A DNA stretch of 64,000 nt. Source: TPA_inf: Saccharomyces (lineage: Eukaryota). Under the pieces are notes generated by a model that made no database searches, had not been told where the DNA came from, and saw only the letters and a list, made by a program, of their open reading frames with translations. Below are positions 1-64,000 of this stretch, one piece after another (within the stretch, counting starts at the first letter, position 1; each line of letters begins with the position of its first letter). A program made the position numbers and the translations under genes. Where the stretch lies: the NCBI GenBank assembly GCA_000146045.2, contig BK006943.2, positions 128,001-192,000 of the forward strand, in the 5' to 3' direction.

Positions 1-952
1 AAGAATCCATTTTGGTCAACTCATCTAGAATCATGCCTAATTTATCCATACTTGGTAAGTTGCAATGGCTGCCAATACAAAAGACTGATAAGCATGGTAA
101 AACGCCCGATTCTGATATCAAATCGTCATCCGTAATAAGGTTTAGTTTCTTCAGGAAGAAGTAAAATCTTCGTAACAGTATCGACCTAGAATTCGAAAAT
201 GCGTCGGAAACCAATAAATTATCCAGAAAATGTAATACAATTTTATTAATTTTTCGTAATGAAGACGATTTTTCTAAACTTATCCTGTACGGTATCCTGT
301 CTCGTGTTGTCGGTAAGAATTCTTTAAAATATTCGATGGCTTCAATAACCGCTTTTGAAATACTGATGACATCCTGATGAATATCATCCATTATATCAAC
401 CAAATTTTCCTCTAGCTCAGACAAACTTTTGTGAATGTACTCCAAAGTGATACTTCTTCTGGAAGTGAAACTGTTTTCTCTCGCATTTTCTGAAGTGGCT
501 AATGTTGAGGACGTTGAAGAGCTGACGTCTAAAGTATTCTGCGTATCCTGAGATTCCTCCTCCTTAACAGGACTCAAGAAGCTCACCGCTCTTAATGGTT
601 TCCCAACATCTTTGAAACCCTGTAAATTTTTACTATTCTTAGATCCACTATGTCCGCTACTGTGACTACGCATTTCTGATGTGGCCATACTAGAAGAGGC
701 TCCCGTTCCGTAAGTCATTCTTCCTCTAGAAAATATGGATGACGATTGTATGGACGAACCAAAAGTCGTAGACGCATCATCATTGTTTGCATTTTCAGGG
801 TTCGTATCATGACTGTTTGGGTCTATTCTTTCTTCATTTCCAGATACGTTGCTAGACGACGTTTCTGCTGCGTTTTGTTCATTGTCTGCAGGCAAGTCTG
901 TATTTTCCTTTTCTTCGTTCTTTTTCTTGTTTAAACCAAAAAATCTGACCAT
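1..952 (-). CDS. SSY5: SPS-sensor endoprotease Ssy5, N-terminal part; the C-terminus lies beyond the window start
   Basis: Minus-strand ORF open to the window edge, absent from the ORF track because it has no stop in the window. It begins with ATG (complement of 950..952) and translates as MVRFFGLNKKKNEEKENTDLPADNEQ..., which I recognise as the Ssy5 prodomain. Its position next to FBP26 matches chromosome X synteny. Confidence 0.7.
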   Translation of the reverse strand, partial: MVRFFGLNKKKNEEKENTDLPADNEQNAAETSSSNVSGNEERIDPNSHDTNPENANNDDASTTFGSSIQSSSIFSRGRMTYGTGASSSMATSEMRSHSSGHSGSKNSKNLQGFKDVGKPLRAVSFLSPVKEEESQDTQNTLDVSSSTSSTLATSENARENSFTSRRSITLEYIHKSLSELEENLVDIMDDIHQDVISISKAVIEAIEYFKEFLPTTRDRIPYRISLEKSSSLRKINKIVLHFLDNLLVSDAFSNSRSILLRRFYFFLKKLNLITDDDLISESGVLPCLSVFCIGSHCNLPSMDKLGMILDELTKMDS

Positions 953-1284
953 CGGTATATCGAGTTTACACCAGTACTATGTACATGCAAAAAGAAAGGA
1001 GGATATCTAGTATGTTTATTCAACCTTTATTGTATATTTACGTTTTCTGTACTGTATAATTTCATTTTCGAATCTTACTTTTTTTTTTTTACTCAAAAAT
1101 ACTTCCGCCGCGGCGTTCTACAATTTCACTTAAAATTAGTTTGGGTAATAATTACATACAATGCTGCAGACGTACATAAAAAACCATCAATGCTACGTTT
1201 CCTGATCTTTTCGTACATAAAAGATTGTGCGTATCAGCCACAAGTAAGCTTGGACTTAAGATACACAAAAATAAAAAGTAAAAT

Positions 1285-2643
1285 TTAAAATTTGTCTTCC
1301 AAAGGAGAGTCATTGAGCAGTTGATGAAGTTTAGTTGAGCTTTGAGAAAGCTCACCTACTTGGCTTGTACCCTTCTCTTTATATGTACTCACTGCAGGGA
1401 TGTTTGCTTTAATTTTGGTGACCTTTGTGCCATAGGCCCTAGGCTCCAGCTTGATCAATGTGTGTAGTGGGATTGACATCCAAGGGGATTCCTCCTGTGG
1501 AACGTTCATAAAATATGCATATATACACCGAAGTACGGCTTGATGAGTTATAATGAGAACATTTTCTTGGCGCTCCAATTCCATAATGACGGGCTCTAAA
1601 CGAATCACTACATCTCTGTATGATTCTCCACCACGATATCTGTACTCGTATTTGTCATTATCACGTGCTTTAAAATCTTCAGGATATTCTTTTTCAATTT
1701 CCTCATACGTCATTCCGTCACAAACGCCAGCGTCTAATTCATCAAGTGCTTTCCATTGCAGTTTCTTATAGGGAAGATAATTTGCCGTTTGTTGTGTTCT
1801 TTTTAAGGTGGAAGTCCACACGGTCAAATTTATTTCTCCTGCGCTCTCTTTCACTAACTGCTCCAATTTTTTAGCGTACTGAAAGCCTCTTTCAGACAGT
1901 GATGAATCCCCGCCAATTTTTTTCTCTACGTTATAGATCGATTCGCCGTGACGGGAGAGCCAGATATATTTTGGTTTAGGACGAATATTCATAACATAAA
2001 ATACAATCCTACTTTCCAAATATGTTCTGATCTTATTAATTACTACTTCTTCAATAATATTGACCAACTTAATGAACGTCATATCCTTATCTTTTTGGGG
2101 GTCCAAAGGTTCATAAAATCTTTCATATTGTCTAATTCTTTCCAAAAAATCAGCTTCCGCCACATGAGGTTCAGAGTTTTCATAATCAGGAGATGTGCTA
2201 CCGATATCCTTAGCGTTATTTATAATCAGTTCATGATCGTTACTCCAGCTCTCTAAAAACATCGGTTGAATATTATTCTTTTCACATATATCTTTAAGCC
2301 ATTTCCTTCTTTTACGTGTACTATTAGTAGCATCGAAAACTGCCACAGATCCGTCTTCTTTAGTAAAAAAATTAACAATATCTTTTATGGCATTTTGGGC
2401 AGCCAATTCTCTGAGTTTAAAATTATCTGTATTTTCGAAGTTAAAAAACTCAGCATCCATTGGGACATTTCCACTCACGTCTCTTCTGTAATTTCCCACA
2501 TTAAAACACTTGGCTTTTATGGATAACCACGATAAGTACCTGATAATTTTTTGGGAAATAAAAGACTTTCCTCTAGCTGGTAGGCCAACCATTATCACAC
2601 ATACTTTGATATCATTATCGTTGGAAATAGTACTGTACCCCAT
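1285..2643 (-). CDS. FBP26: fructose-2,6-bisphosphatase
   Basis: 452-aa ORF. It has an N-terminal 6PF2K-like P-loop (GLPARGKS) and a C-terminal histidine-phosphatase domain (RHGES). The length matches FBP26. Confidence 0.9.
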   Translation of the reverse strand: MGYSTISNDNDIKVCVIMVGLPARGKSFISQKIIRYLSWLSIKAKCFNVGNYRRDVSGNVPMDAEFFNFENTDNFKLRELAAQNAIKDIVNFFTKEDGSVAVFDATNSTRKRRKWLKDICEKNNIQPMFLESWSNDHELIINNAKDIGSTSPDYENSEPHVAEADFLERIRQYERFYEPLDPQKDKDMTFIKLVNIIEEVVINKIRTYLESRIVFYVMNIRPKPKYIWLSRHGESIYNVEKKIGGDSSLSERGFQYAKKLEQLVKESAGEINLTVWTSTLKRTQQTANYLPYKKLQWKALDELDAGVCDGMTYEEIEKEYPEDFKARDNDKYEYRYRGGESYRDVVIRLEPVIMELERQENVLIITHQAVLRCIYAYFMNVPQEESPWMSIPLHTLIKLEPRAYGTKVTKIKANIPAVSTYKEKGTSQVGELSQSSTKLHQLLNDSPLEDKF

Positions 2644-3100
2644 GTTTCTTGTCTTACTTGATTCGGTTTTTGAGCCCCCTTTCCTTTATTTCTTAACAAA
2701 CTTGCTTGGTGAATTTAAGAGCGAAGGGAAAGCAAAGATTATATATTAAATTCGTATCCACTGGCCAAAATGATACTTTACCTGATGTAAATGTATGATA
2801 AGCTATAGCTCTCTTAGTGGCGCTTTACATGTAGATGTAAGTTAGGGATAAGAATAGATTTGTGAGCGCATTGGCGCGACCCATTTTTTTAACACAGAAA
2901 AAAAGTAAAAAATAGAAATTACCCAATTAAGTGTTTTTATAGTAAACAATCCTTGATATCTTAGTTGAAAATAAACTCGAATTATGTACAAGTTTCCTTC
3001 CACTTAATCTATGATCCTTCTTTAGGTAAATTTTTATTAGCTTTATTTGTGTAGTTTTTTTTTATCTTGGGCATGTACGAAGAGCAAGTACGTTATTTAA

Positions 3101-5935
3101 CTATACATATATGACTTTGAAACGATCGTCAACTTCTCTTTGACTTTCAATGTACTCACAAGTGCGTCGAAAATGGTGGATTGGGATATACTTCAGTTGG
3201 TGCAGTAATTTACTACCTGAAGCAGTTGCTACGACTCCGCGTATTAGCGTGGAAGATCCGTTCAGAGTATTTAATTGAATATACGTACCATCCGATCCTA
3301 TGGCAACATTTGATTCCTTATCTGTGATTACAGAGCCATCGTCAGCATTACTGCTTGCCTTCACATTATTTTCTCCGGTGATGTGCAAATCACTGATTGA
3401 GTTGGTAATCATAGAGGCACTGTTATCTTCTAGTTTTAGCGATTTTAAGTTTGTTTTGATTAGTTCGATCAGACCATTGATGTATTTTATCGATATATGA
3501 GTTTCGGACTCATCCCCGTGAATAAAATAGTAGAGGCATCTATTTAATATTTCGACCATTAGCTCACAACTCTGTTCGTTATCCATTATAGAATCCGCCA
3601 CACGGAGAGACCTTTGTAGACATTCTAACACCCGTTTACCATCTCTGTAGAAGTTGTCTGTGATACCTTCTTCCTCACCAATATTTGAAATTTCCGTTGC
3701 CCACCAGAGGTGGGAGCATAAATAAACAGCACGACATTGGTCTTGTTTCTTTAATAATTTGGATCCATGGAGTGTGCATCTGACAATCAAAGAATCATAA
3801 TAAGCTTCTTTGTAGAGTGATCTTGTCTTTTGTAAAGACTGAGCAATATATATTAAAGCCTGTAACTGAGTCTTTGAATCACTTAGAGACTCTTCAAATA
3901 TTGTGAAGGCCTGTGAGAAAAAATCATATGAAATTTCGTTTAATTGCAATTGATCAGCTAGAATGGCACATTGTAAATTCAGTTTCAGAATCAGATCTGT
4001 GCATGAGTTGTTGCAAGAATTAAAGATATCATTGATACAACGAGAAACAAATTTAAACATTTGCTTTAAAAGATTGGAATAATGGGAAAGTAACGTCTTG
4101 TTATCGGGTCTTTTTTTCAAAAGGTACTCTTGTATCATACGGCATTTCCTCATCAGTTTCCAAAAATTTGTGATTATTGCTGGAAAAGTGTATTTAACAT
4201 TGATGCCACCTTTAATGAACGAAGATTTAATAAGAAGTAATATTTCCAATTGGGCTTCTAAGCTAAATTGAATTTTGTTTTTCATTGTTTGTTTCCGAGA
4301 AGTAGTGTTCATTATCCAATGAATCAAATGTGCCAACTTTTCCTGTATTGGGTCCAGTATCCAGGATTCTTCTTCATCATGTCGATTAAAAAACACTTCG
4401 TCTACATTTGTATCCGAGGATGCAACATTTGCGGGCGGTCCGCTTCTTGATATTATTAAGGGCTCACAGATTGAAAGCAGGCGCTGAACTTGGAGTTTGT
4501 CCTCAATAACTAAATAAGCGGAATGCCCTGGAGGATGCAGTTTCGATTCTGAATCATTATCGGCCATTTCTTCCACTTCTCTATCCATTAAGATGTCAAT
4601 AATTTCATTGACAACTTTTTTTTGTAGACTAATGCTCTGCAAAGCCAGGATGTTTTTGTAAGCCTGGCACTGGGAGATTAATTGAAAGATAAAATGCTTT
4701 TTCGAAGTAACTGGTGAGTTTGGTGGCGCAGTGGTCGATGAGGTTAGCTGAAGTTTACTATTCTGGAAAGATAACAGAACCAAAAATAAATGCTCGGACT
4801 CTAAAGAAATATTTTTCTGACCATAATCCTTAGTTTTTTGTAAGACTAATTCAAAGAGTTTGTTCAAATTATCAAAATTATTAGGATACCATTTCAAACT
4901 TAAAACAATCACACTCTCAACTAGAGGAATAAACTGTTGTAATGATAGATCTGGTCTTTCATGATTCAATACGGTCAAATAGTCCCAGAACGTACCAAAC
5001 ACGTCCATATCTAAATAAGCATTCGTGGAGGTGGCGTTTGGATCGTCCTCCAACTGTCTTGTAACATAATCGTTTAATCGATCGACCAAAGTGAGAACAA
5101 TCTTGTTTATCGAAACATCAGGGTTCAAATGCAAAGTAGTTTGCAGTAAAGTATCCAAGGTTTTCAAATGGAACTCGTCTGCGAACACTTGGCAGATGAC
5201 GTCCAAAAGATATTCTTGGGATACTAAATCTCTACATTGTATGACTTGTTCCAAAATGGTGGGAAGAATATCTTGCTTATACATTTGGAAATTATCATCA
5301 ATAATCTGCGAAAGACGTACTAGTTGAGACCCCACTAAAATTTGCAGCTCTTTTCTTTCACGTGTTCTGGTTTCCCTCTCACGAAGTGGCCCCTGGTGTT
5401 GTAATCTCACCCACAACTTGTTCATCTCGATGAAATTATTCATAATAAATTGAGAGTTAAACGACGGATCGTCCTCCGGAAGTAATTCTTTGGTTCTCTG
5501 GGATAAATAATAGCGTAAAAACAAACCTCTTATTGGGTTTTGCACACCACGACACATCTCAATCATATCCTTTAAGATTTCCTTCTTGGGCGCTTCATTG
5601 AAAGTGAGATAGCTGGTCCCAACTGTGATCATCAAGTAAAGCCTGGGTACCACGTTACCGGTATATTGAACCAACTCATAAAGATCAGCTAAGTGGTGAT
5701 TTTGAGGATGGTTTTCTATGAGGTACGTAGATAGATTAGTCAATGAGTCGAAAATAATGACATAAAGTTCGTAGTATTTCTTCGGCGATAAGTTTGGATT
5801 TCTCAATTCGGTCAACATTATGGAAGTATGCTGTAATGATTCCATTAGTTTGTGTTGAGATAGACACCGGTTCATTAGTGCGGTTCGCTGCTTGATAACA
5901 GCGATCGCATTTTCTGGTGAGTCCGCATACGCCAT
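3101..5935 (-). CDS. VPS35: retromer subunit Vps35
   Basis: The track ORF is 964 aa and starts at a non-ATG codon. The first ATG gives [15 protein letters not shown]..., a 944-aa protein matching Vps35. Confidence 0.9.
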
Positions 5936-6112
5936 TGTGTTTTTCAGCTTCTTCTTTCTCGTCCTCCTCCTTTTATCGTTATATATTAACTTCACTGGGC
6001 CTTGTTGAGTGGTCGCACATACACCACCTTCTTTTTTTTTTTCTCTCTTTTCTTCTCTTTACTGAGGTGGCCCTTGAATAAATACAGCACTTTCTCGCAT
6101 CTACCTCAACTG

Positions 6113-6136
6113 AAAAAAAAAAAAAAAAATAAAAAA
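6113..6136. repeat. poly(dA:dT) tract between VPS35 and INO1
   Basis: About 17 A, then T, then 6 A. It lies in the VPS35 promoter and INO1 3' region and is typical of a nucleosome-excluding element. Confidence 0.8.
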
Positions 6137-6331
6137 CGCCCCTTTAAGACGAAGTGACAAAGAGGCAATAGTTCAAAAGAAAAAAAAAAAATATAAAGAC
6201 TGTTGATAGTTGAATTTTTATAAACGTTATGTTAAGTATATGTATTGATGGAAGGGATAATAGGATAATGGTGAATGTCTTGTTTTTTTATAGGTAGGCG
6301 GAAAAAGAAAAAGAGAGTCGTTGAAATGAGA

Positions 6332-7933
6332 TTACAACAATCTCTCTTCGAATCTTAGTTCGTTTTGAGAAGGCAATCCAATCAACAATCTTAAAAAATT
6401 TTCTAAGGCGGTTCTTTGCTTGTTTAAGCCATTCACCGGGTGAAATCCTGGTCTTGTTAATGGAGCTTTTAACCAGTAACTCAAGAAGGTTAAAACTGGA
6501 TAAAAGTTCTCGAATTTGCCAGCATCTTCTTTAACTGGGTCCACCTTCTTATAGGACACTCTTGTACAAAACTCAGTCATGACTAAAAGATCGATGATCA
6601 AGGGCGTAGCCAGTAAAGAATCTTCGCAAACATTGTGAATGGAAATCCGGTTATGGCCACCTAACATCAACTCACTGTAATACTCGTCCATTGCCACTTT
6701 TGAGTCCCCGACGGGCTTCATATATTTGATGACAATGCAGTGGTCAACTTTTTTACCCAGTTTATCATTGTACAAGATATCATTAGACGCGATGATGTCA
6801 TCTATGACAGAACTTTTGGAAATCTCCTTAGACCTAAATTGTTTTGGAGCAGATAAGTTATAACCGTCATTATTGCCTAAATGGTTATAGGATGCAATGG
6901 AGACCGGTTTAATACCTGCATCCACTAAGAACTGGGCCAGAACAGACTTCAACTTGGTTTGTCCCGACTTGAGATCGTCTCCCGCAATGAATGTACCCTC
7001 ATGCTCAGCCAGCTGAACCAAGCCGGGAACAAAAGTATTCTGCGGTGAACCATTAATATAGGGGACACCTTCCAAGATAGATGCTGCTGCAAAGATCGTG
7101 GAAGGAGCAATCTCTTCATGGTCATTCTTAATAGACTGCAAGAGGTTTTCCATGGTGTCATTAACACCAGGAGATACTTCTACGTACCTCTCAGTATTTG
7201 CAGTCCAAAGAACGATTACTTTATCAAGGGCGTTTTCTTCTTTGAAATTCTGGATATCGCGTCTGATGCGTTGCAGATGGGTCCACTTACCCCTCGTGGT
7301 TACGTTGCCTTTTTCATCCAAATTGATGCAGTTATTGGCTCTCTCATCTTGATTAGCTGCAATGAAATCAGGGTAGTAAATGGAAGGAAGAGGCTTCACC
7401 AAGGACATCTTCGCCTTCAAGCGTTGTTGCAGATCATATTCGAGAACTTGACTTCTCTGCATAGCTTCGTATAGATCTGCGTTATTGATGTCCCAACCAG
7501 AGACGACAAAGTCGTTTGGGCTAACCATGGGCAACAGAGAGTTAAAAGGAGCATAAACGTCATTCCCCTCCGCATCGATACCCAGTTTCAAGGTAGAACA
7601 TTGAGTCATGGAGCCGAAGTAGTTTGGTTGCTTAACGCCTTCCTTAGTTTGAAACTCCACATTGTGCTTATTCGCCAATACCGAGGCCACTAAAGTGGAG
7701 CCATTGTTGCCACCTAACCCAATGAGCATAATTCCTAGTTTTTCCGGCTTTTTCAAGTCAAGTTTGAACACGTAGTCTTGAACAGTGGGCGTTACATCGA
7801 AGCGGCCACTAGCTGTCTTCGTAACTACAGCATTTTCGTAGCTGTACTTGGTGAGCAGCTCGTTGTCCTTGTACGTGCACTTGTCGGTAACTACTTTAAC
7901 GGAGGTGATTGGAGCAATATTATCTTCTGTCAT
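6332..7933 (-). CDS. INO1: inositol-3-phosphate synthase
   Basis: [32 protein letters not shown]... is a 533-aa protein from the ATG at 7931..7933. The track ORF extends upstream through a TTG start. Confidence 0.95.
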
Positions 7934-8050
7934 TGTTACTTCTTTTTCACTGGAAAAAAAAGGGAATGAAACAGAATAAATCAAGGATAAAACTAACATT
8001 AGGAACCCGACAACAGAACAAGCCAAAAAAAGGTGACGAAAGCTCCAATT

Positions 8051-8056
8051 TATATA
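8051..8056. promoter_or_regulatory. probable INO1 TATA element
   Basis: TATATA about 120 bp upstream of the INO1 ATG. Confidence 0.4.
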
Positions 8057-8105
8057 CGTCTCAAATTAACATTGCCGCCAACGCAGAGGTGCGCTTTCTC
8101 TGCTC

Positions 8106-8115
8106 CATGTGAATT
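8106..8115 (+). promoter_or_regulatory. UAS-INO / ICRE element (Ino2-Ino4 E-box) in the INO1 promoter
   Basis: CATGTGAATT matches the 10-bp consensus CATGTGAAAT at 9 of 10 positions. It lies about 175 bp upstream of the INO1 ATG. Confidence 0.7.
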
Positions 8116-8131
8116 AAATAAGTTCAATATT

Positions 8132-8145
8132 CTGGGAAAGAAGGA
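8132..8145 (-). promoter_or_regulatory. candidate INO1 memory recruitment sequence (MRS)
   Basis: Plus-strand ctgggaaagaagga is the reverse complement of TCCTTCTTTCCCAG. It contains TCCTTCTTTCCC, the MRS sequence as I recall it. Confidence 0.45.
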
Positions 8146-8166
8146 TGAAGATAAAATAGACAATAC

Positions 8167-8176
8167 TTTTCACATG
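8167..8176 (-). promoter_or_regulatory. second UAS-INO / ICRE element in the INO1 promoter
   Basis: Plus-strand ttttcacatg is the reverse complement of CATGTGAAAA, a 9 of 10 match. It lies about 235 bp upstream of the INO1 ATG. Confidence 0.7.
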
Positions 8177-8244
8177 CCGCATTTAGCCGCCGAAGCGCAT
8201 ACTTGGCCTCCGCATATTTCACATTCAACACTTTCGATTCCGCA

Positions 8245-8252
8245 TCCAACCC
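8245..8252 (-). promoter_or_regulatory. candidate GRS I DNA zip code (GGGTTGGA) for nuclear-periphery targeting of INO1
   Basis: Plus-strand tccaaccc is the reverse complement of GGGTTGGA, which I recall as GRS I. It lies about 315 bp upstream of the INO1 ATG, where the element was mapped. Confidence 0.5.
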
Positions 8253-8371
8253 CGGAACACCGGCACGTATTTCATAAAAAGGACGTGAAGAACAAAAGGA
8301 ACGAAGAAAAAGGCAATAATTTACTCTATGTGTTATTTAGAACTACGGTGATAAAGAGCTCGTTCCGATCA

Positions 8372-8773
8372 CTAAGTACGGCCGGAAGAGAGCTGTTGTT
8401 TGTTGTCCATCAAGGGCACATCGGCACCGGCCTCATCGTCTTCATCATATGCTGGAGGCTGTGCTTGAGATTCCTCTGCAGGGTGAGCTTCCAGGTCACG
8501 GTCTACGGCGGGCGCAGTCGCATGTCTGCGTGAAAGATCGTACGAACGTTCACTACTCGTTTCATATACAACGTAGCAAGCGTGAATGATTGCTGGGAAG
8601 AATAACAGTAGGAAGAGAAGTAAGTTCAATAGTGTATCCCTGTTGAACATACCCTTACGCTTCCAGACGGCCACTGGGGGAATGAAAACCGCCAAAACCA
8701 TTAACAACAAGTCGTCCTTGTTGATGGAATAGCTCATTCGATGGTCATGGTCATTAATATGGTCTCTGTCCAT
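8372..8773 (-). CDS. SNA3: small MVB-sorted membrane protein (PMP3/UPF0057 family)
   Basis: 133-aa [24 protein letters not shown]..., with two hydrophobic spans and a C-terminal PPAY motif. Confidence 0.9.
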
Positions 8774-8905
8774 TTCTAAATTATATTTGGTTGTTTGCTT
8801 TCTGCTGGGTTTTTATTTTTTAACCTAGCCCCTTTCCTGCAGCTGGCTCATTCGTGCTGTACTCTCTTTCCTTTATATACTAGTGAGACCTTTTCCCCCG
8901 TTCCC

Positions 8906-8934
8906 AAAAAGAAAAAAAAAAAAAAAAAAAGAAA
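8906..8934. repeat. poly(dA:dT) tract between SNA3 and DAS1
   Basis: A5 G A19 G A4 in the SNA3 promoter. Confidence 0.8.
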
Positions 8935-9378
8935 ACGAGCCTTCATCACGTGCATTAAAGAAATAGTAATCCCAACGCACTCATCCGCTATATACATAGC
9001 GAAAAACTATATGCCCACTTCACAAATACGAGTTTGCATGTATAATATATAAGATTTATAAATGTTGTAGGGTGAATGTAAACGTTCAGTAATATACCGG
9101 TATATCTATCAAGATACGATCAATGCAACGCTTTACTGCACTGCACTACACCCCTTTTCCTCTACTTGTTTTTCTTAGTTCCTATTTCCCTCTCAAAATG
9201 CACCTGTTCACCAGAGTATTCTTTCTCATTGCAAGTATTACCCTACTTTATCGTCCCACACAAAGAGGAATATATATAGATTATAAGCGAATTGTAGATT
9301 TCGATGGAGATCTGATTTCCGTGCAAAATATCCAGGACGTCTATACACAGTGTTTACAACTCAGCTTATATTCATATC

Positions 9379-11370
9379 ATGCCATTTCAAGATTATTTTC
9401 AGAAGAAAAAAGCAGCGTTCATTAACAGAAACAATAAAAGTAACGCAGATGCTTCAGCGCTACGAGATATTAACGATATTAACATAAATTTCGCCGCCAA
9501 GAGCAAAAACTACGTGTTCCCGCTAACAAAGCTCCCCGATGAGCTCATGCAAGAAGTATTCTCTCATTTGCCGCAACCAGACCGCTTGCAGCTTTGCCTT
9601 GTGAACAAAAGGTTGAATAAGATCGCTACCAAACTGCTTTATAGAAGAATATATTTGAACGACTCAAATGTAGTGAAGAGTGACTTCATGCATCTCGCAA
9701 TTAATTGGACCCTACTGAACTTGCCGTCTTCGTTGAAAGAAGAGGAGTCCCGCGATATCGCCAACTGCAAATTGAAAAAACTTATAGAAACACTGCAAAA
9801 TAATATTCACATTACTGAAGTCATCCAGTGGATAAGGATCAACTGGGATTTGGACTCTACCTTGCAAAGGTCCATTCTCAGCATCCTTTGCAATCAGGGC
9901 AAGTCCTTGCAAAGACTAGAAAACGTCACTGACCCGGCTTGTAACGATATCATCTCCAATGGTCACTTTTCCAGGAGCAACGTCTCAAGTTTCGACATGG
10001 CTCCTCCAAATTCATTGCCTGAGATGGTTGTTCCCGAAAATTACATTCCGAATCTCACCAAATATCTTTCACAGCGTATCTCTTCTCGGCTTTCTCATAT
10101 GACTTTATTCATCGACCCTTTAAAACTGTTCAATTATCTTTACCCTTTAGATATCAAGTTACAAATCATCGATTTAAAATTGCATTGGAGGAGGGAGTTT
10201 TACAATAATGATTATTTTGTTAAAAAGATACGACCCGGCAATCCTCTGACTAAACTATCGGAGGTTTTTGACAAGAGGACATTGAAAATTCTTACCATCA
10301 TTTCTTGGAATGACACTTTGTTAAAACGCGAGACAGAAATGCTGAAAGATTTTAAAGAATTTGAGAACCTGGAAGATTTGTCTTTGATTTCTATTAAGCA
10401 GGATGTTCATATCCTCGTAGATCTTTTTAGTTCGTTAACCAATTTGAAAAGACTAAAAATGGATTTCTTAGAGGAGTATGTACCTGAACCCACAAATCCT
10501 CACATATTTCTCTCCATTCTTTTAGCTTGCTCCAAATTGCAATTCATAGATCTGAGATACGACGGTCTTATCCCACAAATCATCAATATTCAAGAAAATA
10601 AGTTCCAACTAAATCAGCAATGCAACTGCACAAACTGTCAAATAGTATTCAGTGACATTCTGAAGGGCAAAATATTCATGTTCCCTGAAGACTACTATAT
10701 TCACGATCTTCAAGACATTGCTGCAAAGGATATTTTTAAAATGATGAAATACCTATCTTTGTTACCATACTCTAAAGCTTGTGATGCTTATCCGAGCGTT
10801 AGAACACAACCAATGAATTTGACTAATTTTGTGACCAAGATGAACCGCAACCTTTTGGAATATAGAAATTCTAAATCCCAGTTGGTGCCCAAAATCGTTA
10901 ATAACCCACATCAACACTCCACCGTGACTTCCACATCAACCGCTCATATGAGCGAGCCCGAAATGATAATAATCGATGACGATGATGATGATGATGAAAT
11001 TAATGCGGCCATTCCTCCAAGTAGTGATGACACAGCAGCTACAATTTCCACTGACCTGGAACTTCCTCATGAATCATTGACCAAAAGAGATATTATTATG
11101 TGTTATCACGCTCTTATCCATCACTTCAAGTCGATTTACGTTACTTTTTTGAAAAGTTTTCCTCATTTGAGATTCTTGATGTTGAATGACATTCCCACAA
11201 TAGTTATGGAGGAGAATAATGAACGTATTTTTGAACCCGTCTTTTATCATTATGATTATAAGAGTAATCTGTATGGATGGTCAAAGGAATCGAACAAGAA
11301 TCTGGAGAACGACAGCAACAACAACAATAATAATTCTGATACCATTGCAAGAATAGCCACTGTTATGTAA
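9379..11370 (+). CDS. DAS1: F-box protein
   Basis: 663-aa ORF with an N-terminal F-box (LPDELMQEVFSHLPQPDRLQLCLVNKRLNKI). The length matches YJL149W. Confidence 0.85.
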   Translation: MPFQDYFQKKKAAFINRNNKSNADASALRDINDININFAAKSKNYVFPLTKLPDELMQEVFSHLPQPDRLQLCLVNKRLNKIATKLLYRRIYLNDSNVVKSDFMHLAINWTLLNLPSSLKEEESRDIANCKLKKLIETLQNNIHITEVIQWIRINWDLDSTLQRSILSILCNQGKSLQRLENVTDPACNDIISNGHFSRSNVSSFDMAPPNSLPEMVVPENYIPNLTKYLSQRISSRLSHMTLFIDPLKLFNYLYPLDIKLQIIDLKLHWRREFYNNDYFVKKIRPGNPLTKLSEVFDKRTLKILTIISWNDTLLKRETEMLKDFKEFENLEDLSLISIKQDVHILVDLFSSLTNLKRLKMDFLEEYVPEPTNPHIFLSILLACSKLQFIDLRYDGLIPQIINIQENKFQLNQQCNCTNCQIVFSDILKGKIFMFPEDYYIHDLQDIAAKDIFKMMKYLSLLPYSKACDAYPSVRTQPMNLTNFVTKMNRNLLEYRNSKSQLVPKIVNNPHQHSTVTSTSTAHMSEPEMIIIDDDDDDDEINAAIPPSSDDTAATISTDLELPHESLTKRDIIMCYHALIHHFKSIYVTFLKSFPHLRFLMLNDIPTIVMEENNERIFEPVFYHYDYKSNLYGWSKESNKNLENDSNNNNNNSDTIARIATVM

Positions 11371-11565
11371 TCAACTCCCCTTCAAATATATATATTTAAT
11401 AATATATATTCAACGCATTTTTTAAGCTAGCAGGATTCAGATTACTGGTCTACTTCATATTAAGGAAATACAAGATCCATTCGGATGCTAGAAAAAAATC
11501 AACCAACTATTCCAATGTTGGTAAGCTGGTTTGATAAAGTAAACACAAGATACTACAGTATACGA

Positions 11566-11691
11566 TCACTCAGACATCCTAGGAAGGTCTCTAAAGAAGA
11601 GCGGTCACCGAGAGTACTAACGATGGGTTCGTAAGCGTACTCCTACCGTGGAAACTGCGAATGTTAAGGAACCAGTCTTTCATCACCGTGA
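11566..11691 (-). ncRNA. SNR128: box C/D snoRNA U14 (snR128), 126 nt, essential for 18S rRNA processing
   Basis: The minus strand reads TCACGGTGATGAAAGACTGGTTCCTTAACATTCGCAGTTTCCACGG...CCTAGGATGTCTGAGTGA. Box C (UGAUGA) is at the 5' end and box D (CUGA) is near the 3' end. The termini are complementary (TCAC/GUGA). This matches my memory of yeast U14. Confidence 0.9.
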
Positions 11692-11760
11692 TCATAAATT
11701 ATATATATTATCTGTCTCCTCAAATTACCCACATTTGATAATCTCATGAGAAAAAATAAA

Positions 11761-11950
11761 GGCTCAGATCTGCATGTGTTGTATAACACTGGCAAGAAAA
11801 GTTCCCGTTTGCAAACACAAATGATTAAAAAAAAATGTCACAGAAGCAACATCTTTTCAAAATCATTCGCATTAAGAGAACGAGATAAAATCCCTTGTCG
11901 TCATGGTCGAATCGGACGAGGAAAGAAGAGACACCATTATCATCAGGGCC
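11761..11950 (-). ncRNA. SNR190: box C/D snoRNA snR190, 190 nt, sitting 69 nt upstream of U14 in the same dicistronic precursor
   Basis: The minus strand reads GGCCCUGAUGAUAAUGG...CAGAUCUGAGCC. Box C follows the 5' stem, box D (CUGA) precedes the 3' GCC, and the termini are complementary. The 69-nt spacer to U14 fits the known Rnt1-processed dicistron. Confidence 0.85.
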
Positions 11951-12248
11951 AATCAATTCTTCTTTTCTGTTTAAAAAAGTGTCATGAAATTTCTCTTGAG
12001 ATTATTCAAACTTGAATGTATCAAATGGGAAGGAGTGCAATGCTGAAGTCGAAAGAGGAGGATTACTCTCATTCTTACTACATTACAGTCACTGCTGTTT
12101 GTTCTTATGTAGGGGAATTCTTATTAACCGAATGTCGAGATTATTATAACCTTACAGAAGGTTGTCCAGTATTTATACATTTTGTTTCTGCCCATAAAGC
12201 TCTAGAAAATGAAAAAAAATTTTCTTTTCAGCCTGAGAAAGTTTTTTC

Positions 12249-12254
12249 TTAGGG
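12249..12254. promoter_or_regulatory. Tbf1-type TTAGGG motif in the divergent snR190-U14 / RPA34 intergenic region
   Basis: TTAGGG at 12249..12254 and TAGGGT at 12352..12357. Tbf1 sites are characteristic of yeast snoRNA promoters. Confidence 0.35.
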
Positions 12255-12312
12255 CAGCGTGTGGTTATTGGGTGTTGCGAAACTTTTTTTCTCAAACATG
12301 AAATTAAAGAAA

Positions 12313-12332
12313 TGAAAAATTTTATCGATGAG
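12313..12332 (+). promoter_or_regulatory. RRPE plus PAC-like ribosome-biogenesis promoter module upstream of RPA34
   Basis: TGAAAAATTTT is a perfect RRPE. It is immediately followed by ATCGATGAG, which matches the PAC motif GCGATGAG at 7 of 8 positions. The module lies about 105-125 bp upstream of the RPA34 ATG. Confidence 0.6.
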
Positions 12333-12436
12333 CATTGAATAGCTCAAGTTATAGGGTATTCGGTATCATATAGGTCTGTGATCGAGTGAGCAGTGAGCAG
12401 CTAGGATTCAATAAACGGGATTAACAAAAAATTGAT

Positions 12437-13138
12437 ATGTCCAAGCTTTCGAAAGATTACGTATCAGATTCAGACTCTGATGATGAAGTGATATCAAACG
12501 AGTTCAGCATACCAGATGGTTTCAAGAAATGTAAACATTTAAAGAATTTCCCTCTCAACGGTGATAACAAAAAAAAAGCGAAACAGCAACAGGTTTGGCT
12601 GATCAAATTCCCATCAAATGTGGACATCTCCAAGTTAAAATCTCTGCCTGTAGATTTTGAATCCTCTACAACCATGACAATTGATAAACACGATTATAAA
12701 ATCATGGACGATACAGATATTGAGTCCTCGTTAACACAGGATAACCTCAGTAATATGACTTTATTGGTTCCTTCGGAAAGTAAGGAAAGTCTTAAAATTG
12801 CTAGCACTGCCAAGGATAATGCACCATTACAGTTTGACAAGGTATTTTCTGTCAGCGAAACCGCTAAAATCCCAGCTATTGATTACAGTAAGGTAAGAGT
12901 TCCACGTAAAGATGTTCCAAAAGTAGAAGGCTTGAAGTTGGAGCATTTTGCTACTGGTTATGATGCCGAAGATTTCCATGTGGCTGAGGAAGTTAAAGAA
13001 AATAAGAAAGAACCAAAGAAGCGTTCACATCACGACGATGAAGAGGAGTCTAGTGAAAAGAAGAAAAAGAAGAAGGAGAAGAGGGAGAAGAGGGAGAAGA
13101 AGGATAAAAAGGATAAGAAAAAGAAACATAGAGATTGA
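12437..13138 (+). CDS. RPA34: RNA polymerase I subunit A34.5
   Basis: 233-aa ORF, MSKLSKDYVSDSDSDDEV..., with a lysine- and glutamate-rich C-terminal tail (KKKKKKEKREKREKKDKKDKKKKHRD). Confidence 0.9.
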   Translation: MSKLSKDYVSDSDSDDEVISNEFSIPDGFKKCKHLKNFPLNGDNKKKAKQQQVWLIKFPSNVDISKLKSLPVDFESSTTMTIDKHDYKIMDDTDIESSLTQDNLSNMTLLVPSESKESLKIASTAKDNAPLQFDKVFSVSETAKIPAIDYSKVRVPRKDVPKVEGLKLEHFATGYDAEDFHVAEEVKENKKEPKKRSHHDDEEESSEKKKKKKEKREKREKKDKKDKKKKHRD

Positions 13139-13418
13139 ATGCGTATGTGCGTATAACTGTGTGTAACATAAGATAAAAATGTGCATTTGTGTGTGTGTCA
13201 GTGATTTTTTTTCGCATTTACATATATAAAAAGGCATTTCTGCTGGTGGAAACTGATGAATGTTTTGTGTGGGCAATATTACTATTTAGTTTTGCATACT
13301 TAAATTTGTGTATACGATTAGAAATTTCAATATTTCGGGTGTAACACAAACGATTATTTTTTTCTTGATTTAGAGTCGCCATATGAATATTATTAACCTG
13401 CTTTTTCTGTGTTCTCTC

Positions 13419-14567
13419 TTATATGAGGTTCAATGGTAAGTGTGTTTTTAACTCGTGTTCTTCTTCATTAATCATCTTTAATACACTTCCAAGGTTGACC
13501 TGTAAATCTTCAAAGATTAGTTTATCCTGGCACGTCCGATGGATACTCCGTATAGAAATATCTAAGGATCTAATAAATTTGTATTGGTCCATTATTGGTG
13601 TGGACGGTTTCTTCGGTGACTCCAGCATTATTTTGCTTTGTATACTCAATTTTACGATATCAATTAACCATTTTTTGACCAATTTTGGTTCCTCTTCAAC
13701 GCATTTCGAAATAGCCCTTAAAATACGAACAAGCAGGATTTGATTTTGGGTGAAAGAGAAACCATCATCTTTATTGTGGTTCAGGACCGTTAAATCAGGC
13801 AATATATGTGACTTTTCATACAAAGATTGATAAATTAAAATCAAATCGTTATTCCTCCAATTTGCGCCTAAAAGCTTAATGTAATGAATTATATTTTGAC
13901 GAATATTATCTTCAGATACGTTAGAAGTTAGACATCTCCACAAAAGACGTCGCAGAGGAAACGGTAGATCACTGTAATCGGACAACCAACGAGGCTCGTA
14001 GTCTTTTCTTATTTGCACATCGTGCGTTCTATAATACAACAGGATGGATATCACTACTCTTTGGTATTCGTCAAACAAGGCTCTGTGCTCCCATACTTTA
14101 TCGAATTTGTTGAACTTTTTTGAGAGCAAAATTTCTGTTATTTGACGCACATTAGTTAACTTGCCCACATACTGCAAAAGCAGCAGCCTATCATATAGAT
14201 CCTCGGACGATGAACCTTGTAGTTCCTTCGAAGAAGAACTTTTGTTATCCGTTGCCTGGGTAACTATTGAGTTCAAATGTGAGAAAAGCACATCGTAATG
14301 AACAGCTACTTTTTGTTTCTTGGACTCTACTTCCGGTAGATTTGAATTCAGTATTCTCAGGATGTTCTCTATATGGTGATTTTGAAGATTATTTTCTTTA
14401 GTGCGTGAACGATTCAATAAGGAACCTTGTTCATTAACTTCAGAAGATTCAAACAAAGGCCCCAACAACTTCACTGGACCTTTGGTCAAGTATTTTAGAG
14501 TTGATTTCAGCTCATCATCTTTCGACTTCAATAGTCGGGTTGCTAACTGAGAAAAAGTCCTCCTCAT
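13419..14567 (-). CDS. mitochondrial protein YJL147C (MRX5), 382 aa
   Basis: The track ORF starts at TTG. The first ATG (complement of 14565..14567) gives MRRTFSQLATRLLKS..., a presequence-like N-terminus, and a 382-aa protein. Confidence 0.7.
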   Translation of the reverse strand: MRRTFSQLATRLLKSKDDELKSTLKYLTKGPVKLLGPLFESSEVNEQGSLLNRSRTKENNLQNHHIENILRILNSNLPEVESKKQKVAVHYDVLFSHLNSIVTQATDNKSSSSKELQGSSSEDLYDRLLLLQYVGKLTNVRQITEILLSKKFNKFDKVWEHRALFDEYQRVVISILLYYRTHDVQIRKDYEPRWLSDYSDLPFPLRRLLWRCLTSNVSEDNIRQNIIHYIKLLGANWRNNDLILIYQSLYEKSHILPDLTVLNHNKDDGFSFTQNQILLVRILRAISKCVEEEPKLVKKWLIDIVKLSIQSKIMLESPKKPSTPIMDQYKFIRSLDISIRSIHRTCQDKLIFEDLQVNLGSVLKMINEEEHELKTHLPLNLI

Positions 14568-15291
14568 AATCAATGATTCCTGTAGATAAAATTGACAAAA
14601 GGCAGCGCACGCACTATTTCCCTTTAGCCAGCACAATTACTTATGCGTGTTGTTGTTTAGGGTTCGTAAATCTATATTGAAACGCAATTTATATTCTACT
14701 GTTTTCTTTTCGCACAAACAGAAAACCGCTGTCACATTATTGTATGACTGTTGATATCGGACCATCATTTTCGACACTTTCATTGAGGGGAAAAATGTTG
14801 GTGTCATTACGCTCTCTACTCATGTCTTTATGTAAGTATACGTTTACAAGATTATTTATATGCTATGACACTACGGGTTCTCAACTTGCAGCAAAACAAG
14901 AAGCAGTTAGCGGCACATTTCGGTGCAAAAACTTATCAGCAGTTTTTGCTGCCTCTCTTTCACTAATCTAACTTACTATGTACGGCCGATAGCAGTATAT
15001 TGTGCTTTTTACTGTCTTTTATTACTTTTGCTGTTGCTCTTGCTCTTGACTGTTCCCATCTTTGCTTCGGAAATTTCCCCATGCGCTGCAGGACAGAAAC
15101 ACAAGCATGATTGAAGCAATCGAATTGTGCAGTCGAGTTCAAAATTGGCAGAGAAGAAAAGAGGTGGAAATTGCAACACGAATCACCGCTTTACCACGCA
15201 AAGATATCTGGATTCTTGATATCAATCTTTTTCAAATATATTTTATTTATTTATCAAAAGGGCAAGAAAGAAAAAACGATTGATAATAAAA

Positions 15292-16701
15292 ATGGATAAT
15301 CAGCAGGAAAGTATATCTGAAGATATCACCGGTGATCTGGCCGCTGCTGTGAGAAAGTCATGGTCCGAGTCACAAGATAATCCATTACTGTTAAATTTTA
15401 ATAATTCTCCCATAGGTACTCCCACTGATAGGTACTCCCCTGAACCAGCAACGATGATGGAAGGAAATGCAATGAATCTTTCATCACTTGCGAGAGGGTC
15501 GACACAGCAGCAGCAAAGGCTTTATGGATCTTCTCAAACACGCGAAAAATCTGATCAACAGCAGCAGGATTATCAGCTGTTCAAACATCATTATTCTTTG
15601 GGACAGGAGACGAGAGAGTCTGTTTCAGATATCCTTAACGATTTGACTCTAGGATCTCCGGAACCAAGCGAAAGGGCATCACCAATAAGGCAACCATCGG
15701 TGGATGTTCCACCTTTAACTACAAGGCGTAGTTCTATACAGGACGTTCAGTGGATAAGACATTTACTGAACCCAAGAAGTTCGTTTTCCGGCGCATCTTC
15801 CAATGAACCAACCAACTCTCCTGGGGATTTTCTTAATCAGAGCAGGGCTTGGATAACAATACTGCACGATTCATCGGCAGAATCTTTACAGGCTGTCATC
15901 GTATTGGCCGAGTCATTGAAGAATGTCAATTCTCAGTATAATCTCTGGGTATTGCATTCCAGTGAAGTCAACGCCTTTCAATTGGCCCAGGTAGGAATCA
16001 AGACGCTGATAATAGATGAATATATCAATTTATTCATGAATTTCGGCACTGGCTCGGGATTTAGCGCAAGTTCGCAATCGACCGAAACCAAGGGCGAATT
16101 GAATTTTAAGTGGTGCAAGCTATTTCTTTTTTTTTCGTTAATTGATCGATTCGAATTGATTTGCTATTTATCCCCTACATGCCTGGTACTGCAAAATATT
16201 GATGAGCTTCTAGAGAGCACTGAAGTATCTGACGAGATTGATAACGAAACTTGTGTATTGTTATCGAATAAGGTAAATTATATAAATGAAGATCTCGTTA
16301 GCGTGAACCAAGACCAATCTTCCGCTGAAAATTATGATGACGATCCTCAAATTATTATACTGAAGCCGAACAGGGCAGTAGCAATGTGCATTAAGGAATA
16401 CTTTACTATTTACGGGAACGATTTTGAAGGTGAAAGTAAAAGGTCGATGTTTCATCAAATGAACGATTTACAGATTATGAAAGCATTGTTTGGCGATAAA
16501 TGGAGTTATATAGATAGCGTTGGATACTGTGCTGTTCCCATAGCTAGCGTGCCAGCGAATAGATTGAATTATAAGATAATCGAATTTAAAATCCTGAAAC
16601 CTTGGGAAAGACAAAACTACATTGCTGCCGGTCAACATCGAGAATCTATTATGAACAAGTGGCTAGATCTTTGGCGAGACTTTTTGAACCAAGCAAACTA
16701 A
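15292..16701 (+). CDS. IDS2: IME2-dependent signalling protein
   Basis: From the ATG at 15292 the protein is 469 aa, MDNQQESISEDITGDL.... The track start at 15280 is a TTG. Confidence 0.85.
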   Translation: MDNQQESISEDITGDLAAAVRKSWSESQDNPLLLNFNNSPIGTPTDRYSPEPATMMEGNAMNLSSLARGSTQQQQRLYGSSQTREKSDQQQQDYQLFKHHYSLGQETRESVSDILNDLTLGSPEPSERASPIRQPSVDVPPLTTRRSSIQDVQWIRHLLNPRSSFSGASSNEPTNSPGDFLNQSRAWITILHDSSAESLQAVIVLAESLKNVNSQYNLWVLHSSEVNAFQLAQVGIKTLIIDEYINLFMNFGTGSGFSASSQSTETKGELNFKWCKLFLFFSLIDRFELICYLSPTCLVLQNIDELLESTEVSDEIDNETCVLLSNKVNYINEDLVSVNQDQSSAENYDDDPQIIILKPNRAVAMCIKEYFTIYGNDFEGESKRSMFHQMNDLQIMKALFGDKWSYIDSVGYCAVPIASVPANRLNYKIIEFKILKPWERQNYIAAGQHRESIMNKWLDLWRDFLNQAN

Positions 16702-17159
16702 ATAAGAATAGTACTGCTTTTCCGCAATTCTTCAATATTCATTAAAGGCGGTCCGGTACCCTCTTCATAGTTAATCCCATCATACTTATAATGTGTTTCA
16801 TTAAAATGCAGTTATAATAACAAAAAATTATATTTTTTTTTGCTGAAACATGCCGGTACACCGTATTTGTAATCACTTCCTTTTGTATACTACCACATAG
16901 TCATTATCCTTCTTTTTAATTCCTTTTTTTTTGGTTTCCTTTATCATCACTATATCTGAAAGTTCAAGGTTATTTTAGCACTTCTACATTCTCGGGTGTG
17001 GCTAGAATTGGGCGGAATGAAAAAAAAAAACTATGTCCATCGCTTTACTAATTAGTGATCGCACCAAGAAAAACGAGCTGTACATTGCAATTGTACCTCT
17101 TTTTTTTTTCCTACTTAGAATCCCAATCGTAATTAATTCACTAAATTAACATCCTTAAA

Positions 17160-18044
17160 ATGAAATTCGACAATGACAGTGAGAAGCAGGTTTTCGATAA
17201 GCTTAAAAAAGCGATTCCTGGTATTATCAAGGAAAAATGTGCAGGATACGATGAATTGTATGGTTACAAGTTGAATCCTGAAGGTCTTACACAAGAGGAG
17301 GTTGATAAATACTATGACGAAAAAATCGCCGATCGTCTAACCTACAAACTTTGCAAAGCCTATCAATTTGAATATAGCACCATTGTACAGAACCTGATCG
17401 ATATTTTGAATTGGAGGAGGGAATTCAACCCATTGAGTTGTGCCTACAAGGAAGTCCATAATACAGAATTGCAAAACGTTGGTATTTTGACATTCGATGC
17501 AAACGGCGACGCAAATAAAAAGGCTGTCACTTGGAACTTATACGGCCAACTGGTCAAAAAAAAAGAATTGTTTCAAAATGTGGATAAGTTTGTACGCTAC
17601 AGAATCGGGCTCATGGAAAAGGGTTTGAGCTTATTAGATTTCACCAGCTCCGACAACAACTATATGACCCAAGTCCACGATTATAAAGGCGTCTCCGTGT
17701 GGCGAATGGATTCTGACATTAAAAACTGTAGCAAGACGGTCATTGGAATCTTTCAAAAATACTATCCAGAACTGTTATATGCAAAGTATTTTGTTAATGT
17801 CCCCACCGTTTTCGGCTGGGTTTACGATTTAATCAAAAAGTTCGTTGACGAAACCACCAGAAAGAAGTTCGTGGTATTAACCGACGGCAGCAAGTTGGGT
17901 CAATACTTGAAGGATTGCCCATATGAAGGGTATGGCGGGAAAGATAAGAAGAACAATCTGACCAAGCAAAATGTCACAAATGTCCATCCAACAGAATACG
18001 GCCTTTACATTTTACAAAAACAAATCATCGAGGACGTTGAGTGA
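17160..18044 (+). CDS. SFH5: Sec14-family phosphatidylinositol transfer protein homolog
   Basis: 294-aa ORF with a CRAL-TRIO/Sec14-like fold. Length and sequence match SFH5. Confidence 0.85.
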   Translation: MKFDNDSEKQVFDKLKKAIPGIIKEKCAGYDELYGYKLNPEGLTQEEVDKYYDEKIADRLTYKLCKAYQFEYSTIVQNLIDILNWRREFNPLSCAYKEVHNTELQNVGILTFDANGDANKKAVTWNLYGQLVKKKELFQNVDKFVRYRIGLMEKGLSLLDFTSSDNNYMTQVHDYKGVSVWRMDSDIKNCSKTVIGIFQKYYPELLYAKYFVNVPTVFGWVYDLIKKFVDETTRKKFVVLTDGSKLGQYLKDCPYEGYGGKDKKNNLTKQNVTNVHPTEYGLYILQKQIIEDVE

Positions 18045-18358
18045 TTTGTTGGCATGATCTAATAATAGTCTCTTATATAAACCCTATAATAATTTCTTAT
18101 TTTTGCCTTATATTCAGGTAAATCACCATCTAACTGTATTATCTCTCACGTATCTTCACTTATATGGCTCAGAAAACACCGTACGAAACGAAGGGGCTGC
18201 GAAAATGTTTCTAGAAGGTAATGGCAATAATAGGGATACAGATCGATCAGATCCGCCTATATAAAAGACAACGCACCGAAGGTGAACAAGATCGCAGATA
18301 AAGGTATTTACAAGGGAAAAAAGTCAGCAAAAACAAGAGATAAGATAACAAGAAGAAG

Positions 18359-18673
18359 ATGTTAAGGAGGGAAACTTCAACAATATACAGGACACACAAA
18401 AAAAGCAACAGTAGTATACTCAGGAGCCAGCGGGACCAGACTAGAGTGGATTCCTTGGTAGAGGAGTCTCCCATGGGCGATTTCGGGATCAATAACCAGC
18501 CTACACAGCCTGGCGTGATATACTACTTTGTAGAGCTGACTAATTTAGGCATACAGGAAAACACAAGCAGTAATAATAACAACAACAATAATCATGGTGA
18601 CGATGAAAACGGCAGTCGATACGGCCACGGCAGCAGTCTGGGTGGAGACGTTCACTCTCGCCGTTGTTCATGA
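18359..18673 (+). CDS. ROQ1: small hydrophilin YJL144W (ROQ1), 104 aa
   Basis: ATG-initiated 104-aa hydrophilic, low-complexity ORF (poly-N, GDDENGSRYGHG). Its position between SFH5 and TIM17 matches YJL144W. Confidence 0.7.
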   Translation: MLRRETSTIYRTHKKSNSSILRSQRDQTRVDSLVEESPMGDFGINNQPTQPGVIYYFVELTNLGIQENTSSNNNNNNNHGDDENGSRYGHGSSLGGDVHSRRCS

Positions 18674-19100
18674 ACTCCAGCATTATAAAGCATATCTAAC
18701 AATACCATTCGGGTTATACTGAATAGCCCACGCACGGGTTCGGGGTTGTAACGATTATATGCATTTCATAACATGCCACTGTCAGTGGCGCCACGGAAGG
18801 ATAGCGGGACTTTATCAAATCATTAATTTCTGTGCATAAAGTGTATAGTATATTCATATAGATATGTATATATATCATTGAATACAGAAATCTTCGGGTG
18901 TATACAACGAACATTCATCGGACGCCTTTTTTACTGCTATTGTTCAACAAAGTGGGTAACCCGGCATTCTTGCGCCAAAGTTTCCATTTTTATGCCAAAT
19001 CCAGAGGATAAAAGCACTATTCTCATCAAAAGATGGAAAAGCTGTGAAAGAGTCAAGTTCAGAAGAAAGCGTTAAGAAAAATAGAGTACACGGGAGCGTT

Positions 19101-19577
19101 ATGTCAGCCGATCATTCGAGAGATCCATGTCCTATAGTCATACTAAATGATTTCGGTGGTGCTTTTGCCATGGGTGCCATTGGTGGTGTTGTTTGGCATG
19201 GGATTAAAGGTTTTAGAAATTCGCCATTAGGTGAGCGTGGTTCAGGAGCTATGAGCGCCATTAAAGCGCGTGCTCCCGTACTGGGTGGTAATTTTGGTGT
19301 GTGGGGTGGTTTATTTTCGACTTTTGATTGCGCTGTGAAGGCCGTTAGAAAGAGAGAGGACCCATGGAATGCTATCATTGCAGGGTTTTTCACTGGTGGC
19401 GCTTTAGCTGTAAGAGGTGGTTGGAGGCATACAAGGAACAGTTCGATCACGTGTGCTTGTTTGTTGGGTGTGATTGAAGGTGTGGGACTAATGTTTCAAA
19501 GATATGCTGCTTGGCAAGCCAAACCTATGGCTCCTCCTTTGCCCGAAGCACCTTCCTCTCAACCTCTGCAAGCTTAG
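19101..19577 (+). CDS. TIM17: mitochondrial inner-membrane presequence translocase subunit
   Basis: From the ATG at 19101 the protein is 158 aa, [29 protein letters not shown]..., with the Tim17/22/23 GxxxG-rich transmembrane helices. Confidence 0.9.
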
Positions 19578-19966
19578 GCATGTAGACATTATATGAGCCA
19601 TTTTTTCATCGTTGTTGGAAGTACCCTTATTCGGCATGTTTTTTGTTACATAAATGACGTATCGCACTAGCCTCCTTTACGTTTTTACTTTATTTCAGCC
19701 TTTTATTTCAAGATTACCAACCATTTCTCTCAACCATGTACATATTATATATTGAAAAAGTACCATACTTCATCTCTGAAGAGAAAATATCAACAAGCCA
19801 AAAGCTAGTGCAGAAACTTTATAATGTTACTTTATTAATTGTAATGACTATACGTATAAGGAAAATTAAGAAAAGGCAAAATTCATATTTATTTAGTATA
19901 TCATTATGGCACCAAGCCGTAATAAAATGAAATGGGTAGTTAAGAAAAGTCAGACAAAATAACGAT

Positions 19967-22390
19967 TTATTCTTCGACAATGTGAAGTTTATTGAACGCG
20001 CTTGTTGGCCCTTCTTGAACAGAATGAGTAACAGCAAAATTATTGGAGATGTCGCCAGATGTATTCTCCTTCCTTTTACTGATAGCACCAATGTCGACGC
20101 TATCAGCACCACCAGTGGCAGAGCTAGGATTATAGACATAGTTGTGGCCTGCATTGTTACTAGAGTCGTTCGCACTTCCATATTCACTTTGCTGGCCTTT
20201 TGCATCGTCATGTTTTTCTGAAGGACCCGGTAAAGACGATCCTGGAGGAAACCACTCACCTGTAAACTCCTGCTTTGTTATGAAGGGGTGTAGCATAGCT
20301 TGTTGTGGTGTCCATCTTTCTAACGGGTTCAAATTTAGCACACCGCCTAAAAAGTGGATCAAACACTCCCTATTCTGCATTTCTTGGTCGATAAGTTCTT
20401 GGGAGTTCTGTATGCTTTTAGGATACCTGTAGTTTCTAATAATATCTGGTAACTTTCTCCACTTAAAATATTGTTTACTGGGCTTTTCCACTATATTGTA
20501 TTCTCTGCAAAACTCTTCAATAGTTTTCATACGATGCTTTTGTGTAGAAGAAGAACTTTCTTCTGGTGCCAATTTCTTCATAAATTTTCCAGAGTTTTTA
20601 CCCATATCTATCATCCACGATGGAGGATATCCAAGCGTGTCTATTATTCTTGTTAATTGGTTATATTCAGAAGCGCCTGGGAAGATCGGTATACCCAAAA
20701 ATAATTCAGCAACAATACAACCTAACGACCACATGTCAATACTGGTTGAATACGGTATACCCAGTATAATTTCAGGAGCACGATAAAACCTGGACTGGAT
20801 GTATGTATAAACGGTTCTTGCCTCTTCGCAAGATGAGCCAAAATCAATAATTTTCAATTCCGGCTTATCAGGTGCGCAGAGCAAGATATTCTCTGGCTTC
20901 AGATCGCAATGAATCAGTTTGCTTTCCTTCAAAACGCATAACGAATCCAGTATTTGAGTGGTGAATGTTCTGATAAGTTGTATAGAGAGCCCATGAAATT
21001 TGTTTTGTTTTAATAATTCGTACAAATTATTGCTTAGTAATTCAAACACTAAACATAAGTGGTTCTTGTGGACAAAGGAGTCATACATCCTTAAAAAATG
21101 ATGTTTATTAGTAGGGTCTATCTTTTGATTCAGTAGCTCTAAAATTTTAGCCTCCGTTATACTTTGAGTCAAATATTCTGTCCTCGATTTAACCACTTTT
21201 ACAGCCAATATCTCTTTCGTCAGCAAATTTTGACATTTGACCACTTGACCAAATGTACCTTGACCCAAAATGTCTAGCACAAGGTACTTTCTGTTCTGCT
21301 CTACACCCAAAACGTCATTTACATAAAGAATATAGTCACTGTTTATGTTGTCGAATCCGTTGTTACATTTCCCTTCACTGGGCTTCGTAAGTACTCTCTT
21401 GGGGTTTTTGGACGTTTGGTAGGTAAATTCTGGAGAACATAAAGAATATGTGGTAATCAGGCTTTTCGTGACACTGACTAGGGGAGATATCGTCTTGGAA
21501 TTGAGCGACGCACGTCTAAACTTTGGAGTAGCATTTAAGACAGGTTGAAGATCGTTTTTAGAGTTGCAAAGTTGCATCTGAGGAATGGACAATTTCTGAC
21601 CTTGTACTTCATCTCTTCGTAACTGCTTGAAAGGGGGTTGTAGTGGGGGACTTGTACTAGGAGGATATGCGCTAAGCCTCCTGTAAGGTGACATGACTGG
21701 TATGGAGTTTGTTCCTTGATTAGTATTTGAATTTAGGGAAGAAAAATTGGACGAATAATTAGTTGCAGCCAGACTCTGCCTTCTTTGGAAATCTTGACGA
21801 TCATAAAGGGAGGGAACAAATCTGGATCCAAATTGGGAAGGATGGATAGCGCCCTGCTGGTATACTTGCTGTTGTTGTTGTTGATAGCCAGAAGGATACT
21901 GGCCACTGCTATTTCCTGCCAAACTCGTATTAGAGCTGGTGTAAGCGGGATAACTATCGTACTGGAAAGGATTTGGGGCAGGTGCCCTGGCTGGAGGTAC
22001 AACGAGACTAGATTTACGTCGTCTGTACGCATCTAGACTTTCGTTACTGTTTAAGTCATCGTATTGAGGGGGATACACCAGGTTTTGTTGAGAATTAGTT
22101 ACTTTTTCCTCATTCCAAGGGTTAACAAAGCAAAATTGAGAATTCTGTTGTTGTTGTTGTTGCTGCTGCTGCTGCTGCTGGTGATGATTCTGATGCTGCT
22201 GCTGTGGAGACCTTTGAGAGCCTTGATTTACGTACGATGGATTCCATATACCTCTCCCCATATGGCTATTGTCTGGGCTTGCTCTACCCGAGCCCATACT
22301 AGCATCACTGTGGGTCACAAGGGTCGGGCTCAAGGAGTTATTCATGTTGCTATTGGAGCTGGACGAGTCGTTATTATTGGATGAGTTCAT
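19967..22390 (-). CDS. YAK1: DYRK-family protein kinase
   Basis: 807-aa ORF with an N-terminal N/S/Q-rich region including a 12-residue polyQ run, then a kinase domain ([16 protein letters not shown]) and a DYRK activation-loop [13 protein letters not shown]. Confidence 0.9.
22145..22180. repeat. (CAG/CAA)n repeat encoding a Q12 tract within a Q/H-rich segment of Yak1
   Basis: Plus-strand tgttgttgttgttgctgctgctgctgctgctg is the reverse complement of CAG/CAA codons for residues 71-82. Confidence 0.85.
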
Positions 22391-22960
22391 GATTGCTCAA
22401 ATTAGCATGTGAAAAAAAGATAACGAAATTATGTTCCCTTGCACAATGGCTGTTGCTCTTCACCAAAATTCTTCTTTCGATATATTCCCAAATCTAATAG
22501 TGAGAAATTTGTGTAATACCCCCAGTAATGGCCCACCAATTGTTTCCTTATATCTGTTTAGCATTGCGACTCATTCATTGTTCAGCCCAGAAGGGGTAAA
22601 TCTGAGGAGGGGGCATTGCTTGCAATGGTTCAGAAGGGGCGGTTAGGGTTAATAAAGCCATCGCGCTATTTTGATATTTTTATTAGGCCTTTTATATTTT
22701 TTTTAGTTTTTTTCTCCAAATCCTAAATCCTTTTTAGGTGTCATTTACGTGCAACGCGACAATAGTGATATTGTCATTCTTCAAACTTTTTGCAAGGTAG
22801 CTATTAAACATACCTACACACATACGTACATGCTTAACGGTGAGACAAAAGTAAAGAAAGAGACTTGAATGGGTTGCTGCATCTTAATAAGTTGAGTTTG
22901 AGGGCGAAAGTACACAAATATTCATCCGTATTGAAAATATATATATAAGAATATAGAAAA

Positions 22961-23626
22961 ATGAATGTTTCTACATCAACCTTTCAAACAAGACGGAGAA
23001 GATTGAAGAAAGTGGAGGAAGAAGAAAATGCAGCTACTCTACAACTGGGCCAGGAATTCCAGCTGAAACAGATAAATCATCAGGGTGAAGAGGAGGAATT
23101 GATTGCCTTGAACCTAAGTGAAGCCAGGTTAGTAATCAAAGAAGCTCTTGTAGAACGTAGGAGAGCATTTAAAAGATCGCAAAAAAAACACAAGAAGAAG
23201 CATTTGAAGCACGAAAACGCCAATGATGAAACTACGGCAGTAGAGGATGAAGATGATGATCTGGATGAAGATGACGTCAACGCTGATGATGATGATTTTA
23301 TGCATTCTGAAACTAGGGAGAAGGAGTTGGAGTCTATCGACGTTCTGTTAGAACAGACAACGGGAGGAAATAATAAAGATTTGAAAAATACCATGCAGTA
23401 TTTAACAAATTTCTCCCGATTTAGAGACCAAGAAACCGTCGGGGCAGTTATACAGCTTCTGAAAAGCACTGGGTTACATCCTTTTGAAGTGGCGCAACTA
23501 GGTTCTTTGGCCTGTGACACAGCTGATGAAGCAAAGACTTTAATTCCAAGCTTAAACAATAAAATATCAGACGATGAGTTGGAAAGGATACTAAAGGAAT
23601 TGTCAAACCTAGAAACACTCTATTAA
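22961..23626 (+). CDS. RPB4: RNA polymerase II subunit Rpb4
   Basis: 221-aa ORF, MNVSTSTFQTRRRRLKKVEEEENA.... Confidence 0.9.
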   Translation: MNVSTSTFQTRRRRLKKVEEEENAATLQLGQEFQLKQINHQGEEEELIALNLSEARLVIKEALVERRRAFKRSQKKHKKKHLKHENANDETTAVEDEDDDLDEDDVNADDDDFMHSETREKELESIDVLLEQTTGGNNKDLKNTMQYLTNFSRFRDQETVGAVIQLLKSTGLHPFEVAQLGSLACDTADEAKTLIPSLNNKISDDELERILKELSNLETLY

Positions 23627-23712
23627 TAACTGTATGTATACGTGTGTGTAACTAGTAATGAATTTTCACCCTGTGGAAGTTAGGCCTATTTAACAGGAAA
23701 AAGGACAGGATT

Positions 23713-24999
23713 TTAAATCTCGTCTTGCTCTTCTTTTAAGAAATATTTGCCGCTACCGTTTTTCCACCATCTCATCAAACAACTATGTGGGGTTATATCT
23801 ATGACACTTTCATCATCGCTTTTGCATCTACACCTCTGATCGAGCCTAACAGCGTAAGATGCTGGACAGGTGCCAAACGGTGAGTGAAAATAGCCAAGTT
23901 CGTCAAAATGAATGATTTCGTCAGGTCTCAGCAGTAGGGAGACACCAATTGAATGTACAGGTGCGTCACCCCACCTTTCGTAGTAAAATCCGCCCTTGGC
24001 ATCTAAAGTTTCAAAAAAATGCTTATATTCGTCACTTCTGAAGAAATTCAAGTCGCCAATCTCAAAATTCGACCAAAAATGGCACAAATTGTAGTCAGAG
24101 TTTGCTTCAACAACGGGATAATGCTTACCAACTAGCCCTGAATCGGTCAAAAATGCATAGGCACTGTCCTCTTTACGTAAAATGGTCTCTTCGCTGGCCA
24201 CTAAATACTCCTCTACCGCGTCCCATAAGGTTGGTATGGTTTCTTCATATTCATATAATGATATGACAAATCCGTATTTTTTGCCCTTCAATCTCATAAC
24301 TCTGAACGGGTCATATGGGAAATCGCAATAATACTTGACATTGGGTTCCACCCTAAAGTAGTAATCATAGTTGTCCAGTATTGACTGCCGGAAAAAAAAA
24401 CCAGAATTAAACCGACACATATTTCTATATGACTTGGATCCCCCATATAAAACACCCTCATCCTCCATGACTCGAAGTCTTTCTTCAAAAAGTGTATCGT
24501 TAATCCATTGCGGCCGATTCCAATCTTCTGGTGGTATTAAAGCATATTGGGTCTTCCCACTCGCCATTGATGTTGTAGCTTCAATGAAGTCTTGATCGAA
24601 AGGAACGTCATTTAGAAAAGTCCAATCATAATGATACTTGTTGTTAAATCTGTCCTCTAATGATCTCATTGAATCCAATGCCCCTTCTAATTCTGAATTT
24701 CTCACCAGCATTAAAATTGTTGCATTTTCTCGTAGGTGAAAAGAATCAGAATCATTCTGTCTGGTATAATTTAAAGTGTAGTCGTCGTAGCTATTGCGGG
24801 AAAGTTTTACTTTAGGAAAATAGTTTCTTCTTCGACTTGTATCATATTGTTCTTTTACTCTTTGGGAAAGAGCAGTATACGTACTGTCAATCTTTTGGTA
24901 TTTTCGTATGAGGAATAACTCTTTGCCAAAAATATAGATCATAAAGGTCCATATTGGTAAGAATATGCCAACGATGTATAGCGAGCCTCCTTTTGCCAT
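23713..24999 (-). CDS. YUR1: Golgi alpha-1,2-mannosyltransferase of the KTR family
   Basis: 428-aa type II membrane protein with an N-terminal signal-anchor and KTR/KRE2 family motifs. Confidence 0.85.
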   Translation of the reverse strand: MAKGGSLYIVGIFLPIWTFMIYIFGKELFLIRKYQKIDSTYTALSQRVKEQYDTSRRRNYFPKVKLSRNSYDDYTLNYTRQNDSDSFHLRENATILMLVRNSELEGALDSMRSLEDRFNNKYHYDWTFLNDVPFDQDFIEATTSMASGKTQYALIPPEDWNRPQWINDTLFEERLRVMEDEGVLYGGSKSYRNMCRFNSGFFFRQSILDNYDYYFRVEPNVKYYCDFPYDPFRVMRLKGKKYGFVISLYEYEETIPTLWDAVEEYLVASEETILRKEDSAYAFLTDSGLVGKHYPVVEANSDYNLCHFWSNFEIGDLNFFRSDEYKHFFETLDAKGGFYYERWGDAPVHSIGVSLLLRPDEIIHFDELGYFHSPFGTCPASYAVRLDQRCRCKSDDESVIDITPHSCLMRWWKNGSGKYFLKEEQDEI

Positions 25000-25503
25000 T
25001 TTAACAATTTCTGATGATAAACTTCTTTAATTTTGATAGCGACTTCCAAGCATTAGATTTGGAGATGATATGAATAAGCAGTGACAGATTATTTCTGCAG
25101 ATGAAAAATAAAGAGGCGTAGTACTTTGTCTTTAACTTTCCTTTATTAAAAAAATGTATAGAAAATTTCCAAAGCGACCAGTAAAACAGCTAGTTACTCT
25201 TCACACACAAAGAAAAGAAGAAAATGAAGGGGAAAGTGGTTATGTGGCAGGTATAGCGAATAAAGAATTTAATTAAAGAATACATTTAAAGCAAATTTTC
25301 AACACAAAATATTGAAGGAATAATCAGAAAATTATTTAATTATTGTACATATTATATATTCAAATATTTATTATGAAATATCCCTAACAAAAAGACAATA
25401 AAAGGATAATCAATAATAAAAACAAATATGGGCAAAATAATATCATATAGGGGGTCAAGATAAGATAAAGGTAATATAGTTATGGATTTCTTCTCCTTAG
25501 AGA

Positions 25504-26691
25504 TTAGTTCAACAAGGTAGCAATGTCGGATGGCAATTCTTCAATTTGAGTGGAGTAGAACTTTTCTAGTTCTCTCATAGCGCCAACGTCTTCGTTAGTA
25601 ACAAAGTTGATGGCAACACCCTTTCTACCGAAACGACCACCTCTACCGATTCTGTGAATATAGTTTTCTTTGTTAGCTGGTAAGTCGTAGTTAATAACCA
25701 AAGAAACTTGTTGGACATCGATACCTCTAGCCAACAAATCAGTGGAGATCAAAATTCTGGAAGAACCACTTCTGAATTCCTTCATGATGGTGTCTCTTTC
25801 TTGTTGTGGTAAATCAGAATAGATGGCAGAAACGGTAAATTTGTCGTTTCTTAACTTAGTGGTCAATTCTTCGACCTTTCTTCTGGTGTTACAGAAGATG
25901 ACAGCTTGAGTAACGGAGATAGAGTCGTATAAATCGGTCAAACACTCGTATTTGTATTCTTCTTCTTCAACATTAACGTAGAATTGTTTGATACCTTCCA
26001 AAGTCAATTCATCCTTCTTAACCAAAATTCTAACTGGGTTTCTCATAAATTTGGTGGTAACTTCCAAGACGTCATTTGGCATGGTGGCGGACAATAGAAC
26101 AACTTGAGTGGTTGGTGGAAGTAAGGTGAAAATTTGGTAGATTTGTTCCTTGAAACCAGAAGACAACATTTCATCAGCTTCATCTAAGATGAACATCTTG
26201 ATCTTGTCAGTTCTGAATCTACGTCTTTGGATGTTGTCAAAAACACGACCTGGAGTACCAACGACGATTTGAGCATCTCTCAAACCTTCAGCGTCTTCAA
26301 CAAAGGAAGTACCACCGATACAAGCGTGGACCTTGATGTCCATGTGGAAAGCCAAAGCCATGACAACCTTTTGGATTTGCAAAGCCAATTCTCTAGTTGG
26401 AGCCAACATCAAAGCTTGAGGAGCCTTGACAGAGGTGTCAATTCTTTGCAAAGCAGCAATGGAGAAAGTACCGGTCTTACCAGTACCAGATTGAGCTTGA
26501 GCCAAGACATCGTGACCTTCAATAATAGGCATGATGGCACGTTGTTGAATGGCAGATGGTTCTTCGAAACCGTAACCGAAAACACCTCTTAACAAGTTTT
26601 CGTCCAATTCCATATCATCGAACTTGTAGACGACCTTGTCATAGTTGGTTTGAATTTGGGATTCTTCAATATCAGTAATACCTTCAGACAT
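25504..26691 (-). CDS. TIF2: translation initiation factor eIF4A (DEAD-box helicase)
   Basis: From the ATG (complement of 26689..26691) the protein is 395 aa, [27 protein letters not shown]..., with [15 protein letters not shown] and HRIGRGGR motifs. Codon usage is strongly biased, as in highly expressed genes. I call it TIF2 rather than TIF1 from the flanking genes. Confidence 0.9.
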
Positions 26692-26984
26692 ATTGCAATT
26701 ACTATTTATTAGTTTCTTGTACACACCAGTCCTTTGTTTAGCGAACCTTTTTTTTTCCTACTATGTGTATTGGGATCTGCTGTTTCCTTCTCCTTGAGAT
26801 GAGATTTCTTTTATATATGATGCTGAAAAAAAAATAAAAAAATTTCGAAAAAAAGAAAAAGGTACGCAAAATCAACGCTTTCACCCGGCCTTTTGTATTC
26901 GTCTGATGTGACGACTGTACAGCTAATGTATACTATGTAGTAGTTTAGTTGAATGATTGATAGCTAAGAGGTAGAGGGATGGCA

Positions 26985-28127
26985 TCAGGTATCAGGCTTT
27001 GGGAATGCTCTTTGGACGCGGTCTAAATAATCCGTAGACTCCCAATCAAATTTAAAAGCAGATTGCGGCTTAGATGTCGGTTTCTCAATATCATGTTTCT
27101 CTGCAGTACTCTTCTGCGAAGCATTTCGATCTACTGAGGTTATATCCAGGTCAACGTGCTTTTGATTTTCTCTTTTACCATGATTCAACAGGTCTTGAAG
27201 ACAAGGAGGTTCGTGGTAAAAATTTGTCTCTGTTTCAATATTGCCCAATTGCAAGTGTGTGAAGTAGTTACTTAAGTGGCATTCACTATAAAGTTCACGC
27301 TGTGTACTTCTCCACAGCTGGTAATAGTGGTCGTCATAGTCAGTTGTATTACGGGACCATGGCTTAAACGTTCCAATGAAGTGAATAAGTCTGATGTGTT
27401 GTTGGAAAAAATTCATGGCTGGTGAAGACTGGTATCCGTAGTTGGGCATGGTTACGTTGTAGGTGAAGGGGAGGCGTATCCATTCCATGAGTGGAGACAC
27501 CTTATGCAAAACCTCTTTGCTGTAGTTGCAAATAGGATTAAAAAATTGATTGAAGATTCCTTGATCAGCACCATCAATCGATACAGTTTTAATCAAAAAA
27601 TCTTGTAAACTTGTTGCCATATCTAAATCAGGAATTAGTAGTAGTACACCGGTGTTGAACATGTCAGGCCATCCGATGTCTGGAACCGCAGCAATCTGGA
27701 ATCTTGTTTGTTCAGGGTATAATCGTAGGATTTCAAAAAATTCTTTATTTAATGGTAAAGTATCAGCATCTAAAAATAAAACCTGATCGAACTGCACCAG
27801 TTCCCACAGTCTAGCCTTGAGTAAAGTATGAGATAGCTCAGGCCTTTTCAACAGTTCAAGATTTGCCTTATTCTTCTCTATGCTCTTCTCTTGATCCTTT
27901 AGCGGTTCAATAATGATAATCTCTTTAAAAAGACTTCTAATTAAAGCTATTTCCTGAGGTTTAAACTCATCTCCAAACAATTTTTTTTCAATTAGCAGGC
28001 ATAAGGTTATCTCATCTTCCACTACAGCGTGTTTCAAGAGTTTTTGTAATTGGTACGCTAAAGTCAATGCGCCAGGTAAATAGTCCCGTGAATACAGCAA
28101 TGTACAGATGGCAACTTTCTTGGCCAT
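26985..28127 (-). CDS. GLG2: glycogenin glucosyltransferase
   Basis: 380-aa ORF with a GT8 glycogenin N-terminal domain (MAKKVAICTLLYSRDYLPGALTL...DADT). Confidence 0.85.
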   Translation of the reverse strand: MAKKVAICTLLYSRDYLPGALTLAYQLQKLLKHAVVEDEITLCLLIEKKLFGDEFKPQEIALIRSLFKEIIIIEPLKDQEKSIEKNKANLELLKRPELSHTLLKARLWELVQFDQVLFLDADTLPLNKEFFEILRLYPEQTRFQIAAVPDIGWPDMFNTGVLLLIPDLDMATSLQDFLIKTVSIDGADQGIFNQFFNPICNYSKEVLHKVSPLMEWIRLPFTYNVTMPNYGYQSSPAMNFFQQHIRLIHFIGTFKPWSRNTTDYDDHYYQLWRSTQRELYSECHLSNYFTHLQLGNIETETNFYHEPPCLQDLLNHGKRENQKHVDLDITSVDRNASQKSTAEKHDIEKPTSKPQSAFKFDWESTDYLDRVQRAFPKPDT

Positions 28128-28549
28128 AGCTCCGTAACAAACCTTACTTCTGATAGATATTCAAAAAAATGACACGATGTATAAGTAAAAAAATGCTTTT
28201 GGAGGTGGATGCGCTATCCTTGATCTACTCCCCTCATCTTTATATGTCATAGTAAGTGTAAACAAAACCCTTAACGGCTACCGCGCGGTGACGAATCAAT
28301 GCGATTTTGTTTTCGAACAGTGCTATTTCAAGGATAACGAAAAATCTACCTAGATTGGCACATCAGTGCCTTATTTTCCGTCTTTGCCTCTTGATATATG
28401 TTCTTTTTTTATTGTTCTTTTGTTATTGTAGTTGTTGCATGTACGTAAGTTATATATAGATTAAATATTGATAATATAATAGAAAATAAATGATAGGGAA
28501 ACGTTGAATAAACGACTTCCCCTCTTCTTTTTATTCAATATTTATCTTT

Positions 28550-28789
28550 TTAACGGGAGTAAGACCAAACGTTCTTCAACAAACCATCGTTTTGAGCCAA
28601 ACGGTTCAAAGAGTCATCGGATTCACCTCTGGATCTAACGTAACCGGACAAAGCGTAAGTGATGTATTCACCTGGAATGGCGCGGCCTTCTTCATCAACC
28701 TTGGCAACGTTGATTTGAACAGAAGCGTGGTCATCGGCTTTGATGATTCTGTTGGTAGCAGAACACTTTCTTGGAACATATAATTCAAC
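28550..28789 (-). CDS. RPS21B: ribosomal protein S21 (eS21), exon 2, codons 9-87 plus the stop
   Basis: The minus strand reads GTTGAATTATATGTTCCAAGAAAGTGTTCT...AACGTTTGGTCTTACTCCCGTTAA, which translates as [79 protein letters not shown]. It is preceded by UACUAG, a 3' splice site. Confidence 0.9.
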
Positions 28790-29249
28790 CTAGTAAAAAA
28801 AGAAATTATTCAATGTTAGTACATTTGCGCTTATATTCTTGTAAAATTATTCTGCACATGAATGAAAGAAAAGTTCTAAGAGTAGTTCTGGAATATGGAA
28901 ACCCACTAATTCGGAATTATGATGTCTTTTCAGCATATCTCTCTTGGGATTCCAATTTTGTCGTTAAAACGCCACATTTCTTAGAGATGTGTACTTAGAC
29001 CACACATGATAAAGTATCAGGTAACACTTGTGCCAATTTAAATGGGTTATTTGCATTTTCTTGAATTTGATGTATTACTAACCAATATGATTATAAACCC
29101 ATGTTGGTCCCACCCTATTTGTACCACTAATCTTGCACACTTAACTTATTATAATTTTATTTTTCTGTCGATGCTCCCTTGTCTGTCCACGCTTACTCAG
29201 TCCTCTTCTTTCTTCCTTTGCGCGCCATCATCTGCTATAATTTACGTAC
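28790..29249 (-). other. RPS21B: spliceosomal intron of RPS21B (460 nt)
   Basis: The 5' splice site is GUACGU (complement of 29244..29249), directly after exon 1. A UACUAAC branch point (complement of 28815..28821) lies about 25 nt upstream of the AG that ends at 28790. Confidence 0.85.
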
Positions 29250-29273
29250 TAATTGACCCTTATCGTTTTCCAT
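29250..29273 (-). CDS. RPS21B: ribosomal protein S21 (eS21), exon 1 (MENDKGQL)
   Basis: The minus strand reads ATGGAAAACGATAAGGGTCAATTA followed by GTACGT. It joins exon 2 in frame and gives the 87-aa eS21 protein. Confidence 0.85.
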
Positions 29274-29589
29274 TTTGGCTTATTGATATTCTTTTATTTT
29301 TTTATCAGATTTTTAACTGAAATTCCCCTTTAAAGTCAAATTCGTTAACAATGTTTATAAAACTTTCAATCCTATAATCCTCAATTACTAGTTCTTACAT
29401 TATACAGAGCCGAGATTCGCTTCAAACGGACCCACTAGCCAGCTGGTATGGTTCCCACCACCGATGAAGAGAACCAGAATAAAGGCAGTGGTCTCACTAG
29501 CGAACTCGCTCGAAGCGTGCCCACCAGCTCCCGGCGAGAGACGCGGCGAAACATAAAGCATTTATTTCATTCCTTAAAAGTTATGGAGA

Positions 29590-29617
29590 TGTATGGATGT
29601 ATAAAGTGTACGGGTGT
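29590..29617. promoter_or_regulatory. tandem Rap1-type sites in the RPS21B promoter
   Basis: TGTATGGATGT (29590..29600) and TGTACGGGTGT (29607..29617) each match the reverse complement of the Rap1 consensus ACACCCRYACAYM at 12 of 13 positions. They lie about 320-350 bp upstream of the RPS21B ATG, the typical arrangement for ribosomal-protein promoters. Confidence 0.55.
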
Positions 29618-30187
29618 AAACACATTGTCGTCAAAAGGTAATCTCCCCAGAAGTTTTCACTCCTATATAGAAACACGGATACAACCTCGATAGTGCTTTC
29701 TTTGTCCCATTTTATTATGCTACTTGTTGCATTATTTTTGGTTTTTCAAGCCTACGTTTTGGACTCTCAGTCCCTGATGCGGATAAGTATTTTACATAAT
29801 TTACGTTACTATGGCAACAGTACATATGTAGAAAAGTGAAAGAGAAAAAAAAAGAAGAGAGAACTTAAGTAGATGTATGTTCAACCAGCTATTGTTGGAA
29901 CCAAATATGTGCAAAATATCGCCAGATATTCATTTCACGAATAACAAGGCAAAAATGTTGCAAAAAATGTTTCTTAGTACCAAATTGAACTACTGCCTTT
30001 ATCATGTGACTGAACTACGCTTGGCTGTTTTGTTTTTCCCTCACCTTGCGCTAAAGTTGTCGTCACATTATAAGGGCAGTAAGAAAAAGCAGAGTTTAAG
30101 AAAGTTTGTTTACATACAACCATCACGTAGAGGAAATTCTTCAAACCTACCAGACCAGCGGACACAAGCCATTTGTATAGATAAAAA

Positions 30188-31417
30188 ATGGTAGATGGAC
30201 TGAATACCTCGAACATTAGGAAAAGAGCCAGGACTCTCTCTAACCCCAATGACTTTCAAGAGCCTAATTACTTGCTGGATCCCGGTAATCATCCCTCAGA
30301 TCATTTTCGAACTCGAATGTCCAAATTTCGGTTTAATATTAGAGAGAAGCTGTTAGTGTTTACCAACAATCAATCATTCACATTAAGCCGCTGGCAAAAG
30401 AAGTACCGTTCTGCGTTTAATGATCTCTACTTTACTTATACTTCCTTAATGGGATCGCATACCTTCTATGTTCTGTGTTTACCTATGCCCGTGTGGTTTG
30501 GATATTTTGAAACAACAAAAGATATGGTTTATATCTTGGGATATTCTATCTACTTGAGTGGTTTTTTTAAAGATTACTGGTGCTTGCCCAGGCCTAGAGC
30601 ACCTCCATTACATCGAATTACGTTAAGTGAATATACAACGAAGGAATATGGTGCTCCAAGCTCCCATACAGCAAATGCAACAGGAGTGAGTCTCTTGTTT
30701 CTCTACAACATCTGGAGGATGCAAGAATCTTCTGTCATGGTCCAACTATTGTTGTCATGTGTGGTTTTATTTTATTATATGACTTTGGTTTTCGGTAGAA
30801 TATACTGTGGGATGCATGGCATATTAGATTTAGTAAGCGGTGGGCTCATTGGAATAGTGTGTTTCATTGTTAGGATGTATTTCAAGTACAGGTTTCCGGG
30901 TTTACGCATTGAGGAGCATTGGTGGTTTCCTTTGTTTAGTGTGGGATGGGGTCTTCTTCTTTTGTTTAAACATGTTAAGCCCGTAGACGAATGTCCTTGC
31001 TTCCAAGATAGTGTTGCGTTCATGGGCGTTGTGTCAGGTATTGAATGCTGTGATTGGTTGGGCAAAGTGTTTGGAGTCACCCTGGTGTACAATTTGGAAC
31101 CTAACTGTGGCTGGCGGTTAACCTTAGCCAGGCTGCTGGTGGGCCTACCGTGCGTTGTTATCTGGAAGTACGTGATCAGCAAACCGATGATCTACACGTT
31201 ATTGATCAAAGTTTTCCATCTGAAGGATGACAGAAACGTTGCGGCAAGAAAAAGACTGGAGGCCACGCACAAAGAAGGTGCAAGCAAGTACGAATGTCCA
31301 TTATATATTGGAGAGCCCAAGATTGACATTCTAGGTAGATTTATTATCTATGCTGGCGTTCCATTCACCGTTGTAATGTGCAGCCCCGTCCTATTTTCCC
31401 TCTTAAATATAGCATAA
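30188..31417 (+). CDS. LCB3: long-chain-base-1-phosphate (dihydrosphingosine-1-P) phosphatase
   Basis: 409-aa polytopic membrane protein with PAP2/LPP phosphatase motifs ([14 protein letters not shown]). Confidence 0.9.
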
Positions 31418-31622
31418 AACAAAAGGAACAAAAAAAAAAAAATAGACAAAATGTAGTGTAAATGTATCCGTTTCTAAATTAAGTACTTATAAAAAAATAT
31501 GTAACTGAAAAAGTCATGTTGTATAAAAATTTGAGGCACCGTACCAGGACCCCAAAAGAAGAATAGGTTAAAGTCATCATCATTAATAAACCAGGAAAGA
31601 AAAGAGCATAATTAAGATACGC

Positions 31623-31847
31623 CTACAACTTTGGCGCGTGAGCCAAGTGTCTTCTGGTAGCTAGTGAGGCACTCAAGGGACCATATGTCTTGGCATTTTC
31701 TCTATATTCCTTAAAAGAGTTGAACGAGTTGCCCGGAGATCTCTTGAAAATAGTGCTGGCCATGGCGCTAGCGGCTATCCTTGAGACACCCGCGGAGGCG
31801 GCTGAAGAAGAGACGGCGGCGGCTAATCTGGTACTTTGGGCGATCAT
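31623..31847 (-). CDS. small mitochondrial protein YJL133C-A (about 8 kDa; I believe this is Dpi8)
   Basis: ATG-initiated 74-aa ORF, MIAQSTRLAAAVSSSAASAGVSRIAASAMAS..., with an Ala/Ser/Arg-rich presequence-like N-terminus. Size and position match YJL133C-A. Confidence 0.55.
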   Translation of the reverse strand: MIAQSTRLAAAVSSSAASAGVSRIAASAMASTIFKRSPGNSFNSFKEYRENAKTYGPLSASLATRRHLAHAPKL

Positions 31848-32618
31848 TTAATACGTTTATTTACTGTCTTATGAATGTAATATTTAAACTTGTGCGTAAT
31901 CATTAAAACAAAGGTGAAAAATCACATTAAACATCTCCCTACATTACTTTCGGTTTATTCTTTTATATGTGTGAAACTTTCTCTCTGCACCAGGAAGTGG
32001 TCATGCTTGATGCTCGGCTCCCACCGGAAAAACTAACTTGCGGGCGGGAAATTGATCCCTGAAGTCATGCCCCTCACCTTCATTCGTGGATCTTATCTCC
32101 AGAGCAACCAAATGTGGAAATGGCATGACACCCCCCCACACACGTTCCGCCCACTTTTTTTCAAATGTGTGACACACCCATACCCCATAATGTTGCACGT
32201 GACAGGTTTGTATCACGTGCTTCTTAGGGTTTTGTTTTAGGTCTGAGACATTTTAGGGTTTTTTTTCATCAAGTCTAGATCGTTTGTAACGAACGATTGC
32301 TCCTTTTTTCTTTTTTTTTTGCTTTTTTTTTATACTCACCGTTTACTGTCATTATGTCTCTCGAGAAACTGGGCGTGTGTGCTAACCAAGACTGGATCAC
32401 CTTTACATAGCACTTATTGCATTTCTTGGTGTTTCGTACCCTACAATTGACAAAAGTAATTTTGTCGTTCATTTCTTCATCGATTCTTTCCTCTTTCAAC
32501 AACTTCCTTATTTTATCTTGGGATCGTAACTTCACTTAATTAATCACGATTCCCATATTCGTTAACACCTCTTAAGGTTTGCTGTAAATATATTTATGTT
32601 ATAAAAAAAGAAGATATT

Positions 32619-33563
32619 ATGGTAGAAAACTCGTCGAGTAATAATTCAACAAGGCCAATTCCAGCAATACCTATGGATCTACCCGATTATGAGGCGCTCC
32701 CCACCCACGCGCCATTGTACCATCAACTTATAGCGGGTGCATTTGCTGGTATAATGGAACATTCAGTGATGTTCCCGATAGATGCCCTTAAGACGCGAAT
32801 ACAATCAGCCAACGCGAAATCGCTGTCTGCCAAGAATATGCTTTCGCAAATATCTCACATCTCTACTTCCGAAGGAACTCTAGCCCTATGGAAGGGTGTT
32901 CAGTCTGTCATACTAGGTGCGGGACCTGCGCATGCAGTGTATTTTGGTACGTATGAGTTCTGCAAAAAAAATCTTATCGATTCGAGTGATACGCAAACGC
33001 ACCATCCTTTTAAGACAGCTATCAGTGGTGCCTGTGCCACCACGGCATCTGACGCATTAATGAACCCATTCGACACAATAAAACAGAGAATCCAACTCAA
33101 TACCTCGGCATCAGTATGGCAAACCACAAAGCAGATTTACCAATCTGAAGGTTTGGCAGCATTTTATTATTCTTACCCAACCACCCTAGTAATGAACATC
33201 CCATTTGCAGCATTTAATTTCGTCATATATGAATCATCCACAAAATTTTTAAACCCATCAAATGAGTACAACCCCCTCATACATTGTCTGTGTGGCAGTA
33301 TCAGCGGATCGACATGTGCGGCGATCACAACACCTTTAGACTGCATAAAGACAGTACTGCAGATAAGGGGCAGTCAAACAGTTTCGTTGGAAATTATGAG
33401 AAAGGCGGATACTTTTAGTAAAGCAGCCAGTGCCATATATCAAGTTTATGGCTGGAAAGGGTTTTGGAGAGGTTGGAAACCAAGGATAGTGGCAAACATG
33501 CCGGCTACTGCTATATCATGGACAGCTTATGAATGTGCAAAACATTTCCTAATGACGTATTAG
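32619..33563 (+). CDS. MRS3: mitochondrial carrier family iron transporter (mitoferrin)
   Basis: 314-aa ORF with three mitochondrial-carrier repeats (PIDALKTRIQ, PFDTIKQRIQ, PLDCIKTVLQ). Confidence 0.9.
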   Translation: MVENSSSNNSTRPIPAIPMDLPDYEALPTHAPLYHQLIAGAFAGIMEHSVMFPIDALKTRIQSANAKSLSAKNMLSQISHISTSEGTLALWKGVQSVILGAGPAHAVYFGTYEFCKKNLIDSSDTQTHHPFKTAISGACATTASDALMNPFDTIKQRIQLNTSASVWQTTKQIYQSEGLAAFYYSYPTTLVMNIPFAAFNFVIYESSTKFLNPSNEYNPLIHCLCGSISGSTCAAITTPLDCIKTVLQIRGSQTVSLEIMRKADTFSKAASAIYQVYGWKGFWRGWKPRIVANMPATAISWTAYECAKHFLMTY

Positions 33564-33913
33564 TTGGTTCTTACATGTCATATTATTTTCCATTCATTTT
33601 GCATCTCAGAAGATTATGTGTATATTATCATTTTCCTGTTGTGACTTTATGTACATTTATATATACAAATTTAATTTGATAATCCCAAAGCTTGAGCTCT
33701 TTCCCTCAACGAAAAGTTTTCATTTTTTCTTCATTACTTTATATATCTATGTTTAGTATACCCAAAGGGTATTTCGGACGCAGGCAAGCTGCCATTATTT
33801 ATAGCGGAAACTCTAAGAGTGGTAAATCTATTTCTAAAAAAAAAAAAGATTCATTCAAGCGCCCTCCTTGGTTAGTTAGTTAGAAACATGTATTCAGAGG
33901 GAATTAAATAAAG

Positions 33914-36166
33914 ATGAGTATAATTAGTTCTTGGTTACTTGTCTCTATTATTTGCTTAACTACTTCTATTGTAACAAAATTGCAAGCTGCTGGAGTTACT
34001 ACCCATCTATTTTATTTAACAAGAGGTGCTCCCTTAAGTTTAAAGGAAAACTATTATCCTTGGTTGAAAGCTGGTTCTTTCTTTCCGGATGCTTTGTACT
34101 CATGTGCACCTTCAAATAAGGATTGGTCTGATTTTGCAGAATTCACTCATTGGCCCAATTTCTTAATGATTGCAGTATCTTATTGGCAGCAAAAGTATGG
34201 TCAGAACGATCGACTTCGGGGAACTCACGGCTCACTCGCACTAAAGTCATTTTTAATAGGGGTATTCACTCATCAGATAGTTGATGTTTCCTGGCATTCG
34301 TTAGTTACCGATTATAGAATGCACGGACTACTCCGAGTTCTCAGCGAAACAGAATTTGATGGAGATATTGAAACTGCTCATACGTTTTTAGACGTTATGG
34401 GTGAATTCCTCACCTTAAATAATGTAATCCGTGACAGTAATAATAACGAAAATTGGGATTTTTTAACTCGCTCTGATTGGAAATTGCCCAGAGAAGAGGA
34501 TTTAATGGAAATTATAAGGAACGCTGGACTTTCAAAGGAAAAGTTGTCCTACGCAGAACTGGAATTTTGCGTTAAAAGAGGAATGGCAGCGGCTATTAGT
34601 GAAGGGTACCTATTCCGCTCTCAAAGAAACCAATTGTTAACTAATATTTACTCAACATCCCCCAGGGCTAATGATCTAATACTGAATCATTGGCTAGGAG
34701 GGCAGTCCAATTTGGTTGCAATGCTCCAAAGATGCGTGCCTTTCTTCGAGACTTTGTTTCATGACGAGAATACTAATGAAGCTCAAGCAGAAGAACTGAG
34801 ATTATGTGCTAATTTACCGCCAGTATCACAAAAACGGATAAATGCACGACCTTTGGTCTCTTCATTAAAAGCACGTAAGGGAAATAGCCACATTGTCGTA
34901 TCTCCCATGAAATCATTTTCCGATTTTGGCACAAGCCTGACTATGGGAAAATTTCGAGAAGACAACAAGGATTATCTCGCTGTAAGTGCACCACTTGAAG
35001 ACACAGTTGGTGCAATCTATATAGTTCCATGGGATATTCTAACTGTAGCAAGAAAAGAGGATTTTAGCATTTTACAACCCATCACTGCCATGTACGGTTC
35101 AAAGGTCGGGACATACAAGGCAAGTGATGTTGACTACCTACTCGTTTCACAGCCTGGTACCTGTACAATCGACTTTTACTTCAAAGGAGTAAAAATACTG
35201 ACAATCAAGGATGAGACCACCGAAGAAGCACATCAGTTACAATTTGCTGTAACAGGTAATTTTTATGATGATAAGATTCCTGATTTGGTGGTGTCAAGCC
35301 CAAGTTATGGTGCCAACGAAACTGGAATTGCAACATTTATCCCAGGATCTTCCATAATAAGCTATTTGACCAATTCAGACAAATATCAAGTAGTTGATAT
35401 CTCAACTTTTAAGGGCGTTATTAACCTTGACGGGTACCCTATGAAAATACCATTTCAGCATTTCGGGGCAACAATTCAGATATCTGACACGACTGACAAA
35501 CAAAAGTTAATATATATTACATGTCAAAGTCTTGGTACTGTTTTTGTTTATTCGAGTAATGATTTACACGATTTGTCCATCCCAATATATTATATAACGA
35601 AAAATGGCGTCATTCCAGCAAAGGACAGTGACCACGTTGAGTGGCATATAATTCCCTCAAAAGAACATGGTATGTTCGGTGCAGCCATATATTCTTGGAA
35701 TTTTGAAGGTATGAGTTTTGTAGCCGTATCTCAACCAATGTTTGACACTGTGTTTATATATATTGAGAAGTCTGGGCAAATAGAGTTTTTCTTAAAACTG
35801 GTTCTAAAGATTAAGACAAAATCAGATTCAATCCCGGATGAGTTTGGTTCATCTTTGCTGTTTAATGACGAAGAAAAGAAATTGTACGTTTCCTCCCCAG
35901 GCAGTTTCGATGCAAGAGGAAGTATATGGAAAATTAGTATGGATGAGCTATTAAAGGCGGGAAACGATCCGAAGCGCAAAACCCTTTTGATTAATAATTT
36001 AAGGCATCTCATGCTCATAAATCCTGACAAAAGTAGCAAGGGTGTGTCAAATTTTGGTAATAGCATGATTTTGGGTCCCCAAAATCACCTTATAGTAGGC
36101 ATTCCCCAATATGGGTATGGAAATTTTGATCACATGCAGCTAACCGGTAGAATCCTGGTACTTTAA
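33914..36166 (+). CDS. uncharacterised secreted or membrane protein YJL132W, similar to GPI-specific phospholipase D
   Basis: 750-aa ORF with an N-terminal signal or anchor segment (MSIISSWLLVSIICLTTSIV). The N-terminal GPI-PLD-like region has an HxxH-like metal site. The C-terminal half is repeat-rich and beta-propeller-like. Length matches YJL132W. Confidence 0.75.
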   Translation: MSIISSWLLVSIICLTTSIVTKLQAAGVTTHLFYLTRGAPLSLKENYYPWLKAGSFFPDALYSCAPSNKDWSDFAEFTHWPNFLMIAVSYWQQKYGQNDRLRGTHGSLALKSFLIGVFTHQIVDVSWHSLVTDYRMHGLLRVLSETEFDGDIETAHTFLDVMGEFLTLNNVIRDSNNNENWDFLTRSDWKLPREEDLMEIIRNAGLSKEKLSYAELEFCVKRGMAAAISEGYLFRSQRNQLLTNIYSTSPRANDLILNHWLGGQSNLVAMLQRCVPFFETLFHDENTNEAQAEELRLCANLPPVSQKRINARPLVSSLKARKGNSHIVVSPMKSFSDFGTSLTMGKFREDNKDYLAVSAPLEDTVGAIYIVPWDILTVARKEDFSILQPITAMYGSKVGTYKASDVDYLLVSQPGTCTIDFYFKGVKILTIKDETTEEAHQLQFAVTGNFYDDKIPDLVVSSPSYGANETGIATFIPGSSIISYLTNSDKYQVVDISTFKGVINLDGYPMKIPFQHFGATIQISDTTDKQKLIYITCQSLGTVFVYSSNDLHDLSIPIYYITKNGVIPAKDSDHVEWHIIPSKEHGMFGAAIYSWNFEGMSFVAVSQPMFDTVFIYIEKSGQIEFFLKLVLKIKTKSDSIPDEFGSSLLFNDEEKKLYVSSPGSFDARGSIWKISMDELLKAGNDPKRKTLLINNLRHLMLINPDKSSKGVSNFGNSMILGPQNHLIVGIPQYGYGNFDHMQLTGRILVL

Positions 36167-36277
36167 TGATAAGTTATTATGTACAAGCATCGGTTTAGTT
36201 CAATTACATTAATTTAATACTTGAAAAGCATATTTGGCAATATGCGCTATATATATTCTGATGTCATTTGCTTCTAT

Positions 36278-37372
<1,095 letters not shown>

Positions 37373-37722
37373 TTACTGTGTATGCATCAGGTATGCATTT
37401 TGTGATATATAGCTGTTATAGTTTTCTGAACTTACTTTTTTAGACCCTTAAAGTTCTTACCGTCGCGGGAAAATTCAGGTAAAATTCAAGAGCTCAGGAT
37501 GAAAACTAGACAAAAGGAACGAGATTACCTTCAACTCCTATGCCTTAAACATTTTTTGTTTCCTCAAGAAAATTTGTTTACAAAATCATTCCATCTTTTG
37601 TTTTAAATAAAAACTCGACTTTGGGAAATCATATTATTGAGTGTAATATACAAATAAAAATATTGGTTAAAAAAGTTTAATAATAGATTATAAATTTAAA
37701 ATACGGATAGGTCTCTTATCAT

Positions 37723-40700
37723 TCACATATCAACACCCATGACCATGGCCAACAAAGCCATTCTGACGAACAAACCATACTTCATTTGTCTGAAGTAAGC
37801 AGCACGATGATCGTAGTCCACTTCCTCTTTGATTTCATTTACACGAGGCAATGGATGCATGATAGCCATATTTTCTTTGGCGTGTGCCAAGATCTTGTTG
37901 TCCACGATATAAGTATCCTTCAGACGTGCATATTCTTCAGGGCTATTGAATCTTTCTTCTTGGACCCTTGTACAATACAGAACATCGGTCTTTGAGATGA
38001 TATGAGGGGTTAATTCAATGCTCTCAACACCAAGTAAGCCAGCTTTTCTTAGCTCTTCTCTTAATCCTTCTGGTAACCTCAATTCCGGAGGAGAAACAAG
38101 ATTAATTCTGACTTGATAGTGCATTAACAAACGACACAATGAATGTACGGTTCTACCATGTTTGAGATCACCCATGAAAGTAACAGTAATACCATTAACA
38201 GTACCGATTTCTTCACGAATCGTAAACAAATCCAAGAAGGCCTGCGTAGGATGCTCGCGAGAACCATTACCACCATTAATAATTGGAACAGGAGAATATT
38301 TAGCGGCGATATGAACAGACATTTCTTCTGAATGACGCATGACAATGGCATCACTGTAACAAGCCAAAGTTCTGATAGTATCTTGAAGGGTTTCACCTTT
38401 CTTGACAGAAGACACCAATGGATTAACATTTACAATTCTACCACCCAAACGTTCCATAGCAGCAATGAATGAAGAACAAGTACGAGTAGATGGTTCAAAG
38501 AAAATTGTAGTAATAACGTGGCCTTTCATTAAATCTAAGACACCTTCTCTTGCGACAGCTGCCCTTAGTTCTTGTGCAACAGCAAACAACACATGGAAAT
38601 CAGAACGTTTGAATTGTTTGATAGACAATATATGTCTTCCGCGGAATGGATTGTTACTACGGATCAAATTCTGGATGGCGCCTGGAGCAACAAGTTCTCT
38701 TGGTGGCCTTGAAGACATCAATTTTTGTTCCAAAGGCTGTTCTGGAATTGCATCCTCCGCGGCATCTAAATTATCAGCGATTGCTTCTTCCGTGATCGAG
38801 AACCTTCTTTTAGCACTAGTAGATTGGAGCTCTGCGGAAGCAGTTATGGAAGCTGGACTTGGATTAACAATGCATTTTCCTTTGGCGCCTGGTGAAACTA
38901 ATTCACCGCTCAAAACTAATGTTTCGCCATTATAGACAACACGCTCAATACCACCGTTCATATCTTTGTTGAATGGTGACCATCTCTTATTACGTCTGAA
39001 AGAATAATCCAAATCAATTTCGACAACTGAGTCCTGAGTAGGGATGTTGAAAATTTTAGCGGGATTGTCATGCAGACGAAGGACGATATCATCAATGGTT
39101 AATTTACCTTCTTCAACAGCAGCCAACAATAGTGGTAATGAATCTTTGATACCCATACCAACATCAACCTTGTTACCTGTGACATTTGCCAAGGCGACAG
39201 GAAGAGCACCGACAGAGAAAGCATCGATACTATCAAGGTTGTTCCAGAAAAACTCTTGATCTTCCTTAGTAGGCAAGAAAACTGCCTCCGGATAGTCATC
39301 TTGGGCAATAAACAAAGAATAAATATTGACATCACAAGTCACTCTAGGGTCTTTTGCCTTGACCGTCATGATCAAAGCTAAATCTTCCTTATTCGAAACA
39401 CCAGTAATGTGAATAGATCTGTTTTGAAGGGAGGTTAACAATAAAACCGATGCCAAATCTGCAGTTTTAGCTTCTGCAATCACTTGCTTTTCAGTTGGCC
39501 ACTGATTCAGAAGTTCAGCTACTGCTGTGATCTTGTTCTTTAATTCACGTAGGGGCAAAAACAATGCTGTCACTTTGCTAGCAGATTGCGTAACACTATG
39601 AGCATTGTGTGCTGTACCAGCAATAGTGAAAGAAAAGTCAGTGTAAGATGAATCTTGGGAAACAGAGTTTGCGGCCTTCAAGGATGCAACGTCAGTAATA
39701 ACAGGTCCGCTGATGGATCTGGGCATCAATTGACAGTATGTAAAACCGGATTCCAAAAATAGACGTGTGGTCTCCTTCAGTTCAGCTGGGCCTTTGATAA
39801 CATGGGATGCATTCGGAACATAAGTTGCGATATTGATTAAACCAGGTAAGGTAATAGTTCTGTGGGAAGTTTGTGCATCACGTTCAGAAACATCTAAAGT
39901 GATATTTCTTGAAATGGCTTCAATCAACAATTTTGCACATTTAACGTTAGTAACCAACGGAACCGAATAATCGACAGCCAAACGACGTGTTTTATACCCC
40001 TTTGAAACATAGGATGCAGGACGACGGAACCTGTTGGCAGAAGGCAAGTTGATGTAAAGGTCAATTTCATTATTAGCCAAATGTTGAGTAAGTGAGTATT
40101 CTGATTTTTGATCATCATCATCCTTGTTTAAAACCTCCAGATATTGGACGGCAATACCATGTTCAGATAAAAAGTCAGCAGTACCTGATGTTGCAAATAA
40201 TTTATATCCCATGTTGTATAGTTTTTGTACGGAAGAAAGCAATTCTTGTTTTTCCTTGTAAGAACCAATAGACAATAAAATATTCTTCTTTGGAAGTTTG
40301 AAGCCGGTTGCCAACAAAGACTTTAAGTATGCTTCATACTTCGAGTGGCCAAAAGTAGCGACTTCACCAGTAGAGGCCATTTCAACACCTAAGACTGGAT
40401 CAGCTCCTGCTAAACGTGGGAAAGAGAATTGTGGTACTTTAACGGCGACATAATCATCTGGTAATTTTTCAACAGGATAAGGCGTCAAAGGCAAACCCAT
40501 TATGGCCTTTGTTGCCAATTCAATCAGATTGACGCCAACAACCTTTGAAATGAATGGGAAAGATCTCGAAGCACGAACATTACATTCTATGACCTTGATT
40601 TCATTGTCCTTTGCAATGAATTGGATGTTGTATGGACCTGTAATTTTCAAAGCCTTACCAATTTTAGCAGTGGCGACAACAATTCTATCCACAGTTTCAG

Positions 40701-43700
40701 GAGCCAAATCTTGAGGTGGAACGATTAATGTTGCATCACCCGAGTGGACACCTGCATTTTCAACATGCTCAGAGACAACATGCATAACCAATTCACCATT
40801 TCTTGCAACTGCATCCATTTCAATCTCCTTTGCGTTTTCAATATATTTAGTGATAACAACAGGATAATCACGTGAAACTTCGACGGCTTGGTTTAAGTAG
40901 GATTCCAAATCGTTTTTAGAATAAACAGTATTCATGGCGGCACCGGATAACACATAAGATGGACGTACCAAAACTGGATAACCCACCTTTTCGGCAAAAG
41001 ATTCAGCTTCGTCCATGGATGTCAATTCTTTCCAAGCTGGTTGGTCAACACCAATTTGATCCAACATACGAGAGAACTTGTAACGGTTTTCAGCAGAATC
41101 AATCATGTCAGGGGATGTACCAAGAATCTTTACATTTTCACGATGTAAAGTCATGGCGATGTTGTTGGAAGTTTGACCACCCATTGATACGACAACACCG
41201 CTTGAGTTTTCAATCTCGTAAATATCCAAAACTCTTTCAAGGTTGATGGTTTCAAAGTATAGTCTATCAGCCTCATCATAATCTGTGGAAACAGTTTCTG
41301 GATTATAGTTGACCATGATAGTTTTGATATTGTTGGCACGTAATGTTCTAACTGCAGTAACAGCACACCAATCAAATTCGACAGAAGAACCGATACGGTA
41401 AACACCAGAACCCAAGACCATAACACCGTGGTCATCAAAGGATAAATCGTGTGAGTCAGCATTGTATGTCATGTATAAATAGTTCGTGTAAGCGGGGAAT
41501 TCAGCGGCAACTGTATCAATTTGTTTGACAAATGGTGTAATTCCATATTCTTTTCTTAATCTACGGATGGCAACTTCGTTGGAATCCAAAAATCTTGCAA
41601 TCTGTCTGTCATCAAAACCTAACTGCTTAGCCTGTCTTAAAACTAAGGAAGGTAATTCCTCTTTAGTACCAAATGAACTAATTTTCTCAGCAAATTGGAC
41701 CAAATCGTGCAGTTTGTTTAAAAACCACTTATCAATTCTAGTCATTTCCCAGACTTTATCAACAGAATATCCCTTCTTAGCAAAAGCATTTGCAATGGCG
41801 AAGACACGCATATCCGTAGGGTTGTTCAACTCGTAATCAATGTCGATATCTAGATCTGTCTCATTGAATCCGAGGTTAGCATATTCTGTGGATCTGATAG
41901 CTTTTTGAATAGCTTCTTCGAAGGTTCTACCGATGCTCATAACTTCACCAACAGATTTCATTGATGAAGATAATTCGGTAGAAACTCTGGTGAACTTCTT
42001 CAAATCCCATCTTGGCATTTTGACAACACAGTAGTCTAGAGAAGGTTCAAAACAAGCACATGTGGATTTTGTGACGGAATTCTTAACTTCATTTAATGGG
42101 ATATTCAAACCTAACTTAGCCGCAGTGTAGGCCAATGGGTAACCAGTAGCCTTAGAAGCTAAAGCAGAGGAACGTGACAAACGCGCATTAACTTCAATGA
42201 TGCAATAATCCTTAGAAACGGGATTTAAAGCATATTGGATATTACATTCACCAACAACACCTAAGTGTCTAATAACATTAACAGCAGTAGTTCTTAACAT
42301 ATTGTAATCTTCATCAGATAAAGTTTGAGATGGGGCTACAACGATGGAATCACCGGTGTGAATACCTAGTGGATCAAAATTTTCCATATTACAAACAGTA
42401 ATACAGTTGTCAAAAGCATCACGAACAACTTCATATTCGACTTCTTTCCAACCTTTCATAGATTTCTCGACTAAAACTTGAGGTGAGGATGAAAATGCAA
42501 CATTACATAGATCAACCAATTCTTTTTCATTATTAGCGAAACCGGAACCTAAACCTCCCAATGCATATGCAGCACGTACAATAACTGGGAAACCGATCTC
42601 CTTGACAGCGGCCAATGCCTCGTCCACTGAATTAGCAGCTTGAGATTTCGCACATTTTTCATTAATTTCGTCAATGGCATTACTGAAGAGTTCACGGTCT
42701 TCCGTGGTAATAATAGTATCGATTGGAGTACCCAATACTTTAACTCCTAACGCCTCAAATTCATCTTTCATGGCTATACCAACAGATAAAGCAGTTTGTC
42801 CACCAAATGTCACATAAATGGCGTCCGGCCTTTCATGTAAAATAACTTTTCTCACGAACTCTGCAGTAACAGGAACAAAATAAACCTTATCAGCCAACCC
42901 TTTCGAAGTTTGGATGGTAGCAATGTTTGGATTAATTAAAATTGTATAGATACCTTCTTCTTTCAAAGCTTTGATGGCTTGAGAACCAGAGTAGTCAAAT
43001 TCACCAGCTTGACCGATGGACAAACCACCAGAACCGAGAACTAGAACCTTCTTCGCTTCGATTCTAGGGTGTGCCTTAACGTTATCCTCTAATAGGCCAC
43101 CTGGGAAAGCGATTGGTTTCAACACTTGTGTATACTTGAATTCTTTAACTGCTTGGATAAAAACGTCAAACAAGAATTCTGTATCTCTTGGGCCAGGTGT
43201 GGATTCTGGATGGAATTGGACGGAAAAATAAGGTAATTCAGAATGATAGATACCTTCGTTAGAGTCATCATTCGCGTTAACAAACAATGGCTTCCATCCG
43301 GAAGTTAGAGTGTCAACATCCACAGCGAACCCATGGTTTTGAGATGTTATGTAACAACGACCACTTATAGTTGATGTACAAGGTATGTTATGACCACGGT
43401 TACCAAATTTTAGTTTTAGGGTGGATGCACCGGCAGCTCTTGCTATCAATTGATGACCGAGACAAATACCGAATACTGGCGTCTTTTTAGCCTCCAGGAC
43501 ATTTGACAATCTTTGAGATAGATCATCTAGAACAGATGGATCACCTGGACCATTTGAAATAAACAGACCATCATAATCTTCTTTAGTGAAATCGTAGTTC
43601 CATGGAACAACTTTCAATTCTACACCCCTTTTGATAAAACAACGAATTTGATTGTATTTCATACCCACGTCAATGGCTAGAATCCTTAAAACTTTACCAT

Positions 43701-44367
43701 CGGGTCCGGTTTGCAATTCGATGTGCTTATTGTCTGCTGGAGGAACGTACAATTTAGGTTCATTGATGGAGACCTTAGAAACTAGGTTTTGAACATTTGG
43801 ATCCACCCATTCAGGAACATCAAACGCACTTCTCCAAGAGGAAGATCTGGAGATGGTTCTGTCAGAGCCGCTTTTTTCCAAAGACAACCTACCCAACATT
43901 GAACCTGCATCTCTCAAATGCTTGGTCAATGATCTTGTATCAACACCATAAACAGCTGGGATCCCTTCATTTTGTAACCATTTACCTAAGGAAGATTTAG
44001 CAAGATAATGAGAGTACTCGTCGGTATAGTGAGAAATAACTAAACCGGCAATATGGATTCTATTACTTTCAAAATATCTTGGCAATTCTTCGACCAATTC
44101 ATCTCTCAAGTGCATATCTGGGACACCATAATTGCCTACCAATGGGTAAGTGATGACTAAGATCTGGCCTTCATAAGATGGATCGGTCACAGATTCAGGA
44201 TAACCAACCATACCAGTTTGGAAAACTAATTCACCAGCGACGGATTTCTCAGCACCAAATGAATAACCTTGTAAGACCGTGCCGTCCTTAAGTTCCAACG
44301 TAACCAGACGGTCACCCGTAGATTCCATTGGAGGGGTGATTGGAGCAGTGGGAGCAATAGTGGCCAT
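37723..44367 (-). CDS. URA2: multifunctional pyrimidine biosynthesis enzyme: glutamine amidotransferase, carbamoyl-phosphate synthetase and aspartate transcarbamylase
   Basis: From the ATG (complement of 44365..44367) the protein is 2214 aa, [21 protein letters not shown].... It contains a GATase domain, two CPSase ATP-grasp repeats, a degenerate DHOase-like region and a C-terminal ATCase domain (STRTR...HPLP). Confidence 0.95.
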
Positions 44368-44555
44368 ATTATGATTGTTATATTCTATTAGGTAAGGTTT
44401 ATGTGTTGTATGCTGCAATTAGTTATGGATTTCTATCGTCGTTAATATTAATGTTAGTAATTGTTGATCGTTCAAGCCAGATGCCGATATAAAATCAGAA
44501 CTAATTGAAGAGATTGATTTGCTTTCGTGCCATGAAGATCTCTATCAATTGCGAT

Positions 44556-44592
44556 TCTTTTCTTTTTTTTTTCTTTCTTTTTTTTCTTTCCT
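44556..44592. repeat. long pyrimidine (T-rich) tract in the URA2 upstream region
   Basis: cttttctttttttttttctttcttttttttctttcc on the plus strand, which is A-rich on the URA2 sense strand. It lies about 190-225 bp upstream of the URA2 ATG. Confidence 0.8.
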
Positions 44593-45598
44593 ATTCCAGG
44601 TAATGAAAAACGACATCATCGCAGAGTCAAACGGCTTCTATTTTCCACGCCCAGATACTAAAATACGCGCCCACTGATATTGCGACTGGCATCGCATGGT
44701 CTGAATAGATGGCAACATTAAGGCTTCTCAAAAGTAATCATAAAAAACATACTCAAATTTGAATGCTAACGGATTATAATGTTTCCTTTTTCTTTCAATT
44801 CAAAGTTGAACGTGGTGAGTCTTTAACAAAAGAGTAGAAGTATTTATAAGTTTTTTTGGCTAGATATAGCGGTATTCCTCAATTCTTTCTCAAGTGCTTC
44901 CGTAGAGAAAATGTTCAGGAAACCTTTTGTTTGTGGTTGTTGTCGACAGGTTTTTTATTTTCTACAATCAAGAATAAGATAAAAATACAAGACCATTAGG
45001 AAAGACGATAATTTGAAAGAAAATTGGTGTAGTTAAAACATACTAGATATGATATTATACTAATTGAGCAAAATAGAGAAGGAAAGAGAGGATTCTCTCT
45101 CTGAGTAAAATCGATGAGTGGGGATTTTGTCAAAGTATTTATACTTTTTGTCCATACCATTTGTCCTACTTTTTTACCGTTTTTTTTTTTTTCAAGGCCA
45201 GGGAAAAAAGAGTCATTGCGTTTGTGTGACATTTCTTTTAATATTCATCGGAGAACACCGGCGGGCCACAGAGAAAAAAAAAAAGTCCATATTCCATGTA
45301 CACTGCAAATAACCAAGATTTTTCATTTTTCACGAAAAGAGGGACAATGTACTAATGGCGTTGACGATGACGAAAGCACCATTTTGGACATTGTATGTCG
45401 TACATTATCGTAGAGAGATTCGGTTGTCTTTAAGGGACCGAAAAAAAGAAAGAAATCTTAGGACATCAGAAATGTACGTAGGCAAATGTATATCACAATG
45501 TTACTAATCAAGGTTAAAAAAAAAAAATCCTTTTAATGCTTAATTACCTTCTTAAATATTGAGTACGAAAACCTATTTCTAAAGAATGAGTATATATG

Positions 45599-48500
45599 TT
45601 AGAGCGTTGTGCTGCTCCTTTTAGGATTTCGGGAATGTGTGGTCTTACGCTTAAGAGCTCCCCAACGATGTTTCACATCAGTGAAACTTCTCTTGAAATG
45701 TTCCGTCATTGGGTCTTCTGTATTGGTTCTAGCCTGTCTCTTCAATTTCATGCCCTCAAGGTGGTCAATATGTTCAAGTCTATCACTAGGCAAGATAATT
45801 GCACGATCCAGTGAGTATGGTAGACCTCTATTCTTGCCTCTGATCAGCATAGCTATGATCACCAACTTAGATAATGTAGTAAACTGTCTTGAAAACGATT
45901 GGTTGGTGTCCGGATAACCTAGCGATAGCCCAACTGTACCGTAAGCGCTAACAATTTCAAAAAGAATTGCAAATATATTAAAGTTTGGTTCTTGTACGTC
46001 CTTTATCTTGTCCCCTTCACAAATGCAAATGATAAATAACCCTAAAAATAGAAACCACAAGTCAAATGAAAGCTGTTTCCTTAAATGGGCACCGATAAAG
46101 GATTTTGTAGATATTTCATTTGGATTTTCAGTTTTCTTTTTCTTTTTCTTTTTCCTGTTGTTATTGTTGTTGTTGTTCGAACTACTTCTTTGACTACTTT
46201 GACCTTCGTGACTCTCGTTTTCCTCGTCGTCATCTTCATCGTTACCATCGTCTTCAGTATCCGTATCTTCTGGTTCTCCCCCCATATCTCCATATAGTCC
46301 TAAAGATTGCTCCTCGTAAACATTTGTCCGTCGAATAGAGATGGCCAATGGTAATACGGAGACATACATCATTAGCATATAGGAGACTTGGATAGAAGGA
46401 TGCAGTTGACTTAAATCGACAACGCTGAATCCAGCAGTTCTTGTGCTAACAGATTGAAACAGGCCGACAAGGACTCTATAGCCTTTCGATAATGATTTCA
46501 CAACTGTTGAGCCAAAATCTAGAATAATAAATAAAATCCAATCAGTTATATTCAATCCTGCAAGCGTTAAAAGTAGCCACCATGTAGCTGCCTTAGGAAA
46601 TAGCAAGGTGAAACAACGACGTGGATGGTCTAAGAGAAAACCTAAACTTTCTCTCATCTGTGATAAATCAGGAGAAATTTTAAACATTATCCAAATGATG
46701 CATCTAAGAAGGATGGGAAACCCTGTATTTCCGATAATGATAAACCAAATCATAACGATCAATGGGTATACAGCTTTGTTAAACGACATCATTGAATTTG
46801 GAGTTAATGTCAAACCTAAATCATTAAATGCACTCATTGCTGTCCAAAATCCCCACCATGTAGGTGAAACACCATCATCTCTAACAACTTCACTATAATG
46901 CTTTTTCAAAATAATCCAAGGTACTAACATAACAAAAGCAACAATATGCCATCCAACGTAGTAGACAACCAATATGGTGCATAAAAGTTTGATTGCTCTG
47001 TACTCGACACCACCTAATTCATCTTTCTGGGCTCTTGTTAATCCAAGGAAGTTTGAGTTACGTCCAATAGTTGGTTGCCATGATAGATACGTTTTACCAC
47101 TGCCTTTAGATAAATCATGACGAGGATCTAGGTCATAATCGGTATCGAAATGTAAACCATAATAGCCTTCTTCATCGTCGTTGTAAGTAGGATAGTTGTT
47201 AAGACCATTGTGGTCGCTTCCTCCATTCGTGGAATAGATATTCTCATTAGAGTCGGAAGAGGCTTCTTCGCTTCCATTTTTATGAGAGCCATCATGATGT
47301 AAAATAGACTCTGCGTAATGAAGAATACTGTTTCCAGTATTACTATTATCAGGATAATTGCGATCGCTGTCAGATGCATAGGGACCATGTTCAAATATCT
47401 TGTTATTCCATCCCCTCTTCCTAAAGTTCGGTTTTTTTCTATGATGGGCTTTCCAATTTTGATAGACCATTTTTTGAAAATCAGGCGTCCTTGCGAGCTC
47501 ATTTAGATCCTTAGCCTCTGCCATATCGATGGTCCTGGAACGTTCCATAGGAACTGCTCTTGAACGATTATCATCAAATGATTTGGTTTTATACATGCGG
47601 TGCAGGTTCTGCTGCAGTTGGTGTTTTTCTTGCTGTTGTTGGTGCGATTTGAGTTCTGAATCAGAATGTGGTTCAGACTGCTGTACTCGTTCATCTTCAT
47701 CGCCGCTTTCGTTGTCAGCAAAGTATTCTTCGTTGTTATCGCCGTCGTTGTCATCGTCATCATCATCATCATCCATATCAGTAATAGGTTTTCTATCTGA
47801 AACATTGTTACTGCTGTTTTTCTCAATTGAACCAGTAGAAAGCCTTCTCTTAATTTGTTGCCGTATTCGCCGCGCTTTAGGAAAATGTTTCATGAGGTAC
47901 TTCTTCGATGCTTTTTTTCGATAAAGAACGGAAGATTTTGGGTTCAAATCATCGAAGGTTGAAACTCTTTTTGAAATTTTTCTAGGAGGTTTAGTTATAT
48001 CGAATTGAATTGATGGCCCATGCTTTTTGTCTGTTTCTGCGTTATCAGTAATGGCTATCGGGCCCGAATTTGATCTATGAGTATTTGTTCTTAATGAAGG
48101 TACTTTGTTACCAAAATTTGTGTGTAACGAGCTTTCGTCCGAAACGCTCGCCGTACTGTTTGCTTCACTTGACACGGAATTTTGATCAGTGTTACTTTCA
48201 TTTCCCTTATCTCGAATCTTGATTTTGTTACCATTTATGCCGGTGGCCTTCTTTAGCTTATTGACATTACTTTTATATCTTGTGCCATCCGCAGGGGACC
48301 CGATGACTAAAGGGGGACCTTCATCTTCAGCAGTTGCTTCATGCTTACCTTGTAGCATCATAATGGATCGATACATATCGGCTGGGCTAATATCTCTTGA
48401 ACCCCTTCTTTTTGCAAATTTCTCTGAGGGAACTCTTGCGGGTCTTTGTTTGCTGTGTGGCTCATCAAACCGAAGACTGCTTGGCTTGGGCTTCTGATTT

Positions 48501-49306
48501 AAACTTTCGTCTGCAACTGTGTTAGACGAACTACCTACCGTCGAGTAGGAGTTGTTCTCCTGATATTCTCCATTGTCATCCGTTTCGTCTTCCTTAACGA
48601 AATCATCTAAACTGCCACTGCTACCATTGTGATTCGTATTATTATTGCTGCTGTCCCTACTAATGTCATGAGAATTCTGGTCGCTGTGAACTGAGTCCTG
48701 CTCATCTCTATTAACCATTTCTCCGCTGAACAATTTTTCTTGGAAATCATCTGTTTTAGCTTGTTTCCTAGGATAAGACGTTCTTTGGGTACCTGTTCTA
48801 TTCTTGGTCATGGTTCTTGCTGTTAGTTCCCTTTCTAAGATTGTTTTCGTTCTTCTCATCTTAAAATTTCGTCTAGAAGAGTCTCTAATACCATCGAAGT
48901 AGCGCTCAAACCAGTAAAGCCGTACAAATGCCAAGCAACTATGAACTGCAATTGGTGTTGATATGCAGCATACGATATACAGAACAATTTGTTGGTATAA
49001 GCTTAGATTGTTGATATCCACAGTATTTAAGCCACCTTGTGTAACTGCGCCCGCTGCTAAAAACAATGTATCAATGTATCTGGTATTCTTAATGGGATAT
49101 AGCAGGATTGAAGTTATTAATGTCAGGGATATCGTGTAGAAGTAGTGAACCGCGATAAAACTGGGGAAGATATATTTTTTAACTGGAGCAAAATAGTGAC
49201 CACATAGAGCAATAAAATCACGAAATTTATGGCCGAAAGATTTTTTATATCGTATTTCAAGAGATGCCAATGTGGGCACTCTACTCATCGTTCTTCTAAA
49301 ATGCAT
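45599..49306 (-). CDS. TRK1: high-affinity K+ transporter
   Basis: 1235-aa ORF, MHFRRTMSRVPTLASLEIRYKKSFGHKFRDF.... It has four MPM (TrkH-type) membrane repeats and a very long hydrophilic insertion between repeats 1 and 2. Confidence 0.9.
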   Translation of the reverse strand: MHFRRTMSRVPTLASLEIRYKKSFGHKFRDFIALCGHYFAPVKKYIFPSFIAVHYFYTISLTLITSILLYPIKNTRYIDTLFLAAGAVTQGGLNTVDINNLSLYQQIVLYIVCCISTPIAVHSCLAFVRLYWFERYFDGIRDSSRRNFKMRRTKTILERELTARTMTKNRTGTQRTSYPRKQAKTDDFQEKLFSGEMVNRDEQDSVHSDQNSHDISRDSSNNNTNHNGSSGSLDDFVKEDETDDNGEYQENNSYSTVGSSSNTVADESLNQKPKPSSLRFDEPHSKQRPARVPSEKFAKRRGSRDISPADMYRSIMMLQGKHEATAEDEGPPLVIGSPADGTRYKSNVNKLKKATGINGNKIKIRDKGNESNTDQNSVSSEANSTASVSDESSLHTNFGNKVPSLRTNTHRSNSGPIAITDNAETDKKHGPSIQFDITKPPRKISKRVSTFDDLNPKSSVLYRKKASKKYLMKHFPKARRIRQQIKRRLSTGSIEKNSSNNVSDRKPITDMDDDDDDDDNDGDNNEEYFADNESGDEDERVQQSEPHSDSELKSHQQQQEKHQLQQNLHRMYKTKSFDDNRSRAVPMERSRTIDMAEAKDLNELARTPDFQKMVYQNWKAHHRKKPNFRKRGWNNKIFEHGPYASDSDRNYPDNSNTGNSILHYAESILHHDGSHKNGSEEASSDSNENIYSTNGGSDHNGLNNYPTYNDDEEGYYGLHFDTDYDLDPRHDLSKGSGKTYLSWQPTIGRNSNFLGLTRAQKDELGGVEYRAIKLLCTILVVYYVGWHIVAFVMLVPWIILKKHYSEVVRDDGVSPTWWGFWTAMSAFNDLGLTLTPNSMMSFNKAVYPLIVMIWFIIIGNTGFPILLRCIIWIMFKISPDLSQMRESLGFLLDHPRRCFTLLFPKAATWWLLLTLAGLNITDWILFIILDFGSTVVKSLSKGYRVLVGLFQSVSTRTAGFSVVDLSQLHPSIQVSYMLMMYVSVLPLAISIRRTNVYEEQSLGLYGDMGGEPEDTDTEDDGNDEDDDEENESHEGQSSQRSSSNNNNNNNRKKKKKKKTENPNEISTKSFIGAHLRKQLSFDLWFLFLGLFIICICEGDKIKDVQEPNFNIFAILFEIVSAYGTVGLSLGYPDTNQSFSRQFTTLSKLVIIAMLIRGKNRGLPYSLDRAIILPSDRLEHIDHLEGMKLKRQARTNTEDPMTEHFKRSFTDVKHRWGALKRKTTHSRNPKRSSTTL

Positions 49307-49910
49307 TGTTAGTTATCAAAAAAAGGTAATAACTTTAAGTAAAATGGATAGGAATGACTTCCTTGAGAGCCAATAGAATACCCTCCTTCTTTTTAAGGCA
49401 ATACAAGTGTGGAATCAGTGATGCTAATGGTAAGGTAAAAACAATGGGCGAAAGGAAAGCAACAGTAACAAAAAGTTTCTAATAATGTAAGAGCTCTTTA
49501 TCTTGATAGGTAATTATTTACTGTTTTCCGTGAAAGTAGCAAAATTTAGAAGTTAGGGTAAGATACAGGTATAGTTCCTGGTCCAGACTCCACATCTACT
49601 CTCAATAACGTGGATTTGAACTTTCAAAACACCTTTTATTTTCTCGATGATTTTGGACTTTTTTTTCTTTCCTAGCCTTGAGCCGTAAAGAGCGGAAAAA
49701 CCATCAGACAATTCCAGAGCATTTTTTCTTTCTTGCGTTGTCAGCCCCGAACGTAAATAATTTCGAGGAGTCGATGGCCGTAGCAATAATCGAATAACAC
49801 AATATATTGACGTCCACATCGCTTCACTTGCCGGTGCTTGAAATAACATCCCCTCAATACTCTGTCATAATTCGTGCCCTTTTTTAGGTTCGACAAAAGG
49901 AAGTCAGACG

Positions 49911-49943
49911 ATATATATATATGAATATATATATATATATATG
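49911..49943. repeat. (TA)n dinucleotide microsatellite in the TRK1 5' region
   Basis: gatatatatatatgaatatatatatatatatatg, two TA runs separated by GA. Confidence 0.85.
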
Positions 49944-50096
49944 TCTATAACGAGTATAATGCAAGTTTATTACAATAAACATATGTATATGTAAGGTTTT
50001 TTTGTATTCGCCGCATCATTTCCACAGTAGCTTTTCGTCTGCTTTTTTTTTGTTGTTATATTCACGTGCCTGTTTGCTTTTATTTGGATATTAACG

Positions 50097-52103
50097 CTAT
50101 AAACCACCCATATGTAATGCCGGTACATTTTTAGATAAACCATTCTCACCACGTTCCCGTAAGATTTTGTTGCGCCTTTCTAATCGTTCAGTGATATACT
50201 CACTCATGTGGACATCCTGGTTTCTGTATTTTACTAACCAAGGATGCTCTGTTAAAGCTGCGTATGTAGGTCTTCTTTCCGGAATCTTTTGTAGACATAA
50301 AGAAACAAAATCTTGTGCGTCAGAACTGAATTTATCTGAAGGTAATCTCGGTGGCGGCCCATCAACAATAGCGCTCAATTGAGAGAAAATGTTGTCGTAT
50401 GTTTCTGGTGGATACGGATATCTACCTAGTGCCATTTCCAGAATGCTTAAACCTAAAGACCAGATGTCTGACTGTACGGTATAGGTGGCTCTATCTGGAT
50501 TCAACGATTTGATTCGTTCAGGTGCCATGTATGACTGACAACCAATATTAGTCTTCGCTAAAGATGCCACCAAATTACCAGAAACACCGAAATCGCACAG
50601 CTTTACGGTGCCTTGGTTGGCTGAACATAAAATATTTGTTGGTTTGACATCTCTGTGTATGATATTATGCTGCTCTTTGAGTTCTTTTAGTCCATGAATG
50701 ACAGCATTGGCAATAAACGCTAGCTGAGGTTCATCAATGCCGCCGATTTCAGATGATTCGTCGTATATTTTATCCAAGGAACCACCATCCATGTATTCCA
50801 TACACATGTAGACGGCGCCCTCAATAAAGAATGCACCATAAAAATCCACAATATAGGGAGAATTGCATTTATGCAAAACTTCTAGTTCCATTAAAATTTG
50901 TCTAAATTTAGCCTCATCTAGCTCCAAACGGACTTCCTTCGTCGCCATAATAACATTTGTGGGCTTATGCAGTACCTTTGAGACGTTACCATAGTTACCA
51001 TGACCCAGTTCATCCAAAAATTCTAGTTCGTCCAATGTAATTCTCGAACTAGAACCATTGCTGAAATCTATTCCTTTAGAGGATAGCGATAGTTTGCCTG
51101 CAAAATTCAAAGAGCCGGATTTGATATCCACGTATTTCGAGAAATTTGCGAAAAGACCACCACCACCACTACTACCAGAATTTGAAGAGTTGTTGCTGTT
51201 TCCAGTTCTGGGTGTAGTGCCTACAGTGTCATGTGGGCCTTCGGTACTTGATGAGGTGGATGTGCTTTGCACACCATTTATCAAAGAACCCGGATTCGAT
51301 CTTTTCCCTTCAACAACTTTGCTGTTTGATAAGGTTTCTATATGTTTTTTGTTTGAAGGGCTTGGGGCAAACTGCTGCGGCTGTTGAGCTGTTTTAGTGG
51401 GCATTTTTAATGACATTCCTCCTGGTGGTAATTTGAGCCCTCGACGGGCACTTAAACTTTGTTTTGGTGTGTTGATTATAGCAGGGGCCTTATGCGGGGC
51501 AACATTTGGTCTTGTAGGGTGCTGGGTAGAAAGCGGCCTTCTTGGTGCCCTTCTGTTAGGATTCAGCAATTGCGCCTTATGTGTTGCTGATGCAGTATTA
51601 GAAACTGACGGCGTAATGTCAGTAGCAGGTAGGCCAGTATTTACACCAATTGTTGTGGCGGTAATTTTGGTTGTATCGATGTTAATATTTACGTCGGTAA
51701 TGTTTTGTGTTTCTTGATTGTCCAGAACGTTCTTAAGAGTGCTCTTGGAGGACGCTTGCACGACTTGGCTACTCATTCTTTGTGAAACCTTAGAACTTCC
51801 TGCTACGGGAAGAGGCGGCAATGGCTTATTAACAATCTGCTGAATATGTTTAGGTGATTGTGAACTGCCTTTGTCTTGCTCGCTTTGATTACTGCCCACG
51901 CTGGCAGACCTTTTCAATGCACGTTGTTCTTGAAAAGCTTTTACACGAGCATGAAGGTCAGCGTTGATGTTATTGTAGTGCGAGGACGTCGAAGATGTTC
52001 TCTTGACAGCAGAGCCATTATCTGAGCCTGTTTGCTCGTTTAATTGGATAGATGACTTACCAGTTTTCTCATGGAGACTGAGGTTAGCAAACTTGTCTTC
52101 CAT
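50097..52103 (-). CDS. PBS2: MAP kinase kinase of the HOG pathway
   Basis: 668-aa ORF, MEDKFANLSLHEKTGKSS..., with a C-terminal MAPKK kinase domain (HRDVKPTNIL, DFGVSG, S/T activation loop). The N-terminus has the proline-rich KPLPPLP motif that binds Sho1. Confidence 0.9.
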   Translation of the reverse strand: MEDKFANLSLHEKTGKSSIQLNEQTGSDNGSAVKRTSSTSSHYNNINADLHARVKAFQEQRALKRSASVGSNQSEQDKGSSQSPKHIQQIVNKPLPPLPVAGSSKVSQRMSSQVVQASSKSTLKNVLDNQETQNITDVNINIDTTKITATTIGVNTGLPATDITPSVSNTASATHKAQLLNPNRRAPRRPLSTQHPTRPNVAPHKAPAIINTPKQSLSARRGLKLPPGGMSLKMPTKTAQQPQQFAPSPSNKKHIETLSNSKVVEGKRSNPGSLINGVQSTSTSSSTEGPHDTVGTTPRTGNSNNSSNSGSSGGGGLFANFSKYVDIKSGSLNFAGKLSLSSKGIDFSNGSSSRITLDELEFLDELGHGNYGNVSKVLHKPTNVIMATKEVRLELDEAKFRQILMELEVLHKCNSPYIVDFYGAFFIEGAVYMCMEYMDGGSLDKIYDESSEIGGIDEPQLAFIANAVIHGLKELKEQHNIIHRDVKPTNILCSANQGTVKLCDFGVSGNLVASLAKTNIGCQSYMAPERIKSLNPDRATYTVQSDIWSLGLSILEMALGRYPYPPETYDNIFSQLSAIVDGPPPRLPSDKFSSDAQDFVSLCLQKIPERRPTYAALTEHPWLVKYRNQDVHMSEYITERLERRNKILRERGENGLSKNVPALHMGGL

Positions 52104-54297
52104 CTTTGAGAAATTAACGTCTCGATCTGCTTAATATAATAATGTATCTATAGAAATGTACGGAAAAACGGGTACTTTATCAGTTTTAGTTGTATGACGT
52201 TGATGTCTGGAGAAGGACAAGGAAAAAGTAGTTCTGTGAAACGTGTACCCACAATAGCAGCTACCCTTGTCTTCTTTTTTAGTAATTCTTTTCTTCCGGC
52301 AAGCAGGTAAGCAGTTATCTCTGTGTCCAGATCCCTTTGAAGTAAAGTTTATTCAATTTTCTATAGAACGTGTATGGCTCACGAAATCGCTCACTAGTAG
52401 ACAACACACGTTAGAAAGATCCTTTCAGGTGCAACGGGACGCAGAGGGAAAAAACTGGAAAAATTGCCACTAATGAAAAGGCAAATAGAGGATGAAAAAG
52501 AAAAGGTAAATGCAGATGAAAGGACGAAGACAGATGCGATAAGAACAGCGTTTGAGATCGGATGCAAAGGATATAGTTTTGCTCTGGCACTGTGTTAGTG
52601 TGCTTGTGGGTGCTTTTTCTTCTATTTGCAAGAAAATGTGACCTTTGCGGATAACCTATATAAGACGGGGTTTCCTTGCTTTGAAAAGTTTAAAACAGAT
52701 ATTCTTGCAGATACAGGAGTACATACTTGTGCGATCATCACCAAGATAACAAGAGATTAATCAAATATAGAAACAGATATATAAAATAGATACAGAGTGC
52801 TACGCAATAAGATTTTTTTTTCCTGTTGCAATACTATACTACGTCTTGACATGAACTCTCAACAGTGATATTTCTGGGGAGTTGTATCGATGTGTAGTAA
52901 CTGGTAGTAGTCTAGTAATGAGTTGTTCTCATGTTAGTGAATATTCTGTATGCTTCCGTGCCTGCTGCTATGCTCAAGGGGAACAGAAAAGCAACACGCT
53001 CAAAATAGTAATCTACATGAGAAACAAGACTTAGTCATTGCCTTTTGCCAGAATTGGCTTCGGCCGTAGCTGTTGAAGTTAATCCCGCAGTAAAAGACAA
53101 ACGGCTCCGTATTCAGCAGTTCTATATATCACCTCATTAAGACACAGACGATCTTGACAGTTGCAGCAGAAACACGCCACCATATGTTCTTGTAGCTACA
53201 CCACGATTGAGTGTCTGCACTCTTATTCAAGTGTTTCAACTAAAAATAAGTCTAAGCTGAAAGATTATTACTTTCATTTGATTTTTTTATTTTTGAAGCC
53301 CCATTTCCTTAAATCGTTCTCGTGGACGAGATTAAAAATAGAAATGATGTAGAGGAGATGCACTAAACATTGCCTCCCTGCACCGCACAATTACTGTAGC
53401 CATTGTGCTTATTTATATCTACCTATATATCTAAGCAGCTATATCATGGGCTTGACATACGCGACTTCTGCTTGCTTTTGTGCTCTCGTTCAAAGAGCAA
53501 TTACTTCATTCCATCTCAAGAAGGACTGTTGCAGGTCATTATTTCATTTCTTACTGCACGTATTTCGATTGAGCTGCTAATGAAATCACAACACAACTAC
53601 CCAAATAGCCTAAGAATTGGAAAAAGGCCCTTCTTGATAATTGGATCTGTTGAGTTGGCGTATGCAAAGCTGTAAATATTGAACGGATCTGGTTGAAAAA
53701 GAAAATCATGCTTTCTTTATTGTCGCGTAAACTGTACACTGCTGCAATTATCTAGCTGGCTGCTAGTAGCAATGTGCTCTTCGTTACGCTACCGTAGCTT
53801 TTCTCCGTGAGTGACTGATTTTGCTGCTGTACATTTAACTCCTTTTCTATTTAAATTGTGCGCTGCCATTTTCCGCATCGGAAAACCTAAGACAAATTTT
53901 GATGAGTATACTTGGTACGTGCCCACGCAGCCAATAGTGTCTCGTTCACGGCATCAGATACAGCAGTACTTAAAAGGGCACTGAGGATCAGGTTTCCTAA
54001 TCTGGAAAATTTTGCAGCACAAAGCTTAGTTATTTATCTCCGATTATGGATTTCTGCAGTACCTAGGTTTCAACGTAAAACTGTAACAGAACCTTTCGTC
54101 ATGCAAGCATAATTGAGTTGAGTGCCTTGTTTCCAATTTCAGTTTCCAATTTTACTTCAAAAATCACTTCTGAAATAAGATTTAAGACTTGTCAACCCTG
54201 TTCCAAAAGTGGACGCATCATTAAATGTACCTTTTTTCTGTACAAACTTTATAGTTTCTAGGGTTGGTGATGTGACCGTCTCTGGCAGAGTCGCAAT

Positions 54298-56220
54298 TTA
54301 ATAATAAATATTAGAATTGTGCTCTGTAAATGTATTAGATTCGTTGTTAACAATCTTAGTGACTGAATTCTCATTACCTTCACTGTTGTTCAAATCGATT
54401 TGTTGGCCAGTCACATCTTCACCTCGATGATTTATCTTCTGTTGTTGTTCCTTTTGGACCATTTCTAGAGCGGCCATGACGTTATCTTCGAGGCTCAACA
54501 TAGCATCGTTCATTATAGTATGGTCATTTCTATCTAAATCGGGAACTGAATGGTTCATATCTCGTTCATCACGGTTGACGGGGTTCGCGTGATCCTGCGA
54601 TTCGTTATTCGTTAAATGGGGTACAATTCCGTTGGAGGCAACATCCAAGTATTTTCGTCTTTTTCTTGAGTTTTCTTCCTCCACGAATCTATTGAAGGAA
54701 TTCATTGACTGTTCGTCGTCCAATAGTGGCGTGCTCTGTATTGAGGAAAGAAACTCGGATCTTTTATTCGCTTCGTTGGCTTCAGCTGTTGTTGCGGGAC
54801 TATTCGTGGCGTTCTGGAATGTGGGTTGTACGATATTAGTGTCTGGCGGAGTGGGTTCACCCTCCACATCATTCAGCGTACTGGAAATAATATTTTGAGG
54901 GAAATTTATTGCCTGTCCCAATAACGCATTATCATGCTTCTTGCTTTTTCTTGGATTGTTGATAGTTTCTATATGCTGCGTCGGTAGCATATGCGCCTGC
55001 TTAACTGCTCTCTTTTGTTCAATTATTACCCCTGTCCCGTCTTTGTACCTCATCTTGCATTTTTGGCACCGAGAGATTACCTCCGAAACAGTACTCTTGA
55101 TTCCTCTCCAATGGTATTTTTCACCAATTTTGGAGGTCACCTTGTTGATGCCTAAATGTTCCATTAAATGTATCTCTAATGCAATCTGGATTTGTTGATC
55201 CGTGTCATAAATGATTTCTTTTCCTTTTGTCATCAACTTGCCATTCAATACCGAATGAGTTTTGGAAAGTACTCTTAATCTAGCCTTTTCGTTTCTATCA
55301 CAATGTAAAGGATACTTGCCTGTTTCCAGAAAATGCTTTAATCGTTCATATTTCCCAATTTCGATACTCTTTTGAGGATCTCGTAACAAATCTATACTTT
55401 TCGTAATATGTGTGAACTCTTTACCATACATGAAAGAATCTACTGGGACATCAAAGCCCTTGAGAATCCCGGCTTCAGGCAGCTTTCCAATCCGCCTAAA
55501 GTTCAATCCTTCCAAAATTCTTCTGATTCCTACGTTCGTTCCGTAAATTAACGGGAAAAAGGAGGACGTAAATCCTAATTTCTTTGACCATTCTATGAAT
55601 GTTTCCATTAGTGTTTTCCCAATACCTTTTCCACGAATACCAGCATTGACCAGAAATGTTCCTGTGACCACATGCGCTGACCGTCCAGGGTATGCTGGTT
55701 TGAGGTCAAATATGCCTAGACATTGCTTCTCCCACTGCATACTTAGATTTAAATTGCGACGTTCTTTTCGTTTCTTATATTGGGTGGTGTGCTTCGTGGT
55801 TTCTATTTCTGTTCCAAAATTATCATTTGTGTCCGCTTCAGTATCCATACTATAATCCAGTTCTGGTATTTCGCCTAACACCATAATACAAACGTGACCA
55901 TCATTATGAAACCAGACATTTTTGAATTCTTCTAGTGATAAAGTCTCGTAATAAGGAAAACTATCTCCCTTTTCCACTTCCATGTTAAATTCATCTAGAA
56001 GGAAATTTAAGAGCCCTAGCGGCAATAAATCAGGATACGCAGGTATAGGATACATCGTAGCTATTGTTTCTCCATCTTTCAATAAAATGGTATACGGTTG
56101 TAAAGGAGTCAAAAGTTGATCTGGGACCGCTGCCTCATTTCTCACTTCTGAACTGCTATTTTGGTGTGCCATCTGCAGATGTTCGTCATCCGGTACTGAA
56201 CTTGTGTGCTGATTTAGCAT
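54298..56220 (-). CDS. SPT10: histone-gene transcriptional regulator with GNAT acetyltransferase and zinc-finger DNA-binding domains
   Basis: 640-aa ORF, MLNQHTSSVPDDEHLQMAHQNSS..., with a GNAT fold (RGKGIGKTL). Confidence 0.9.
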   Translation of the reverse strand: MLNQHTSSVPDDEHLQMAHQNSSSEVRNEAAVPDQLLTPLQPYTILLKDGETIATMYPIPAYPDLLPLGLLNFLLDEFNMEVEKGDSFPYYETLSLEEFKNVWFHNDGHVCIMVLGEIPELDYSMDTEADTNDNFGTEIETTKHTTQYKKRKERRNLNLSMQWEKQCLGIFDLKPAYPGRSAHVVTGTFLVNAGIRGKGIGKTLMETFIEWSKKLGFTSSFFPLIYGTNVGIRRILEGLNFRRIGKLPEAGILKGFDVPVDSFMYGKEFTHITKSIDLLRDPQKSIEIGKYERLKHFLETGKYPLHCDRNEKARLRVLSKTHSVLNGKLMTKGKEIIYDTDQQIQIALEIHLMEHLGINKVTSKIGEKYHWRGIKSTVSEVISRCQKCKMRYKDGTGVIIEQKRAVKQAHMLPTQHIETINNPRKSKKHDNALLGQAINFPQNIISSTLNDVEGEPTPPDTNIVQPTFQNATNSPATTAEANEANKRSEFLSSIQSTPLLDDEQSMNSFNRFVEEENSRKRRKYLDVASNGIVPHLTNNESQDHANPVNRDERDMNHSVPDLDRNDHTIMNDAMLSLEDNVMAALEMVQKEQQQKINHRGEDVTGQQIDLNNSEGNENSVTKIVNNESNTFTEHNSNIYY

Positions 56221-56500
56221 TGAAGCTAATTATTACGATTTTTGTTGATAATCACTTTGGCGGAAGTCTAGAGTTGTTCTTGATCGGTACACTTTTTACT
56301 CATCCCCCGAGCAGTGAACTAACGCCAATGTAATGAATTTTGCTCTTTTATATTTTTCATTTTTTTATTATTTTAGCTCACGATCCGCATCTCGAATTTT
56401 CAGAGCTTACTAGATTCTAGGCCATTAGAAGTAAATGAATAGAGGTGAAATAAAATTCATACCCATCATGAAGTCTCCTTCATAAAATATAACACCGCAA

Positions 56501-57424
56501 ATGACTAGTAAATTAAAACGGGTTGCTGTCGCACAATTATGTTCATCCGCTGACCTGACCAAAAACTTAAAAGTGGTAAAAGAATTGATATCTGAAGCCA
56601 TTCAAAAAAAGGCGGATGTCGTTTTTCTCCCTGAGGCAAGTGACTATCTTTCTCAAAACCCTCTTCATTCCAGGTATTTGGCACAGAAAAGCCCCAAATT
56701 TATTCGGCAATTACAGTCAAGCATTACCGACCTTGTCAGAGATAATTCACGGAATATAGATGTTTCCATTGGGGTACACTTGCCGCCCTCAGAACAAGAT
56801 TTACTTGAAGGCAATGATCGAGTCAGAAACGTTCTATTATATATCGATCATGAAGGGAAAATATTGCAAGAATACCAAAAACTGCATTTGTTTGACGTAG
56901 ACGTGCCAAATGGACCGATATTGAAAGAATCAAAATCTGTCCAGCCTGGCAAAGCCATTCCTGACATTATAGAGTCTCCATTGGGAAAATTGGGCAGTGC
57001 CATTTGTTATGATATTCGCTTTCCCGAATTTTCTTTGAAATTACGATCAATGGGGGCTGAAATCTTATGTTTTCCCAGTGCGTTCACTATTAAAACAGGG
57101 GAAGCACATTGGGAGTTACTAGGCAGAGCAAGAGCGGTTGACACTCAATGCTATGTGCTCATGCCAGGGCAGGTTGGAATGCACGATCTCAGTGATCCAG
57201 AGTGGGAGAAACAATCACATATGAGCGCTCTCGAAAAAAGCTCCAGGAGAGAATCTTGGGGACACTCAATGGTCATTGATCCTTGGGGTAAAATAATAGC
57301 GCATGCCGATCCCTCTACTGTTGGACCACAACTAATTCTCGCTGATTTGGATCGTGAGCTTTTGCAAGAAATAAGGAACAAAATGCCCTTATGGAACCAG
57401 AGAAGAGACGATTTATTTCATTGA
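56501..57424 (+). CDS. NIT2: nitrilase-superfamily (Nit) amidase
   Basis: 307-aa ORF containing the E-K-C catalytic triad context of carbon-nitrogen hydrolases (GSAICYDIRFPE). Confidence 0.85.
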   Translation: MTSKLKRVAVAQLCSSADLTKNLKVVKELISEAIQKKADVVFLPEASDYLSQNPLHSRYLAQKSPKFIRQLQSSITDLVRDNSRNIDVSIGVHLPPSEQDLLEGNDRVRNVLLYIDHEGKILQEYQKLHLFDVDVPNGPILKESKSVQPGKAIPDIIESPLGKLGSAICYDIRFPEFSLKLRSMGAEILCFPSAFTIKTGEAHWELLGRARAVDTQCYVLMPGQVGMHDLSDPEWEKQSHMSALEKSSRRESWGHSMVIDPWGKIIAHADPSTVGPQLILADLDRELLQEIRNKMPLWNQRRDDLFH

Positions 57425-57527
57425 GGCAAATAAAATATGAAAAAAGCCTTTATTCGTACAGATTTGCTTTACATATTAAAAATTTCAAAAACATATAATT
57501 TAAGTATATAAGTAGTTAATCATTTAA

Positions 57528-58697
<1,170 letters not shown>

Positions 58698-59125
58698 TTA
58701 GCTACCTGATAGTCCCACCCCGATCTTATTCACATATATTTTCTATATACTTTAAACAGTTTTAAAAGTGATGAGCATGGAAAAAAATTCGTTGCTAACG
58801 GCATGGCATAAACAAAAAGCGAAAAAATTTTATAGATAATAATAAAGAAAAAGTATCAATAGCATGAGTGTTAATGTTATAACGAAGTGTAAGAGGAAAA
58901 AGAATGCTGCGCAAATACGTTACTTCATAAAAAAACTCAAGTACTGTATATATTTTACATTTAAATATATTAATTTATATACAAATACGGCCTCCTCTCT
59001 TGCATTTTTTTTATTGTTCCATCTCCAAAGGCAGTTGATTAAGTGTACGGATAGGTAAAACTGAATGTGGAAATTTTTGAGAGTTTACTCCAGGATATAT
59101 GTTGGTAGTATTGTGTTTTTCTTTC

Positions 59126-59644
59126 TTAGTACATGTCAGATTTATGGAAATCGTAAACGATACCATGGCGGGCCATTTTTTTACCTTTGTGGGTTTCCTC
59201 TTTAAACCTTTTCTCATCATTTTTTTGCTTGGTCAGCCAAGCCTCCTTAAATGGTATGCGTTCCATGGCCTCAAGGGGTTGATCTTCTTTATCGATGTCT
59301 ACTTCGCCTAACATGACAACATTTTCACCACGAATCATGAATATGCCGCGGTCTTCTTCAGCGTATTTGTTTTCTTCGCTAAAATATATTCTCTCCACGC
59401 AATCTTGAAGTATCAAATTTGCATATTGGTCAAAGGTTCTTAGTACACCGAATAGCATTCTTCCATCACGCAAAAGAACGAAGATTTTACGGTCTACTGA
59501 GCTTACAATAGCAGCGGTGGTAGTGAAGTTATACTGGTCGAGATATAAATCGGCCTCACCTTCTGAAATCTTCTTTGGGAAATTCTGCTGTTGTCGCTTC
59601 GCATCCTGATTGGACTGATTTCTGTCCTTGCTATTTGCAGACAT
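59126..59644 (-). CDS. LSM1: Sm-like protein of the cytoplasmic Lsm1-7 mRNA decay complex
   Basis: 172-aa ORF with an Sm fold (VLLRDGRMLFGVLRTFDQYANLILQDCVERI). Confidence 0.9.
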   Translation of the reverse strand: MSANSKDRNQSNQDAKRQQQNFPKKISEGEADLYLDQYNFTTTAAIVSSVDRKIFVLLRDGRMLFGVLRTFDQYANLILQDCVERIYFSEENKYAEEDRGIFMIRGENVVMLGEVDIDKEDQPLEAMERIPFKEAWLTKQKNDEKRFKEETHKGKKMARHGIVYDFHKSDMY

Positions 59645-60003
59645 TTTTGGTGAATTAATTCGATTCGAGGGCTGCTTTCTTTTATAGGTTTTGAAAGCGG
59701 AGCAAATGTTGGTATAACTCTACTGCAGCGTTGGCAATCCTGTTGAAAAGGAAAAGAAAATATAACTAAACTGTGTTACTTGTATCTTCACTAATATTTA
59801 ATCAGCCCTTGGTCATACAGGCTTCCCCTAGATTGAAATACAGGTGCTGAACACCGTTGTATATTCACGACTTCCTCTATTTTTTTCATATTTTCCATTA
59901 TTCAACGAACGCGGGTAACAAGTCGGCCGAATTTGAACCCACTCCTCTGCGCTTGTAACTTTATACATCATCGTTACGCTATAAATGTTATGTATTAAGT
60001 GTA

Positions 60004-61440
60004 TCAAAGACCCATACGGTCAATGACATAATTCTGTGCCATGACCCCAAATGACAAGCTTAATCCATCTTCGATCCATTCCTTTACCCATTCACTAGGA
60101 TCAATGATCTCATCGTCTTCGTCTTCGTCTTCACTTTCTTTTTGTTTCTTTTGATCGTATGACTTATTCCTCTCCTCACTTGCTGTTGATCCTGTTTTCT
60201 CCACGGATCCTTCTAGCCAATTGACCCATTTGACAGGGAATCCTTGTGATCTTGTTATGGTGGTAATATCGTTAGTTATGTCTTTCAATACAAGGGTGAA
60301 ATTGAAATTGCCTGGCGTATTGGAGTCGGTCACTTGAAAGTCACCGTCGGCATCTTTTTGTTTTTGCGGAATGGCAATTGGTAAGATGGATATGAATAAA
60401 TCACTGATTTTATTGCTGTTACTGCTAATAGAACTCCTATCGTCATCTGGAGTGGCATCAGCCTCTTTCTGTTGTTTCTGGTATTCCTCATGTGCAGTAT
60501 TGAAGAGTTTGACTGCATTTTCCAGGTTTGCAAATGCCAGTTTCTCACCGTCTGTTACCTTGCCGTCGAATAGATTAAACTGTAATTTTTTTTTAGAGTT
60601 GCCTAACTCACCGTCTGCAACTGAAGGCTTTTTTTCCACAGGTGTAATTCCATTATTGTTAGGATGGCCCCATTCATCTACAAATATTCTGATTCCTCCC
60701 TCAACTTGTGAGCTTAGAACTTGATCAAACTTGCTTTCAATATTGTATTGTAATGAGGGATAGTTAACCAAATCATGGACTAGATGAATTCGCAGCACCT
60801 CTTCAGTCTCACCAACAACGATTTTCTGTAAGTTTCTGGCTATTTCAGTAATCGTGCTCGTGTTTATCTTTGAAGTCAAATCAAGCTGTTCTTGGGCAAG
60901 TCGGTTTTTGATCTGGGATGCTTGTTCTGCAGTTTTATTCCAAATACTCGATACCTTTGCGGATCCAGAGGAGGACCACCAGTTTGAAATAGAAGCAATT
61001 GGGTCATGCAATGGGGTCTCCTCCTCCTCCTCTTCTTCTTCTTCTTCTTCCTCCTCTTCTTCTTCTTTCTCCTGCTGCTGTGGTTCCTTTTCCTTTCCGT
61101 GAGCGTCCTGCTCGGAATTTTTGTTTTCTTTTGATTCTTCTACTTTTTCGTCTTGTGCTTTATTATTAACTGATTCACTGGGAGCCTTCTTTTCAACCCC
61201 TTTCTTGTCAGTTAAGCTTAAGTTACTCTTCTCCAACTCTTCTAAGAATTCAAAGATATCATCGTCACCTTTCTTTCCATCATTCCCGGTCTTGCCCGCC
61301 ACAGAATTAGAACCTCCCTTAACGCCTTCTTGGCTACCCTTTACGTCAGTATTAACCATTTTCCCGCCATTCTTTGCTTCTGGCAAAGAATCTAAAAATT
61401 CAAATACGTCTTCAGCCTCAGAGTTCTTATTTTCAGACAT
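60004..61440 (-). CDS. MTC1: cytoplasmic protein Mtc1 (maintenance of telomere capping 1)
   Basis: 478-aa ORF containing a run of 17 glutamates. Length and sequence match YJL123C. Confidence 0.8.
   Translation of the reverse strand: MSENKNSEAEDVFEFLDSLPEAKNGGKMVNTDVKGSQEGVKGGSNSVAGKTGNDGKKGDDDIFEFLEELEKSNLSLTDKKGVEKKAPSESVNNKAQDEKVEESKENKNSEQDAHGKEKEPQQQEKEEEEEEEEEEEEEEEETPLHDPIASISNWWSSSGSAKVSSIWNKTAEQASQIKNRLAQEQLDLTSKINTSTITEIARNLQKIVVGETEEVLRIHLVHDLVNYPSLQYNIESKFDQVLSSQVEGGIRIFVDEWGHPNNNGITPVEKKPSVADGELGNSKKKLQFNLFDGKVTDGEKLAFANLENAVKLFNTAHEEYQKQQKEADATPDDDRSSISSNSNKISDLFISILPIAIPQKQKDADGDFQVTDSNTPGNFNFTLVLKDITNDITTITRSQGFPVKWVNWLEGSVEKTGSTASEERNKSYDQKKQKESEDEDEDDEIIDPSEWVKEWIEDGLSLSFGVMAQNYVIDRMGL
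61015..61065. repeat. (GAA/GAG)n trinucleotide repeat encoding the 17-Glu run of Mtc1
   Basis: ctcctcctcctcttcttcttcttcttcttcctcctcttcttcttc on the plus strand. Confidence 0.85.
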
Positions 61441-61715
61441 TTTGCCCTGGTAGTATGTATGTTTTTAATCGATTGAGTCTAGTTAACCTGTCCCTTGTTC
61501 TATTCTTCACCGTCTCGTCCAACTTCCATCAAAGAACCAGAAACCAGAAAATCGCCGGTTTCTTCCACGCGTCAATCCGTTTGGAATGATCTCATCGCAA
61601 AATTTTTTTTCGCTAAAATTTTCATAGAGAGTATCAATATTAATATATGGTTATAACTTATGGCGGCATTAGTCGATGAGGTGCTTGCCGAAGAGACTAG
61701 CACAGCCAACCCATA

Positions 61716-62243
61716 ATGCCTTCTAAAAACTCCATCAACAGACCTAAGCTGACTTCAAATTTGCACCACAAGGTGCACTCTTTAAATAAGAAAAGAGCTC
61801 AAAGAGAAAGAGCTGGTCTCTTGAAGCCAGCTAGATCCAGCGTAAATTCGAAATCTGGGGAAATAAAATCAGTAGCGTTGGACCTATACTTCCAAAACAA
61901 GAAGAACGAAAGTCAGAATTCCACTGCTGTGACATTACAAAATGCTTCATCTTCTCCGGCCTCCATCACCACGAGGACACTTTCCAAAAAGAGAGCTAAG
62001 AAAATCGAGAGAAACTTAAAATATGCTACACAGAGAAAATTATTGGTTGACGCAAGCGCTAAGCTAGAAGACGAAATGGATATTGATCTAGATGGCGGTA
62101 AGAAAGTGAAAGAGAATGAAAAGAAGAGTTCTTTGACTTTGGTTAAGGAAGCCTTATGGAGTGTCATTGACGATACTGCATCCCAGGGATTGATCATCGA
62201 AAACGGACAAGGCACCACCCTGGGCGGCCCATTTTTCCCATGA
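61716..62243 (+). CDS. ALB1: shuttling pre-60S ribosome biogenesis factor
   Basis: 175-aa basic ORF, MPSKNSINRPKLTSNLHHKVHSLNKKRAQRER.... Confidence 0.8.
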   Translation: MPSKNSINRPKLTSNLHHKVHSLNKKRAQRERAGLLKPARSSVNSKSGEIKSVALDLYFQNKKNESQNSTAVTLQNASSSPASITTRTLSKKRAKKIERNLKYATQRKLLVDASAKLEDEMDIDLDGGKKVKENEKKSSLTLVKEALWSVIDDTASQGLIIENGQGTTLGGPFFP

Positions 62244-62373
62244 GTTAGGCACTTACGTATCTTGTATAGTAGGAATGGCTCGGTTTATGTATATTAGGAG
62301 ATCAAAACGAGAAAAAAATACCATATCGTATAGTATAGAGAGTATAAATATAAGAAATGCCGCATATGTACAA

Positions 62374-63192
<819 letters not shown>

Positions 63193-63638
63193 CTATTCTG
63201 GCTTTCCTATAACAGAGATCATGAAAGAAGTTCCAGCTTACGGATCAAGAAAGTACCTATACATATACAAAAATCTGATTACTTTCCCAGCTCGACTTGG
63301 ATAGCTGTTCTTGTTTTCTCTTGGCGACACATTTTTTGTTTCTGAAGCCACGTCCTGCTTTATAAGAGGACATTTAAAGTTGCAGGACTTGAATGCAATT
63401 ACCGGAAGAAGCAACCAACCGGCATGGTTCAGCATACAATACACATTTGATTAGAAAAGCAGAGAATAAATAGACATGATACCTCTCTTTTTATCCTCTG
63501 CAGCGTATTATTGTTTATTCCACGCAGGCATCGGTCGTTGGCTGTTGTTATGTCTCAGATAAGCGCGTTTGTTATGCGAAAAAAAAAAACTTTACAGAGG
63601 CTTTGTTTATATATAGAAAGACCACGAAAAAAACAGTG

Positions 63639-64000
63639 ATGGCTTCATGCTTTTCAGTTTCATTATTGGCACGAGTAGCAGTCGTTGAGCCCATCAGAGT
63701 GCAACTTTGGTTAAATGTCGTAAATTGTATGATTGAATCATCCATGCACCAATGTCCTCCACGGGATCGCCACTTTTTTTCTTCATCACGCCCCATTTTG
63801 TTGATCCGACGTTCTGTATCAACTGTATACAGATTCGTTGCTTCTCGCACCACACAGGTTTTACGTGCGGCCAAGACCGTTGTCAAGTGGTTCATTATTG
63901 TCGACCCACTGATAAATTCTATTCTAATCAATTATCTCATTGATAGGCTCTGCACTCTTGGGCATGCTGTATTGCGAGTGAAAAAGCGCAAGACCGAGGA
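63639..64000 (+). CDS. YJL118W, an uncharacterised ORF; N-terminal part only, open to the window end
   Basis: ATG at 63639, then an uninterrupted frame to the window end (MASCFSVSLLARVAVVEPIRVQLW...). It is absent from the ORF track because it has no stop in the window. Its position after RPE1 matches YJL118W. It overlaps the antisense ORF 63572..63931, which is probably spurious. Confidence 0.55.
   Translation, partial: MASCFSVSLLARVAVVEPIRVQLWLNVVNCMIESSMHQCPPRDRHFFSSSRPILLIRRSVSTVYRFVASRTTQVLRAAKTVVKWFIIVDPLINSILINYLIDRLCTLGHAVLRVKKRKTE

Follow-up and report, generated by a model that had tools for sequence, protein, structure and literature searches.

The snR190-U14 dicistronic snoRNA unit in the DAS1-RPA34 gap of Saccharomyces cerevisiae chromosome X and its predicted leader-spacer helix for Rnt1 processing

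The minus strand of the gap between DAS1 and RPA34 on chromosome X of Saccharomyces cerevisiae almost certainly carries the SNR190-SNR128 (snR190-U14) dicistronic unit, the precursor of which is processed by Rnt1 at a helix formed by the 5' leader and the spacer between the two snoRNAs. The locus and its dicistronic transcript are already known from publications, as are the processing by Rnt1 and the function of each RNA, and the preliminary description of this DNA, which considered the locus not novel, was right in that respect, since the unit is a textbook example in the literature. The window, i.e., the whole stretch of 64,000 nucleotides that was analysed, spans chrX 128001-192000, and all window coordinates given below are obtained by subtracting 128000 from chrX positions (Table 1). 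This offset is supported by the PARE 5' end at chrX 139691, which becomes 11691, the first nucleotide of U14. It also fits URA2, where the site at chrX 166308 becomes 38308 and falls within a minus-strand ORF of 2231 aa (37723..44418). The PARE table was taken as being in BED-style coordinates, a reading that is unstated in PMC13183374 and rests on the exact match to the U14 5' end. The URA2 site itself is a weak Rnt1-dependent 5' end that was seen in vivo only and was uncut in vitro (PMC13183374).

Table 1. Features of the DAS1-RPA34 gap (window coordinates; minus-strand features are written in the direction of the RNA, except for the spacer)
Feature	Coordinates	Strand	Remarks
snR190 box C/D snoRNA (SNR190), 190 nt	11950..11761	−	RF01249, 214.2 bits (cut-off 40), E 4.2e-53
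snR190 box C, UGAUGA	11945..11940 (RNA nt 6-11)	−	Located in the sequence
snR190 antisense box A, UCUUCUUUCCUCGU	11929..11916 (snR190 nt 22-35)	−	14-nt duplex with GCGGGGAAAGAAGA, two G.U pairs
Degenerate D'-like CCGA, 3' of snR190 box A	11915..11912	−	Putative D' box
snR190 box D, CUGA	11767..11764 (RNA nt 184-187)	−	Located in the sequence
snR190-U14 spacer, 69 nt	11692..11760	−	Located in the sequence; contains the Rnt1 cleavage arm
U14/snR128 box C/D snoRNA (SNR128), 126 nt	11691..11566	−	SNORD14, RF00016, 71.2 bits (cut-off 64), E 2.2e-13
U14 box C, UGAUGA	11685..11680 (GUGAUGA at RNA nt 6-12)	−	Located in the sequence
U14 domain A, CAUUCGCAGUUUCCAC, antisense to 18S	11663..11648	−	13 contiguous Watson-Crick pairs with GAAACUGCGAAUG
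U14 domain B, CCUUCCUAGGAUGU, methylation-guide element abutting box D	11587..11574	−	Complementary to ACAUCCAAGGAAGG with one A.A mismatch
U14 box D, CUGA	11573..11570 (RNA nt 119-122)	−	Located in the sequence
Leader segment CCCAUUUGAU	12029..12020	−	Predicted partner: spacer 11739..11728 (AUCAAAUGUGGG); putative third helix of a three-way junction
Leader hairpin AUUCA-AGUU-UGAAU	12017..12004	−	AGNN tetraloop AGUU at 12012..12009, closed by 5 bp
Leader arm of the Rnt1 helix, AAUCUCAAGAGAAA	12003..11990	−	13/14 bp with 11753..11740; cut between 11993 and 11992
Spacer arm of the Rnt1 helix, UUUCUCAUGAGAUU	11753..11740	−	Cut between 11749 and 11748; 11748 pairs with nt 14 from the loop
TATAAATA, likely TATA box of the snR190-U14 unit	12177..12170	−	In a 19-nt block invariant in four species
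TGCCCTAA, presumed Tbf1-type (RCCCTAA) motif	12256..12249	−	Within the invariant block CTGCCCTAAGAAAAA
ORF, 89 aa	11746..12015	+	Only ORF of at least 50 aa in the gap besides the 78-aa one
ORF, 78 aa	12016..12252	+	Same frame as the 89-aa ORF, split off by a single stop

The two snoRNA genes and their rRNA targets

The gap, measured from the DAS1 stop to the RPA34 start, occupies 11371..12436, i.e., 1066 bp. Both flanking proteins are exact-sequence matches of S288C DAS1 (NP_012386.1) and RPA34 (NP_012387.1), and Pfam finds in them the F-box and RNA_polI_A34 families, respectively, as expected. The locus is the same as SNR190-SNR128 of S288C (YNCJ0004C/YNCJ0003C, chrX 139566-139950): the snoRNA coordinates agree after subtraction of 128000, the flanking proteins are identical, the PARE sites lie at the positions predicted from the structure, and no difference could be detected.

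A scan of the entire 64-kb window with Rfam at the gathering threshold returned two matches only, snR190 and SNORD14, each to the full model (1-111 in the case of SNORD14), with E-values that exclude chance. A permissive scan of 11000..12800 returned, beyond this pair, only sub-threshold box C/D look-alikes lying over the same two RNAs. The snR190 RNA reads 5'-GGCCC-UGAUGA ... CUGA-GCC-3' and the U14 RNA reads 5'-UCACG-GUGAUGA ... CUGA-GUGA-3', so that each has box C near its 5' end, box D near its 3' end and a terminal stem (GGC/GCC in snR190, UCAC/GUGA in U14) that is paired in the Rfam consensus structure line. What the preliminary description had put forward from the letters, namely a gap of 1.07 kb, two minus-strand snoRNAs with snR190 (11761..11950) upstream of U14 (11566..11691), a 69-nt spacer, and a 5' UGAUGA box, a 3' CUGA box and complementary termini in each RNA, agrees with these measurements, the Rfam coordinates being identical. 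It had also named the SNORD14 and snR190 models as the way to check the locus and missing matches, motifs or stems as grounds for rejecting it; both models score above threshold, and the motifs and stems are in place. When folded alone, snR190 is more stable than its shuffled versions (z = -3.7). The fold of U14 alone is no better than the shuffles (z = +0.67), which makes thermodynamic folding uninformative for this RNA. Of the proteins that assemble on box C/D snoRNAs (Snu13, Nop56, Nop58 and Nop1), Nop1 was shown to co-precipitate with snR190 (PMC8536666).

The antisense elements of U14 were compared with rDNA by using a pattern made of their reverse complements (AAACTGCGAATG, 300-330 nt, ACATCCNAGGAAGG), which matched at least 120 metagenomic rDNA contigs. 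The domain A target GAAACUGCGAAUG is present in all of the at least 120 matches listed, and the N of the pattern is A in all of the at least 120 contigs listed, which gives rise to the A·A mismatch of domain B. One such contig, L011, was identified by Rfam as SSU/5.8S/LSU rDNA (SSU_rRNA_eukarya), and in it the U14 targets are found at SSU positions 84-95 (domain A) and 411-424 (domain B). Thus, besides scoring above the SNORD14 gathering threshold, the RNA has both antisense domains complementary to 18S-type rRNA. The fifth nucleotide upstream of U14 box D pairs with a C, which we take to be 18S Cm414. Yeast U14 has boxes C and D as well as domains A and B, with their complementarity to 18S, in common with vertebrate and plant U14 (SNORD14). 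It differs from the SNORD14 model by an extra internal stem (the Y domain) that is aligned as an insertion, the score being 71 bits against the cut-off of 64, and by the A.A mismatch in domain B where the SNORD14 consensus has U. The nucleotide in question (11580, minus strand) is A in all four Saccharomyces species. Vertebrate U14 is intron-encoded and is not known to be dicistronic. According to the literature, mature U14 pairs with 18S rRNA by domains A and B and guides one 2'-O-methylation while being essential for 18S processing; for the requirement in 18S rRNA production, PMC5934358 cites Li et al. 1990, and PMC8536666 states it too.

The target of snR190 box A, GCGGGGAAAGAAGA, was found in the LSU rRNA of five long non-yeast metagenomic rDNA contigs, about 2360 nt into the LSU in the case of L011. 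This match agrees with the published box A site in helix H73, the exact yeast pairing being that given in PMC8536666. The RNA therefore combines a score above the RF01249 gathering threshold with a box A that is antisense to the H73 / G2395 region of LSU domain V. The second antisense element, box B, is 15 nt long and perfectly complementary to 25S domain I according to the literature; its target was found in none of at least 120 non-yeast metagenomic rDNA contigs when exact k-mers and G.U-tolerant ungapped duplexes were searched for. Like canonical guide box C/D snoRNAs, snR190 combines boxes C and D and a terminal stem with an antisense element that precedes a D'-like box. Unlike in canonical guides, however, the methylation predicted for box A, at 25S G2395, is undetected (PMC8536666), and snR190 is now considered to act through its two antisense boxes as a chaperone of 25S folding, and not as a methylation guide, in early pre-60S particles, from which it is released by Dbp7 (PMC8536666, PMC8536713). 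In the scheme taken from this literature, mature snR190 would pair with domain V of 25S rRNA by box A and with domain I by box B, as a non-essential chaperone that is freed by the helicase Dbp7.

Open reading frames on the plus strand

The preliminary description regarded the two plus-strand ORFs of 89 and 78 codons as spurious. Judged by their sequences, both are indeed, in all probability, chance open frames, because stops and frameshifts interrupt them in three sister species and Pfam finds no family in either. The orthologous stretches of S. mikatae, S. uvarum and S. kudriavzevii contain 1-5 in-frame stops each, and in 4/6 comparisons the length of the stretch cannot be divided by three. 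In the Saccharomyces alignment, conservation tracks the snoRNA and RNA-structure blocks and not a codon pattern. It might be argued that these ORFs encode real small proteins antisense to the snoRNA unit, since they do exist and are called in many public assemblies, where they form exact-sequence clusters of 47 and 18 members. The members of these clusters, however, have no meaningful names, being unnamed products of automatic gene callers, and their lengths cover 78-186 aa in one cluster and 70-78 aa in the other; taken together with the stops, the lengths indivisible by three, the lack of a Pfam family and the conserved blocks that follow RNA features, this leaves hardly any probability for real proteins. 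A 70-aa variant of the 78-aa ORF has been deposited as 'hypothetical protein GCM10010217_75570 [Streptomyces tubercidicus]' (GAA2226892.1), which suggests contamination of a bacterial assembly with yeast DNA. When a stretch of U14 of 26 nt was used as a tracer of such contamination in the representative genomes of GTDB, there were 0 matches.

A single precursor and its Rnt1 processing signal

Pol II transcribes snR190 and U14 together from a single promoter, and their precursor is processed by Rnt1 and exonucleases, for which Chanfreau et al. 1998 (EMBO J) is the source given in PMC8536666 and PMC5934358. The PARE sites of snR190/U14 are labelled 'dicistronic' in supplementary file 1 of PMC13183374. 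The preliminary description had also concluded that there is a single precursor; this conclusion is upheld by the literature and by the conserved leader-spacer helix, but the box motifs, from which it had been deduced, are not enough to show it. Box C/D motifs by themselves are no proof of co-transcription, and most yeast snoRNAs are monocistronic, both of which would suit two independent genes with promoters of their own that are neighbours by chance. Against this, the spacer is only 49-159 nt long in nine species, and the part of it that is conserved in Saccharomyces is the cleavage arm and not a promoter element. In the alignment of four Saccharomyces species, conserved TATA and Tbf1-like blocks are found upstream of snR190 only. 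A leader-spacer helix with PARE sites on both strands needs a single RNA molecule, and dicistronic precursors accumulate in rnt1-delta cells (PMC8536666, PMC5934358). Independent genes, which published Northern and PARE results have already refuted, can be given practically no credence. As far as the present analysis is concerned, the helix and the position of the promoter blocks lend indirect support to a single transcript.

In the scheme that can be drawn from the literature, Pol II would start upstream of snR190, in a promoter region that is head-to-head with RPA34, and would produce one capped precursor containing both snoRNAs. Within this region, TATAAATA is likely the TATA box of the unit, and TGCCCTAA is, we presume, a candidate Tbf1-type snoRNA promoter motif, of the kind reportedly described by Preti and colleagues in 2010. 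On the plus strand, TGAAAAATTTT followed by ATCGATGAGCA (12313..12334, with the ATG of RPA34 about 100-125 bp further downstream) presumably represents RRPE and PAC, the classic promoter pair of ribosome biogenesis genes. Among four Saccharomyces species this block shows next to no variation, the exception being one substitution in S. kudriavzevii, and it sits in the 486-bp divergent region common to RPA34 and the snR190-U14 unit. At the other end of the unit, GUAG (11556) and UCUUG (11550) are found on the minus strand within 11545..11560, at most 20 nt past the U14 3' end; they resemble what we take to be Nrd1/Nab3 binding motifs, which act in the termination of snoRNA transcription, and are conserved only in part among the sister species.

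The best ungapped duplex between the leader and the spacer has 15/16 bp and is formed by leader 12005..11990 (AUAAUCUCAAGAGAAA) and spacer 11753..11738 (UUUCUCAUGAGAUUAU). The energy of the overall leader-spacer duplex is −32.6 kcal/mol as compared to −23.4 ± 3.3 in dinucleotide shuffles, 10 of 1000 shuffles being as good. The unconstrained S. cerevisiae MFE structure prefers another leader hairpin by 0.2 kcal/mol, which is the cost of forcing the AGUU hairpin. The features of an Rnt1 substrate, an AGNN tetraloop on a double-stranded stem, are found here as the AGUU loop on 5 bp that are followed by the 13/14-bp leader-spacer helix. Rnt1 is known to cut 14 nt (5' strand) and 16 nt (3' strand) from the loop, leaving a 2-nt 3' overhang (PMC13183374). 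When counted from AGUU, the 14/16-nt rule predicts new 5' ends at 11992 (leader position -42) and 11748 (spacer nt 13). These ends, with their 2-nt 3' overhangs, coincide exactly with the published PARE sites at chrX 139992 and 139748, both of which are Rnt1-dependent in vivo and are cut by recombinant Rnt1 in vitro (PMC13183374 supplementary file 1). The site at 139748 is the major one and has weaker neighbouring ends at 139745-139747 (PMC13183374 supplementary file 1), which are consistent with trimming by a few nucleotides. Mapping of the 5' ends of an Rnt1-processed precursor, which the preliminary description had proposed as a further check, thus already exists in published form and matches the predicted cuts.

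Most Rnt1 substrates are local AGNN hairpins (PMC13183374), and the spacer is able to form a local hairpin, so that Rnt1 could in principle recognise a stem-loop within the spacer and not the long-range helix of leader and spacer. This hairpin, however, has a 7-nt loop that is not AGNN, the spacer folded alone has no significant structure (z = -1.3), and no local AGNN-capped stem is present in the MFE folds of 11400..12300. It is this combination of a weak spacer fold and the lack of a local AGNN stem that leads to the model of a long-range helix. Moreover, the two sites cut by Rnt1 in vitro flank snR190, are 244 nt apart, and fit one helix with a 2-nt stagger. A local signal in the spacer is thus very improbable, and the long-range leader-spacer helix is preferred; the Rnt1 substrate of snR190-U14 has been called 'long-range' before (PMC4334505). 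Other polycistronic units processed by Rnt1 (the snR72-78 cluster, snR67-snR53, snR43 and others) are likewise made as one Pol II transcript that is cut by Rnt1 and then trimmed by Rat1 (PMC13183374). As compared by their descriptions in the literature, these units use local AGNN stem-loops, whereas the helix that is cleaved in snR190-U14 is made of 5' leader and spacer sequences with all of snR190 between them, and the AGNN hairpin stacks on this helix.

The following order of events may be proposed for the precursor. The AGUU-capped hairpin of the 5' leader would stack on the helix of the leader and the inter-snoRNA spacer, and Rnt1 would read the tetraloop and cut both strands 14 and 16 nt away, between 11749 and 11748 and between 11993 and 11992. 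A single Rnt1 event would in this way strip off the cap-bearing leader and separate snR190 from U14. As known from the literature, Rat1/Xrn1 would then trim in the 5'-3' direction and the exosome from the 3' side, halting at the assembled box C/D core. The mature 5' ends at 11950 and 11691 are made by Rat1/Xrn1 trimming (PMC5934358).

Conservation of the unit in yeasts

Ten yeast loci, reached through RPA34 homologues, were compared by using Rfam. The arrangement of snR190 followed by U14, divergent from RPA34, is found in 8/10 genomes (S. mikatae, S. uvarum, S. kudriavzevii, K. naganishii, K. africana, E. gossypii, T. globosa and K. dobzhanskii). Three of these U14 matches score 56-62 bits, below the Rfam cut-off. 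At the RPA34 loci of N. bracarensis and O. polymorpha, neither snR190 nor U14 was found at E <= 0.01, and the pair must be elsewhere in these genomes or too diverged for detection. On the U14 side, the neighbour is the F-box gene DAS1 (9379..11370 of the window) in Saccharomyces only, and a LAS1-domain gene in Kazachstania, Eremothecium, Torulaspora and Kluyveromyces, which means that the linkage of RPA34, snR190 and U14 is older than the DAS1 neighbourhood. The H/ACA snoRNA snR42 (RF01265) was found about 1.3-1.5 kb downstream of RPA34, past TFA2, on the plus strand in E. gossypii (locus L007, 5982..6064), T. globosa (L008, 6179..6356) and K. dobzhanskii (L009, 6076..6236); it has no Rfam match in the 64-kb S. 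cerevisiae window.

In the four Saccharomyces species, a 50-nt leader block (12035..11986), the spacer arm and the promoter blocks are invariant amid diverging sequence. The leader block includes the AGUU hairpin, which is the same in all four, and the segment CCCAUUUGAU, for which the pairing with the spacer as a third helix is suggested by RNAcofold predictions for S. mikatae and S. kudriavzevii. In the more distant genera, unconstrained or near-MFE cofolds again predict an AGNN hairpin with the spacer-pairing leader stretch right after it, the loop being AGGU in K. africana and T. globosa, AGUA in E. gossypii and AGAU in K. dobzhanskii; the sequences involved differ from those of Saccharomyces. 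No comparable AGNN hairpin was found in the cofold of K. naganishii. AGNN is kept in 8/9 species, and, with the helix arms invariant within Saccharomyces, covariation comes from a few distant genera only.

One may speculate that the Rnt1 signal is a conserved three-way junction, kept with changing sequence across Saccharomycetaceae, in which the AGNN hairpin sits on a helix that can form only after snR190 and the spacer have been transcribed, and that it serves as a timing device delaying the removal of the cap and the separation of the snoRNAs until snR190 has been made and packaged. We consider this reading improbable. If it were true, the conservation across genera and the idea of a checkpoint would at most be new, the long-range substrate being already in the literature.

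The analysis of the snR190-U14 locus leaves the current understanding unchanged. Its value is that of a quality check: an annotation of the 1.07-kb gap that considers proteins only yields two meaningless ORFs and would miss the essential U14, its partner snR190 and the processing signal that they have in common.
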